64,000 nucleotides of DNA from Sarea resinae (Eukaryota): contig JAPEUD010000029.1 of NCBI GenBank assembly GCA_026026165.1, positions 124,001 through 188,000 of the forward strand, read 5' to 3'. Made by a program: the position numbers and the translations under genes. Below are positions 1-64,000 of the stretch, piece by piece. The number at the start of each line of letters is the position of its first letter. The stretch's first letter is position 1. The notes under the pieces were generated by a model. It was not told the origin of the DNA, ran no database searches, and was given only the letters and a program-made list of their open reading frames with translations.

Positions 1-412
1 CCTCACAAACACTCAGAAACCAGAAATATTTGGCACAACAGCAGCGTATGTCACGATTTCGTTCCTTTTTTTATAGCGACTGACTTGATATATGCAGATA
101 TGCTGCAGTTCTTGTTGTATTTGTTAGCAGAAACTTTGGGGATCTAGTTGACCATTTTTTTTTTCATTCTTACCTTGCAGTATAGTACCCAAATTCGATT
201 ATGGGCGGATAAGGATGTTTTTCATTCTTAGCGACCTCAAATATCATCTCATCCATACTTGAGGCCTTAGAGCCGTATGGAGAGACCGGACTGAAATGTC
301 TGAAAACATGACTACTGACGCCTGAATATCCACCTAAAAGTGCTTCAGATTTACTACCTCAGCTCCCATCTCCACAGGAAATCTTGAAACATAGATAACC
401 CAGAAAGCCCCC

Positions 413-1543
413 TCAATACGTCGCATTTAACCTCATTGCAATATACTCTTCGCTATTGATGGGATCATACTTTTTCGGTTTCGTCTCACTCCAACATCCA
501 GGGATGCAATCGATGGTGGCATCGCGATTCGCGCCGCAGAAGTAGGGGATCGAATATCGAGGCGCCGTCATTTTCCTTCCAGTCACTTCATCGTTCGTAC
601 CTTCAAAAATTGGCGGCGCCCGAACTCTGTGAAGAGTCGACTTCAGATTGTCGTTGGACCAGCGCATCAGGAAATCTCCAATATTCACGATTATCGCACC
701 GTCCACTGGAGGAGCCGGGACAAAACAGCCCGGAGAACGAGGGTCTTGGACTTCCAAGCCGCCGCACTGATCTTGGACAAGTATCGTCAATGTCCCAAAG
801 TCACTGTGCGCGCCAATTCGCTCCTTCTCGCCTTTGCGTAGGGACTCTTCTTCCACCGACGGATAATGAAGCAGTCTTAGCTGGTTCTGGGCGTCCGTGT
901 GAAAAGGGTCGAAATAATCCTCCTCCAGGCCCATCCCGATAGCGATGGAATGCAAGATGTTGATCTGAGTTTTCCTCGCCGTCCAGTAATAGTCCATGCA
1001 GAAGTCAGCAAAGCCAGGTATCGTCGCTGGGTCTGGCCATATGTTCGGGTAGAGATCATCATCTTCCCGACTGCATTCGAATGATTCCTTGACGTCGGGT
1101 ACCTTTCGCACTTCCGAGATGTTGTCCCTATCGAAGACCATCTGCGACGCCTTTTCTTTTCCGATCCCGCTATAGCCGCGGTGGTAACTGCCAGATGGCG
1201 GATGGGGGCATTTCATCTTCTCTTCCAACGGCAGGTCGAAGAATTTCTTGCTCTACATCCTATCAGCCGCCATCGGCCCTCTTCCCTTCCACCGCTCCGC
1301 CAGCTAAAGCCCGAGCAATCGCTGGAATAGATGCGAAGTGCTGCTTACCCAGTTGAAACATTCATTGACCTTTTCCAATGGAATGCCGTGGTTTACGAGA
1401 TAGACGAAACCCACTTCTCGAAAGGCTGTGTAGATATCATTTGCGGTCTGCTTCTTCTCCGCATGTGACTCCGCATTTAGGAATTTGGAGAAATCAATGA
1501 TCGGGACTGGCGAATCCTTGGGCGAATCGTGAAGCGATCCCAT
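413..1543 (-). CDS. 2-oxoglutarate/Fe(II)-dependent dioxygenase (DIOX_N + 2OG-FeII_Oxy, IPNS/thymine-dioxygenase-like); 2 exons, intron 1253-1348
   Basis: N-terminal VPIIDFSKF...AFREVGFVYLVNHGI; iron ligands HSD and TLHRV; 2OG-binding RYS. GTAAG...TAG intron joins FNW|SKKFFDLP in frame. Confidence 0.9.
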
Positions 1544-1707
1544 CTTTGCGCCATAGACCTGCGGTCGGTGAAGGATGCGCTGGAATCGAGATGCCCTTCT
1601 GTCGAGAGACGTGCGATGTGTGATTGTCGATTCAAGAGTAAGCAGAGAGTAAGCGGATGATGATGATGATGTTGATACCCGCTGTAGCTTATGATGATTG
1701 CCGACCC

Positions 1708-1973
1708 TTATCTTTGGTCTTATCATCTGGTTCGGTATTAATCCTCGTTGACGTGGGACAGACATGCATGCGATACGCAGTTCAGTTCAGCCTGAATGCA
1801 ATGTTAATGCCAGCCAAAGGGTCAATACTCGTATTGCGTGCCCCGATGTTCATCAACTGCCGTGGTATTTTACGATGGGATTCAGACAGCATGTTGCATG
1901 GATCGCCAGGACGTGGGGTACCCGTATGGAGGGCTTTTTATATCGATAATGTCTAGCCATTGACCCTCGATAA
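1708..1973. promoter_or_regulatory. Cluster of GATA sites (AreA/NIT2-type) in the divergent dioxygenase/NCS1 promoter
   Basis: TTATCT 1708, TTATCA 1720, CGATAA 1944 and 1968 within a ~470-bp bidirectional intergenic region. Function is inferred. Confidence 0.35.
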
Positions 1974-2012
1974 TCTCTTTCTCACCCTCAAGATCGTGTC
2001 TCTCTCTACTCA

Positions 2013-3987
2013 ATGGGGCAAGGCAAGAACGGCGCACGCCGAGAGAGATTGGCTTACTGGGCAAAGCGCCTCGAAGTGTGAGTCGTTTGACCTTCGAGTT
2101 TCAAGCATGAACGTTATTAGCACGAGCTTAGCTGATATTGTTTAGCCCTATCGATCCCGATGCCAGATATGTCAACGATGTCTGGTGCAACAGAGACCTG
2201 ATCCCGATTCCAGAAGACCGAAGGACCTGGGGAATATGGGGTTATTGCGGCTACTGGACCGTGTCGGGTTCTTGTGTCTCGGCCTGGACCATAGGAGCCA
2301 CGATGCTTTCATACGGCTTGAATGCTCAACAGGCGATGATATGCGTCACTGTGGGCGGAGTCATAACGGGTCTCCTGGCCGTGTCTTGCGGGTGGATGGG
2401 TGAAGTCCAGCATATCGGCTTCACTGTCTCATCGCGCTTCTCGTACGGTATGAGAGGGTCGTACATCCCGGTTGTTATCCGATGCTTTGTAGCCTGTATG
2501 TGGGCGGGCATGCAGATATACTGTAAGGCTTGCGCCATCCCGCGATCGATCGCCGAGAATGCTCCACTGACATTCCTTTTAGGGGGCGGGCAGGCTATGC
2601 ACGGAATGATTGGTGCAGTGATTCCTGGATTCAATCATGGCCGGCTCAAGGACGAATTTTCGAAAGAGTCCCATCTCGCAGGCAATGATTTCATCGGCTT
2701 CTGGATCGTGCTAATAGCCTTTGTTTTCCTATGCCTCATACCACCGGAGCGCATGCAGATCCCGTTCATATTCAGCTTCGTGGCCTTTGTCGGAACCATG
2801 TTTGGCATGCTTATATGGGCGGTTCACACTAATGGAGGCGCGGGCTCGCTATTCCATTCAAAGGGTACGACTGAAAATGTCGGCTGGGGGATCATGTATG
2901 GAATTACGGCACTGATTGGGAGGTGAGTATTCATCATGACTTGTATCGTAAAGTGCTAATGAGCCTCAGCTGGGGCGCCGGATGCCTTGGACAGAGTGAC
3001 TGGACAAGATATGCCAATCGGCGCGGAGCTCCCACTCTTTCCCAACTGATATTTGCTCCTTTGACCATCACCATCACTGCGCTAATTGGGATCATTGTGA
3101 CCAGCTGCTCTATGGACATCATGAATCTAAACACCATAATCTGGAACCCGATCAATCTTCTACCATTGATACAAGATTTCTACGGTGATTCTCCCGGAGT
3201 TCGCGCCGCCGTGTTTTTCGCGTCCATTGGCCTTGTCTTTTCTCAGTTGGCTATCACTGTGGTTCTGAACTCTGGTAAGAACGCTATCTGCTAGAGTATC
3301 GAAAGATTTTGTCTCATCATTTGACAGTGTCGTGTGGGATGGATATGTCCGGTCTGGCCCCACGGTGGATCAACATTCGACGCGGAAGTTACATAATGAT
3401 AGTGATTGGGATCTGCTGCCAGCCCTGGACTCTTGTTTCGACGGCGAAGCGCTTTCTCAGCGTACTGAGGTAGGTATTGCATCATCTATTGTACGGCCTC
3501 TGCTGAAACAACTAGCGGGTTCGGCATTTTTATCGCTCCTATGACTGGCGTTATGCTTGCCGACTATCTCGTCGTTCGAAAGCGACGACTCCGTCTCTGC
3601 GATCTCTACCGAGGGGATTCTTCATCGATATACTGGTATTCGAAAGGATTCAACTGGCGCGGCTTCGTCGCTTTTGGTACGGGTGTATGGCCACTCTTCC
3701 CCGGCATGGTTGCATCCGCAGGGGGCTACAAGATCGCGGATGGTTGGCTCAAGATCTTTAACTTGACCTTCATCCTTGGGATTGCCATTTCGTTCTGTTC
3801 GACATTGGCCATCAATTACATCAGCCCGCCGCCAGGACTTGGTGAAGAGGCGCCCTTCTATATTAACAGCGAAGATGGCGAGGTTGAGAAAGTCGATGAT
3901 GCGTCTAATATCGTTTCAGATGGCGATATAGAAAAAGTTGCCGTGCCCGAAATCTCGTCGTATCAACCGACCCCAGATGGCTCGTGA
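2013..3987 (+). CDS. NCS1 family nucleobase/nucleoside:cation symporter (Fur4/Dal4-like); 6 exons
   Basis: MGQGKNG...LEV|PIDP..WCNRDLIPIP; RRTW; HIGFTVSSRFSYGMRG; QSDWTRYA; MLADYLVVRK; YWYSKGFNWRG. Introns start at about 2078, 2523, 2923, 3275 and 3471. Confidence 0.92.
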
Positions 3988-5173
3988 GCAACCTGCCGCC
4001 TGAGTAAATCTTCGCTTGGACGAAGAACGAGTCAAATACAGTGGGAGGGGTTTCTCAGGAAGCTAATGACGGTTGCGATTCAGCATGATCCCATCTCAAC
4101 ACTGGGTTCTATAATCTATATTCAATAAAGTCACTGCGTTTTCTTGGGAAGAACATGTCGTGAGCCCGCAACCATCTGGGTTCTTGAAATCAAAAGTCGA
4201 TGATATCAAAAGATATCTGATGAATCCACCGAGCGCGAATCCCTTTCCAAGCTTGGACGTTGAATGTATGTTCCCCCAGAGGGAATCATGCTATGATCAG
4301 ACTCTTTCGTGGAAGCGGGCCACTATGAATAAAGTAAGTGAGCTACAAGTAGTGGCCGCTTGCTTTGCTCTAATCTGGGGTGCTATCACAAACACCGTCG
4401 ATTAGCTCCCGCCGCCTAAGCCGGAGTAGTCGGGTACCCGTTCCAGCTACCTAAGGTACCTAACCTTCCCAGGTTGTTCGATGATCTACCAAGTACTGGC
4501 CGTGCTTTCCCTCTTTCAGCAGCGATCCATGGATTCAGGTTAGCCACCCAGATGATAAACAACACGAATGCTTTTCTCTTCCATGGGAGACATTCCATAT
4601 TCCTTTCGATCCTCAGCTGCGGATCGAACGAAGATCTTTCCGTGAGCCAGTGAACCAGCATGGTGAGATGATACAACCACCTTCCTCGGGCGGCGACCAG
4701 CCATGTCGGACCGATCAGATTCGCCGGACTTCATAGCTACCATTCACTCGATTCACCAGCGGAAGGTCCTTCTGGACAGGGATCAAGCAGCCCTCGAGTC
4801 GATTCGTAGTCAATTGCGATCTTCCTCGTTGACGATGCTCCGCACGCCATCGCTCGCCTCCGACTATCTCGACAGCCAGATTGCAAGCCGAGAGGCCGAC
4901 TTAGAATACGTGGAAAGCTTTTGATCAGCTCTACGTCACGCGTACGACGATGACATATTTCCAGAAGCCGAATACGATGCCGTTCAAGAGGAGCTCAGAA
5001 ACAAGTCAGACCGAGCAACATCGGAGCTACGAGTGCCAAAACGACAGCGACGAACGATCGAACAAGACATCTCCGATCAGTTTACGAGCGAATCTCTACC
5101 ATCCTATGAGGACCTCGAAGAGGCCTTCAGCGAAACGATGGCGACGGAGATAGATGCTTTGAGCACCAAACAG

Positions 5174-5260
5174 AAGAAGAAGAAGAAGAAGAAGAAGAAG
5201 AAGAAGAAGAAGAAGAAGAAGAAGAAGAAGAAGAAGAAGAAGAAGAAGAAGAAGAAGAAG
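5174..5260 (+). repeat. (AAG)29 microsatellite, in frame as poly-Lys in the pseudogene
   Basis: Uninterrupted 87-nt AAG run read directly. Confidence 0.97.
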
Positions 5261-5774
5261 CCATTTGATCAAAAACGATTCCGGAGGTCGGTGATGAAGT
5301 ACTATGAGGCGATGAGTGCGGACAAGGAGCAGGCATATTGCCACCTCACAGGATGGACAGACGCGATGTTTGTAAAGGCTGCTGATCTTGTTCCGAAAGC
5401 AATAGATGTGCAGAGTCTGCCTCATCTCTTTGGCGACGATTGTACTCTGCTCCAGGATCCCCGAAACGGTAAGGATTCGTTGATATGTGCCACAACATGC
5501 AAGAGTAGCCGACAAGGCTTCACGCTTAATACTCCTCAATACTATCGAGGGAGCCATCGACCAAGAAAAAGTGGTGATAGTCCCGATCAAGACACCAGAA
5601 GGTCAGCCTTCTCGCTGAAAATGCTTGGTGCTGGAGCACGGAATAAGAGACAAAATGTACGGTTCCGGAGTTGATTGGAAGGACCTGGACGGGAAGGAGC
5701 TCCAATTTCGGTCCTCGAATCGTCCGGCTTGCCGATACATGTATTTTCGCCACGCTATTGCTTTCCTCGGGTGG

Positions 5775-5890
5775 TGTGAGGTGCGCTGCTATATATTACC
5801 TAGGCAAATAGGCATAACCCGGATGAGCCGGGTTATAGTAGTCTTTTCGGCGTATGTAGGAACAGGTTTGCCTATTTACTGGACCTTACA
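5775..5890. mobile_element. Short solo-LTR-like element (116 bp) with 5-bp target-site duplication GGTGG
   Basis: Starts TGTGAGGT and ends ACCTTACA (7/8 inverted repeat, TG...CA termini). GGTGG at 5770-5774 and 5891-5895. Removing the element and one TSD restores the host frame. Confidence 0.8.
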
Positions 5891-6738
5891 GGTGGAAAAC
5901 AAAAACTCATCAAGGCCCAGCTGAGAAACTGGAACATGTTTGGGCCTCGCCAGGGCCGTCCGTACCTACAGAAGTCGGCCTTGCTCACACTAGCCCGCAA
6001 AATCTCCGATTACTACCTTCCCGAAGCTTTTTACCGCCACACCACGTTTGAAGATGATGTTAACGAAGCCGGAAGCGCCGTTTCAATGGCAAAGCTGGAT
6101 GACATGTTAGCAGAGGACCTTGCCACTTCGATCCAGACTGACTTTCATCTCAAAATAGAGCCGAGCTAGTGCTTGCAAGCACCCTGTCGAGGATCTTAGG
6201 TGTATTGATTCATTCTATAGAGTCCGCAATAAATATACCTTAAATGTTTCGTTATACTATGCTTCAATCGTTTTGCTGCAGCCTGCCACGTTTACAAGCT
6301 AAATAGCGACAACTCAAGGAGCAATGGCATTGATTTGCTGTTAACTGTAGTCTTCTTTTAGAGTAGAGGCCACATGACGTGCAGCATCAGAGCCAACTTC
6401 TTATGCATACAAGAGAAGTGAGGGTATACACAGCATCAGAGTAATACACAGGTCAAACATGATACCCTCTAAATGACAGCCCGATCAGATAAACAAATAC
6501 CCTGCCTACCTACCTAGGTACCTAGTATCTGGGGACTTACTTCGTACTAGGATTAGGTAAGGTAAAGTAAGGAGGTAGGTACCTAGGTAGGGCTCCATAC
6601 ATGTGGCGGGCTGTACCTCGTACCAAACATTGCGTCAGAGGCCATTACCCGGTGCTCTCTATCATCCAACTGATATTGCGCCGACGCCGGACTCATGATA
6701 ATTGAAAACCGGTGGTATTGCGAGTGTGACTTGGCGCC

Positions 6739-8069
6739 ATGTCTACGACCAAAGAAAAGGTATGTCATGTTGCTGATTCTGGATGCCAATATGCGTGGGA
6801 CGTAACTGACATCAGTAGCCAAGTGCATTGCGCTCCATCATTGCAGGTTCTACGGCCGGTGCCGTTGAGATAGGTATGTTCCTATAGCAGCAATTGCAGA
6901 ATCGTGTCTAATCTGAAGCAGCAATAACCTATCCCGCTGAATGTAAGCCTACTGTGGGCAATCAATCCGATGTTTTGGCTTTGCCTAATGGAATACGATT
7001 ACAGTCGCCAAGACTAGAACTCAGCTCAATCGACGACTAGCCGATGGCAAAAAAGTGCCATGGCCTCCATTCGGTCGAGCTTGGTATGCGGGCTGTACGA
7101 CGCTGATCATTGGCAACTCTCTGAAAGCTGGGATACGTGAGCTAAATACTAGACACGGCGATTCTTTACTATTCTCTGACTAGGACGTGTCAGGTTTCGT
7201 GGCATTCGACACCTACAAGTCTTTCTTGCAAGACGAGGACGGAAAGATATCAGGGCCTAGGACGGTTATGGCAGGTTTTGGCGCCGGAGTGACTGAATCA
7301 CTGCTTGCAGTAACGCCATTCGAAAGTATCAAGACAACGCTGTAAGGCAGATCTATTTCAGGAACCCCTGTCCGACCTGTGGCTGACGGGCTTCTTCCGC
7401 AGCATTGATGACCGCAAATCGGGGAACCCTCGAATGAGAGGTTTCTTACACGGCACGAAAATCATTGCGCAAGAAAGGGGGATACGTGGGTTCTTCCAAG
7501 GGTTTGTTCCTACTACAGCACGACAAGCTGCGAATTCTGCAACGAGATTCGGAAGCTATACTACGCTTAAGCAACTTGCGCAAGGCTACGTTGCGCCTGG
7601 CGAGAAACTGGGGACAATGAGCACATTTGCTATTGGAGGCATGGCTGGGCTGATCACGGTGTAAGTTGGCCATTGAACAGAGGGGCGAGGCGTGACTGAC
7701 AGTAAATCCTGATTTTAGATATGTGACGCAACCGCTGGACACGATTAAGACACGGTGGGATCATTCTCCAGCACCGCGAAGCTGGAGAGAATTATGCTAA
7801 CGAATGACTAGGATGCAATCGATCGAGGCAAGGAAGGAGTACAAGAACAGCTTTGTTTGTGCCGCCAGAATCTTCCGGGACGAAGGCGTCTTGACCTTCT
7901 GGTCTGGCGCATTACCGCGATTAGCAAGGCTGATCCTCAGCGGGGGGATTGTCTTTACCATGTCAGTCCCTTTTCGATTCAAATGCTATGGCGTAGTGCT
8001 GACTTGGCCAGGTACGAGAAAACGATGGAGGGACTGGATACGCTAGATCCGGAGCGAAAATATATATAG
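6739..8069 (+). CDS. CTP1: Mitochondrial citrate (tricarboxylate) carrier; about 9 exons
   Basis: Spliced PSALRSIIAGSTAGAVEIAITYPAEFAKTRTQL; carrier signatures PFESIKT and QPLDTIKTRMQ; FWSGALPRLARL. Confidence 0.9.
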
Positions 8070-8748
8070 TTTGATGGTTCTCTGCGGCGAGCGTACGTTT
8101 TAGGGCAACACTGCTGTGAACTGGGATTGAGGCACAATGTCTATCGGGAGGCGCAAGCAAGCAATAACGGAATGACAGCGACTACTGGAATTTATCAGGA
8201 GTCTCATCATTCTAAGCTTTTGTATCCACACATCGCTCCTATGAAATGTGAATTTGCCAGGGATTACCCAAATTACCTTTTATGGCAATCAGGGCAGCCA
8301 CCCGTGGACATGCCTGTGGCGTTGCCGCACATGGTATGAAGGAGGTACTCTGGTACCTTATGAGGTCAACGGGTATCAACACCGCTGACGTCTACAGACC
8401 TCACGAGACTCGGGATGCTCCTTCTAGCAGCTACCCCACCACAGATAGGCAGTCTTTGATCACCGTCAACCCTATTAATTGTACGCACGATATTTTCTTC
8501 TGAATCCGTCAAGCTTTGCTTGGCTTCGAAACTTGCAATTCATGAAGACATCAATGCAAATGCTAGTGTTCTCCATTTCCCTTCACACTCATACAGACAA
8601 CCTCTAGTTTGCGCTCACCATTCTCCTCACGCAGGAGCTCCTCCTGAGAGCTGCTGATGTAGTAATCGCCATTGTGTGTCTCAATATTATTTTTGGGAAC
8701 TTCGCTCGCACCTCCGAGGACAAGCAGTCTTCAAGCAGAAGCATCAGC

Positions 8749-9668
8749 ATGGCCTGGAGATCGAGCGGATCATCTAATGCCACCCTGATCAAAAACCTGG
8801 CTGAAAACGGCTTGATAACGTCTGATCGAGTGCGGCAAGCCATGATGAAAGTGCGAGTTCAGCCCCTTCCTTCTTCAGTTCGATGAAAGACACAGCACAA
8901 AAGCTGAGAGTTGCATTGCTGATCCGGTGCTCTCGGATACGCAGGTCGATCGTGCCCACTACGCCCCAGCCCTGCCCTACCAAGACTCCCCTCAGAGCAT
9001 AGGGTACTCCGCCACCATATCCGCTCCACATATGCACGCATCGGCTGCCGAATCTGTCCTGCCGTTCCTGCATCCAAATGCTCGTGTTCTAGATATCGGA
9101 GCCGGCTCAGGCTATCTCACCCACGTATTAGCGGAACTGGTAGCTCCAGGTGGCACCGTCATCGGTGTTGATCACATCCAAGAATTGGTGGACATGGCTA
9201 AGGATAATATGGAAAAGAGTGATGAAGGGATAGGATTGCTGCAGTCGAAGAGGGTCCAGTTCGTGAAGGCAGATGGGAGGCAAGGATATCCGCCCGGAGG
9301 TCCATATGATGCCATCCATGTTGGGGCGGCGGCTGCGGAACACCATCAAACGCTTGTGGATCAGCTGAAGGCACCAGGAAGGTAGGCAATTTGAGATGTC
9401 CTATGAACGCGCAGCCTGTTTCTTTACCACGCGGGACTTGCACTTCTTCTCTCATATTGCTGAGTCTTGCTGCTTTTCTAGAATGTTCATCCCAATCAAG
9501 TCGGACAGCAGGCTAATGCAGTGGATCAGGCTGTTTGTCCCAGTCGAAGAAAGTCCCTCTTTACAGCATATCTGGATCATCGATAAGCTCGAGGATGGAA
9601 CCGTGAAGAGGAAGAAGGAATACGGCGTGCAGTATGTGCCGCTTACGGATGAGCCAGGCAAATATTGA
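8749..9668 (+). CDS. PCMT1: Protein-L-isoaspartate(D-aspartate) O-methyltransferase; 3 exons
   Basis: MAWRSSGSSN; YQDSPQSIGYSATISAPHMHA; SAM motif VLDIGAGSGY; PYDAIHVGAAA; VQYVPLTD. Confidence 0.93.
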
Positions 9669-10059
9669 GCTGAGTGCTACTTGATGAGGATGGAGTTAGT
9701 GCGGGGCGTTAGGGGGCCAAGAATGCCAGAATCATCGTTCCCTTTAGGATGCTGTTGCGTCGGTGACATGTACTTTGTAGTAGTGCTATAATCCTCCGTA
9801 ATAATTGAGGAGGTATTAAAGCAGAGTTCAGCAGCTCAATGCGAATGAATAGTGAGGCTTGATCACCTGTGTCCGTTTCTGTTGCTGTTATCGTCAGGTC
9901 ACACAATCGCCATCTGGACTGTGAGCCCGGGAGCCTCGAAATGTCGCGTTCCATCGTTCTATCGCACTCAAGATAGCGGTAGAAGTCACTCACGGCGCAA
10001 TTTTGGCTGAGAGATACCTGCTTCGATATACGTGATATGTGCGTAGCGTGCCTCGCTTG

Positions 10060-10065
10060 ACGCGT
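10060..10065. promoter_or_regulatory. MCB-like element (ACGCGT) upstream of SMC6
   Basis: ACGCGT about 155 bp before the ATG. MBF control of repair/replication genes is established in fungi, but a single 6-mer is weak evidence. Confidence 0.3.
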
Positions 10066-10217
10066 CGTCCTCGAGTTGTCCCCCAAAGCGTCTGTGCGTC
10101 CAAGGCAGAATCAATATCATTCACTTTTTTGGCTGCTCGCATCCATCCTCGGTAGATCAAGTTGCGCATGTCATTGAGCCGTCAGCCGGCCGTCATTCTG
10201 TGACGCTGTCGGCGAGC

Positions 10218-13200
10218 ATGGCACCTCTGAAGCGCACTCGAGTCGTTCAGGACGATGATAGTTCCGAGGTGATAGACGCCGAAAGCGCAAGGTCCAGCAA
10301 GAAGCAGGATGCGGTCTGTCAACCCTAGTATCATAGTTGTTTGTTTCGTCGACTGCTGACTTCAAGTACAGAGGAAAAAGGCGAGACTCACTGAGACTCC
10401 GAGCCAGAGGAGGTCAAGAGATGACGAGGCGGACGACATCGCGGATGAGGCCCTTCCCGTCACGAACGGGACAAAAGAAAACGAAGAGGACGATTATGGC
10501 CAACGACGAGATGCCGGCTTTGCGGATCTGGCAGACGAGGATGCGGATACTCAGAGAGCGACGCAACACATACAACAACGCAACAAAAAGTCCATGGAGA
10601 ATAGGCCTGCCGACAACGGCATCATCGAGGCTGTGACCTGTATCAATTTCATGTGTCACAGCAAGCTCCATGTCCAGCTCGGGCCACTCATCAATTTCAT
10701 CATCGGGCATAACGGAAGTGGGAAGAGTGCGGTGCTTACAGCTCTAACGCTCTGTCTTGGTGGAAAAGCAGCTTCGACGAACCGTGGCCAAAGTCTGAAG
10801 AACTTTATCAAGGAGGGGCAAGAATCCGCTACCCTTGTAGTCAAGTTGAAGAACGGAGGATTCAGTGGTTATCAGCAAGATGTGTATGGCGAGTCGATAA
10901 TCGTCGAGAGACATTTCTCCAAAGCTGGCGCAAGTGGCTTTAAACTCAAGACGAGCAGCGGCCGGGTCATCTCTACCAAGAAGGCGGATCTAGAAGAAAT
11001 CTGCGACTACTTTGCTCTTCAAATTGACAATCCAATGAATGTCCTTACGCAGGATATGGCTCGTCAATTCTTGAATAACTCGAGCCCGACAGAAAAGTAC
11101 AAGTTTTTCGTCAAAGGTGTTCAGCTTGAACAACTTGACCAGGACTACCAACTGCTCGAAGAGACAATAGACAACATCGAGAGCAGGCTTGGTACCCGGA
11201 TTGACGACATCAAAGTATTGGAAGAGAGGGCTCGAAAGGCCGCCAATCGATTAGCAATGTCAGACAAGCATGAATCATTGAGGGAGAAGATAAGGAGTTA
11301 TGGGCGACAGATGGCATGGGCCCAAGTTGAGCAGCAAGAACAGGTAAGCTAATCAGAAAGGTTAGGGAATTGGGCTTACGTACCTGCTCCAGGTTCTTGC
11401 CAATTACATCAGTGCTGTCGAGGAAGCAGAAAGAGTAATCGAAGCGGCCGAAGCCAAAGCCAGGACGGTGGAACAGACTTTTGATGATGCGGACCGCACC
11501 TGCACAGAAACCACTGCAGCTTTACAGGAAATAAAAAATGGTCTAGCTCCTCTGCAAGACGAGAGAAACCAAGTCAAAGACCAGTTTGATAAGAACAAGG
11601 ATGAACTGTTATCAGTCCAGGTACGTATTCAAGGTGATGTTTGGACCCGTGGTTGCTAATTGGAGGTGCTAGACCGACCAAAGATCCATTAAAGATCACC
11701 TAAGGGCTGCTGAGGCCCGAATCAATGCGGCAAAAGATGACATCGATACCGAAAAGCAGCGGCTTGAAGATCTCAATGGGGGTAGTCACACCAGGAAACG
11801 CGAAGAGATTGAAACTGCGAAAGAAGCAGCTAATGAGGCTCGGGTTCAGTATGATCTGCAGGTCAATGATACCAGCCGACTCGAGGACGATTTTCGAATG
11901 GCAAAAGAAATGGTTGAAGAGCACAAGGTCCCACTGGAAACCAAGAGGGCAGAATACCAACAATGCAAAAATCAGCTAGATAGCCTAGTGAGAGATCGTG
12001 GCCAACAACACGGTGCTTTCCATGAGAACATGCCCACCTTACTTCGTGCCATTGGGCAGGAAAGCGGATTCCAAAACAAGCCCGTGGGACCCATCGGTAA
12101 TCATGTCCGGCTCTTGAAACCTGTCTGGTCATCTATTTTAGAGCGGTCCTTCGGTCAAACATTGACCAGCTTTATCGTCACGAGCAAACAGGATCAGACG
12201 CTTCTTTCCAGAATCATGCAGAGAGTCCAGTGGTGAGTATAACTTGAACATCTTTTTAGAAACTTGGCTCACATACTCAAAGCAAGTGTCCAATCTTGAT
12301 CGGCAACAGACAGTCTATCGACACTTCTCAACATGAACCTGATCCAAAATTCGACACATCTCTCAGAGTTCTAGAGGTATTTAGGTGTCGTTATCAGAAA
12401 GAGTACCCTTTACTAAAGCAGAAGGCAGATTGACAACGACCTCGTGAAGCGTCAATTGATTATCAACCAGGCCATCGAGCAAACTGTGCTGATACAAGAT
12501 CGCCACGAGGCCAATCGAGCAATGTTTGATGGCGCTAGGTTGCGAAACGTCAAACAGTGCTTTTGTCTTCATGAAGAGAGAAGGGGCCATGGACTACGTT
12601 TGGGTTATAGTCGTAACGGCGAGCCGTCAACCAGCCCGATGCCACCAATTCAAGGCAAACCGCGCATGAAGACGGATATCGAGTCTCAGATCAAGTATGA
12701 TTTTTCGTCAGATTCTTTGGGTGCTGCTAACGACCTCATAGTTATCAGAGAGAAAACTTGTCGTTCATTAAAAACGATCAAAATGAGCTCGAAAAACGGC
12801 TTCGAGAACTTCAGGCTGACGCTGCAAAGTGTCAGCAAGCCATCGTCAGACATAAGAGGCAAGTCAAGGATGCTCAACTGCAAGTCCAAAGAGCCGAAGA
12901 AGCAGTGGAGCGATTGCAGGACGAACTAGACAAAGATAGTGTAGAGGATGGGCGACTGGATGCGCTAGAAGCTCATTTGAAAGAAGCAAAGGAAGAAAAG
13001 GCCCTTATGGAGGGCTCGTACGAGGAATCCGTAAACGCCAAAGACAAACTCAACGACAAGTCTAAAGGACTAAGGGAACAGTTGCAGGCCATGGACGTGT
13101 CTATTAGCGAAATAGCTGCAAAGGCTAAAGAGGCGGACAAGGTTGCGCAGAAGGCGGCAAGTGTCAGACTCGCTGCTCTTCACGGAAAGAACACCGTGCT

Positions 13201-14396
13201 ACAGGACATAGAGGACGCTAAAGACGAAAAAGTGCGGAAAGAGCGCGAACGAGATAGGCAAGCAGAGAAGGTTGAAGAGTTCGCTTCCAAGGCCAGCGCG
13301 GTTTCCGCCAGAGTCCCGATCGAGCCCGGAGAGACTCCCAACAGCTTGGATAAGAAGCTTGATAAGCTGACCAAGGACTTGGACCGTTTCACGAGAGAGT
13401 AGGTTTGCATTGTCCGATTCACGCGCGGTACTGACTGTTCCAAGGATTGGCGGGACTCGCGAGAGCATTGCTCAAGAAGCTGCGGAGACTCAATTGGCAT
13501 ATGAGGCAGCAAAGCAACAAGTCGAGGACCTAGAGCAGCTTGCCCAGGTGCGCCCATTCAACCTCGACACAGGAGGAAGAAGTACTAATTATGATCGAGT
13601 ATAGATGCTCAAATTCGCGCTCATAGAGCGCCAAGAACGCTGGCGCAAGTTCCGAAGATATATTTCTGCCCGCGCTCGTGCTCAATTCACCTATCTTCTA
13701 AGTGAGCGTAGCTTTCGAGGGGCATTGAAAACCGACCATCGTCATGGAATCCTTGATCTACACGTAAGTACTGCACAAATCCGAGGAAGCCTATCACAGG
13801 TCTAAAGCCGACTTTTCAATATAGGTCGAACCCGACGAAACAAAAACCGGCAAGGGGCGCCAGACCAAGACTCTCTCTGGTGGCGAGAAGTCATTTTCTA
13901 CTATCTGCTTACTACTCTCCCTATGGGAAGCCATGGGCTCTCCAATTCGATGCTTGGACGAATTGTGCGTATAATTTTTCTTATGTTGCCATCGTGGCTT
14001 TAGGTATGAGCTCGTAGCTAACTATAAGAACAGCGACGTGTTTATGGACAATGTGAATCGCGACGTCAGCATGAAAATGATGGTACGTCTCCCACTTATC
14101 CAATGCGCACTGAGCACCTTCCCATGGCTCTCGAAGCAAAGACAAGCCTGCATTACTGGGTCATTTTAATACTGACATCAAAACAGATTATAGCTGCCCG
14201 GCGTTCTGTGGGCCGCCAATATATTCTCATCACGCCGCAGTCCATGGGCAACGTTGACGTGGCAGAGGATGTGAAGATTATCAAGTATGTCGCTCATCTA
14301 GCCAAGACCCTTTTCCATCCGCTAACTGTTCCGTTTTGTAGACTCTCGGATCCCGAACGAGGACAGACAACTCTCCCCTTTGCCGCCGCACATTGA
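10218..14396 (+). CDS. SMC6: Structural maintenance of chromosomes protein 6; multi-exon
   Basis: NFMCH; Walker A GHNGSGKS; VLTQDMARQFL; hinge PVGPIG; coiled coils; signature [36 protein letters not shown]. Confidence 0.95.
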
Positions 14397-15120
14397 TGTG
14401 CAGCCGCTGCCAGATGTTGCGTCTCATATTCTGTCCTCCTTTTCCTCTTGCTGTCATATCCTCTAGCCGGTATCATGGCGTCCAGTCGAAGTTCAACTCC
14501 TCTCCGAACTTCCCCTTCTCTTCTCTTCAGCTGCACTATATTCGGACAGTTCTACATATTTATTATTGATCGGCTCGGCGTTTATGTGATGAGCGGGCAG
14601 GAAGGGTGGTAATGATCTATGATGCGGGTGCAGTCCTCATCGCGTGCAAAGGTAGCGCTGGGCAGCGGTTCCGAGGGACTGCTTGGTGCTTTGGGGGGGA
14701 AACATTTCATGTACGATACCATAGTTTACCTTGATCATTCTCGACTTCCTCTCTCTAGTGCGGGAGAATCATCGGGGTTGAAGATGACTGCGAGTAGATT
14801 TCTCGTGCTCGATTTATCATACCATCTCAAAGAGGAAGAGATCAGCCGTGGAGGGATAGAGAGAGAGAAGAAGAAGTTGATTCTGGCGCTGGGGCGCTAG
14901 CTGCTATACTTCCGGGTAGAGTCAGATGTCCTGCTTGGCTGGGAGTATGCCATATCGCGCTCGGCCCCTTTTATCGCTCTCCCTCTATCCAGTAAGCGAT
15001 CCCTGGCGTCCCCCTCTCGCCCTCCCGGGTCTCCTTCCACCAATGTCTCAGGGTCTCAGGGTCTCAGGGCTTCAGGGTCTCCAGGGAGCGGGGACGCCAC
15101 TTCACGCCGCCAGCCTGCCA

Positions 15121-15222
15121 GCCAACCTGTTCGCCAATGGGTCCACCAATGATTCTGCCAATGAGTCCGCCAATGAGTCCGCCAATGAGTCCGCCAATGA
15201 GTCCACCAATGAGCCCGTCAAT
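15121..15222 (+). repeat. 12-bp minisatellite (GCCAATGAGTCC)n, about 8.5 units
   Basis: CCAAT at 15134, 15146, 15158, 15170, 15182, 15194 and 15206 (period 12), with degenerate flanking units. Confidence 0.92.
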
Positions 15223-15254
15223 ACATCGGCGCTGCGTAGGCCAGATAGGCCACT

Positions 15255-15566
15255 CTGCTCTACTCTGGTCTGGTCTACTCTACTCTCCTCTCCTCTCCTC
15301 TCCTCTCCTCTATTCTAGTCTGTCTACAGGCCAGATAGAAGAAAGAAGAAAGAAGTAGAAGAAATGCTTACTTGCAGAGCCAGGGGCCTTGGGTCTACAG
15401 AGTTAGTCTAGTCTAGTCTAGTTTAGTCTAGTCCAAGCTTTTTCTTAGAGTACTTGCTTGATCTAAATGCTTGATTTGAATGCTTGATTTAGCTTGAGTC
15501 GATTTGATTTGATTTGATTTGATTCGACTTGACTTTGACTCGACTTGACTCTAGAATAACACGATC

Positions 15567-15619
<53 letters not shown>

Positions 15620-15685
15620 ATACATATTCATATTTGTCTGTCTAGATAGATAGATAGATAGATAGATAGAGTAGAGTAGAGTAGT
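15255..15685. repeat. Compound microsatellite cluster: (CTCTC)n, (AGTCT)n, (GATTT)n, (AC)24 at 15569-15616, (GATA)n, (GAGTA)n
   Basis: Read directly from the sequence. Confidence 0.92.
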
Positions 15686-16592
15686 GCCATGTTCTACTCT
15701 TTTCTACTGTTCTACTATGTACGTAGTAAGTATTGTATGTATGTTCGAAGAATAGTAGTAGAGTTTTCTACGCACAGTACCTCTGCGTAGATAGCCCACG
15801 CACGCACGCATGGTGATAGTTACAGGAATGACCCTAGTGGTTTTCATCCTCATACTCATACTCGTTTTTATACTTATACTCTTATAGCGGTAGGTGGGGG
15901 GAAAGTGTTGGTGGCGTCTCCGCTTTCCCCGCCTTTGTTTTGTCCACTATCCACTATGTATCCCCTATCTCTACCCGGGGGATGATGTTGTTGTTGCGCC
16001 GTCGATTGTGCAGGGGTTGTCAAGGGGGTAAGGGGGAGGGGGGGGGTTAGTAGTGTTGGCACTTTGGTGTGTGGTCGCGTTTTCTGTCGGTCTGTCTGGC
16101 TGGCTGGCTGGCTTTTGGTCACACACACTCTCTCTCTGATATATCTCGTTGTTGTTTGGATAGGGGGTCTAGCAAGCGATACGACAGAGGCTCTGAGACT
16201 GGGGAGGGGGTTCTGCCACTCCCTTCAGGTTGTTACCCACTCTGCGTGAGGAAGACAAGGAGATAAGGAGATAAGTAGGTAAGTAAGTAGTGAGGTGGCA
16301 TAGCTGGGATAAGTGCAAAAGTGCAATGTAGCAGAGGCAGAAACAGCCGAAGTAGCTATTGCATGGCATGTCGCAGATAATCCTGGGTGGAATCCTCGTC
16401 CCGTCTTTTATTTTTTCTTCCATCAGCAAGGGAAAATTGAGTTGAGTTGGTTCCATACGATCAGGAGCTGGATCGAACGGCTTAGTCAGAGACGCGGGGA
16501 AACACTTCAACACCCTCCTATGCTTTTGAGACCCCGACTTTATTTACACATCCCCGCCCTCCCCATGATTGACAGATATATAAACATTGCGT

Positions 16593-17655
16593 CTACTCCT
16601 TCCACGCCCTCCACACGGTCCGAGCGCCAAACTTCTCCCCGGGCTTCACCACCACGGTATGGCGCCACTCGGGCACATTGACAGCGTTGACGTACCGGCA
16701 GGCCTCGACGCAGAGCCCGGCCCTCGGACCCCTGGCATCCACGCCCGCAACAGCGGGCACGTCGACGAAGCCACCCGTGTAGAACTGGAACGCGGGTTCC
16801 GTGGTCAGCACGTCGAGGTGCAGTTTCGTGTCCGGGTGGGAGAAGGAGGCGGCGGGTTTCAGGGGCAGGGAGCGCGAGTCCAGCGGGATGGTGCTGGGGT
16901 TGGGGTTCAGGACGAAGCAGTCGTCGAAGTCGGGCTCTTTGGGCCCGAGGGTGAAGGGCGAGGCGGGCAGGGATGGGTAGGGGCCTATGGAGCCGAGCGG
17001 CACCGAGGTCGAGTCAAAGGGGAGATGTGAGGATGTGTGCAGGGTCGCTTGGGTGCCGGCGATTGTCGGCCCAGACGAGAGGTTGAAGTAGCTGTAGTGT
17101 TCTGTTAGAAATTGAAAATGAAACAGGTGGATAGGTCAAAGCTCCGTACCTATGATTCGTAAGAGCGACGGCAGTCTCCTCGACGCCTTCAGCTTTCGCA
17201 TTGACGAGCTCGGCCTCGTATTCGATCTCCAGCGTCGTCTTGCCCTGCGCATCGATCTCGGGCGTATACCACACCCTGACCTCCACCGTCCCCGGATACC
17301 CCTCCTCGCCATCCTTGCTCACATATGTAAACAGCACCGCCTGCTTCCCATTTCTCTCCACGCGTTTTGGACCGTCAAAGACCTTCTTCCCCCATCCCTC
17401 ACTACCGCCATGTAGGGAATTGGGTCCGTTGTTGGCGGCCAGGGTGTACTGCTTGCCGTTCAAATTGGTGATTTTGGCATTGGCGACGCGATTGGCGATG
17501 CGGCCGATCGTCTCGCCGAAGAAAGGGCCATTGTGCGTTTTGTAGAGGTCTGGGGTCGGGAATCCCTGGACGATGTTGGTTCCATCGACGAGGAATTTCT
17601 GGATGATTGCTCCCTGGGGGAGAAAAGAAAAAGAGTCAAAGGCTGGCTTGGACAT
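16593..17655 (-). CDS. Aldose 1-epimerase (galactose mutarotase-like); intron 17092-17149
   Basis: FFGETIGRIANRV; NNGPNSLHGG; DGEEGYPG; spliced TNHSYFNL; TTEPAFQFYTG; GLCVE. Confidence 0.93.
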
Positions 17656-20006
17656 GCTGGCTACTGTATGCAATTTGCAAGATGGTCTTTTTAATGACGT
17701 GTAGAAAAAAAGACAGCTTTTATTTTCAGACGAAATTGAAAATTTGATAGCTTTTAAAGATTGAGACAGGAATCAATGATCCGTTCCAAGAAAATAGAGA
17801 GATATTCAATTGATTTGAGCGATCAACGAGCATTCTATGTGCATTTGCTTTGGTCCAGCGGCCGCGGGGCAGCTTTTCAATGCGCCATTTTAGCCTGAAT
17901 GGGCCGCGGGGCACCACGTGTCTCTCGTGATCGCACGGTCGAACATGTGGAGAAACGTCGCATCATCGAGAATATGGGGTGAAAACAAACACGAGGGTCC
18001 TTTCTGGGACGTAATTGAAAGAGAATTGACGACGGAAGGATTGAATTCTCATCATTGATGGTGGTGAGAGTGGTGAGGGTGGTGATGGCGACTTGAAGAT
18101 GGTGATCATACATACTGCACCGTACAGTACATTACTGCCGACGGACGATGGAGACGATCCGCACCGAGATCACCGTCAATGGATGGCCGTTTAAGTTGTG
18201 CCGTCCCCAGCCATTCCATGGGTGCAGCAAGGGATCGCCACGAGTCGCCGAATACCGCCAGCCAGCCAGCCAGCCAGACTGGACCCCTATCAGCGTATTC
18301 CGTTGTCATTAGTAGGATCATCATCATCATCACATTCTGACAGGTGGTCAGAAATCACCTTTCTCCCTCGAATAAGATATATCACATTCTCCCATCTTCA
18401 TTCGATGCCGAAGGGATCACGAGGACCGAGACTACTACGTTACCACATACGAAGTCGTCGCCTAGCCTTGCCTGGCCTTGCCTTGCTTTGCCGCCGACTG
18501 ACATGCAGCATCTCCATCTCCATCAATCTCTCTCCGTCTCCATGCTCCATACAAATCCATGGATTGTATGGATTGTATGGACCACATCACATCCTCGGTA
18601 CCTACCCCATACATGGGACATGGCTGTCATCCCGCCATACCTGCAGCATCGGACTACTTCATACCACTTGCCAGTCCATCGACAGACATCACGATCAATG
18701 AATGCTTCTGCCTCGACTGACTACAGCTCTCTTGACAGCAGCAGCACCACCACGGCGGAGCACACCCATGTGGTAAGCGATCAACTGATAGTCCACAAGG
18801 TCATGGTCCAGCATCCCAAAGTCACGTCATGTAATCCAACCAAAGGGGCAAGCCCAAGCCAGACAGACAGACCCCTTCCCCTTCCCTCTTGCCCTCTGCC
18901 CTTTGTCCTCTGCCCTTCCCCTCCTCTAGCCCTTTCTAGTCTCTTCCCACCCCGGACGGTGCATGGCCTGGCATGGCCTGGCTTGGCTACTGCATCGCCT
19001 CGTTCGACGGCGTGGATGGCTGGGAGACATTTAAGGTATGACCGGAGAAAGGGTACGTACCGAGTCCCCTCCCAAGCTGATTACTCATTTCGCTTCCCCG
19101 TGCCGAGTCAGACGCCCTCGTGCTTACATAACCCAACCGCTGCTCGAACTTCCCGGCTCGTCCTGGTGCCGATCCACTCAGACGCCCATCCACCACGGAC
19201 AGGGTTCCCACCAGAGTTGCATGCCGTGCAGGCATGGGGGCCATGGCCGACGATAAGGTACACCTTTCCCCACCGATCATCGGTCCTGGAACGGAAGGGG
19301 AAGACGTTTTGTGAATCGAGCTGGAGTGTACAATTCCTAATGCTGCAGTCTATGAAGCACGCGGCGAAGAAGACGAGGAACGGCAGCAGAGGCACGGATC
19401 AATACATAGTACACAATAGATGGACGCGAACCAGAGCGGAACGGCGAAATCAACGACTCGGAACAGTAGTAGCACATGGTAATGTTACACCAAGGTGATA
19501 ATCATCACATTGCGGCCCCACAGCCATCGAATCCAAACCGCGCCATCTCTATCGTTCTTGCCCGCAGGACCGGGTAGGTGATGTGTGAGAGTACGTAATT
19601 GAAGAGGAAGGTAGACGAGGCCGTGCCATTTGCGCGCACGACAAGAGAAGAGAAGAGGTGGTCGAACGGTAGATAGATAGCCAAGTGCCTGTCAGAAAGG
19701 GCAGAAAATAGACCGACCTCGGAAGGCGAGTGTCAGGCGGACAAATGGTATAACGTGTGCGAAACACAAAAACTCGGGTAAACAACGACCTCCGGAGACC
19801 AGATCATGGCAGACCAAAGCACAAACTCCCCATATTTATCCAGACCCCAGGACAGCAGCGAAAGAAGCATGTCTGAGACGTTTTCCCCAATGCGCCAAGG
19901 ATATTTCCCTCCGTCCCCTCTACCCATACCCGTCATGAAAATCATTAGGTCCAATGCGTCAAGATCCCCTCTAGACGTAATGCAATCTCAGCCTAACACA
20001 ATTCCA

Positions 20007-21022
20007 TTACGCCATCGTAGGGTTGAGAAAAGCTTTGAATTCATCATCCTCATTCCAATCCGGCATGGTTAGACATTGACTGGCGATGGTTGGTGCCATC
20101 ATCTGCCGATTGAAATGCAAAGAGGATGTATCGAAATTATTCGAGGCGTCGAACCGTCGGAGGAAATCCATGTTGTTTTCACCAAAGTTTGCTGGACTTT
20201 GGGTTGCCCACGTCTGCTGATGGGGTTGCTGTAAGTTGCCCATGTTCTGGGCCATGGACATCCCGTGGTACATTGGAGTGTTGCCCAATTGCGGTTGTGG
20301 GGTAGAAATGTTGGAGAAAGGACTCTGTGGCGTCGGAGGCGCTTGCTTCGTTCCAAACGGATCGTTGAAAAGCGTCGAGCCGTTGGGTGCCATGTTCTCA
20401 TAAGGGGAGAAAGGCTCGCCCGATCCAGAGCTGGTCGAATCTTGTCGCTGCATGTGGCCAGCCCCGCGCTCGATCAACCGTTGCTGCATCGCTTGCAGAT
20501 CTTCCTCGAAGGTATCCATATCATCTTCCGAGTTGTCTTGTGTGAGTGCGCCTAGCCGCTTGAGGATTTCGTGGGTCAATGGTCGGCCGTTATCCGCCTC
20601 CTGAAGTGGTCCTCCCACCCAGCTCTGACCAGTTTGGGCGCGAAGGTAGAATTCTTGCAGCCCAGCCACAAGCTGTGCCTGTTGCCGTTCAAGCATCTCA
20701 ACGTAGCTGTGAAAATGTTAGCTAGGTTTTGATTCGAGCAGCCAAGCAAGAGCGACTTACCCTTTGGGATAGATTTTGTCGTGAGATTTCTTGCGATCTC
20801 CAAACACACAGATGGCGTTGTCGGATCTACATCGACTGCATGGACTGGCTCCATCACACTGTCGAGAATTAGCTGTAATTCGTATCCAGAGAAATCAGAC
20901 ACACTGACTTTCGACTTTTTGAGCCTGCATCTATCGCAAGCCTTGCAGACACGCTTGCGAACATTGTTGTCCGTCGGAGACGAAGCATCCGACGGAGGCG
21001 TAGAGTTGTGAGGAGGAGGCAT
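20007..21022 (-). CDS. Zn(II)2Cys6 transcription factor (Fcr1-like, short, no obvious middle-homology region); 3 exons
   Basis: RKRVCKACDRCRLKKSK|CDGASPCSRCRSDNAICVF; YPKG|YVEMLERQQAQLVAGLQE; PLTHEILKRLG. Confidence 0.9.
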
Positions 21023-21968
21023 GTTTACTGTTCGACGGATGAGAACTCCAGACGAACAAAGTGGTATCAAAATCCACGAGCTCTCGGGAGGCTGAAGGTG
21101 GATATAACTATACAGTGATCAAGGACAGCAACAACGATGGTAGTCGGCAGTCCAAAGAAGAACTTCCATCGGTCGAGCTATATGGTCTATATGAGCACGA
21201 AAAGAAAAGCACAGAAGGCTACGATGGGGCCGGCATTGCATATAGCTAATTGGAGGGAAATCCGACGCAGACTGCACTAAACCCGAGCTGACGTAGCATT
21301 AAAGAGGTATCCCGATTACTTGACGGCATCTTCTCGAGTCAGCGAGCAGCAACAGCCCTGTAGACTTGGTCGGCCCTGGAAGTGTCTCTAGTGGTAAGCA
21401 GTGATGTAGTCGTGAGGTAGTCAGCTCGAATCAGTAAGGTAGGTCGTAGTCAGGAGCTGGGGGCTAGGATGCCCAGGCGGTAACTGATTTCGCCGGGGCC
21501 ACGAGAGAAGGCAGGAGACTAGGAGACTAGGAGGACTAGGGAGGCCAGATAATTCCCTTAGGGAGGAACCTGATGTCAGTCAATAATAAGGTAGTCATGG
21601 ATGATCGTGCTCTTCCTCTGGGTCTGTGTGCGTCCGTGAGAGTGCAAAGGTACAGCATGTACTCTGGTGGCAGACCGGAGAGACGTTCTGCGCACTAACT
21701 CGGTGTCCGGCTCAAGCCGTGCACCTTGGTCCCATGCGCCATTTCGACTAATTGAGCGGGCATCAATCCATATCCATGCGTCTTGCAGCCATTTCTCCAT
21801 TGGAGAGTCTTTCCCTACAAACCGTAGTACATGATTGATCATCACCATCATTCCCGACGCGGACATGAGCCTACCAACAGAGACAAACAGGCGCATGAAC
21901 ACCAACAGAGAGACAGACGTCCACCGTCGTATACGCCATGTACTGCTATGCCATCTATCGCTTTACTC

Positions 21969-21971
<3 letters not shown>

Positions 21972-22007
<36 letters not shown>
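21972..22007 (+). repeat. (CT)18 microsatellite
   Basis: Read directly. Confidence 0.95.
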
Positions 22008-22011
<4 letters not shown>

Positions 22012-25000
22012 TATCGGCACCAGGAGACCCTTGCAGCACTGCACCCACGACTCGCGAAAGAATTGAAATCCAAAATGCTGCTTGATAATCATCATTGCTC
22101 TGTCATATGCTAGGGCCTAACTAACGCCGTAAATTCCGACTCGGAAGTAGCCAGCCCCTGCTCTACGGAGTACCTGTCCAGAGCCCGGACATGTGGGCCG
22201 AGGACGGTGAGCCAGCAAGGGGGTCGCCATTAATATGGGGAGCGTGGACTGATGTGATACCGAGGAGTACATGTGAACAGTACGAGGTCTGTCAGATATG
22301 AATATGCGCGCGCCGCAGCAGCAGCGAGAAGGATCCAAGTATGCGGCGTAGAAACCGCAGAAGCGGGCAGACAGGGCCAGATGGTCGGAAATGCTCCTGG
22401 TACCTCGACCTACCGCGTCCTCGTACCTCTGTACTTGGGGATCGTCTCCGGTAACTGCACAGTAACGGCCTGCTCGCGCCACCCCATCTCGACGCCATTA
22501 CAGATCTGATTGGATCGTTGTTGGATAAGAGTTCGGATATCGAATCGTGCAGCTGGTTGGCTAGCCCACACCCCTACTCGGCTAGGCCCCAGCTGGTACG
22601 ATCGTTGATCGGGGAACGTTACTAATATGATTGCCGAGCAGTGGCCAGAGCGACCAAGGGAGCCAGAATGGGCACGGAAGGTCCGCAGAATGCTGACGGC
22701 CCTGTGTATGTGTACGAGAAGAGACACCAGACGTACGTCGCCATGGGGGCTGAGCCCATGGCCATGTCCGGCATCTGACCCGTGTACCGGTGGCTGCATG
22801 AGTGAGATTCGAGATTGGTGATTCAGGAAAACGGAGGACTGGAGATCAGAATGCAATGGCGACTGAGAAGAGCGTGAAGAAAAGGCCAAGAACGGACGGG
22901 GGGTCGGAGACTCCAGGGCTGTCAGGATGCCGTCGTCATGGAATAGCCGGTGAGGTAGCGGGAGGTATCTGCATGTACTAGGTAGGTATGATACCAGCTG
23001 GGGGTAGAGGTAGGGCAAGCTCGGTCCATACGAGTAGATACCCTACGAGTCGTGAGGGAGAGCCAGGGCATCTTCTTCCCCGCTGACTAATGCCGAAGAC
23101 GGTGACCAAGTCGCACGCACTCCTGGCCTGGGTGGCCGCGGTACTTGGGCCTGTCATCAACGATGCTTCTCCGACCCCCGATGCAGCGCCGGGATTCTCA
23201 GTCAATATACCGGACGTTCCCCGTCGCTCGGGCTCGACCAAGTCTGTTGGCGGCGCTGTAAGTGGTGGTGCTGGTGCTGGTGGCTGGTGGCGGCGGCCGG
23301 CGCCCTCGTCGTCCCATCGTGAGAGCCTAAACGGGTCGCAAGTAGATGCTAGGCCACACCACATTAATCCAACGGCATGAGTCGTGTCGTGCCCGAACCG
23401 CAGGATAATAATGGACCCTGTTCCCGCATTGACATGTTGATGGCCTCACTACTGCTACTGCTCCGTAGAGTACGAAGTACATCCATCCTCATCACCGACC
23501 GAGCGCATTTGGCTCGGGACTCGCATCGCGCTGAATCAGTTCGGGCCAGCCCCGACAAAATGGAAGCCAACTCCTTTCCGCACTTTGTGTCAGGCCGTGA
23601 AACCGACCCGTCCCTCCTCTGCACGTTGAGTCGTGTGTGCCAGAAATGCAACAAGATTGGGGCCGCCTTCCGACCTGAAACTTTATTCTGCCGCATCCGC
23701 GTCGCAATGTTTTTTCTTTGCAAGGACGCCATTCCTCTGGCATTAGAGTTCTGCAGAAGCCAGTCATATGGTCGGAGATGAGGGCGGTGGCCCTGACGAC
23801 AATTGCATGCTGAACACACGACTAAAGATCCTCTTTTGCTCTTTTCGTGTCGCCGTGCCATCTACATTCGAAATACGTCCGATGTACATACCACATCCGC
23901 TCATGATATGCGGTACCTGGTGGCAATCCCCAAGATTTATCGCTTGACTCGCGAAACACAACACAAAACTCAATTGGAGTGCAGACCGTCTCCGCGATAA
24001 GGTGAGGAGACTATTCTATCACTCCATCTCTTATCGCGACTGTTGAGCCTCAGCCACCGCCACGTGCGTTGGAAAGGCAACCACCTCCAGACTCTAGTCG
24101 CTGCCCCTCTCGGCCGACGATTAGGGCTCCCCGATAGAGCAGCTGAGCTGGAGAAGTAGAGAGAACTGGAGACCTGGAGACTGGTCTTGAGGTAGACAGG
24201 TGTTCTGACTTTCTCCTCATCGTCCGCTCCGATAGGGACGGGAGTGGAGACGCGGGGTCTCGTCCTCGAGCCCGGATTACGTCTCATTTCAGATCTGACG
24301 GCAGCAAGAGTAGAGCCATGTGACGGCGTATATGATGCCTTTTGCCACCGCGCTCATTCACCTTTGGAAGAAAATCGTATGAGGAGGATTGCTCATGGCC
24401 GGCAAGGTGCAATCCATGACGCGGCGCATCGCCGGCTGCGACGTCTACCGAGAGCTGACGGTGCCGACCGAACACCAACACAGCGAACATCAACATCCCC
24501 AGCTCACCAGCCGCTAAAATTCTATGCTCTCCCGTAGCAGTCCGAGTAGTGCGTATTCATTGGACAACGGTATCGGCATCCATACGAACAGTAGAAATCG
24601 CATTGACAGATCGATGATCGTGCCAAGATACCGTCGTTCAGATGTGGGGAATGGGCGCACCTTAACCTCTACCCCGTTCTGGGGACGGACTCAAGCCAAA
24701 GATTCGCAATCCATGAATCCTTGACGGACAGAGGCTGGTGTTGCGCGATAGGTGCGCTTCGTTACGTTACCTTGATGATGGATGTTAGTCAGGCAATAAT
24801 GGATGGCTCACTTGTTTACTAATTGAACCCTAAAACTTCAAGGTAGCCAAGTGCAGTCTAACTGGCGTAGAGAATTGTCTTCCCTTGCGGCGGCCGGGAA
24901 TACTGCGCACTAATTGTTTCCGTGAACCGTGGACGACCTGTTGGATCTGCCTGTCAATAATAGTCAATGGAAGTAGACAGACCGGCTGACCGCCCATCGC

Positions 25001-25285
25001 ATCCGTCCAATCTGTACTTTAGAGTACGGTCAGTATCATGGGAGATTTCCCTCGCGCGGCGTGCATAAGGCGCACGCACGCGGGCCCTTTGCGGTCACCT
25101 TAGGGAGTGCACAGTGGAAATGCGTCAATGAGACTTCGTACACATCTGCCAGGTCGGTAGAGTAGATAGAGCTGGAGGCTTGTACAGCTTGTACAAACAA
25201 AGTACAACATCTCCAAGCCAGCTTATGCCAAGCTTCGAATTAATGCAGCAATCAATGTTCGGTGCAGAGACTCCGTACTCCGTAC

Positions 25286-25332
25286 TCGTCCCCTCGTCCC
25301 CTCGTCCCCTCGTCCCCTCGTCCCTCGGTCCC
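25286..25332 (+). repeat. (TCGTCCCC)n tandem repeat, about 5 units
   Basis: Read directly. Confidence 0.85.
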
Positions 25333-27164
25333 TACTATGTACGGTCGCGCTGCGTATCCCTGAATGCCTGCCCAGCGTACTGTACCTAAGGTAGTACTTC
25401 GTACATAGTAGGTGCCTGTCAGGGTCTTTCAATTTCGATGACGAGTATAACGGTGTTCTTGGTTCTTGGTCCCGGCGGTTGTGGCAAACGATACTGGAAC
25501 TATCGTGCGCCAAGGGACACAACTGCCCACCTGATCAAGGCGCCCCGGGGTTATAGATCATCTCCGTTCCGCTCGTTTCGTCCTGTGCGCGCATCGTGAA
25601 ATGACGGGCTTCCAGAGCAGACACTAGGGCAGTACCTTGGGTACTTGCACACTGGAACTTCAGGTTCTAGCGCAAGAAACCCGACCGCAGAAGCCAAGCA
25701 CCAGCAGTCCTGGCATAGTGTGGGGTGGTGCGCTGAGCTTGGCCCCGATGCCTGTCGGGCTAGAGGCAGGGCAGCTGTACAGTCAGACAACTTCGGCTTC
25801 ACAGAAAGTGCTGACTTAGCATGGCCTGAGGGCTCGAGGGGTGCTTAGTTGGCATGTGTCGAGCGGGGGGAGGGCAGAGGAACAGGGAAGAGGAGCAGGG
25901 AAGAAAGGGGGGCAAGGAAGAGGCATGTTGTATTTTCGGCAGTTACTCCGTACTCATCGTACTCATCGTACTCTAGACCACCGCCGTGTGGGTTTCCGCT
26001 CCGAGGAGTGGTTTGTGCCGCGGTGCTGGTGGATCCTGCCATGGTGCTACGGAGGCCGTGGCCCAATAACGTGCCCAACAATGGGCTTAGGAGCCCGCTG
26101 GAGTGCAGACGTTCGAGTAGAGTCCCATGAGTACCATGAGTAGCGGAAAGATGGGAGATGATCCAATGTACGGCTTGCGGTGGCACGGCCGCCGGTCTTG
26201 AGATACCGGCCCGTTCGATGAAAGCGATAGAGTATTGAGCGGAGGTGATGCTCTAGCGAGTCCATGCAGGGCATGGACGGAGCGTTGGAGATGGAAGATC
26301 CCGAGAATCTCGATCATGAGCCTGTAGCGGCATTAGTACTGTGACTATCGTGCTCTTCTCCCTGTCAATCTGCCTCTTCCTCTGACCGGCTGGCTCAGAA
26401 GGAATGCCGATTACCCCTGCCTGCCTTTCGGTGTTTTTTTACGACCTACCTTCGACCTTCGTCCTTCGTACATGGATGCTCTACCGGCTTTTGCTTGCAC
26501 ACCGGCTGTCGGCTGTCTACCTAGGGAGGGAGGTAAGGGAGACTCCTACTCATCTACCCCGTTTACAGTTATGATCGTGGCGCCCACTCGGGAGATACGA
26601 CGGTATGATGGGTAATTCCAATCTTAAAACGTCGCTCGGGTCAACACGCATGAGGCCTTTGATCGAGCACTGCCATGTGCACATCGGGAACGACTGCCGG
26701 AAGCCTTGCAGATTCCAATCAGATTCGTGACCGCCATTGGGACATCTCGTATGATGAACCTGGAATTCAGAGGATGCATTCATATATCATGCCTTGTTGG
26801 CACCGATATGACCCGTAGATCGCGATCCTGACAACTTTGAGGAGCAGCACAGCCATGGGCATGAAACGCACGATGCCGCTAGGAGACCTTCCTTCAATAC
26901 CTAGAGTTTGACCGGGGCAACATGGAAACGTGGCGCTGTATCGGACAAACAAGAAGCTACGGGAAACATGACGGAGAGGGGTCTAGCTGATGAGGTTTCA
27001 CTTTCTCTGTAAGGCTGTGATGGTCGGGCGCAAATTCGAAGACAGGATATGAAAGATGGGGTGATCTGAAAAGTCCACCTATCAACGGGCGAGTGTAGCA
27101 CCGTTATCCCCGGAAGAAAGGCTTCGGCATCGACCGATAGGTACGGTACAGCTGTCAAATCGGC

Positions 27165-28910
27165 TTACCGTCGGCTCACATCCACGCTTGAGCTCCGTGC
27201 CGAATCTAAACTAACCCTCATTGAACTGCTGCTGCTCCTGCGCCGTTGTCGCCTCGTCTCATCCGGGTCATTGGGATTCAGTCCGCTGGCTCTCGCATAC
27301 AGATTCAGGATATCAGTGAGCGATATCACGCCAGAGAGCCGACCTGATATTCCCGCACCTGGTAAGGCCGAAGCTGACACGGAGGGAGCGGGCGTGACGG
27401 AGAAAGGAGGAGCGTCGGTGGCAGGAGTCGAGGTGGAAATACTTGGGGGTGGCACCAAGACAGCTTGTTTTACGGTTGGGGTCGGCGGACCAGAAGACGC
27501 TGGCGAAGGCGCATCGACAACCCACATTCTAGACGCCGAAGCCATTAGAACTGACCTAGCTAATAGCTCTGACGGGACTGTGATTACCTATGGGATTTGG
27601 TTGCGACGAGCTTGGCGATGGTATGTGCTAGCGTCGAGAAAGGGCTGACATAGAAGACTGGGAAAGAGTCCTTGCCCTCATTCATGCCCCGGTTGGATAG
27701 AATAACAGATATGAAGTGGATGCAGGAAGATTGAAGTAGAGGAAGTGAGCTTGATTTTGTCAGAAGCTGAAGAAGATGGCGTTAGTATGATAGACGTTTG
27801 GCGGAGCTCTACATCGCGGGTGAGATACCTTGACATCAACCGTTGAGATATTGCCAATGACGTTCAATTGAGCATCAACCACAGCGACAGAAGTAATGCC
27901 TTCATTGTTCATCAATTCCAGTGCATCCGTCAACTTGCGGTCTCCGCTGTATACAGTCAGTTCCTATAGATCCTCTATAATGACTGTAGCACTTACTTAA
28001 TTCCAATAACCTGTTTGGAACCAATGCCAAGATCCTTAAGATATTGTTGAGAGAGCTGGTCAATGACCGGGAAACTTCCTGTATTCTGCCAAAGAAATTT
28101 CACTAATTTCAGCTGACTCAGGATGCCGATGATGTTGGTGGTCCCTTCTTCAACGATTCCTATACGGTGTACGCCACTGCCAAAGATCTCGACCGCCTTG
28201 GTCAAGCTTTCTGTGCTCGAGAGCGTCACGAGAGGTTCCTTCTTACCAAGGTCTTTGACGTCCTTGACTGGAATTTTATTACCCTCTCTCGCATTCTTTG
28301 CAAGTTCTTGGAAAGACTCGATCTGGTCCTCTTCAGGCCGTGCGAGCCCCACAACGAGAAGAAGATAGGCATTCAGGTCGCTATAATCAAAGGTCCCCAC
28401 AGCCGACTGCTCTTCAGAAGTCCGTCTGATCAAGATCACAGGAGCTCCGGACTCGATGAGAAGCTGCCGAATAGATTAATTAGCATACTGCAGCAATTTT
28501 TCTTGGTCAAGGAGTCTCACGTTGGTTGCGGTTTCCACGCCAGTATCTAGCTCCACAAAATGGACGTCGTTCTTGCTGACGATTTCTCCCACCTTGACCG
28601 TTCGCCAATCCCGTCCTGTAAAGGCCGGATCGCCCGTATGAGCCACTGGTGGATTTTTCAGCAGCTCCTGGACGGCAGCCTGGCTGAGAGAAGGTTGTCG
28701 CTGGGCGCGCGGTGATGAGGGATGACTGCGGAGACTCCCGCTGAAGCTCTGACGATGCGAAGCTGCTGGACTAGGCATATGGCTTAAGCGCAACGAAGAA
28801 TCCCTCGTATTGGGGGACTGGGACCGATCGTCGGATTGCGAAGAGGCACGGTGAGTGGCAGAGCCAGTCGAAGGTGATCTCCGAACGGGGAATTGGTATG
28901 GGTCCGCCAT
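27165..28910 (-). CDS. SDS23: Sds23/Sds24 CBS-domain protein; about 5 exons
   Basis: [81 protein letters not shown]. Confidence 0.9.
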
Positions 28911-30049
28911 ATCTGAGGCCTTTTTGGATCGCAGGACAGCAGATGACGAAATTCCAATACTGGCGCGGACCACGAGAAAGACAAAGAGGAAGAGAGAGAC
29001 GGACTTCGAGAGCAGGTGAGGTTTGGAATTTTTGGGCGGATCTCGTAGTGCCAAAGCTACTCTAAGCCAACAGGAAGGTAGTTGTAGGGAGAATGATGGA
29101 TCTTGGAGTATTGATTGACTATTGCGCGTAATCGATGAGATTTTGGTAGTAATTTGGTAGCAGGTTCGACGCGAAGGCGCAGCGGGCCCCCTCACTATCG
29201 TCTCCATAAGGCCTATACCCGCCGCTTCTCCAAGTGGGTACGGACACTAAGACCCCGTTCTAGGAGCCGGATACTGGCCGGCTTGTACCTCCATCGCCAA
29301 ATGACGCCCTTCCGATACCTCTAACATCGGTACATTGGCGAAAGTATTGTCGCCTCTGAGGTAGCGTCAGTACCTTAATGTTTACACTGTTTACTCCATA
29401 CTCCAAAGCTACACCAGGCCCAGAATTAGCAGTATCCAGCTTGCCCGCAGTACTACTCGAGTGGGCGGCAATCGTAGATACTAGGTCAGCGCAGAATGAT
29501 CATTCTGATCACTACTTTCGAGAGCAAAAAGCTCAGACTACTCTTTTGAGTAGTCCTACGAAACCCTGGTGGGGGTTCTCTCATTGACACTTTTGTAGCC
29601 AGTACTGAAAGGGGTCTCATAGCATTATGTCGGAATTTCGTCAACGGTAACTTATCTGCGGGGCCCCTACTTCACTTCTCCGTCTAGTCTTCAAATACTG
29701 CGACGGGTCATGGCGTATGTAGGGACGTGCCGATATAGGACAACTGCTATTCACATCATATCGAAATCATCAAGCGCGATATTCATTTGTTACTTTGTAG
29801 CAGTCATGCGTTTATACCATTACGCCATACAACCTTTCGTTATGAGATGATGGCCTTAAATGTGAATATATAGTTGCTTTCATATTCACCCAGAACGGTT
29901 TGAATCCCGTGAGGACCAAAATCAATACAAAGGGGCAAACTCCAAAGTCGAACGCGTATTCACCACGTCGATCCTGATATTCTGGTCAAATCTGCTAGTG
30001 TTCCTACTTACATCTAAGAACCTTTTTTTCCAATATTACTGTACCCTAT

Positions 30050-31256
30050 CTAATGCGCAATCTTCAATGAGAAATCCACGTGCTTGACCCCTTGATGTAT
30101 ACTACTCGTGCTGATAATATTCAAGTCCTCACACACATAGCCAGCCACGTTCTCTTCCGTCAATCCTCCGCTAACTTCCACGAGCGGCGCTCTGGTCCCT
30201 CTCCCCCACCTTTCCTTCAAGCCTCTTGCCGCCGCATGTAGCGCCTTTGGCTCGAAGTTATCCAACATGACGATGTCTGCTCCGGCTTGAATAGCCTCAT
30301 GTGCCTCAGCTTCAGATTGACACTCAACCTCGACCTTGATACTGAAGCCTCCTGCTGCGCGGGCGGCGGCCACAGCCTTGGTGATGGACCCGGCGCTCCA
30401 GATGTGGTTGTCTTTGAGCATCGTCATCGTGCTGAGGTCATGGCGGTGAGGGTCAGCGCCGCCAACTAGGATGCCGTACTTTTCAACGAGACGGAACCCG
30501 GGGGTGGTTTTGCGGGTACCAGCCAGGGTGTTTTTATATCCAGCTGAACGGAGGAGGTGCAGGAGATCAGAAGTCCTAATTTACTGTCAGCGGTAATTCA
30601 TACTTGAGCCCCATAACGGCCTCAGACAGACTCACTTTGTTGCGACACCAGAACATCGTGCGAGAGTATTCAGTGCTACACGTTCACCTAGCAGGATCTT
30701 CCGCACAGGACCCCGGACAGTGGCGCAATGCTTGACGGGCTCGATAGTCTGGCCTTCTTTTACGTGCCACTCAACGCTGTATGGAAAGCAACAATTCAGC
30801 AATGAATCGCAGTAAGGAAGAAAAGAAGGAGACAGGGTTAGGAACAAGGCATATTGGAAAGAGGCTCACGTGCAATCCAGCTGTTTAAAAACCTCATCGA
30901 AGAAAGGCACGCCGGCAATGACACCCTGCAGGACCCATATTAGTAAAGCACAAAACAGACCATGTATGAGCAGCACGAGGAAAACAGGACAAGTGGACAG
31001 GAGGGTCGAAGTAGAAAAAAGAAGCAGCATCAAACAGATTTTCAAGCGACTGCTTCTTGAGAATTTCTCCTCGTATTTTCTAAAATCATACTATACATAC
31101 CTTACTCTTCCCCAACAACCTTGCCTCCCCCATCCCCTCCCCAACGACAAACCCCCCAACATCAAGACTTGGTGCATCCTCCTCCAGCCATCCGGCCACT
31201 ATACGCTTATACCCGGGCGGCAGGAGATGTTCTACCGAGCCATGCGAGGCTGCCAT
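30050..31256 (-). CDS. BNA6: Nicotinate-nucleotide pyrophosphorylase (quinolinate phosphoribosyltransferase); 4 exons
   Basis: [78 protein letters not shown]. Confidence 0.96.
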
Positions 31257-31883
31257 TGTCTGGAAATTTAACTCGTGTCCCGTAGATTGCCGCGGCAATG
31301 ATGTAGTGTCTTTATGTTTCGAATGCGAGGTAGGTGGGGTTGATAGAGGGATGATTTTCAGTTGGCTTTGTGCGTGATTCGGCGGAAGCGATCAGGTTAA
31401 ATTCGATGAAGGGTGAGGAACAGACGTGATCAAAGATGGCAAACGTGGTCCTGAGAGAAAGACAGAGATAGACTGCTCAACAATTGGAAACTCTGTGGGA
31501 AGGAAAAGCAGTGTGAAGCCTTGTCGCATAATGATTGCGATTATCGCGGGATCGCTTATCGTCGGCAGAGGGGCAACTCGCATCGGGCATTGGCGGGGTC
31601 CCGGCGACATCGGCGTTTACAACTCCAGCCGACCCTACGATTACAGGAACTGCCAGTTGAGGGTATTGATTTGCTTTCTGATTCCTTTATTGTAGAAGAA
31701 AAGGTTGGAAGGGTGTAATTTGGATGGCTTTGGCCTTCCTTTCTTTTCTATTCTATCTGAGTATGATCTGTTCCTTTATCATCTCGTCTCCTCGCATCTC
31801 ATTGAAACATTAGAACGCTTAAACGCCCCGCTCTCTCAAGCAAGAACCCAGCAAATCAAAATTCGACTTTTGATAGGATCGTG

Positions 31884-34150
31884 TCAAGACTTCACTACCT
31901 TCTCCGTAGCCTCCAAAGCGCGCTCGAATCGCGCGGTTAGATCTGCCGTTTCTTCTAGCCCGACGCTGATGCGGACAAGGTCGACTTGTACGCCACAACT
32001 TGCAACCTAGAAAGACACGAGGTTGATCAGTAGATGGAGAGAAATATGATCGAGATAAGTACGGGCATTGCAGGGTTTGAATCGGGCGAGGCAAATCCAA
32101 CACGAGGGCTACGGGGGGAGGGTGGCGGGCCTACCCAGTCCAGCTCGTTGTAATGCGCTATGACAACGTAAGGAGAGCTATAAATCATAGTCAGCGTGAT
32201 ATGAGAGAGAAATAGGATGGAGATATAATGACCTCAACGTGAAATTGGTACCCAAACTTGGACCCTTAGCCGTCTCGACAGTGTCGTAGAATGCAATGGC
32301 TTCTTCGGTAGTGTGAAATGTAACGGAAAGCAACCCACCGTAGCCGCCGTCGACGTTGCGGCAGGCATCATAGTTAGGGCGGGTTGGGCTGTATTTCGGG
32401 TAGTAGACCTCTTTGACTGTTTACTTACTTAGCCTTTGGAATGACTGGTTGGAGATATAGAGGCTAGAAATGATCAACTTACCACGAGGATGACTTCTAA
32501 GAATTTCGCATAGAGCTTCAGCGTTCGTGTTGATCCGCTCAATTCTGGTAACGAAGTCTCTGCTGTTCCGCTCCATGAAAATAGCGTCCTCGGCCCAGAA
32601 ATTATCTTCGTACTCGGTTTCCAGCGCCTTGTGCAGTCGCTTGTAGTACTGACTTTTGGGGTTCAGCACAGAGCTGTCTTTTGTTAGCAATATTATGACC
32701 TTTAGGTAAATCCTAGACATACCTTCCACCCATCACATTGCAGTCGCCACTGAAGATCTTGGTTAAGCTGCTGACAGCCACATCGGCGAAGGGTAGGACG
32801 TGCACGTTGATGAAGTTGCCTATTGTCTCGTCTATCACAACGGCAAAATCGTACCTGTCTGCCAATGAACGTATCCTTTGTAGGTCTGGCGTTTTCAAGA
32901 GGGGATTGCCTGGAAATTCGCTGAAAACTGCCAGGAACCTTTCACCATTCTCCAATCGTCGCTCTAGGTCGTCAAGCTCATCGCTGGAGCCATGAGGGTA
33001 GAGCAGACAGCCAGGACCGAACTTTTGAAGTACCTTGAGCGTATCTACGTAGGTGAAACTGAACATAGGACATTAGAATGGTTGCTTCTTGTAGTGTCGT
33101 AGAGCCTTACCCAAAGCAGATGCTCTTCATCTGACCTCGCACGGCCAATAACGTCCGATGAGTGTTGTATATAGAATTCATGCCGGTAGGATAGAGATAG
33201 ACATCATCTTCTGAAAATCCGGAGACCTGGCGCGTGCGCTTTGCATCTCTCGCCAGCTCCAACGCCTGTTCTAATTCCACATCGGCCGTAAGGGAGCCCG
33301 CAATCCTCCTCCTAATAGCTAGCTTAGCATTCGCAACGAATGATATGTCCAGGTTCCGACCAAAACGCTCTTCTATATATTGCGTAGGGTCTTCGTCTCC
33401 GTTGTTGCTGTGCATAGTAGAATCTTGCTTGCCCTTCGTCATGCCACCGGATGCTCCTCTTTGATAGCGCTTTGGACCTTTACAAAGCCAGGAAGAACTC
33501 TGAGATGATCCACCACTCGCTTTCTGTACCAAACTGCCATCATCTAATTCTCTTTGGCAAAATTCCGCACGACGACTGGATACCCCTTCTCCAGTATGTT
33601 GCCAGAAATATTTTGCAGTCTGAGCATGTTCCTTGGGGAATGAGACCGCACACACGCCAGACACAACGGTGGCTTGTTCCACCTGCTGCGAGCTTGGTAC
33701 AAGCTCGATGATTCGCACTTGCTGAGCTCCAGAGAGAGGTATACGTGCCGCTAGGAATGATACACATCTCGATGCAACTGCGCGCGAAGGAAACAAAAGA
33801 GCACTTTCTGATGGTTTCCCGTATTTATCAAGAATTGACCTGGCCAGTTTCTGGATGGTTGTATGGACGAAGAATCTGTCCCAAGATCATCATGAGCTTG
33901 GCACAGTCTGAGTTGAAGGGAATTGAGAAAGGCCTACCTTGGGTAGCCCGTCGTCATGGCATCGACCACCCACTTTTCACCCTCTTCGTAGCCCACATTT
34001 GATTTCCACGTTGGTAAGGAAACGCTTACCGCCTACACAATGCATCAGCGAATTGCTCCAGTATCGTGGGATGAAGTAACTATAACCTTCGACAAGCAAT
34101 TGACTTACATGGGCAGTGTCCGGTGGAATAGGTTGTCCGAGTTCAATCAT
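31884..34150 (-). CDS. STR2: Cystathionine gamma-synthase (PLP-dependent); multi-exon
   Basis: [60 protein letters not shown] lysine [28 protein letters not shown]. Confidence 0.92.
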
Positions 34151-34438
34151 CGTGAGAGAGTTGGGGATTGAGACGATTCCTCTAGGTGGTAATGAGCAAT
34201 AGAAGATGCGTCATCATCAACCTGAATGCCACGAGGAGTAAATGCTGGAAAATGCGCAGCCGACTTCGGACTCACAGTATGATGACTGTGGATTCTGGAG
34301 TGGGGAGATTTGATAAGATCGATAAGATTAAAAATAATGATTAGATAAGACAAGAAATATGGCTACCGAGCTACATCTGATTCTTTTTCAAACTCCAAAC
34401 AGTAATCTGCACTCTTTGCTCCCCCCACAGCAGCAATC

Positions 34439-37400
34439 ATGCCTGTCCCAGCATCCAAGAAAAGAAGGCTAGAAGGCGCTCTCGATGATAGCAATCCAAG
34501 GGATTTTGCTCCGAGACAGGAGGCCGTCAAGGTATCTTCAGAGCCGTCTGGTTCATCGAGCGACGAGGCCAGCGACGTCGAGGATGGCTCGCCTGAGCCA
34601 CCAAGAAAGACGCCCAAGCAGAATCACAAGCATGGCTCTGACCTTCAGGGAGAAGCCTTCTCTTCGGGCCTGTACAGATCAAACATCTTCAAACTTCAGA
34701 TGGACGACCTGCTAGCTGAAGTTCGGCCGAATTACGCCAAACGAATGGGCCTCGCTGAAGGCGCACTCCGAAAGCTCAAGGGCATTATCGAACAGATACC
34801 CGAGCGCGAACCATTATCTGTATGCGATCACGATTTCCTAACAGTTTGTGTGCCTCGGAGATCATTGTTTAATAAGGCGTGCATAGATCTCCGAAGCCGG
34901 AAAAGAACTTCACAAATCCCACAAGATCTCCATTCCTTATCCCGAGCCAAGACCCTCGAGCCAGGCTCAGTATCAGCTGGCTTATTCGAAACCTGCGAAT
35001 ATCAATGTCATCGGAGGCTATACTCTCAAGACGGCCATCAAGTCGAATGGGATCATTAGCATTGACATGGTGGTTATCATGCCTTCGGTATGAATCCATG
35101 ACGGACTAGTCATTTGGACTGGGAAAGGTTGCTGATTTGTTCTGCTATAGGCACTTTTTCAGGAAAAGGACTATCTTAATTTTCGCTACTTCTATAAACG
35201 CGCTTATTACGTGGCGTGTCTGGCAGCAGGTATTCGTGAGGCGAAGGATTGCGACTTCAAGTTGAGTTACGACCGTCTTGGAGGTAATCCTTTGCAGCCT
35301 ATCATAGTCGTCAAGCCAGGGAAAGGTATGTTCTCCTCGGAGAGTTGCCCAAGAATATCAATTTAATGAGAACTTTAGCTGGAGGAGCCGATGATTTCTC
35401 AAGCTCTAATTGCGAAATCCACATAATACCTGCCATTTCCGAAAATCTGTTCCCAATAGCGAAAACTCTTCCAGAGAGAAATTGCGTCCGTCCTAGCAAG
35501 GATACTACTAATGAAGCTTCCACGGCTCTCGCTCCGACGCCTTTCTATAATGCTACCTTGCGGTCTGATAGTTCAGTAACATTATACCTAAAGTTACTTC
35601 ATGCGACTAGCAGCAGCTGTGAATCATATCGAGATGCTTGCATCCTCGGCCGTATATGGCTTAAGCAACGCGGATTTGGCAGTCCTGTCTCCAAGGGGGG
35701 GTTTGGCCATTTTGAATGGGCGGCTTTGATGGCAATTTTACTGCAAGGAGGGGGCCCTAGGGGGAAGAGTGTACTCTCCTTGGGCTACAGCAGCTATCAA
35801 CTTTTCAAAGCCACTCTGCAGTTCCTAGCCGGAGTCGACCTCACAACAAAGCCTGTCCTCTTTCAAGCTGATGGTGTCAAGATACCGAAGGCGGACGGCC
35901 CAACTGTTTTTGACGGTCCAAGAGGACTCAATATCCTCTTTCGTATGCCGTTATGGTCCTATAGATTGGTGTGTATCGTGCTTGAAAAGGAGGGTTCCCT
36001 CTGCTAATTATACTAGTTACAACACGAAGCGAAAGTGGCTCTCAACATGTTGAATGATAATGTCTTCGATCAATTCGAATCTACGTTCGTTTTAGATGCC
36101 AACGCTCCTATGCTCAAGCACGACGTCATCGTCAGGTAAGCGCTCTTGTCGTGTTATTGCTGTTCCATCCGCTTATTCCAGTTTCAAGCCTTCCTTTTTC
36201 TACCATGCCTTCGCCAGACACGACGGCGAGCTCGATTGAGTCAAGCTGCGATTCTCGACTCCGAAAGATCTATCAGGTCTTGAAGAAGGGCTTGGGAGAC
36301 CGAGTTATCCTGGTCTCTCTTCTTCCGCCCCCGTCTAAGCCCTGGTCAACTTCCACCGATGTCCCTTCTCAGGAAAAGGACGCCTCGTTGAAGATTGGGT
36401 TCCTTCTCAATCCAGACAACGCAGGACGGACTGTGGACCACGGGCCGCCAGCCGAAGAGAAAAAGGAAGCAGCGGCGTTCCGCAGGTTTTGGGGAGAAAA
36501 AGCCGAACTTCGACGATTCAAAGACGGGAGCATCCTAGAGAGCTTAGTCTGGTCTGAAAAAGACTCCAAACATTCTATTTTCCGCCAAATAATACTCTAT
36601 CTCCTGCAACGACATGTAGGCCTGGGTGCCTCAGAAGCTGCGGTCTTTGGAGGAGACGGCTTCGAAGCCATCCTGTCCCCTCGTCATGGAAGCGCCGATC
36701 TATCCCTGGCATCATTTCAACCGCTGATGACGGCTTTTAGCACATTGGAGCTGGATTTACGCAAGATAGAAGGGCTTCCTCTTCAGCTCCGCCAAATCTC
36801 AGCAGCCAGCCCTCAACTTCGTTACACAGCAGTCCAGCCACCGCAGATAACCAACAATATCATGGCTATGGATCCAGCAGACGTGGTCCTGCAATTTGAA
36901 GGCTCAGGCCGTTGGCCAGATGACTTAGCTGCCATCCAAAGGACAAAAATTGCCTTTCTTCTCAAGATCAGCGACCTTCTTGAAGAATCCGTTTCCGGCC
37001 TCACGGCGCGTGTCGGACTTGAAAACACAGAGTACAGGATCCTTAACGCGTCTTACCTGGATGTTCTCTACCCTACCGGCGCCGCCTTCCGCATTCGCAT
37101 CCACAATGACCGGGAACAAACCCTTCTCGAGCGCCGCCTCAAAGAGAAATCCCTCGACCCCCGCAGCAGAGACGAGACAGCCAAAGCTCTGGCGGCATAC
37201 AAGCGGGAGTTTATCCAAGACCCACTTCACACGCAGACTTTACGTAGCTTATGTACACGTTTCCCCTTCCTCTCGCCGACCATTCGGCTCGTCAAGAAAT
37301 GGTTCAACTCGCACCTACTTGCTTCTCATTTCCCAGACGCCCTTCTCGAGCTTTTCGTCGTGCGATCCTTCACTCATCCTTATCCCTGGCAGCCCCCTTC

Positions 37401-38450
37401 GAGTCTGCGCACAGGCTTTTTGCGTACCATCCACTTCCTTTCTCGCTGGGACTGGCGCGCGGACCCGCTGATCATCGATTTCAGCTCCGGCTCCAGCTCA
37501 AATTCCATCAGCCCCACCGACGACGATAGTATGACGTCCGACGACGTCAAGGCTATTGAAACGCGCTTCGAGGTCTGGCGCAAGATCGATCCGGCTATGA
37601 ATAGGGTCGTACTCTTCGCGGGGTCGAATCTAGATCGAGACGGTGTGACGTGGACGGTGGATGGACGTCCTTCCAAGGTGGTGGCTACGAGGATGACGGC
37701 GCTGTCCAGAGCCGTGATGGCTAGTGTGAGTGTAGGGGATGCGGGCGCAAATCTAGATCCTAAGGTATGCTTCACTCTCACTTTCGCTTCTGGCACAGCG
37801 GGTACGAGGAGCTAGAGGGACCAACTGACTGACTGACTTGAACCACCAAAAAGACTCTTTTCATCTCCTCCCCATCCTCTTACGACTTCGTCCTCCACTT
37901 AAATCCGCGCTTCGTTCATCCCAATTCTCACCACCACACTCCCAGCAGCACCTCCAACGCCCACGGCGCCGTATTCAAAAACCTGCAACTCGCCTCTCTC
38001 TCCTCGCCCACCAGCATTGAAGAAATCGCCTACCACCCCATCACCGCTTTGCTGTCCGAACTAGACGCGCTCTATGGGAATAATATCCTTTTCTTCCACA
38101 ACGTTTTGCCCAGTACCATCGGTGCCGAGAATGGCAAAGGTGGGATGATCGCCGGGCTCTGGAGTCCCGGGCCCACGAAACCACGGCCTTGGAAAGTGGG
38201 CGTGACGTACAATACCATGCCTGTTGTGGTTGCCGGTGGTGACGATGATAATGATGCTAACGATGATGATGACGACATGGCGGACGACGACAACGATGAG
38301 GATGAGGACGATGGACAAGGAGAAGAGGGAGTCGAGGGGAAAAGGACAGCCAAGGAGCCACAGATCGTCATCAACAAGATGGCGATCCTACACGAGATAG
38401 GCCGACTAGCAGGGGATATGGTTTCGAGGATTGAGATTCATGATTCTTGA
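34439..38450 (+). CDS. UTP22: U3 snoRNA-associated protein 22 (Nrap family); multi-exon
   Basis: SNIFKLQMDDLL; FQEKDYLNFRYFYKRAYY; WLKQRGF; GYSSYQLFK; FWGEKAELRRFKDGSILESLVW; FEGSGRWPDDL; WDWRADPLIIDF. Confidence 0.95.
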
Positions 38451-39002
38451 GAGCCTTTGTTGTAACTTTTTCATCCTGATCCTTTTTCTTTCTTTGTTCC
38501 TTATTTTTTTCTTCTTCTCCTCCCTGAGTGGGAAAGACAGGAGAGAGTCCGTCGTATCTGTCCGAATTTCGTCGAACGTCTCAATCGGAAATCTGACGAG
38601 CTGGACGAAAATGGTGGGGCGGGGCTGGTCACGAGCTATATATGATATATCCCTTTTCCATCCAAATTTATAAATGTTCGGTCCTTCTTCTTTCATTGGA
38701 GTGATGGATGGGTGGATGAGTAGACGCATAGGATACTGTACAGGTAGGTAGGTATGTAGATAGGTAGGCTAGATTCCATCCAACCGCGAGGGAAAAGGAG
38801 AAAAAGAAGTACGAAGAACAGAGCATGACAAAACCAGCTATACAACGAGTACTCTCCCTTGTTCCTTCAAGCTTCGAACAAAGATTCTTTCAACCAAAAG
38901 AACGCCCGCTATGAGAATTTCAGAAAGAACCGACCACACAACATTTACCCCTCCCTCTTCCTTTTTCTTTTCCTCTTTCCAGACGCGGAAGCAAGAGAGG
39001 CT

Positions 39003-42000
39003 TCAAAACATCAATAGCCCCTGGCCGCCCCCTCCACCGCCCAAAGCACCCCGCTTGCCGCCCTCGGCCTTCCAGGTCGAGTAGGCGCAAAACTTGTCCT
39101 TGATGGCGATGACCTCGTACGTGCCCTCCTCCGAGGCCCGGACCGTCTTGGAGTGCTCGTACGAAATGTCGTGTTTGGTCTCGAGGACCTGGGAGCGTTT
39201 GCCTTTGCGGGGCGTGGTCGAGCGTGTATACCTAGAAGGAATCATCAGGCTTATGCGCGATTGAAAACTCACAGGACGATATCATGGTGCGAAATGAAGC
39301 CAAGGAAGTAAAGGGAAGGCCAGAAGACAGAAAAAAAAAAACTTACGTGAACTCGAATGGCGGCGTCCCCCCAAAATCAAACGTGATTTCCGCCTCGCCT
39401 CCCTCGTGGATGTCAACGACGGCATCTCTACCCTTTGACATCCTCACACTCGGCATCTGGTGAATGATTTTGGTAATCTCTGTTCTCGCCTTACAAGTAC
39501 TAGCGCCATCACCGATAGCAGTGATGGTGAAATTACCTGGTTTATCCGCAACACGTCGGAAGGTGGTGGATGTGGAGGTGGCTTTGCGGTCTAGGCCCTG
39601 GAAGTTGTAGAAGACGTTGAAGGGCTGGGTGCCAGAAAGCGTATATGAAATGCGGTCGCCGACGCAGTAGTCTACCCTGGATTCAATAGGCGAGATTGTC
39701 GGGACATCCGAGACGATGACTTGGACACGCGGCGGGTCGGTTTCCATTTTGCGCTGGCAGCCACGCGCATCGCGCACTTTGCGCATGCTGACGATATGAT
39801 TGCCAAGTGCGAGCACACGATGTGGGATGCGGAAGTCGTAGCGGTTGGAATCGATGTTGGGGACGCTAATGACCTGTGGTTTTGGGGAGCCGTGATGCTT
39901 GATGCTGACTTCGATGCTAAAGGGAGGAGTGCCGGATAGAGTGATAGGTATTACTTCATCGCCGGCTTCTTCCTCCTTACAGTAGCTGTAAGTCTTGCCC
40001 GGATTGCTGAATCGAGCCGAAGGCCTGGCGTTGACGCGCTGTTGGACTACCAGAGGGGCATGCTTCTTCGAATCGTGATCGTAGAGATGGTCTCCGAGCT
40101 CGTAGAATCTGTACTCGCACGTGCCAGCCTGTGAAGTCTCCATCCGGATAGATGCAATTCCAAGACCAGCTGTGAACTCCTTCCTGTTGAGTGAAGCAGA
40201 TCCGCGCTCTGGCTTGAGATGTTGCTCGTATTTGATATGATATGGGGGTGTGCCTATACATCAGCAATTAGCAAAGTTCTTCGATATTGGAAACGCCATT
40301 CTTACCACTGAGATTCACTTCAAAGTCATCATCTTCTCCTTCGCACACTTCACTCTTAACATACTTATTGCCTACTCGTTGAAGCACAGGACTCTCTGAG
40401 ACAGAGATGCTTGGCCTTGGAATCCAGGCAACATCAAATATATTGCCGGAATGGTCAACTGTTCCAGGACAGACCGCATCTTGCACATCAACAATCTCGT
40501 AGGTACCCTGATCCTTGACCTCAATGACATCGTTCTTGTATTGCACCTTCTTCTCGAGAACCCTCGCGGTGGAGTCGTTGAGATTGCGATATTGCAGGGA
40601 CCAAGGCGGCTCTCCTGTAAGACGTAACGGCAAACTCACTCGCTTACCCTCTAAGATCAGTGCGCTCCGTTTAGACTCCAATTGACCGAAAGAAACCTTG
40701 GGTCGCTGACGGCGGACATCTATCTTGGCCTCTTGGTCCAAGAATATCTTGCAGCCAGACTTGTCGGTGACACTGGCCAGTGCCAAAGAGTATTCACCGC
40801 CATCCACAAGCTTTTCTGTTGTGATTGTATAATATTCGGACTCGATGTTGGGGATGGTATGCTTCCTTCTCCTGCCACCATGGACAAGTTCGTACTCCAA
40901 AGTCCAGGGCCCTTCTCCTTGAAGTCTGAGATCAAAGGAGACAGGCTCCTCGATGCAAGCTTGTTTCTTGTAGTCACCGCCAATAAAATGAGCTGACGCT
41001 GGCGGCTTGACGTCCTGTTCCAGATCAAGCCCTTTGGCCTGCAGAGAATGTGAGGGATAGACCGAGTCTCCTACGCCCAGGAAACGGTAGGTATAATGAC
41101 CAGCTTCTTCCGGTTTGAGTTCCAACTGGCCTCTCAAACGATCGAAATCTTTCTGCCTATGGAACACTTGCCTATCTTTCGCTCGGACTTCATTGTAGTA
41201 TACCCTGAAAGGTGGAGTTCCGATTAGGTCAAGATCAACCAGGAGACCAATCGAGTTTCCTGCGCATTTGTCGTAGATTTTCTCCGAGGTGAGGGATAAG
41301 TCCGGCTCGGGAGGATTGTAAAGTAAGCAGGAAGTAGGCTCTAGAATATCGCCACTGCAGTATTCGCTAGTGACTGACTTCAGGGTGTAAAGGCCAGGTT
41401 GCTGGATTTCAGGCTGGTCATGTCCTTTGGGCAATACAAAGTCTAGCATTCTTGCATCTGCCGAGTGCTCTCCGTTAGCTGCTAATTGCTCTAGAGGCGT
41501 GAAGAGGTACGAGACGGTGAACGATGCATCTGCTTTCCCAGCTCGCCCTGAAGAAGTAAACTTCAGAGGGAGCCGAGCCGAATGGCCCTTGGCAACCTTC
41601 AATGGATGCTGAGAATCACACCCGTCCAAGGCTACCAGAGGTCGCTCATGTACAGCGAAGACCTGTTCCAGGTGGCTATCCTTGGGGGAGAAACGGTCGC
41701 TGTCTTCGTGACGGCGCGAATAGTTCGCGACATTGCCGCATGCATCGTGGACTTCATCAATAGAGTACAGCCAATGTCCGCTTGTACTCAAAGATTCATT
41801 CAAAGGCACACTTATACGCTGCGACTGCGCCCAGGAAACATCAGTGTTACTTTGAGTGATAAGGGCCCCCGAAGTCCTCTGGCGAATGAGGGGCGATATG
41901 AGATTTTCCGGCTGAATGCTCTGGAAAGAAAATCCGCGGTCCTCCCGATTGACGCTTCGACTGTACTTGATCTTCAAAGGCGGCGTGCCTTCGACCTCCA

Positions 42001-43098
42001 ATACGAAATTGGAGAGTTCTCCTCTGCATTTGTTTGCTCCCACGGATTTCAGTGCAGCCTTGGGGCATGAAACCACGAGAGTATCGGATAATCTTCGTTG
42101 AACCTCGAGCTTTGACTTATCGATAACTTTTTGAAGTCGATATAATCCGGTCCGCTTCACAGGGAATCTCAGAAATCGCGGGCTTACAAGATCGCCCTTT
42201 GGCAGCTCTTTATCGGCTATCTTCTTCAATTTCTTTATCTGACCAGCGGATATAGTGACAGTCTCGTTTTCGTTCGAGTCGAGATCGAAGCGAAGTAGCT
42301 CGATTAAGATAGGGTCGGTCTGGTTGATACGAATGGGTAGTTGGATAGATGTCTTCGAGTTGTCGAGACAGAACGAGGTCTGTAGAGGATTTAAGACCGC
42401 CGAACTGTCTTACCATTAGCCTAACGCAACTTCAAGGTGTTCAAATGGTACGCACCCTTCTGGTAATATGTGAATAGTCTGCTTTCCCTGGATCAAGGAC
42501 GAGCTATGAAGCAAGTCCGCCCGCTTCACTCGATGTTCGGAAACCGAGAGTTCTCGGTCATACAGAATCCTCGTGAACGCTATCAACCACGCTTCGAGCG
42601 GGATCTAGAGAAACATCAGCAGCGTCCTGACATTGCGCAGAGGGAGCCACAGACAGGAATACGGAACATCATCAGTCCGTCCAAAAAAGCATGAAGAAAA
42701 AACAGAACGGTTGTGGTGGAAGTTGACCACTCGAGCCAAGGCACTCTCATGGCTGGGAGGCCATAGAGAAAGGCGCCGTCTATTGCGGCCCACTTCATGA
42801 AGAGCCAAAGAGAGTCTACATCATCTGCGACTAGCCGCCAGTAGTCGTAGAAGCGCCATGCCATGAGGCCGAAATAGAATGCAAGCACGTAGAGTCGTTG
42901 CGACGGAGCGTCAATGACATCGAAGGGGATCAATGGCGTGCTGAAGTCATCCTTGCCGCGGGCTGTTCCTGATGGCATATCCTGCAACTTCGATGCGGAA
43001 CCCAGACCCCCGGAACCACCGCCATACTGCGACGGTCTCTTCTGGTCGGTCCGGGGAGTCGAAGGGTAGGCCGCATGGAGGCGGGGCGTGCCGTTCAT
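39003..43098 (-). CDS. POM152: Transmembrane nucleoporin Pom152; multi-exon
   Basis: [49 protein letters not shown]; repeated Ig-like GxPPF / DACG motifs; [13 protein letters not shown]. Confidence 0.94.
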
Positions 43099-43325
43099 TG
43101 ACGCAAACACGGCGGGGATTCAAGCTTGGTGAGCATAAGAAGTGGCGAAATTTGATGGTGAGGATATCGACGAAGGTCCGTGGAGCTGCCGTCGTCACCG
43201 CTCTATCATGGAGAGCATTGGTGAAGAGTGCGAGGTGAGTATGCCGTCGTTATTGGAGATGAAGCTGGAGCAGTTGCGTAGCAGCCAAAGTAAATAATTG
43301 TCTGGGACGGCGTCTAGCTCGTAAA

Positions 43326-43331
43326 ACGCGT
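43326..43331. promoter_or_regulatory. MCB-like element (ACGCGT) in the POM152/POP4 bidirectional promoter
   Basis: AAAACGCGT in a 418-bp divergent intergenic region. Confidence 0.25.
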
Positions 43332-43516
43332 GTGGTACGTATCTTCGTACCTATTAACGATCTCTACGCGATATCTGTACGAAGTAGGTACTACGTACTT
43401 CCGTACTCTTGCTCAACCTTTGACGCAGTACTTTTCGTACTCGTGGAGTGCGGCATCAACTTCCTTCCCATCTACTACAGTGGATGAATGACCGGCATAC
43501 CTAATCTCCAGGTATA

Positions 43517-44259
43517 ATGGCCTCTAGTCGATCCCCTCACATCGCGCACGAGCTACTATCGCGCGCCTTCCCAAGCGCAGACGCAGATCGAATCTTCTCC
43601 GAAAAGGTCCAACAGAAGCCATTATTCCTACGCCCAACGAACCCCGAAGGCCTCGACGCACGAGAGAGCCGGCGTCGTTCGCGCAAGCTCAAGGTACGCC
43701 AGCTCTCGAAAGGCCAGAAACCAAAGCCACTGTCGGCCCGCGAGAAGCGCGCATTATGTATCTACGAGGTACCGAAGGAGGCGCAGAGATATGACATCTA
43801 CGAGCCGCTGCATCGGATGTGGGTGGGCTATATGCAGGAGGTCCTGGGTCAGGGGACTGTGAATGCCCAGAGCGCCGTGAAACTCGTCAGTGCGGATTTT
43901 CACGGGGCTGATATCGAGGTCGTAAGGGCGAGATCCGTGACTCGGGTAGGGCTGAGAGGCATTGTCGTCAAGGACACTAAATTCACGTTCGAAATCATCA
44001 CCAGGGGTAATCAGTTGAAGAGTAAGTCTATTGCAATGACTCAATTCCACTTTAACCAAGACATGCGCTGATTTCTCCAACAGCCCTACCAAAAGTCCAC
44101 TCTGTATTCCGATTTGAAGTGCCACAAAAAGCGAATGAAACCCCAACAGAGGAAAAGCGACGACCCCTGGTATTCGAGCTGCACGGATCACAAATCCAGA
44201 ACCGGGCTACCGACCGAGCGAACAAGAAATTCAAGCAAAGAGATCTCGAGGATTTATGA
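43517..44259 (+). CDS. POP4: RNase P/MRP subunit p29; intron about 44022-44082
   Basis: KPKPLSAREKR; YEPLHRMWVGYM; KLVSADFHGA; GIVVKDTKFTF; PKVHSVFRFEV; ELHGSQIQNRATDRANKKFK. Confidence 0.93.
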
Positions 44260-45957
44260 AGGAATGCAACCTCTAAGTTAACACCATCATCATCAGCATC
44301 CCAAGTCCTTTGACGCGTCTCCGGAATTCCAGGCTCTCTCGACGCTTGCCCCGTCCAACAGAGACGCAGCAACGGTCGCATTAGGCCGGCTGCAGATGCA
44401 CAGAGCTCTCACAAATCCCACACAGCACTAGGAGCTTGATTTTCATACGGGAATCAACATTGGACGCGGACGCTGATGCCGCATGGCCAACGCATGACGC
44501 ACCCAAACCCTCCACCAGGGGCATCTGATACTCTTACGCAGCATGGTATTGACTCGTCTGCGCTTGATCGTTGAAGTCAGCCAGCCAGCTACATAGAGCC
44601 TACTCTAGACCTTAGGAGGCGAATTACGGTCAGAGAGTTCATGGATCTGGGAACAGATGGAGAACAGATGAGTGGCCAGCTATATGCTTGCATGGGTGGC
44701 AGAGCAAGGACCCTACCATTTACGGCGGTTGGGCGTGGTAACGAAGGTAATAATGCGAGGCAGTGTAAGAGCAAGGGATGTGAGCTGAGCCATAGGGCAA
44801 GGGCTTAAGAGCGGACTATTCTCCGCCTCTCCCATTCAGCGCAAGGATAAACAACATAGACAAAGAATAATCACTATCTGACAGATCATGTCAACCCGCT
44901 TAATGTTCAAAGTTTGTGAATTTTCTTCGTATTACTGAATATTAATCCTCGTCCTCTTCATTCGTGCTCGTGCCACTTTCCATCCCATGTTAGGGCAAGC
45001 GAGCGACTGCACTGCACAAACAGAGGCAAGAAACGATATCTATACATACAGAGGATACGAGCATCGCATCTCAATCTTTCACTCCTCCTTATCCGCCGAG
45101 ATCGCAATAAAGCGAGACTCATCTTAGGGATTGTGGTCCAAAGATAAGACGGAACTTTGTTGTCTTCAACTCCTCAACAAAACGAAACAAAACAAAGGTT
45201 AAGGGGGAAAGGATACCAAAACAACGCCGCGGTCTCCCATGATTAAAAATATAGTGACTCGTAAGAATCATGCAAACAATTGCTTTCCCAGACCGCGAGG
45301 AAAGCATGAAAACGCCCCTCAAAGTCTATTTACCGCAGGGAGACAAAGATGGCCATAACCATCGATTTGCAGCCTGATGCAAAGAAGGCCCTTCGATTCC
45401 ATTCCTTCATGCGGGACAGGGCGAAAGAAAGGAACTTGTATGACCCGTAAACCACGAATAAGACAACTAACCCCAAAGCAAACAACCGAATGCATATACG
45501 CAGACAGAAAAAGTATGCCAAGAGAACGGCATCCGGAGCCTAAGCAGCGAAGAGGCAGAAAAGGATGCTGCGGCTCTGCGATACCGTTGCCATTAATTAT
45601 TAGACACTGCCACCTTATCCAATGAGGGCAGCGTATCGTGGTGCATGGGAAAATACACCATTCGTGTATTAATAAAACTTGCCACCCAGGCGCTGAGTGG
45701 GTCCTCGAAGTAGAAGTCAAAGAGCCCCAGCTGACAGTCACGGGTGTGTGAATATAAAGGCCAGCCATCGATGGGTTCAATGACGGGAAAGCGGCTCGCC
45801 AATCAAATGCACATAACACCATCGCTCAGATGCGAAACTCCATTCCATGTCGCCGTAAAATCATCAAAACAGCATCGTCAACGTCGAGGTTCAGCAGGTC
45901 GTTCTTGCCAAACGGTAAAGAGCGTCAGGAATCAGAAAAGGAACCGAACAAGCCGAA

Positions 45958-47467
45958 TTATCGGCTTTGCTCATGATCCGAATGCGAGGTGACCGTCTCT
46001 CCCTCCCACAATGACTGAACCTCGTCAATCGGGCTAATCGAACCAGTGGAAGACCTTCCAGAGATGGAGGATGAGGAGCCGATCGTCCATTCGTCGCTAT
46101 CCGAATTACCATGGAAGTCGGCGTCAATATCAGCAAGACCGTAGGTATAGCCCTCTGGTACATCGCCGAATTCCGTGTAGTCATAGTCCCATCGGAAAAG
46201 CTTGTCTCCTTGGCGTCTGGGCAAGAACTTGGCCTTAGCAACGTAAAATGTAACAGCGGCCACTGAGGAAACGTTAGCTTTATTCAATTTTCTGGTCGAA
46301 ATATGCCACTCACAAAGACCTCCACCAATCAGATCCACGGCGTAGTGATGAGAAAGGTACATGGTAGCCCACCAGATCCAAAGAGTATAGATCACAAACA
46401 AGGGTCGAAGGCTCGGGAAGACATGGCTCATGAACAACGCTTCGAGGGTGGCACAGCCAGCATGCAGCGAAGGAAAAGCACCGAAAACCACGGGAGAGGC
46501 AGTGAATGTTGACGTATATAAGTCAATGCCAAATAGTTTGTCGATACGGGCGAGGCCTGCAGGCGATCCCTTCATTGCGTAGTTTGCTGGTGCGAGTCCG
46601 TACATGTTCTCATACCAAGGCGGCGAGCATGGGAACAAGAGTTGGATCAGAACGCCGATCAGGTTCATATACCCCAAGCTCCGGGCGAACACTGGAACGG
46701 TACCAGGGGCAGAAAATATGAACATGATAGCCGAGCACACGAACGGTGCCCCATAATGGGCAATGCCGTATGGCAACCAGGCCAAGACGTCGAGGACCAC
46801 ATGTTTATGGGCGGACAGGATGTTGCTCAAATTGGCGCCATAGAAGATGTTCTCAAGAGTTGGGAGGACTTTGACCCAAATTGGTGGTCGCCATTCGCCT
46901 GGGATGAATCTGTAGAAAGTGAATTGTTAGTTGCCGTTGCCCCTTTCGCTCTTTCCCAGAATGGATCAAAACATGACGTGTCCCCAAGGGGTCCGAACAC
47001 CAAACAAGACAAGCAGAGGATTGCCCAGGAACTTACCGACAAGCGTAGAACAGGATGAGCCAACAGGCGATCGGGAGGAAGGGCAGAAAGAATTGTCGTG
47101 TAATAGGAAGTGTCAAAGAAGTGAGTAATAGGGTCGCGACGAAAGTCTTGAACAGAGGGCCAGGAGTTTCGATGATGCATAACGAGAAGATGCCAAAGAT
47201 CATGAGGATCAGGTATTGGCCATCGTAGTAAGACCAGCGGTGGGCTCGGAGAGAGCGAAGCGTGTCGGCTGGAGAGAACGAGGTTTGGAGGGTCGCGAGC
47301 CCAGAAGCCGGTGACTGTCTGCTGCGTAGCTTAGACCGCAACTTGCGACGAAGGCGATAAGGGACGAAGGAGGGCATCGATGGCCATGAGAATGGCACCT
47401 TCGATTTGGTGAAGGTAGTTTGCGGCATGTCGTCCCGCGTAGAAAAGTATGCCGCTTTCTTCATCAT
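45958..47467 (-). CDS. AUR1: Inositol phosphorylceramide synthase (aureobasidin resistance protein); 3 exons; start may be 47428
   Basis: ITRQFFLPFLPI; WRPPIWVKVLPTLENIFYG; LAWLPYG; PCSPPWYE; FGAFPSLH; WATMYLSHHYAVDL. Confidence 0.95.
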
Positions 47468-48017
47468 CCAAGCAGACGCGGAAACAATGTTGGCAGGCTG
47501 GCCCTTCGGACGGCCACCTCAAGTCCTTCACCCCGAACAACACAACCAAGCTTGGCGTCCACGGCGAGAGAGGAGGACAGCTGATTGCTGAAGCGATTAT
47601 GTGACAGAGGCACTTTTGGGAGGTGCTTCAGCAGGTCGGGGTGATTAGAGATCGGTAAAGGGTTATCCGATCGAGGTGGATGGGAGAATGAGAAGAGTGA
47701 GGATGGAGAAAGAGGCGAGGAAAGAGGACGCAAGTGCTCTTCTGTAGGCTGCACGATGATCGATGATGCTGCGCACGAGGCGGTGCCAGAGCAGACGGAG
47801 CCGAACCGATTCGAAGTCGTGCGAGGTCACTCGTTCACTTTCTGACGTTACTGGCAACGCTCAGACGGTCTGGCCAACGACGTCTACCGTGGCGAACCTC
47901 TTGAAGAACGAGGATGGCGGCGGGTTAGAAGACGGATGGGAGAAGATGAGTGGTGAGGAGCGAAAGGGAATGGATGATGGTCGACGACGAGGAAAGAGTG
48001 AAAGGTGAGGGTGCGAG

Positions 48018-48037
48018 CGAGAGAGAGAGAGAGAGAG
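48018..48037 (+). repeat. (GA)n microsatellite upstream of AUR1
   Basis: Read directly. Confidence 0.85.
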
Positions 48038-50884
48038 ACAGAGGGCGAGAGAGGAAAAGATGCCGTGGAAGGAAAGAGCGAGAGGATCAAGGGTTGCACA
48101 CGGATCGGCATCAGCGTCAAGATGCGAAGATACTTGTCGGTACTTATCATCGACGAGTACCTCCATGACCGACGCGGTACCTGGGGTTTGGCTTTGATTA
48201 CGGCCAGCCACCACGGTACCCCTTCGCATGGACTTCATCTTACCTTAATAATCGCTCCCAGTACTAGAGTAGTACTGGGTGTACCTTACTAAGGTATCTG
48301 GACTGAAATTGCCCACACATTCATCTGCTCTCACTACGTAAGTCACTCCGAATTGGTCGACCATCAGCCATTTCACCACATCAAACAAGACACAAGAGAG
48401 CATCCGGCCGTGGCCATAGTATAGGATCCATCGAATGGGCTCCATACTATGGCAGTAAGGTGCAACCTTGGATGGTACTCGAGTCAATGGCAGCTGGCAA
48501 GGTACATTGGATGGTAGGGTCGGGTACCTCAGGAAGGAACGAGGGAAGCGAAAGTACTCGGCTATACTTGTCGCTAGCGGCAGCCCAGTCTCTTTCGGAC
48601 GACTAAGGTAATTTCCTCATGCTTTTGCCAAGCCCCGGAGTCTCAACTCGCAACTCGCAACTCGTACTCTACGGAGTACTGATATTAGACGTGATCGGAG
48701 CTCGATATTACTCGAAAGGGCCAAGGCACAACCGCCCATGGCCCGACAGATTTCCGTGCGCCGTGCTCTGTTTCTGGCCGTGGTTGCGAGAGCCCATCAG
48801 GAATCCGTCTCCTTAGCAAACTCCACAGTCCTTCATCATGTCGATTCCGAATCATGTTGATCTCATTGCTTCTACGCTGTAGTTTCTCCCTTCTTGCCTT
48901 GCCTGGCCTCACCTCACATTGATGTGTTGATCCCGCATTTGACCTTTCTTGCTCTCCCTCCCGCCCCCTCCCTCCCAAGACCCCGTGGACGTTAGGGAGG
49001 CTCGGATGACGTGAGATGCATCACCCATACCTCCACGTTCCTGCACTCTCTTGATTGGCTACCTTGTTCAGCCCGGTACGCAATGACCATGCAGACCGCC
49101 CCGATCACGACAATCGCTGCATTATTCGTCCATGTTGCAAGAAGAAGATCATCTGTGCAGCAGCAGCAGCAAAACGTCCGAGTTCAAGCACGAGGCCCAT
49201 CGTCATGCGGAGGAGGCGGCGGCGAATGCTCCGTCGACAGGCCCTCGGCCGTCGAATTGATCTCTGGACTACTTTATGTACAGCGGCTTCCAGTAGTGTA
49301 AAGTATGTACGGAGTAGTACTCGAAGCACTGGTAGTCGTATCTGGTAGAGTGACGGAGAATGGCAGTGAAGAATCTCAAGCGCCGAGAGACGGAGTCCCG
49401 GCACGTCTCATCCCCGGGCCCAAAGAAGGAATAAAACGCTTGAATAAAGAGGTGCATAAATTAGCTACGGTAAGGTAAGGTTAGTACTTCAGTAGATTAG
49501 GTAACCATACGGTGCCCTACTCGTAGGTAAAATCTCTCAGCTCGTCTCGCCTCGCCCCAAGGGCTCCCTACCTCATCCCACCAGTGGAAAAGACTGCCGC
49601 AAATTAATCTCAGAGTTTTCGCCTTCGTTCCCTCATCGCGGCTAGCCCGAGAACCCTAACGACTCGACCGTCCAAGGCGGATCCGTCGTCGTCGATAGTG
49701 GTCCACGGTCGGCCATAGTGCGTAGCTTAACACCACGCCGGCGCGTTACACGACGCGCCTGGGGCCTGTACGAGGCAAATAGGCCCCGTCCGTCAAAGCA
49801 GGTACCCGTCCTACCTTACCCACGGACAGATCCATCCATCATCCTCGAGCGCGCTTTTTCTAGCGCTTTTCGCTCTGTCCGTTCCCCCCCCCCCTCCCCC
49901 CTATTCTGGAGTGGTACCAGACCGCCATCCTGTCTAGCTAGCCCATCAATCTACTCTAGGTATTCATTCGGCCTTTGACCCGACCTCTAGCGAACGAGCA
50001 CATGGCGATCATCGAGATCGCACAGCCAGAGAGACGGCGGGAAGAAAAGAGGACCGACTATGACAGCACCACACCCCTCTCTACCTAGAATAGATGAAGA
50101 AATCCTTGTCAAAGTCTTCTTCTACCTACCTGCCAAAGCTCTCTCTCATTGAAGTTCCATTATTCAGATGCAATTGGAGATCCATCATGCCGAACGATAG
50201 CCACTTGCAAGTTTTCTCCTTTCAATATCAACTACCTGATTTGGGTAGTCATTCCAACTGCTTTACGATCTCAGATCATTCCAAGAGTCCGGACAAGAGG
50301 CGAAAGCATCATGCAGCAGCAACGTTTCTTCATAGTAGTTCATTCATCATGCTATGTATGACATCATCCATCGTCCAGCCATGTCCCTTCCCCTAATGTC
50401 CATTTCCCTTTTCCGAGGACACATATTACATTCCCCCCTTTCATCAAGTACATGAGTGCATGCTATGGAGAGGAGACAGAACGTACAGACTACAGGAGGT
50501 AGCAAGCGTTACCTGCTTTCGTCCCCAGAATAGCACACGCCAGAAACATGGAGGGAAGGGAATTCGTATGCCACGTCGTTCGTTCGTTCGCCCTTGTGTT
50601 TCTTTGCCCCGCCTATCCGTGGCTCCGAACGAAGAAGACAAGAGATGAAAAAAGAAAAGCAATCGTCCAAGTCCGGCGAAACTCCTCAGTCCTGATTACC
50701 ATCAAGAGGACCGACGCGATGCCAAAAATGCTTGATCCCCTCTTCCCAAAAGTAGTACCGACGCTTAAAAGACCGCCCGTCCCGGTTCGCCTGCCAAAAA
50801 GCCGTCCTTGGCCATGATAGAAGCGTCTACAAGGACCGCTCACGCCGTTTGGATTTCGTTTCGTTTCAGTCCTCGTCTTCGCAT

Positions 50885-53393
50885 TCATGAAGCGAAGAAC
50901 ATGTCAGTGGCGCTGAAACGATTGCTATTCAACTCGTCATCATTATTGAAAGCATCCTCGAATTTCTCCAAGAGAAGCAGACTCGGGTCCTTTTCGAGAG
51001 CAGTCATATTGGCTTCTGGCGCAAACGGATCCGAGAAAAAGTTGTCGACGTCATCCTGGCTATCCATTTTCGAGAAGCCGAAATTGTTGTCATCGTCATT
51101 ATTGCCCAGCATCATCCGACTCGGCCGTTCTTGGCTGCCGCCACTCGAGAAGTCTGACATGGCGTCGAAGTCGAAGAAGTCGGCTGCTGTCGGTGGAGAC
51201 GATGGACACAATTCAGGGGGGGTTCCGTAAAGGCTGCTGCCAGACTGGGCAGGAGATGCTGGGTTTGAGTGTTGCTCCTGTGCTTCAGTGGTTTGCTCCT
51301 CTGGGATGCTGGCCATCGAACCTCGCTTCTGAGACGGACTGTAAGCATTGGACTCCTGCTGTGAAGCTGGTAAAGGTGTGGACGCGAAAGTCTGGCCACT
51401 TTGGTTGGGAGAGTTGTGCTCTTCGGCTGAAAAAGAATGACCTGGAGACGTTGGAGGCGTGCTCGCAACTGTTTCCGACGAAAATGTATAGAAGTCACTC
51501 ATTAGCTGGGGTAATTGGTCGAAAGGACTAGAGTCGCGCGTGCTACTATTATCGTATTGTCGCGGAGATTGGGCGAACGAGCAATCCGACCCGCCGGAGG
51601 TAGAAGAAGCATATGTCCTAGCGGCGACTCTCTTTCTAGTTCTGGATGATTTGTCCAGACGGTCCTCAGCTGCTGGTCGGTTTTTACGAGGTCTTCCTCG
51701 TTTGGCAACCTTTTTGACGACCCCCTCAAAGGCGCCAATGCACATCCCACGTTGGCGATGCCTCGTCAGCGCATCATGTCGAGCAAAGCTGTTGCCGCAA
51801 AGACATGGATATGGTTTCACACCGCTGTGGATTTTTGCATGGCGCTTCAGGTCGTGCTGTCGTACAAAGCACTTCTGGCAATGATTACATCGGTATTGTC
51901 GGTCGCCGAGATGGGTCTGAACATGCGACTTGATGTTCTCCTTCCTGCCGAATTTCTTGTTGCACTCCGGATAGCGGCACGTCCATTTTCCATCGACAAG
52001 ATCTGGGCCATCGATATAGGTAGCGATATCATCCACGGTGATACCAGTATCCTCGATGGTGGCGTCGAGGCTCAAATCCGCAATGGAGGATGCTCGCTCT
52101 GACAGTGCTTCCTTACTTGGAGAGCCGGTCGAGTATAGCTCCGTCGCACTCTGTGAAGAAGGAAGCAACGAAGTGCCAGCGGGGGCGGACAGATTTGGCA
52201 AGGTAGTCCAAGGATCGTCAAACAAAGACATCTGAGCCAATTCAGGGGAGGAAGCTAACGAGGACAGCCTTGGCGATAAGTTGGAAGACTCCGGTGAGTA
52301 GCAAGAGGAGTCATATCCGACATCGCTTCCACCAAAGTTGATCGTGATGGCAGACGTGTCCATGAAATTTGGGTTGGGCATCGGTGCTAGATCGAATGTG
52401 CTGGAGGACTTCAGGGGTGCCGTGTTCGGTGGAGATGGCAGCGCCTCATTGTTGTATCCTCGGCCATTCAACGGAAATATCTCTTGACAAGAGAGCGGAC
52501 GCTTGGCTATGCTTGATCGAGAGGCCTTAACCGTGTCGTCCCCATCTCTATTCGACGGTAAATGTTGGACGGTTGCCCGCTCAGCTCGGGAAATCCGTTG
52601 GTATGGTGTTGTGGCTGGCGTGATGGGAGCATAACCTACGCAAGGTGAGTGATATCCTCTTGGAGGGGGTAGGTTTTGACAAACTTGAATTACTCTGAAG
52701 AGGAGGAGTGACTGGTCTCTGCCGTTGCTGCTGCGTGTGCCAATTTGATTGCAGAGACTGACTGCTCGCGTTCATAACTCCCCCCTTGCCATCGGCTTCT
52801 ACATCGCAAAGTCTCTGGTCCTTCTCCTGGATATTAACTTTACCATCCGCAGACAGTCCAAGCCCGAAGCCATCAAGGCGACCAGCGGGATTGGACATGT
52901 CGAAATCATATTCTAGATATGATGATCTGTCTTGTGCATTCTGACCGAAAAAGGAGTTGTCGGGATTCAGATCCGAACTAATGCTCAGACATGAAGTCAA
53001 ATTAGATTGTTGAAATTGTGCGTCGAATTGTTGTTGTTGATTTGATTGAGAATCAAATCCCTGCCGCTGGGGCAGTAGTGGCCGATCCGGCTGCTGGCCC
53101 GGTCGAAACAGTCGCTGCTGCTGCGCTTCTTGCAAAGCTTGCTGTGTGTCGTATTGTAATCCTGTGTTAGTAGTACTTACCGATTTGTCATCCTGCGTGG
53201 ATTGTCGTCGTTGTTGTCGTTGTGGTGATTGTTGTCTGTCCATGCTTAGGCCTCGTCTACGAGAGCCATTCCGCTGGAGTGGTGTTGCAGGAAGAATTGG
53301 AACCTTCGGGGCGTTGAAAGCCTTTGGTGTCGAATTTTGCCGTCGATGCTGGCGTTGTCGATGTTGAAGGTTGTTACTGGGATTGGACAGCAT
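50885..53393 (-). CDS. ACE2: C2H2 zinc-finger transcription factor, Ace2/Swi5 family; intron 52636-52684
   Basis: N-terminal HRRQNSTP and RRGLS; YAPITPATTP; fingers CRYPECNKKFGRKENIKSHVQTH, CNHCQKCFVRQHDLKRHAKIH, CLCGNSFARHDALTRHRQRGMC; AT-hook KRGRPRK. Confidence 0.88.
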
Positions 53394-53885
53394 TGGAATG
53401 CAAGTCGAGTTCGGAGATAATTGACAAAAGATATTGGAAGCCGAGATATCTTCTAGGTCCGAGACTGATGGAGTCTTGTCAGTCATTTTCAAGGAGACAG
53501 CGCACTGTGATCCATGGGGGAGAGGTTGTCCATATCTTGGGGAAGCTACATACCTCACGCAGCGCAAGCCGTTCGGCCGGGCAGGAGTGGTAAAGTTTAC
53601 GCTCCTCCCGGGTGCGGTAATGGAAAACTGGGGCTTAGAAGTGGTTGAAAGGTCCTAGGGACCTAAGCTGGAAGAGAGATCTACTCTCCTTCAGGAGCTC
53701 TCCAATGGAAAGAAGCTCCTTGAGGTATTGTCTGGTAGTTGAGGTGGCTGGGTGCTTAGAAAATGGAGTGAATGGGAGGATGTCTTGTTATGAATCCGCT
53801 CCTGATGTATGGTTATACGAGATTGGAGATATGTAAGATTGATAGAGGATAGATGGGAGACTTGGAGGATTGAGAATGAAGATGA

Positions 53886-54892
<1,007 letters not shown>

Positions 54893-55162
54893 GGGTCTTC
54901 TCAGCATGTATCTCGGATAGTCGCCCGGTAGGGAAGGTATCTGGGAGAGTTGTGGATGGTCAAGTTTGGCGACATATATCTTAGCTACTTCAAGAATGTG
55001 CTGTCACCTGGTCAATATATTTCCGCACTCTGAATTGAACAAGTGATTCTTGGCATGTCCGAAAAGAGTTGAATGCACGCATGAATGTTTCCATTACTAT
55101 AATCGCGCAAATCCCTGCCCCGGGGGGCAAATCATCCCGCAACTACAACAACAGAATCCCAT

Positions 55163-56938
55163 CTACTCGCCAGGGAAACCGTTCCTCAAGTTATCATACT
55201 TGGTCTGTGGATATACAAGCGTGTTCAGGCTTCGATCCATTCTCCCACCATCATGGCCCCCAAGCTCCTTGAAAACCTAATCATGCTAGTTAGCATCACC
55301 GACTCGAGCCAGCTGAACAAGACGAAAAACGTCTGAACTCACAGTACTGATCAGACTCGCGTCCCCCTCCTTGTCGGCACTACTTTCCCACCACATGGCT
55401 CCACCTAACGCATTCTCCTCGACGAACCTCGCCTTCCGCCTCGCCATCTCCACAGTATCATAGCTGACCATGATCCTCTGCTGCGGGTCAAAACTATAGG
55501 TCGCGCCGGCCTCTTGGTCGGTTCTTTCCTCGGCGCCAGGCTTCGGGAGCGCTTTGTAATCCCACACGCCGTTTTCCCAGCTGCCCTCGCCGACGCCGCT
55601 GAAGGGCTGGCCCGGGCCTTCTGTGCTAGAGAAGGCGCGCCCGTACAGGGGCATGCCGACGACGATCTTGCACGCGGGAACCCCGTGCGACGTGTAGTAT
55701 GCTATGGCGCTTGAGGTCGCGAAGGGGGTGGATGCTGGGTTGGAGGCGCTGGGGTAGAGGTTGGATTGGTGGCCTGCTGTTGGATCCCAAGAGCCGGCGT
55801 AGTCGTAGCTTCATCACAAAGTCAAATCAGGATGACTGGAATAAAAGGGGAGGGATTTCTCGCAGGAGGGGTAGATCAGAGGGGAAAGGGGTTACAATGG
55901 GCTGAGCTTACGCCATAAGATTCCAGAAGTCTAGATACCGGTCCATTTCTTTGAGGTGCAGCTTTTCATAGTTGCTTGGACCTAGTTCACAGATTAAGCA
56001 CACACAGCTAGGAAAGGGGCATATAAGAGAGAGGCTAACCAGCCGGGCTAGCGATAGTAAGCTGGAACCTGCTGTCACCGCCCTGTCGAGATGCGCACTG
56101 GTCGAGGGCCTGGAATGAAGCCAGTTAGACGAAGCTCCATAAACAAAAGATATCTGCACAAGAGGTTCTAGAGCCTGCTCAGAAGGGGACAAACTCACAG
56201 ATCTCGTCTCCTGAAGTAGCGAAACAAAGTCCATCGCCTGGCTATCATCTTTACGGCTGTCAGCAGATAGAACAATATATCAGAGTCATGGCCTACTTTG
56301 AGGGTATTCCCAATCAATATCCAGGCCTGTGACTATCAGCACTGTTCATCTCAGTTCTGAAATGAATGACGAAGTTTCTCACCATCAAGACCCAAGTCCT
56401 GGACGAGCTGAGTAGCAGACTCGGCAAACTTTCTTCTCCCCTCTGGAGTTGATGCCGGCTGCGCAAAATTCGCGGAATACGTCCATCCTCCGATAGATAG
56501 TAAGATTTTCAGGTGTCGGTGTTTTTTCTTGAGCAAGAAGAGCTGCTTGATACAGCCGTAAACGTTGGTGCCGCTGTCATTCCACGAGTCACTCGGGTAG
56601 TGTTTGTCTGTGTCCGACCAAGTATCTGTGAGATAGCTATAAAGAGAAAGAAGATTAGAAATGAGATAGACGGAGCTGGCAATGTCCAGGTAAGAGAAGA
56701 ATGCAATTACACTTCTCCGCTATCCGGTCGTACGTTGGCAAATGCGTAGAGCACATGAGTGAGTTTGTCTGCAGGCAGATCTTGAGGATTGTGGGACCGC
56801 CCGTAGATGGCCTTGAAAAGGTTCAGCGTCCATTGTCAAAGATGTTGCAGATTGTCTATGCACGAAAATACTGAGGGGAGTGTTGCATACCCAGTTGACA
56901 AAATAGGCCACTGATTTGTATCCGGCGCCGCCCCCCAT
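55163..56938 (-). CDS. GH18 subgroup A (bacterial-type, ChiB-like) chitinase; about 9 exons; no ATG-initiated signal peptide
   Basis: [35 protein letters not shown]; intact catalytic [50 protein letters not shown]. Confidence 0.95.
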
Positions 56939-57652
56939 GCTTGCGGTTCTATATTTATTATCTACGGGTTTGACTGAGGAACACAATTCAGATCTTGGAC
57001 GACGAAGAAGCAAAGCACCGAGCAGTGAAGCAATGACGAGGGGGACAAGGAAAATCAAATATATTCGGCGAGCCAGCTTGAAGACGAATTCAATGAAAAC
57101 TTGCGGTCACGTCGGTAGCCGAGGTGCCGTGGCCGCGTAATGAGGCCACTCATGCAGGGCACAGATTCAGGCGCAGTTCGTATTTCTCGGTGGCTATCCA
57201 TCGTAAATATAGTAGGAGTCCGATGTTTGCGTGTCATCTTATGCATCTGAGAATGTCGATAGATGCTTCACGATTCAGGTTGTGTACGATTGGCAAGAGG
57301 CGGGAGCCATGGGCAGTGGCTGGCGTCGTCATTGATCACCGTGACACAGCCCTGCCATGTCGTTTACATTACCTTGCCTCACCCTACGCGGCCCGCTTCG
57401 TCATGGGCCTGGCACCCTCATGAGAAACAAAGATCAAGATGTTGAAGTATTCGTTACTCGTCTCATATGTACATGAATTTGCCCTTTGTCTGATTGATTT
57501 TGTAACGAATGTCCAATGGTATTCGCTGATAAATTCAAGTGCGCTTACAACACCGTGCCCTGTGAAACTGCCCAAGTCCTTAACTCCGGGTTTCATATGC
57601 CAAAGTGCCGTACTCTGACTCCTCAAACGATTGTCCACATCTCACCGTCACC

Positions 57653-58663
57653 TCAGCGCTGACCGTCGCCCCCATCCCTCGGCATGCCTCCGCTCGCACA
57701 TACGTCCGGCGGGGGAGGCGGCAGCAGCCTCCTAGGATCGGTCTGGACTTGTGGTTGAGACAGATCGTAGTCCACAGGTTCCCGCATTCTTAGAAAGCTC
57801 TGTATCCTCTCATCTCGGGTCGTGCCTGGGTTGATGACGCCTTCTCTTGCGCGTCGTAAATCTTCGCTAGAACTTTTATGGATCTCTTCATGATGGTCCA
57901 GGAGCGTGTTCGAGAAGTTGTTGGCCCGTGTACCTTGCACAATACCACCCAGAGCTGCGAGCAGGCCAATCAAGGACACAAACACGCCGTTCGAGAAATA
58001 GACCGGCTCTTGTGGGGACTTTGCATCTCGCTGATACCACTTCTCCCAATCTTCCCAAGTGGCATTTCCAGCCGGCGAATGGCCACCCCAAGCGTGTGCG
58101 TCCGCCCATCCCCGGCCGTTGGTACGACTGCCGATATGAGGATGACCATTCCAACCCGCACCATAACGGTCATAGGCGCTTCGTTTTGACGGATCTGATA
58201 GAATATCGTTTGCGGCAACCACCAGTCTGTACCGTTCCAGTCGAACAGCATGTGAGATGGAGTCGGGGCCGGTGTCGTCACTCAGGTGATAACGATCGGG
58301 ATGATAAAGCTTGACTAGTTCGTAGTATCTCCGCTTCGAATACGGTGCTCCTTTCTTCTGATTGAAGATCTGATAAGGCGTGGGTGTAGCATGGGCGCTC
58401 GGAGTGTGCGGCCAGTGCAGGTGTTCATGACGATGACCGTGCCGACGATCGTGACGATGGTGGTGATCGTGTTCGTTTACGGTCGCATATGTCCTCGTCC
58501 CTGTCCCTGGCCAGTTCCTCGACTGCGTTGGCGTCGATGGCGATTGGGATTGCAGATTGAGGGTGAAGGGAGGCGGTGACGTAGTAAGCTGATGATTTGG
58601 CTGGCAGAAGGAGTGGAAGCCGGTACAGGACGAGGGCACGATGATGGCCTTTTTGATGATCAT
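57653..58663 (-). CDS. J-domain (DnaJ/Hsp40) co-chaperone, Jid1-like, probably mitochondrial; single exon
   Basis: PTPYQIF; YYELVKLYHPD; ANDILSDPSKRSAYD; NATWEDWE; one TM segment; basic N-terminus with RTYA. Confidence 0.88.
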   Translation of the reverse strand: MIIKKAIIVPSSCTGFHSFCQPNHQLTTSPPPFTLNLQSQSPSTPTQSRNWPGTGTRTYATVNEHDHHHRHDRRHGHRHEHLHWPHTPSAHATPTPYQIFNQKKGAPYSKRRYYELVKLYHPDRYHLSDDTGPDSISHAVRLERYRLVVAANDILSDPSKRSAYDRYGAGWNGHPHIGSRTNGRGWADAHAWGGHSPAGNATWEDWEKWYQRDAKSPQEPVYFSNGVFVSLIGLLAALGGIVQGTRANNFSNTLLDHHEEIHKSSSEDLRRAREGVINPGTTRDERIQSFLRMREPVDYDLSQPQVQTDPRRLLPPPPPDVCASGGMPRDGGDGQR

Positions 58664-59103
58664 CTTGAGGCTTGGGCTCCACAAGACAGAGGGTGACTGT
58701 CACTTTCTTTCACGTTCATCGAAATGCGAATGGCGAAGACGGCAGATGAGAAGTAGAGCAGGCGGGGTGCATTGGATATCTCGGCGTCTACTTCGCACAT
58801 CCACTGATGGGATACTACTGAGTGAGGTACCTACCTATGTAGTGCACCTGGAGGGCACTTCGACTCCGAGTGAGGTAATCTTGGTCATCGTCGATAGGAT
58901 GTAAGAGGGGTGTCAACCCGCTACCCGTACCTGCCTTAGTAGTACGCGACCGATACCCGTCGCGACCATGGAGGTTAGCCGTCGTGTTCGACCCTGGGAC
59001 ATTTGTGTTGACAACTGGCGGGCATCTATGTTGCGAGCAGTGGCTGCTTTCTCAGTCATGCACAATTCGATCTGATGACGGTTCGGAGGTCACTGCAGTC
59101 GTC

Positions 59104-60272
59104 ATGTACATCTCCAATTGGGATGCACGACCACAGCGCGCCGTGCAAAGATATGACGAGCATTCCGGTCAGGTCTTTAGTGAGGTGACGAGCTCTGTTC
59201 CAAGAGCAAGAGACAGGAATTGGGAATTTCAGACTCGGGGGGCAGCACCACGTCTGGGCGTACCGCGTGGACGCAAGGACTCAGGAGCAGACAAGCTGGA
59301 GAGTATGGCAATGCGATGCCTGCTACGAAACTTGGCGAACCTGACTCCAGAGGTGCTGAAGTTCGTGCCTTGGAGTATGGGCGAACGCATATTAGCCGCC
59401 ATACGTCGAGCGTGAGCAGCCTCTTAGTGACATCCTTGGTTTTGATCTGATGGCCTTTCAGCGAGTTGATCAGTTTGCATACATGGAAGTTGTTCACGCT
59501 TGCGTATCCAGTGCAGGAGGCCATATCATTCTACGACAGGACTCAGTCCGTTCCCATCCCTTTACTGGCTCTCGACAATTATGTGACAGCCGCCACTTCT
59601 AAAAGTTTCGGATGGATCACGTTTCTCGCCATATCCGACGTCAGCTTCCCTCGGCCAGAGCTAGTCAACCTATCGAAGCTAACCAATCTCGGCGTGGTAG
59701 AGATATGCTCTTCTCCTCCTCCGCCCAGGAGCCCAGAGAGCGCCGGCTGCAACGTAGATGACGCTGTAATAAGAGCGTGGGGCCGCTCTGCGTCGGAATC
59801 CGGAGCCTTGCCAAAGCTTCAGACTGTCATTTTGCGGAATCAACGAGGCATGACATTCAAGTCTCTCAGATATCTTCGACAAATCCCATCTCTCAAGTAT
59901 CTTGTGGTGACTGGTCCCAAGGATACTGCGGATGATCATTGGACACTGTCGAAAATTGGCTGGCAACTCGTCCCAGCAAAAGCCGCCGTCCTCGAGGAGT
60001 GGGGACGCAGGTATATATCTAGCAACAGTCGGAACGTCCCTATACTTCACTTGAAGCTCGGCAACCGCATCATTCCCCCCAGTGGCGAGGAGCTATATTT
60101 ACGAGTTTCAAAGAATGCAGCACAATCGACGAAAAGAGCGTTTGACGGAGATACTCAACTTGAGACCACTGAGCGGCACGTTTCGCGCCGACCACCTCAG
60201 AAGCAGCGCAAACCAACGGGACAATCGATGGAGTCCATTTTGATGGACTTTGGGATTGGTCCTAAGGCATGA
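59104..60272 (+). CDS. Conserved-looking fungal hypothetical protein with an LRR-like C-terminal region; intron 59412-59461
   Basis: Two long ORFs joined by a GTGAGC...TTCAG intron; SLHTWKLF; ELVNLSKLTNLGVVEI; DDAVIRAW; LPKLQTVILRNQ. Confidence 0.7.
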
Positions 60273-60439
60273 AGCATTCCTCTGTTATGCTCAAGACTAA
60301 ACATAGCGTGATCTCATACGAGATAGATTCGTATACAGGAATTCGATATTCCGTCGTACCGAAAGAAGCGGTAGAACTGCCCTTATGAAAATCGCAAGGT
60401 GTTCGTAGGGCTTCTTCAATGGACCTGAGCTCTCTGGCC

Positions 60440-61360
60440 TGTTCTACTGGGTGCGAAGAAACATTTTGATTCCCGTTCCAGTGGTAACAGCCTTTAACGC
60501 CACGACATCGAACCTTCTAAATGGCCGAGTTCATCAACTTTAACCGGTCCTCAGGGGGCACACTACCAGACTGCTACGACACGCTTCCACTAGAGCAATC
60601 CGACGGCATCCTGTATCAGCTCATCGAGTTCCTGTCCGAGCTCTCTTGGAACCCCTTTGACTCTGGTGGCGGCCTTGCTTGGTCGTCAAAAGTCCACAGA
60701 GATGTTATCTCTAGCCCTGTCCTCGATAAAGGATTCCCGGTTTCTTCCCGGATATAGAAATCTATTTCCCCTCTTCCGACCCAAGTACCTCCGGCAGCAA
60801 CGAGACCTTTAGCACGCTCAACACAAGCGGCCCCTATATTTCATACACGGCCCTCACAACCACCTCTCTGCAGACAGACATTCACGTCTCGACGATTAAC
60901 CCCCCCCCCCCCCCCCCCCCTCTCTCTCTTCTCAAATCTACATGCCGCCCCTTAACGCGTTCCTAGCTATCACCCCCTTGCAAGCTAGCACCCTAAACGC
61001 CAAATCAATCCGCCCTTGCCACAAAGACCTTCACTCCGCCACAGTCCTCTACTGCTCTGTTGCAGGGCTGATCTCGGGCGTACTCGACAGAGAATTCGCT
61101 GGCACGGTCCTGTATCCGCGCTGGAACCATCGAAAGCCTGAAAAACCGCGGAAGGCGGCCTTGAAGGCGAAATAGAGGCTATATGAGTGGTGGCGGAGCG
61201 GTATCGGGAAAGAGAGACGGTATTCCTGGTGACGGACGCGGATGCTAAGAGCGAGTTGCAGAAGAGTATGCATATCGGGTGTAATATAATGCAGTGTCTT
61301 CTTACGAAGGTGCCGAGAGGCGCGAGTGCCTTGACCGCGTTTTCGGATGGAAAAAAGGTT
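60440..61360 (+). pseudogene. Decayed APH/choline-kinase-like phosphotransferase
   Basis: Fragments in different frames: WVRRNILIPVPVVTAFN (60448), ETFSTLNTSGPY, degenerate Brenner motif CHKDLHSAT (61020) and ISGVLDREFAG (61086; DWEFAG expected). Multiple stops and frameshifts. Confidence 0.65.
60900..60920 (+). repeat. Poly-C tract (21 nt) followed by (CT)n
   Basis: Read directly. Confidence 0.9.
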
Positions 61361-64000
61361 TAGTCAAAGTCCCTGTGGCTTTTGGTCGAGTGGAACGAAA
61401 CAGCTAACGACATCTGAATGGAAAAGTGATCAGAAAGGTCGGACACATGTATGTTCTTTCATCACAGTGCTCCCAACCTTCGGAGTGTAGGTAGTGACTG
61501 CTTTCTCCTCTCATCAACCAACACTCTCGAATCAGTTCAGACTGTGATCACTTCTCCCTCTCTCTCTAAAGCAAGAGCCCCTTTCGCCGACGTTCCGGTA
61601 AGACACGTTCTGAGCCGAATTTAGCTTGTCTGTACTAGCCCCTTTGTTTTTGCACCGGCCTGCTTGAGCGTACGGGGGGACTCATAAGTAACCAGGCTGA
61701 GACCGGACGCGGACTCAGCAAGCTCATCTCCCTGTCCTCACATAATCGTACGGCTCTATGATTAACGATGACACAAAAACGGTAGAGGTGCGGGCCGCAT
61801 GCAATAAAGTAATTCACCTACCTTGGTCTATGCAAGAAAACCCCTTTGCACCCAAAAGGCTTTACAGATACGAGCTTGGAAACCTACAGAAACGATGGAA
61901 GTTCGGTGCAGCCGACAGTACCTTTTTCTGCTTTGCTCCCCCTTTTCATATGTTTACGGGCGTCGAGTGGTTTCCCCTGAGAGGGGGCGTCGACGCTTTT
62001 GTGTAGGAGAGCAGCGGGTGTGATCGGTATTTTCTGCTAGAGCGAGTTTGTGTGCTGTGCATACTCGATTTTGGAATTGGCTCTTCTGTTTATTGGTTTG
62101 GAAAGGGGGGTTCTTGCTTCTGTCCTCGGTCGACTGGGCACTAGAATGATATTTTTTTCTTTGGAAATACTGACAGAATCGGGCGAGGGTTGTAAGTAGA
62201 TGTTTGATTTTCGGTCTTGACATGGCTTCTTGGATCAGACTCTGTGCTCGGACAGACTACATCTACTGTAGTAGTGAGAGGGGGCTATAGCATATTTCCA
62301 ATGAGGGGTTCAAAGGTCAAATGCGAGATCTTCGAGGATCTTCTGGATTTCTCACTCGGATTGATTCATTTGGTTTTTTGTTTTTTTATTTCAGTATATA
62401 TTGGCCAATCAAGTAAGTAGAAGAATCAAAGAAGAGGCAGGATATATCAGAATTGCCAATAGTTCGAGACCAATAGATATCAACCTTTCTTGACACTACT
62501 GGCCACCGACATAAGCACTCCTCTACGTTCTCCCTCTCCTGTCGTCGCTTCTATTTCTCTCTGATCACGGCATCAGATTAGCATCAAATGAGAGCACAAG
62601 AGACCGCGGGGATTTTCTCCCTCGCATCATAGCGCAGAGCAGGGCAGTGCAGCCACGTCAGTCGGTGTAGTGAGGCAATGCGAGGCAATGCGAAGTAATG
62701 CAGACAACGCCTCTCGATCGATCGTCTCGATCGATCAATCAATCGTGTGTGCCTATTGATCCCAATGTGGATTGATCTGATTGGTTGGAGCCATGTCCGT
62801 CATCTGGCAGGGGGATCGCATAAGTCATAGAGTATATACCACATACGCAATCGATAGATTGGCCCTTTACGAGTAGATAGGACACCCCAGGGTGCCTACC
62901 TATGATGGCGATGGGATGGAAGAGTGCGGTGCAAGGAAGACACCGACCATGACTGTGATAGCCGGGGCATGAGCCGAGGCAACTGAGCGGCCTGCCTGTG
63001 ATGCATAACGTCTGGCAAAGAAAGTCGGGCCCAGATGTTCTTTGAGAGCCAAAAGTCGAAACATGAAAGGTGGAAGAAGAAGATGGGATCGTGGATCCTA
63101 TCAGGCGGCGTTTGTTTTGACTCGGATCGCCTTTGCATGACATGGCATCCTGTCCTGCATCTCATCTCATCTTTCTAGAGTCACGTACGGAGTTACGTCC
63201 AACACAGCCACCGGGGAACATCGTCTGTACGAGGACGTCCCGCGGCCAGCTGCCTGGCTGCCTCGCTGCCTGGCTTGCCTGCATGCCCCGCATCTCCTCG
63301 TATCGACGGCGCAGCGCATTGCATCATCGATCATCTATGGGGATGGAGGTAGGATCCTCCATGCATGCCATGGCGTCCGTCCGACTTCATGGATATCTCT
63401 CTCCATGGAAAGTACATGCAATTTGATGTGGATGGCCGATCGGTTGCATGATCGGCGTGATTGATGTGTGCAGGTGGTCGGATGACCATGACCATGGCCG
63501 TGCAGCAGACGAGACGGGACCGAGTCGAGATGGGATGAGGAGTCATGGGGAAAGGGCGATGGTGGGGTCCAAGGGCAGTCGTCGAGATGGTTCAATGGAT
63601 GCTGTGGATTACCGACTAACTACGTAGTGGTATGTACCTAGGCATGCACAGCCACAGCCACAGCTCCCCATCTCCTCCCTTCCTTCCCCTTCGTCCACGT
63701 TGCGTTGCGATGGTCCAGGATCGTCTGGCTGATTGGCCCGGTGATTTGCCTCGATCATCGAGGACCGGATGGGGTGCCCGGTCCGATGCCCATGTGTTGG
63801 GTGAGGTGCAGAATGGAGTGGGGGGGAGAAGAGATGGCCCCCTGCCTGATTGCCTGCGAGATCCTCCATTACTACGTAGTCTGGACGGCCGTAGTCAGAG
63901 GCAGAGTCAGAGTCAGAGGTCTCCTTCCTCTCACAGTCGACTCGGAGGATTCTGGAGGCGACGCTTGTCAAGGTCCCTGGATCCATCCGTCCTCGTTCGC

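Follow-up and report, generated by a model that had tools for sequence, protein, structure and literature searches.

In yeast invertase (SUC2), PTEN-L, and the neuronal pentraxin receptor, one gene gives rise, by choice of start site, to forms that have an N-terminal secretory or membrane segment and forms that lack it. These genes resemble the locus described here, as interpreted below, in this respect and differ from it in organism and protein family. SUC2 produces its secreted and cytosolic forms from two mRNAs, by alternative transcription starts instead of leaky scanning, and PTEN-L is a mammalian long form started at CUG. For the neuronal pentraxin receptor, CUG and AUG forms are described in the accessible part of a preprint (bioRxiv 10.1101/2024.02.16.580719).

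In fungi, the available text of Wallace et al. 2020 (PMC7049704) presents as a common device for dual targeting the pairing of a strong in-frame AUG with a start ahead of it that is either a weak AUG or a near-cognate codon; exchanges between these two types of upstream start are said to have occurred several times. The DualAUG and DualNCC genes of that text share with the present locus a weak upstream start, a strong in-frame AUG downstream, a targeting segment (a candidate one in the present locus) between the two, an interchange of weak AUG and near-cognate codons between species, and few intervening AUGs. They differ in that they mostly carry mitochondrial presequences, for example on aminoacyl-tRNA synthetases, whereas the chitinase described below carries a putative 20-residue hydrophobic anchor on a glycoside hydrolase.

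A second relevant case is Pezizomycotina cpc-1, for which the available portion of Ivanov et al. 2017 (PMC5487733) reports near-cognate starts that are conserved, that have A at -3 and G at +4, and whose activity in vivo was <1% of that of the main-AUG reporter. As in the chitinase family, an ATG-less in-frame leader is open across Pezizomycotina and the main frame is under purifying selection. However, the cpc-1 extension is about 180 residues long and lies among upstream ORFs, and that portion of the report describes no targeting role for it; many species, in contrast, start the same chitinase extension with ATG.

Further known systems for comparison are the ChiB chitinases of Aspergillus nidulans and A. 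niger, which belong to the same subgroup as the present gene and are annotated without a signal peptide in the accessible sections of PMC3527191 and PMC12954445, although the present gene comes from a different class of fungi. A. nidulans ChiB is described in the former as the principal extracellular chitinase of autolysis, and the choice between non-classical secretion and lysis "remains to be shown" (PMC3527191). Subgroup-A chitinases without a signal peptide are described in the latter as intracellular or "unconventionally secreted" (PMC12954445). In the literature searched, including that on non-AUG signal peptides, we found no description of a dual-start anchor arrangement in chitinases.

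The window, which is the whole 64,000-nucleotide stretch of Sarea resinae DNA analyzed here, contains a GH18 gene on the minus strand (Table 1). All 8-residue words of a 400-residue database protein (P0001) could be placed on this gene, in nine blocks, and the best protein match of the gene was labelled Sarea resinae. Pfam PF00704 scored 109.1 bits on the exon at 55286-55810 and 48 bits on the exon at 56396-56635, the curated cut-off being 29.6. The catalytic DxxDxDxE motif is present and spans the intron at 56380-56328, as likewise in P0001, and D134, D137, D139, and E141 are invariant in A1. The identity to 17 members of the ChiB-like subgroup A (class V) was 65-73%. By these matches, the gene product is assigned to the subgroup-A (class V, ChiB-like) GH18 chitinases, a clade annotated without a signal peptide. 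The introns of the gene are 51-103 nt long, a GT intron begins at 56890, 3' of the main ATG, and the stop codon is TAG. A convergent ubiquitin-fusion gene lies 3' of the chitinase gene in the window.

Table 1. Features of the chitinase locus in the window
Feature	Position	Strand	Description and basis
GH18 subgroup-A chitinase gene	55163..56938	-	9 exons, 8 introns; PF00704 and exon map against P0001
Main ATG	56936..56938	-	Context AGC-ATG-G, A at -3 and G at +4; the family's conserved internal Met
Polar, basic linker	56939..57004	-	RRPRSELCSSVKPVDNKYRTAS, 22 residues; translation
Hydrophobic core	57005..57064	-	IYLIFLVPLVIASLLGALLL, 20 residues; translation, Kyte-Doolittle
Out-of-frame upstream ORF	57055..57153	-	MSGLITRP...AEYI*; overlaps the CTG; T at -3 of its start ATG
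Second TATA-like element	57056..57063	-	TATATTTG; inside the extension; sequence read
Basic n-region	57065..57073	-	A-R-R; translation
CTG, candidate near-cognate start	57074..57076	-	TTCAAG-CTG-GCT, A at -3 and G at +4
In-frame TGA closing the leader frame upstream	57107..57109	-	Sequence read
TATA-like element	57204..57211	-	TATATTTA; about 130 nt upstream of the CTG; sequence read, putative promoter function

The initial annotation had proposed that this apparently leaderless chitinase hides a CUG-initiated signal peptide or anchor upstream of its first in-frame ATG. When the sequence was re-read, all of its coordinates held on the minus strand. Ahead of the main ATG, the leader frame has 56 open codons, while the two other frames close after 3 and 7 codons. 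In agreement with the initial annotation, no ATG is among the 56 open codons, and within 215 nt upstream of the main ATG there is none in any frame; the nearest ATG of the out-of-frame ORF is at 57153. The CTG at 57076 is the sole in-frame near-cognate codon 5' of the hydrophobic core with a purine at -3, and it stands four codons ahead of the core. The 46 codons from the CTG to the main ATG read (L)ARR-IYLIFLVPLVIASLLGALLL-RRPRSELCSSVKPVDNKYRTAS.

The Kyte-Doolittle hydrophobicity of the core (19-residue mean, 2.67; 15-residue mean, 2.79) and its 20-residue length are compatible with a membrane segment. The core has basic residues on either side, ARR ahead of it and RRPR behind, and the positive-inside rule therefore does not fix the topology. 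The segment departs from a classical cleavable signal peptide in the length of its core, in its lack of an ATG, and in the presence of the internal Met, and a signal anchor appears to fit better. A chitinase started at the CTG would probably carry a membrane anchor. The Pfam search of the leader returned DUF4229 alone, below threshold (17.7 bits; cut-off, 27), and this match was disregarded.

We then compared the gene with its best 120 database homologues. An ATG-started extension is annotated in 45 of them, many of which are Xylariales proteins, so that the counts are not independent. A hydrophobic core is present in 44 of the 45 extensions, and 41 of these 44 have a basic residue within the first 10 residues. 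The internal Met, 5-14 residues ahead of AYFVNW, is kept in 44/45 extended homologues; the one protein that lacks it has a classical signal peptide. Short models make up 48 of the 120 homologues and start with Met in 47 cases, and in those examined this Met lies at the same position ahead of AYFVNW as the internal Met of the extended proteins.

A metagenome scan for orthologues gave 80 loci with 45 distinct leaders, 37 of them with at least 200 nt upstream. Some of the loci lie on intronless contigs of 1.4-2.2 kb, which at first impression looked like transcripts. This reading was rejected because the contigs have no poly(A), some include part of the neighbouring ubiquitin gene, and long genomic contigs also contain copies without introns. 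Among the 37 leaders, the in-frame leader was the longest of the three frames in 27 (p about 1e-6), with a median open length of 56 codons in frame and 22.5 off frame; 8 of the 74 off-frame leaders were open for at least 56 codons. A hydrophobic leader (Kyte-Doolittle reaching 1.7) was found in 24/37 leaders in frame versus 3/74 off frame. The layout is that of the window: a basic residue, a core of about 20 residues, a polar linker similar in length to that of the window or longer, the conserved Met, and the catalytic domain. In orthologues with an upstream ATG, that ATG lies in the same exon as the core and immediately 5' of it. The ubiquitin-fusion neighbour was found at 8 loci, 6 of which have a detectable main Met, and the extension is present in 5 of these 6.

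The start-codon contexts followed a regular pattern. The upstream ATG of the anchor-type leaders has a pyrimidine at -3 in 14/17 loci; at the main ATG, position -3 is a purine in 43/45 and position +4 is G in 31/45. Among the 11 hydrophobic leaders that lack an ATG, 7, counting that of the window, contain a CTG or GTG in frame, with A at -3, no more than 15 codons before the core, and the two other frames of these 11 leaders are free of such codons. The context AAG-CTG-GCT of the window recurs identically in the orthologue L022, and in one group of orthologues L039 carries its ATG at the aligned position where L061 and L077 have GTG. The upstream start is thus weak in context where it is an ATG and strong where it is a CTG or GTG, and the internal ATG is mostly strong. 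In 22 leaders, 3 ATGs were seen between the two starts versus 9.6 expected; 19 of these leaders have none, and neither has the window.

The classical secreted paralogues have A at -3 in 5/5 distinct loci. The secreted chitinases of the Ech42/ChiB1 type (L004, L013, L068, L071, L079, and P0120) share the GH18 class V domain and its AYFVNW start with the window gene, but they differ in having a short signal peptide and propeptide behind a single ATG with A at -3, and in lacking a Met where the catalytic domain begins.

Selection on the leader frame was analyzed in L061 and L077, two orthologues without an upstream ATG. In their DNA alignment, differences by codon position numbered 9/4/20 (p = 0.0023), the identity was 64/97 after the GTG and 25/62 before it, and the peptide-guided dN/dS was 0.19. 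Purifying selection thus acts on the leader frame in these ATG-less genes. The initial annotation had named an open frame, hydrophobicity, a near-cognate codon, and synonymous bias as features to look for in orthologous leaders. The first three recur and the last holds for L061 and L077, but the pair L001/L002, in which the core of L002 is degraded, has no coding signature. It had also named stops in orthologous leaders as evidence against the anchor, and six leaders do close within 5-26 codons (L010, L019, L031, L034, L048, and L069), the extension having been lost there.

The extension in the window itself gave a weaker signal. Its codon usage gave a log-likelihood ratio of 0.02 per codon versus 0.10-0.15 in the exons of the gene, and its GC3 was 0.36 versus 0.53-0.76, while its codon-usage score was above those of 55/58 intergenic pieces; the codon usage is marginally coding-like. 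All-against-all BLASTP and Smith-Waterman comparisons found no significant similarity between the window extension and the other extensions, and the score of its best match, L016, equals the maximum of 400 shuffles. What links the window to its orthologues is therefore shared architecture, position, and synteny instead of sequence alignment. For the 62-residue query of extension and exon 1, a word-based protein search at longer lengths gave 242 candidates, none of which scored. Run against 1.84 billion representatives, a full phmmer search with the leader and exon 1 (72 residues) gave two matches, which were taken as compositional in view of their many repeated stretches (19 in a 2040-residue protein and 8 in a 497-residue protein).

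The most serious alternative is that an ancestral anchor started at an ATG that was later lost, that the short cytosolic form alone is now made, and that the open frame is an undecayed remnant in the 5' UTR. The loss or degradation of the extension in the seven orthologues named above speaks for such a relic, as do the low codon-usage and GC3 values of the window extension, its failure to align with any other extension, and the very weak near-cognate initiation that can occur in vivo according to the available text on cpc-1 (PMC5487733). However, the frame has stayed open for 56 codons where both others closed within 7, its core is among the most hydrophobic seen, and a CTG in optimal context stands exactly at the start position of the orthologues. 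A CTG or GTG with A at -3 also occurs in 6 of the 10 other ATG-less leaders, always in frame, and the ATG-less L061 and L077 are under purifying selection in that frame. We therefore regard a relic leader as unlikely. Far less probable still is a chance reading, in which a promoter or 5' UTR tract rich in pyrimidines would by accident translate into hydrophobic residues in an open frame, with a coincidental CTG. The tract is indeed T/C-rich, the translation of such sequence tends to Leu, Phe, Ser, and Pro, and many leaders were looked through, so that an isolated case could stem from multiple testing. Against this reading, at the same loci hydrophobic leaders are rare off frame and frequent in frame, the in-frame leader is mostly the longest, the same architecture recurs in syntenic orthologues, and the internal Met is kept in nearly all annotated extensions. 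An open hydrophobic leader is unlikely to have arisen by chance, and we consider this explanation very improbable for the window.

The long form could also be made by another route, through an upstream ATG exon spliced into the frame or through two promoters giving a long and a short mRNA. Consistent with this, the window has two TATA-like elements, of which TATATTTG is possibly an internal promoter for a short mRNA; the TTCAAG before the CTG matches the AAG acceptor of intron 1 of the gene; and in some genes, according to the available text of PMC7049704, leaky scanning has a backup in alternative start sites. A spliced-in ATG exon had been raised at the outset as evidence against CUG initiation, and the splice scan gave just 6 in-frame combinations of an ATG exon and an intron. 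All 6 were rejected, with weak donors (GTGATC, GTGACC) and no CTRAY branch site. None of them uses the acceptor at 57077, the sole combination that keeps the core requires a 240-nt intron, far beyond the intron lengths of the gene, and the ATG of the ATG-bearing orthologues lies in the same exon, right before the core. As for two promoters, the long mRNA would still have no in-frame ATG, so that the CTG would be needed even then. We judge such a route to be highly unlikely. The out-of-frame upstream ORF, which had been suggested to modulate initiation, does exist and ends at 57057-57055, and further ATGs in its frame lie at 57201, 57237, and 57246, but it has no consistent counterpart in the orthologous leaders.

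The best reading of these data is that a known mechanism, the leaky-scanning dual start, operates here in a new protein family. As comparative evidence, the orthologue architecture and the start contexts support the initial proposal of an anchor hidden behind a near-cognate start, with long and short isoforms produced by leaky scanning. For the window gene, which combines a putatively leaky upstream start, a strong conserved downstream AUG, and no AUG between them, we lean toward the two-isoform reading, and we hold it with more confidence for the chitinase family. The mRNA would contain both in-frame start sites. Some scanning ribosomes would initiate at position 57076, where the near-cognate CTG stands in optimal context, and produce a 446-residue form with a short basic N terminus, a 20-residue signal anchor, and a 22-residue linker. 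This long form would enter the secretory pathway and most likely be membrane anchored, with its catalytic domain facing the lumen or the outside. The majority of ribosomes would pass the CTG, cross the ATG-free stretch, and initiate at the strong ATG at 56938, yielding a 400-residue cytosolic form that corresponds to the annotated protein.

A hypothetical link between the CTG isoform and the "unconventional" secretion of ChiB is plausible. In the widest reading, which is possible but on balance doubtful, the "leaderless" ChiB-type autolytic chitinases across Pezizomycotina would be two-isoform genes, in which a minor anchored form from an inefficient start codon reaches the wall and the medium at a ratio tuned by starvation. 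The minor form would start at a weak AUG, or at a CUG or GUG in strong context, and carry a signal anchor, which would resolve the paradox that ChiB is secreted although it has no signal peptide. Lower start-codon stringency under starvation leads ribosomes to use near-cognate and weak starts more often. Translation would then set how much chitinase is anchored relative to cytosolic, so that autolysis of the wall would be coupled to nutrient stress. A hidden anchor that is conserved and whose start codon can be tuned would offer a simple route into the secretory pathway, and signal-peptide predictions made from annotated start codons would undercount the secretome. With the chitinases, a dual-targeting device of fungi that, in the available text of PMC7049704, has so far been mainly mitochondrial would also gain a secretory case.

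The GH18 chitinase gene in the window consists of nine exons on the minus strand, two of which matched Pfam PF00704 (109 and 48 bits). All 8-residue words of P0001 (400 residues), a database homologue whose label gives a metagenome-assembled genome of Sarea resinae as its source, were placed on this gene in nine blocks. On rereading of the minus strand, every coordinate of the initial annotation was correct. Upstream of the first in-frame ATG, which is soon followed by a GT intron, the frame was open for 56 codons back to a TGA with no in-frame ATG, while the other two frames closed after 3 and 7 codons; no ATG was found in any of the three frames within 215 nt upstream of this main ATG. Reading from the in-frame CTG gave (L)ARR followed by IYLIFLVPLVIASLLGALLL and RRPRSELCSSVKPVDNKYRTAS, and this CTG was the only in-frame near-cognate codon before the hydrophobic core with a purine at -3. 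The open, hydrophobic leader with a CTG was present as described.

Positions of features in and around the chitinase gene of the window
Feature	Position	Strand	Remark
Main ATG	56938-56936	-	first in-frame ATG
Met-Gly-Gly-Gly (MGGG)	56927-56938	-	
CTG	57076	-	context TTCAAG-CTG-GCT
TTCAAG directly before CTG	57077-57082	-	
Same six bases, 3' end of intron 1	56812-56817	-	unusual AAG acceptor
In-frame TGA	57109-57107	-	
Out-of-frame upstream ORF	57153-57055		ATG with T at -3
TATA-like elements	57211-57204; 57063-57056		
DnaJ-domain protein gene	57653-58699	-	same-strand upstream neighbor, Pfam 28.7 bits
Ubiquitin-ribosomal protein fusion gene	54368-54892	+	convergent, downstream

The MGGG sequence recurs in many family members, and its glycines exceed the one G required by start-codon context. 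By general motif rules, and as an idea only, N-myristoylation of the short form might be possible via the N-terminal Gly after Met removal. The DnaJ-domain neighbor contains a run rich in His and Arg, HDHHHRHDRRHGHRHEH. The stop codon of this neighbor is 577 nt upstream of the CTG, leaving limited room for the chitinase promoter.

A homologue search with the largest exon returned 1151 proteins at E <= 1e-20, and the best 120 of these were sorted by N-terminus. Among these 120, 48 were short models, 47 of them with an initial Met (a few residues ahead of the AYFVNW motif that opens the catalytic domain, and often MGGG, in those with N-termini listed); 2 had intermediate N-termini, and 25 were fragments or models in which the N-terminal motif is absent. 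The other 45 had an ATG-started extension of 35 to 85 residues, with a hydrophobic stretch (Kyte-Doolittle 19-residue mean >= 1.7) in 44 and a basic residue within the first 10 positions in 41 of those 44. In 44 of the 45, a Met was kept 5 to 14 residues ahead of AYFVNW, the start position of the short models; the sole exception is P0120, which bears a signal peptide of the classical type. Sources of the extended form include Xylariales, Pyricularia, Coniochaeta, Phialemonium, and Xylona, and since many are Xylariales, these counts are not independent. The homologues P0003 and P0004, from two species of Pyricularia, have the common N-terminus MP(A/T)SRIHSIPFT, but of the two models only P0004 includes the hydrophobic core and linker, probably because of a predicted-splicing difference between annotations.

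We then analyzed leaders in metagenome DNA. One scan with an 18-sequence alignment gave 80 loci, and the frame was traced upstream wherever the conserved Met could be located; this covered 49 sequences, 45 of them distinct, with the window counted in. Upstream sequence of 200 nt or more was available for 37 distinct leaders. In 27 of these, the in-frame leader stayed open for longer than either other frame (binomial p about 1e-6; 26/36 without the window), and the median open length was 56 codons versus 22.5 off frame. A hydrophobic stretch occurred in 24/37 in-frame leaders versus 3/74 off-frame leaders, so leader composition does not explain the hydrophobic reading. The extension was plainly lost in several orthologues (L010, L019, L031, L034, L048, and L069). 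In the closely related loci L001 and L002, the nearest DNA relatives of the window gene, the linker QEITYRHSHIISKH is common to both (region 2370-2530); the core is kept in L001 but lost in L002, which suggests decay of the anchor in some lineages.

In the window and 8 loci, the ubiquitin-fusion gene is convergent to the chitinase and lies on its downstream side; these loci are positional orthologues of the window gene. The main Met was detectable in 6 of the 8, and 5 of these 6 had the extension. Such a gene adjoins the chitinase in L007, L008, L018, L020, L048, L050, L056, L060, and L073, lying upstream on the same strand in L008, and this synteny is conserved across distant fungi.

The contexts of the two starts differed. 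The upstream ATG of anchor-type leaders had a pyrimidine at -3 in 14/17, versus a purine at -3 in 43/45 and G at +4 in 31/45 for the main ATG. Classical secreted paralogues had A at -3 in 5/5 distinct loci and a domain start without Met. In 22 leaders, 3 ATGs in total lay between the two starts against 9.6 expected from codon shuffles, and 19 of the 22 had none. In eleven leaders, the frame was open over 42 codons or more and contained no ATG upstream of the main one; their 15-residue Kyte-Doolittle means ranged from 1.86 to 3.00. In seven of the eleven (window, L012, L022, L052, L055, L061, and L077), a CTG or GTG in frame preceded the core by at most 15 codons and had A at -3, a pattern with zero occurrences in the other two frames of the same stretches; L016, L037, L047, and L051 had no such codon in frame. 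The L022 context, AAG-CTG-GCT, is that of the window. In the related group of L039, L061, and L077, the ATG of L039 (MVTAQRLAL...) fell on the same three alignment columns as the GTG in L061 (VAPIQRLAL...) and L077 (VASFQRLAL...). This combination, in which a weak AUG or a near-cognate codon in strong context is followed without obstruction by a strong AUG, is the signature of leaky scanning. In L016, a two-codon ORF (ATG-CAC-TGA, 1748-1756) stands in frame directly before the ATG-less open hydrophobic leader; possible readings are mutation of the start region, an error in sequencing, or a minimal upstream ORF.

Coding constraint was clearest in L061 and L077, both without an upstream ATG. Aligned as DNA without peptide guidance, they differed at codon positions 1/2/3 by 9/4/20 in the roughly 100 columns that start at the GTG (chi-square p = 0.0023), with identities of 64/97 after the GTG versus 25/62 in the 100 columns before it. 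Peptide-guided dN/dS was 0.19 in frame versus 1.3 and 4.8 in shifted frames; because that alignment is biased toward the frame, the DNA-level result is more trustworthy. L061/L039 (p = 0.08) and L077/L039 (p = 0.12) pointed more weakly in the same direction, the signature was not significant in pairs with L052, and L001/L002, with the core degraded in L002, showed none. Codon usage of the window extension (45/46 codons taken in) was marginally coding-like, at a log-likelihood ratio of 0.02 per codon versus 0.10 to 0.15 in the gene's exons; intergenic pieces had a median of -0.31, and 3/58 reached the extension's value. Its GC3 was 0.36 versus 0.53 to 0.76 in the exons. The window extension aligned to no other extension, its best match (L016) scoring the maximum of 400 shuffled pairs, and a full phmmer search with the leader gave two matches only, each in many repeated stretches. 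Arginines on both sides of the core make the topology of the window form uncertain. The marginal codon usage, the lack of similarity to other extensions, these arginines, and the losses in orthologues all weigh against the case of the window itself.

The long form could instead take its start from an upstream ATG exon spliced into the leader. A scan yielded 6 such combinations, all with weak donors and no branch-site consensus; the single one keeping the core requires a 240-nt intron versus 51 to 103 nt for the gene's own introns, and for an acceptor at 57077 no in-frame ATG exon and donor combination was found. The TATA-like elements allow two promoters, but a long mRNA would still lack an in-frame ATG, and the CTG would still be required. 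The out-of-frame upstream ORF had no consistent counterpart in orthologous leaders.

Wallace et al. 2020 (PMC7049704) describe fungal genes in which a leaky AUG or near-cognate codon precedes a targeting sequence and a strong in-frame AUG, with weak AUGs and near-cognate codons repeatedly exchanged. In Pezizomycotina cpc-1, the near-cognate starts described by Ivanov et al. 2017 (PMC5487733) are conserved and carry A at -3 and G at +4, and their in vivo activity is <1% of that of the main AUG; this low activity counts against the putative CTG form in the window. ChiB-type chitinases are treated as signal-peptide-free in the relevant parts of PMC3527191 and PMC12954445, which leave open the route of ChiB into the medium, and the chitinase passages of PMC8042737 and PMC3257436 mention no anchor. 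The literature searched, with subscription journals largely outside it, yielded no N-terminal anchor or alternative initiation on these chitinases, nor did that on non-AUG signal peptides yield such an arrangement for them.

The comparative evidence supports the reading proposed initially, in which a hidden CTG starts an anchored isoform and the main ATG a second one. That the CTG form of the window is made and functional seems to us somewhat the better bet; a dual-start architecture that is real and under selection in the family is very probable. The sequence data support dual targeting by leaky scanning; this mechanism would be shared with the genes described in PMC7049704, whereas the segment on this GH18 enzyme would be a secretory or membrane anchor. 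The dual-start arrangement appears to occur widely in Pezizomycotina, with annotation concealing part of it.
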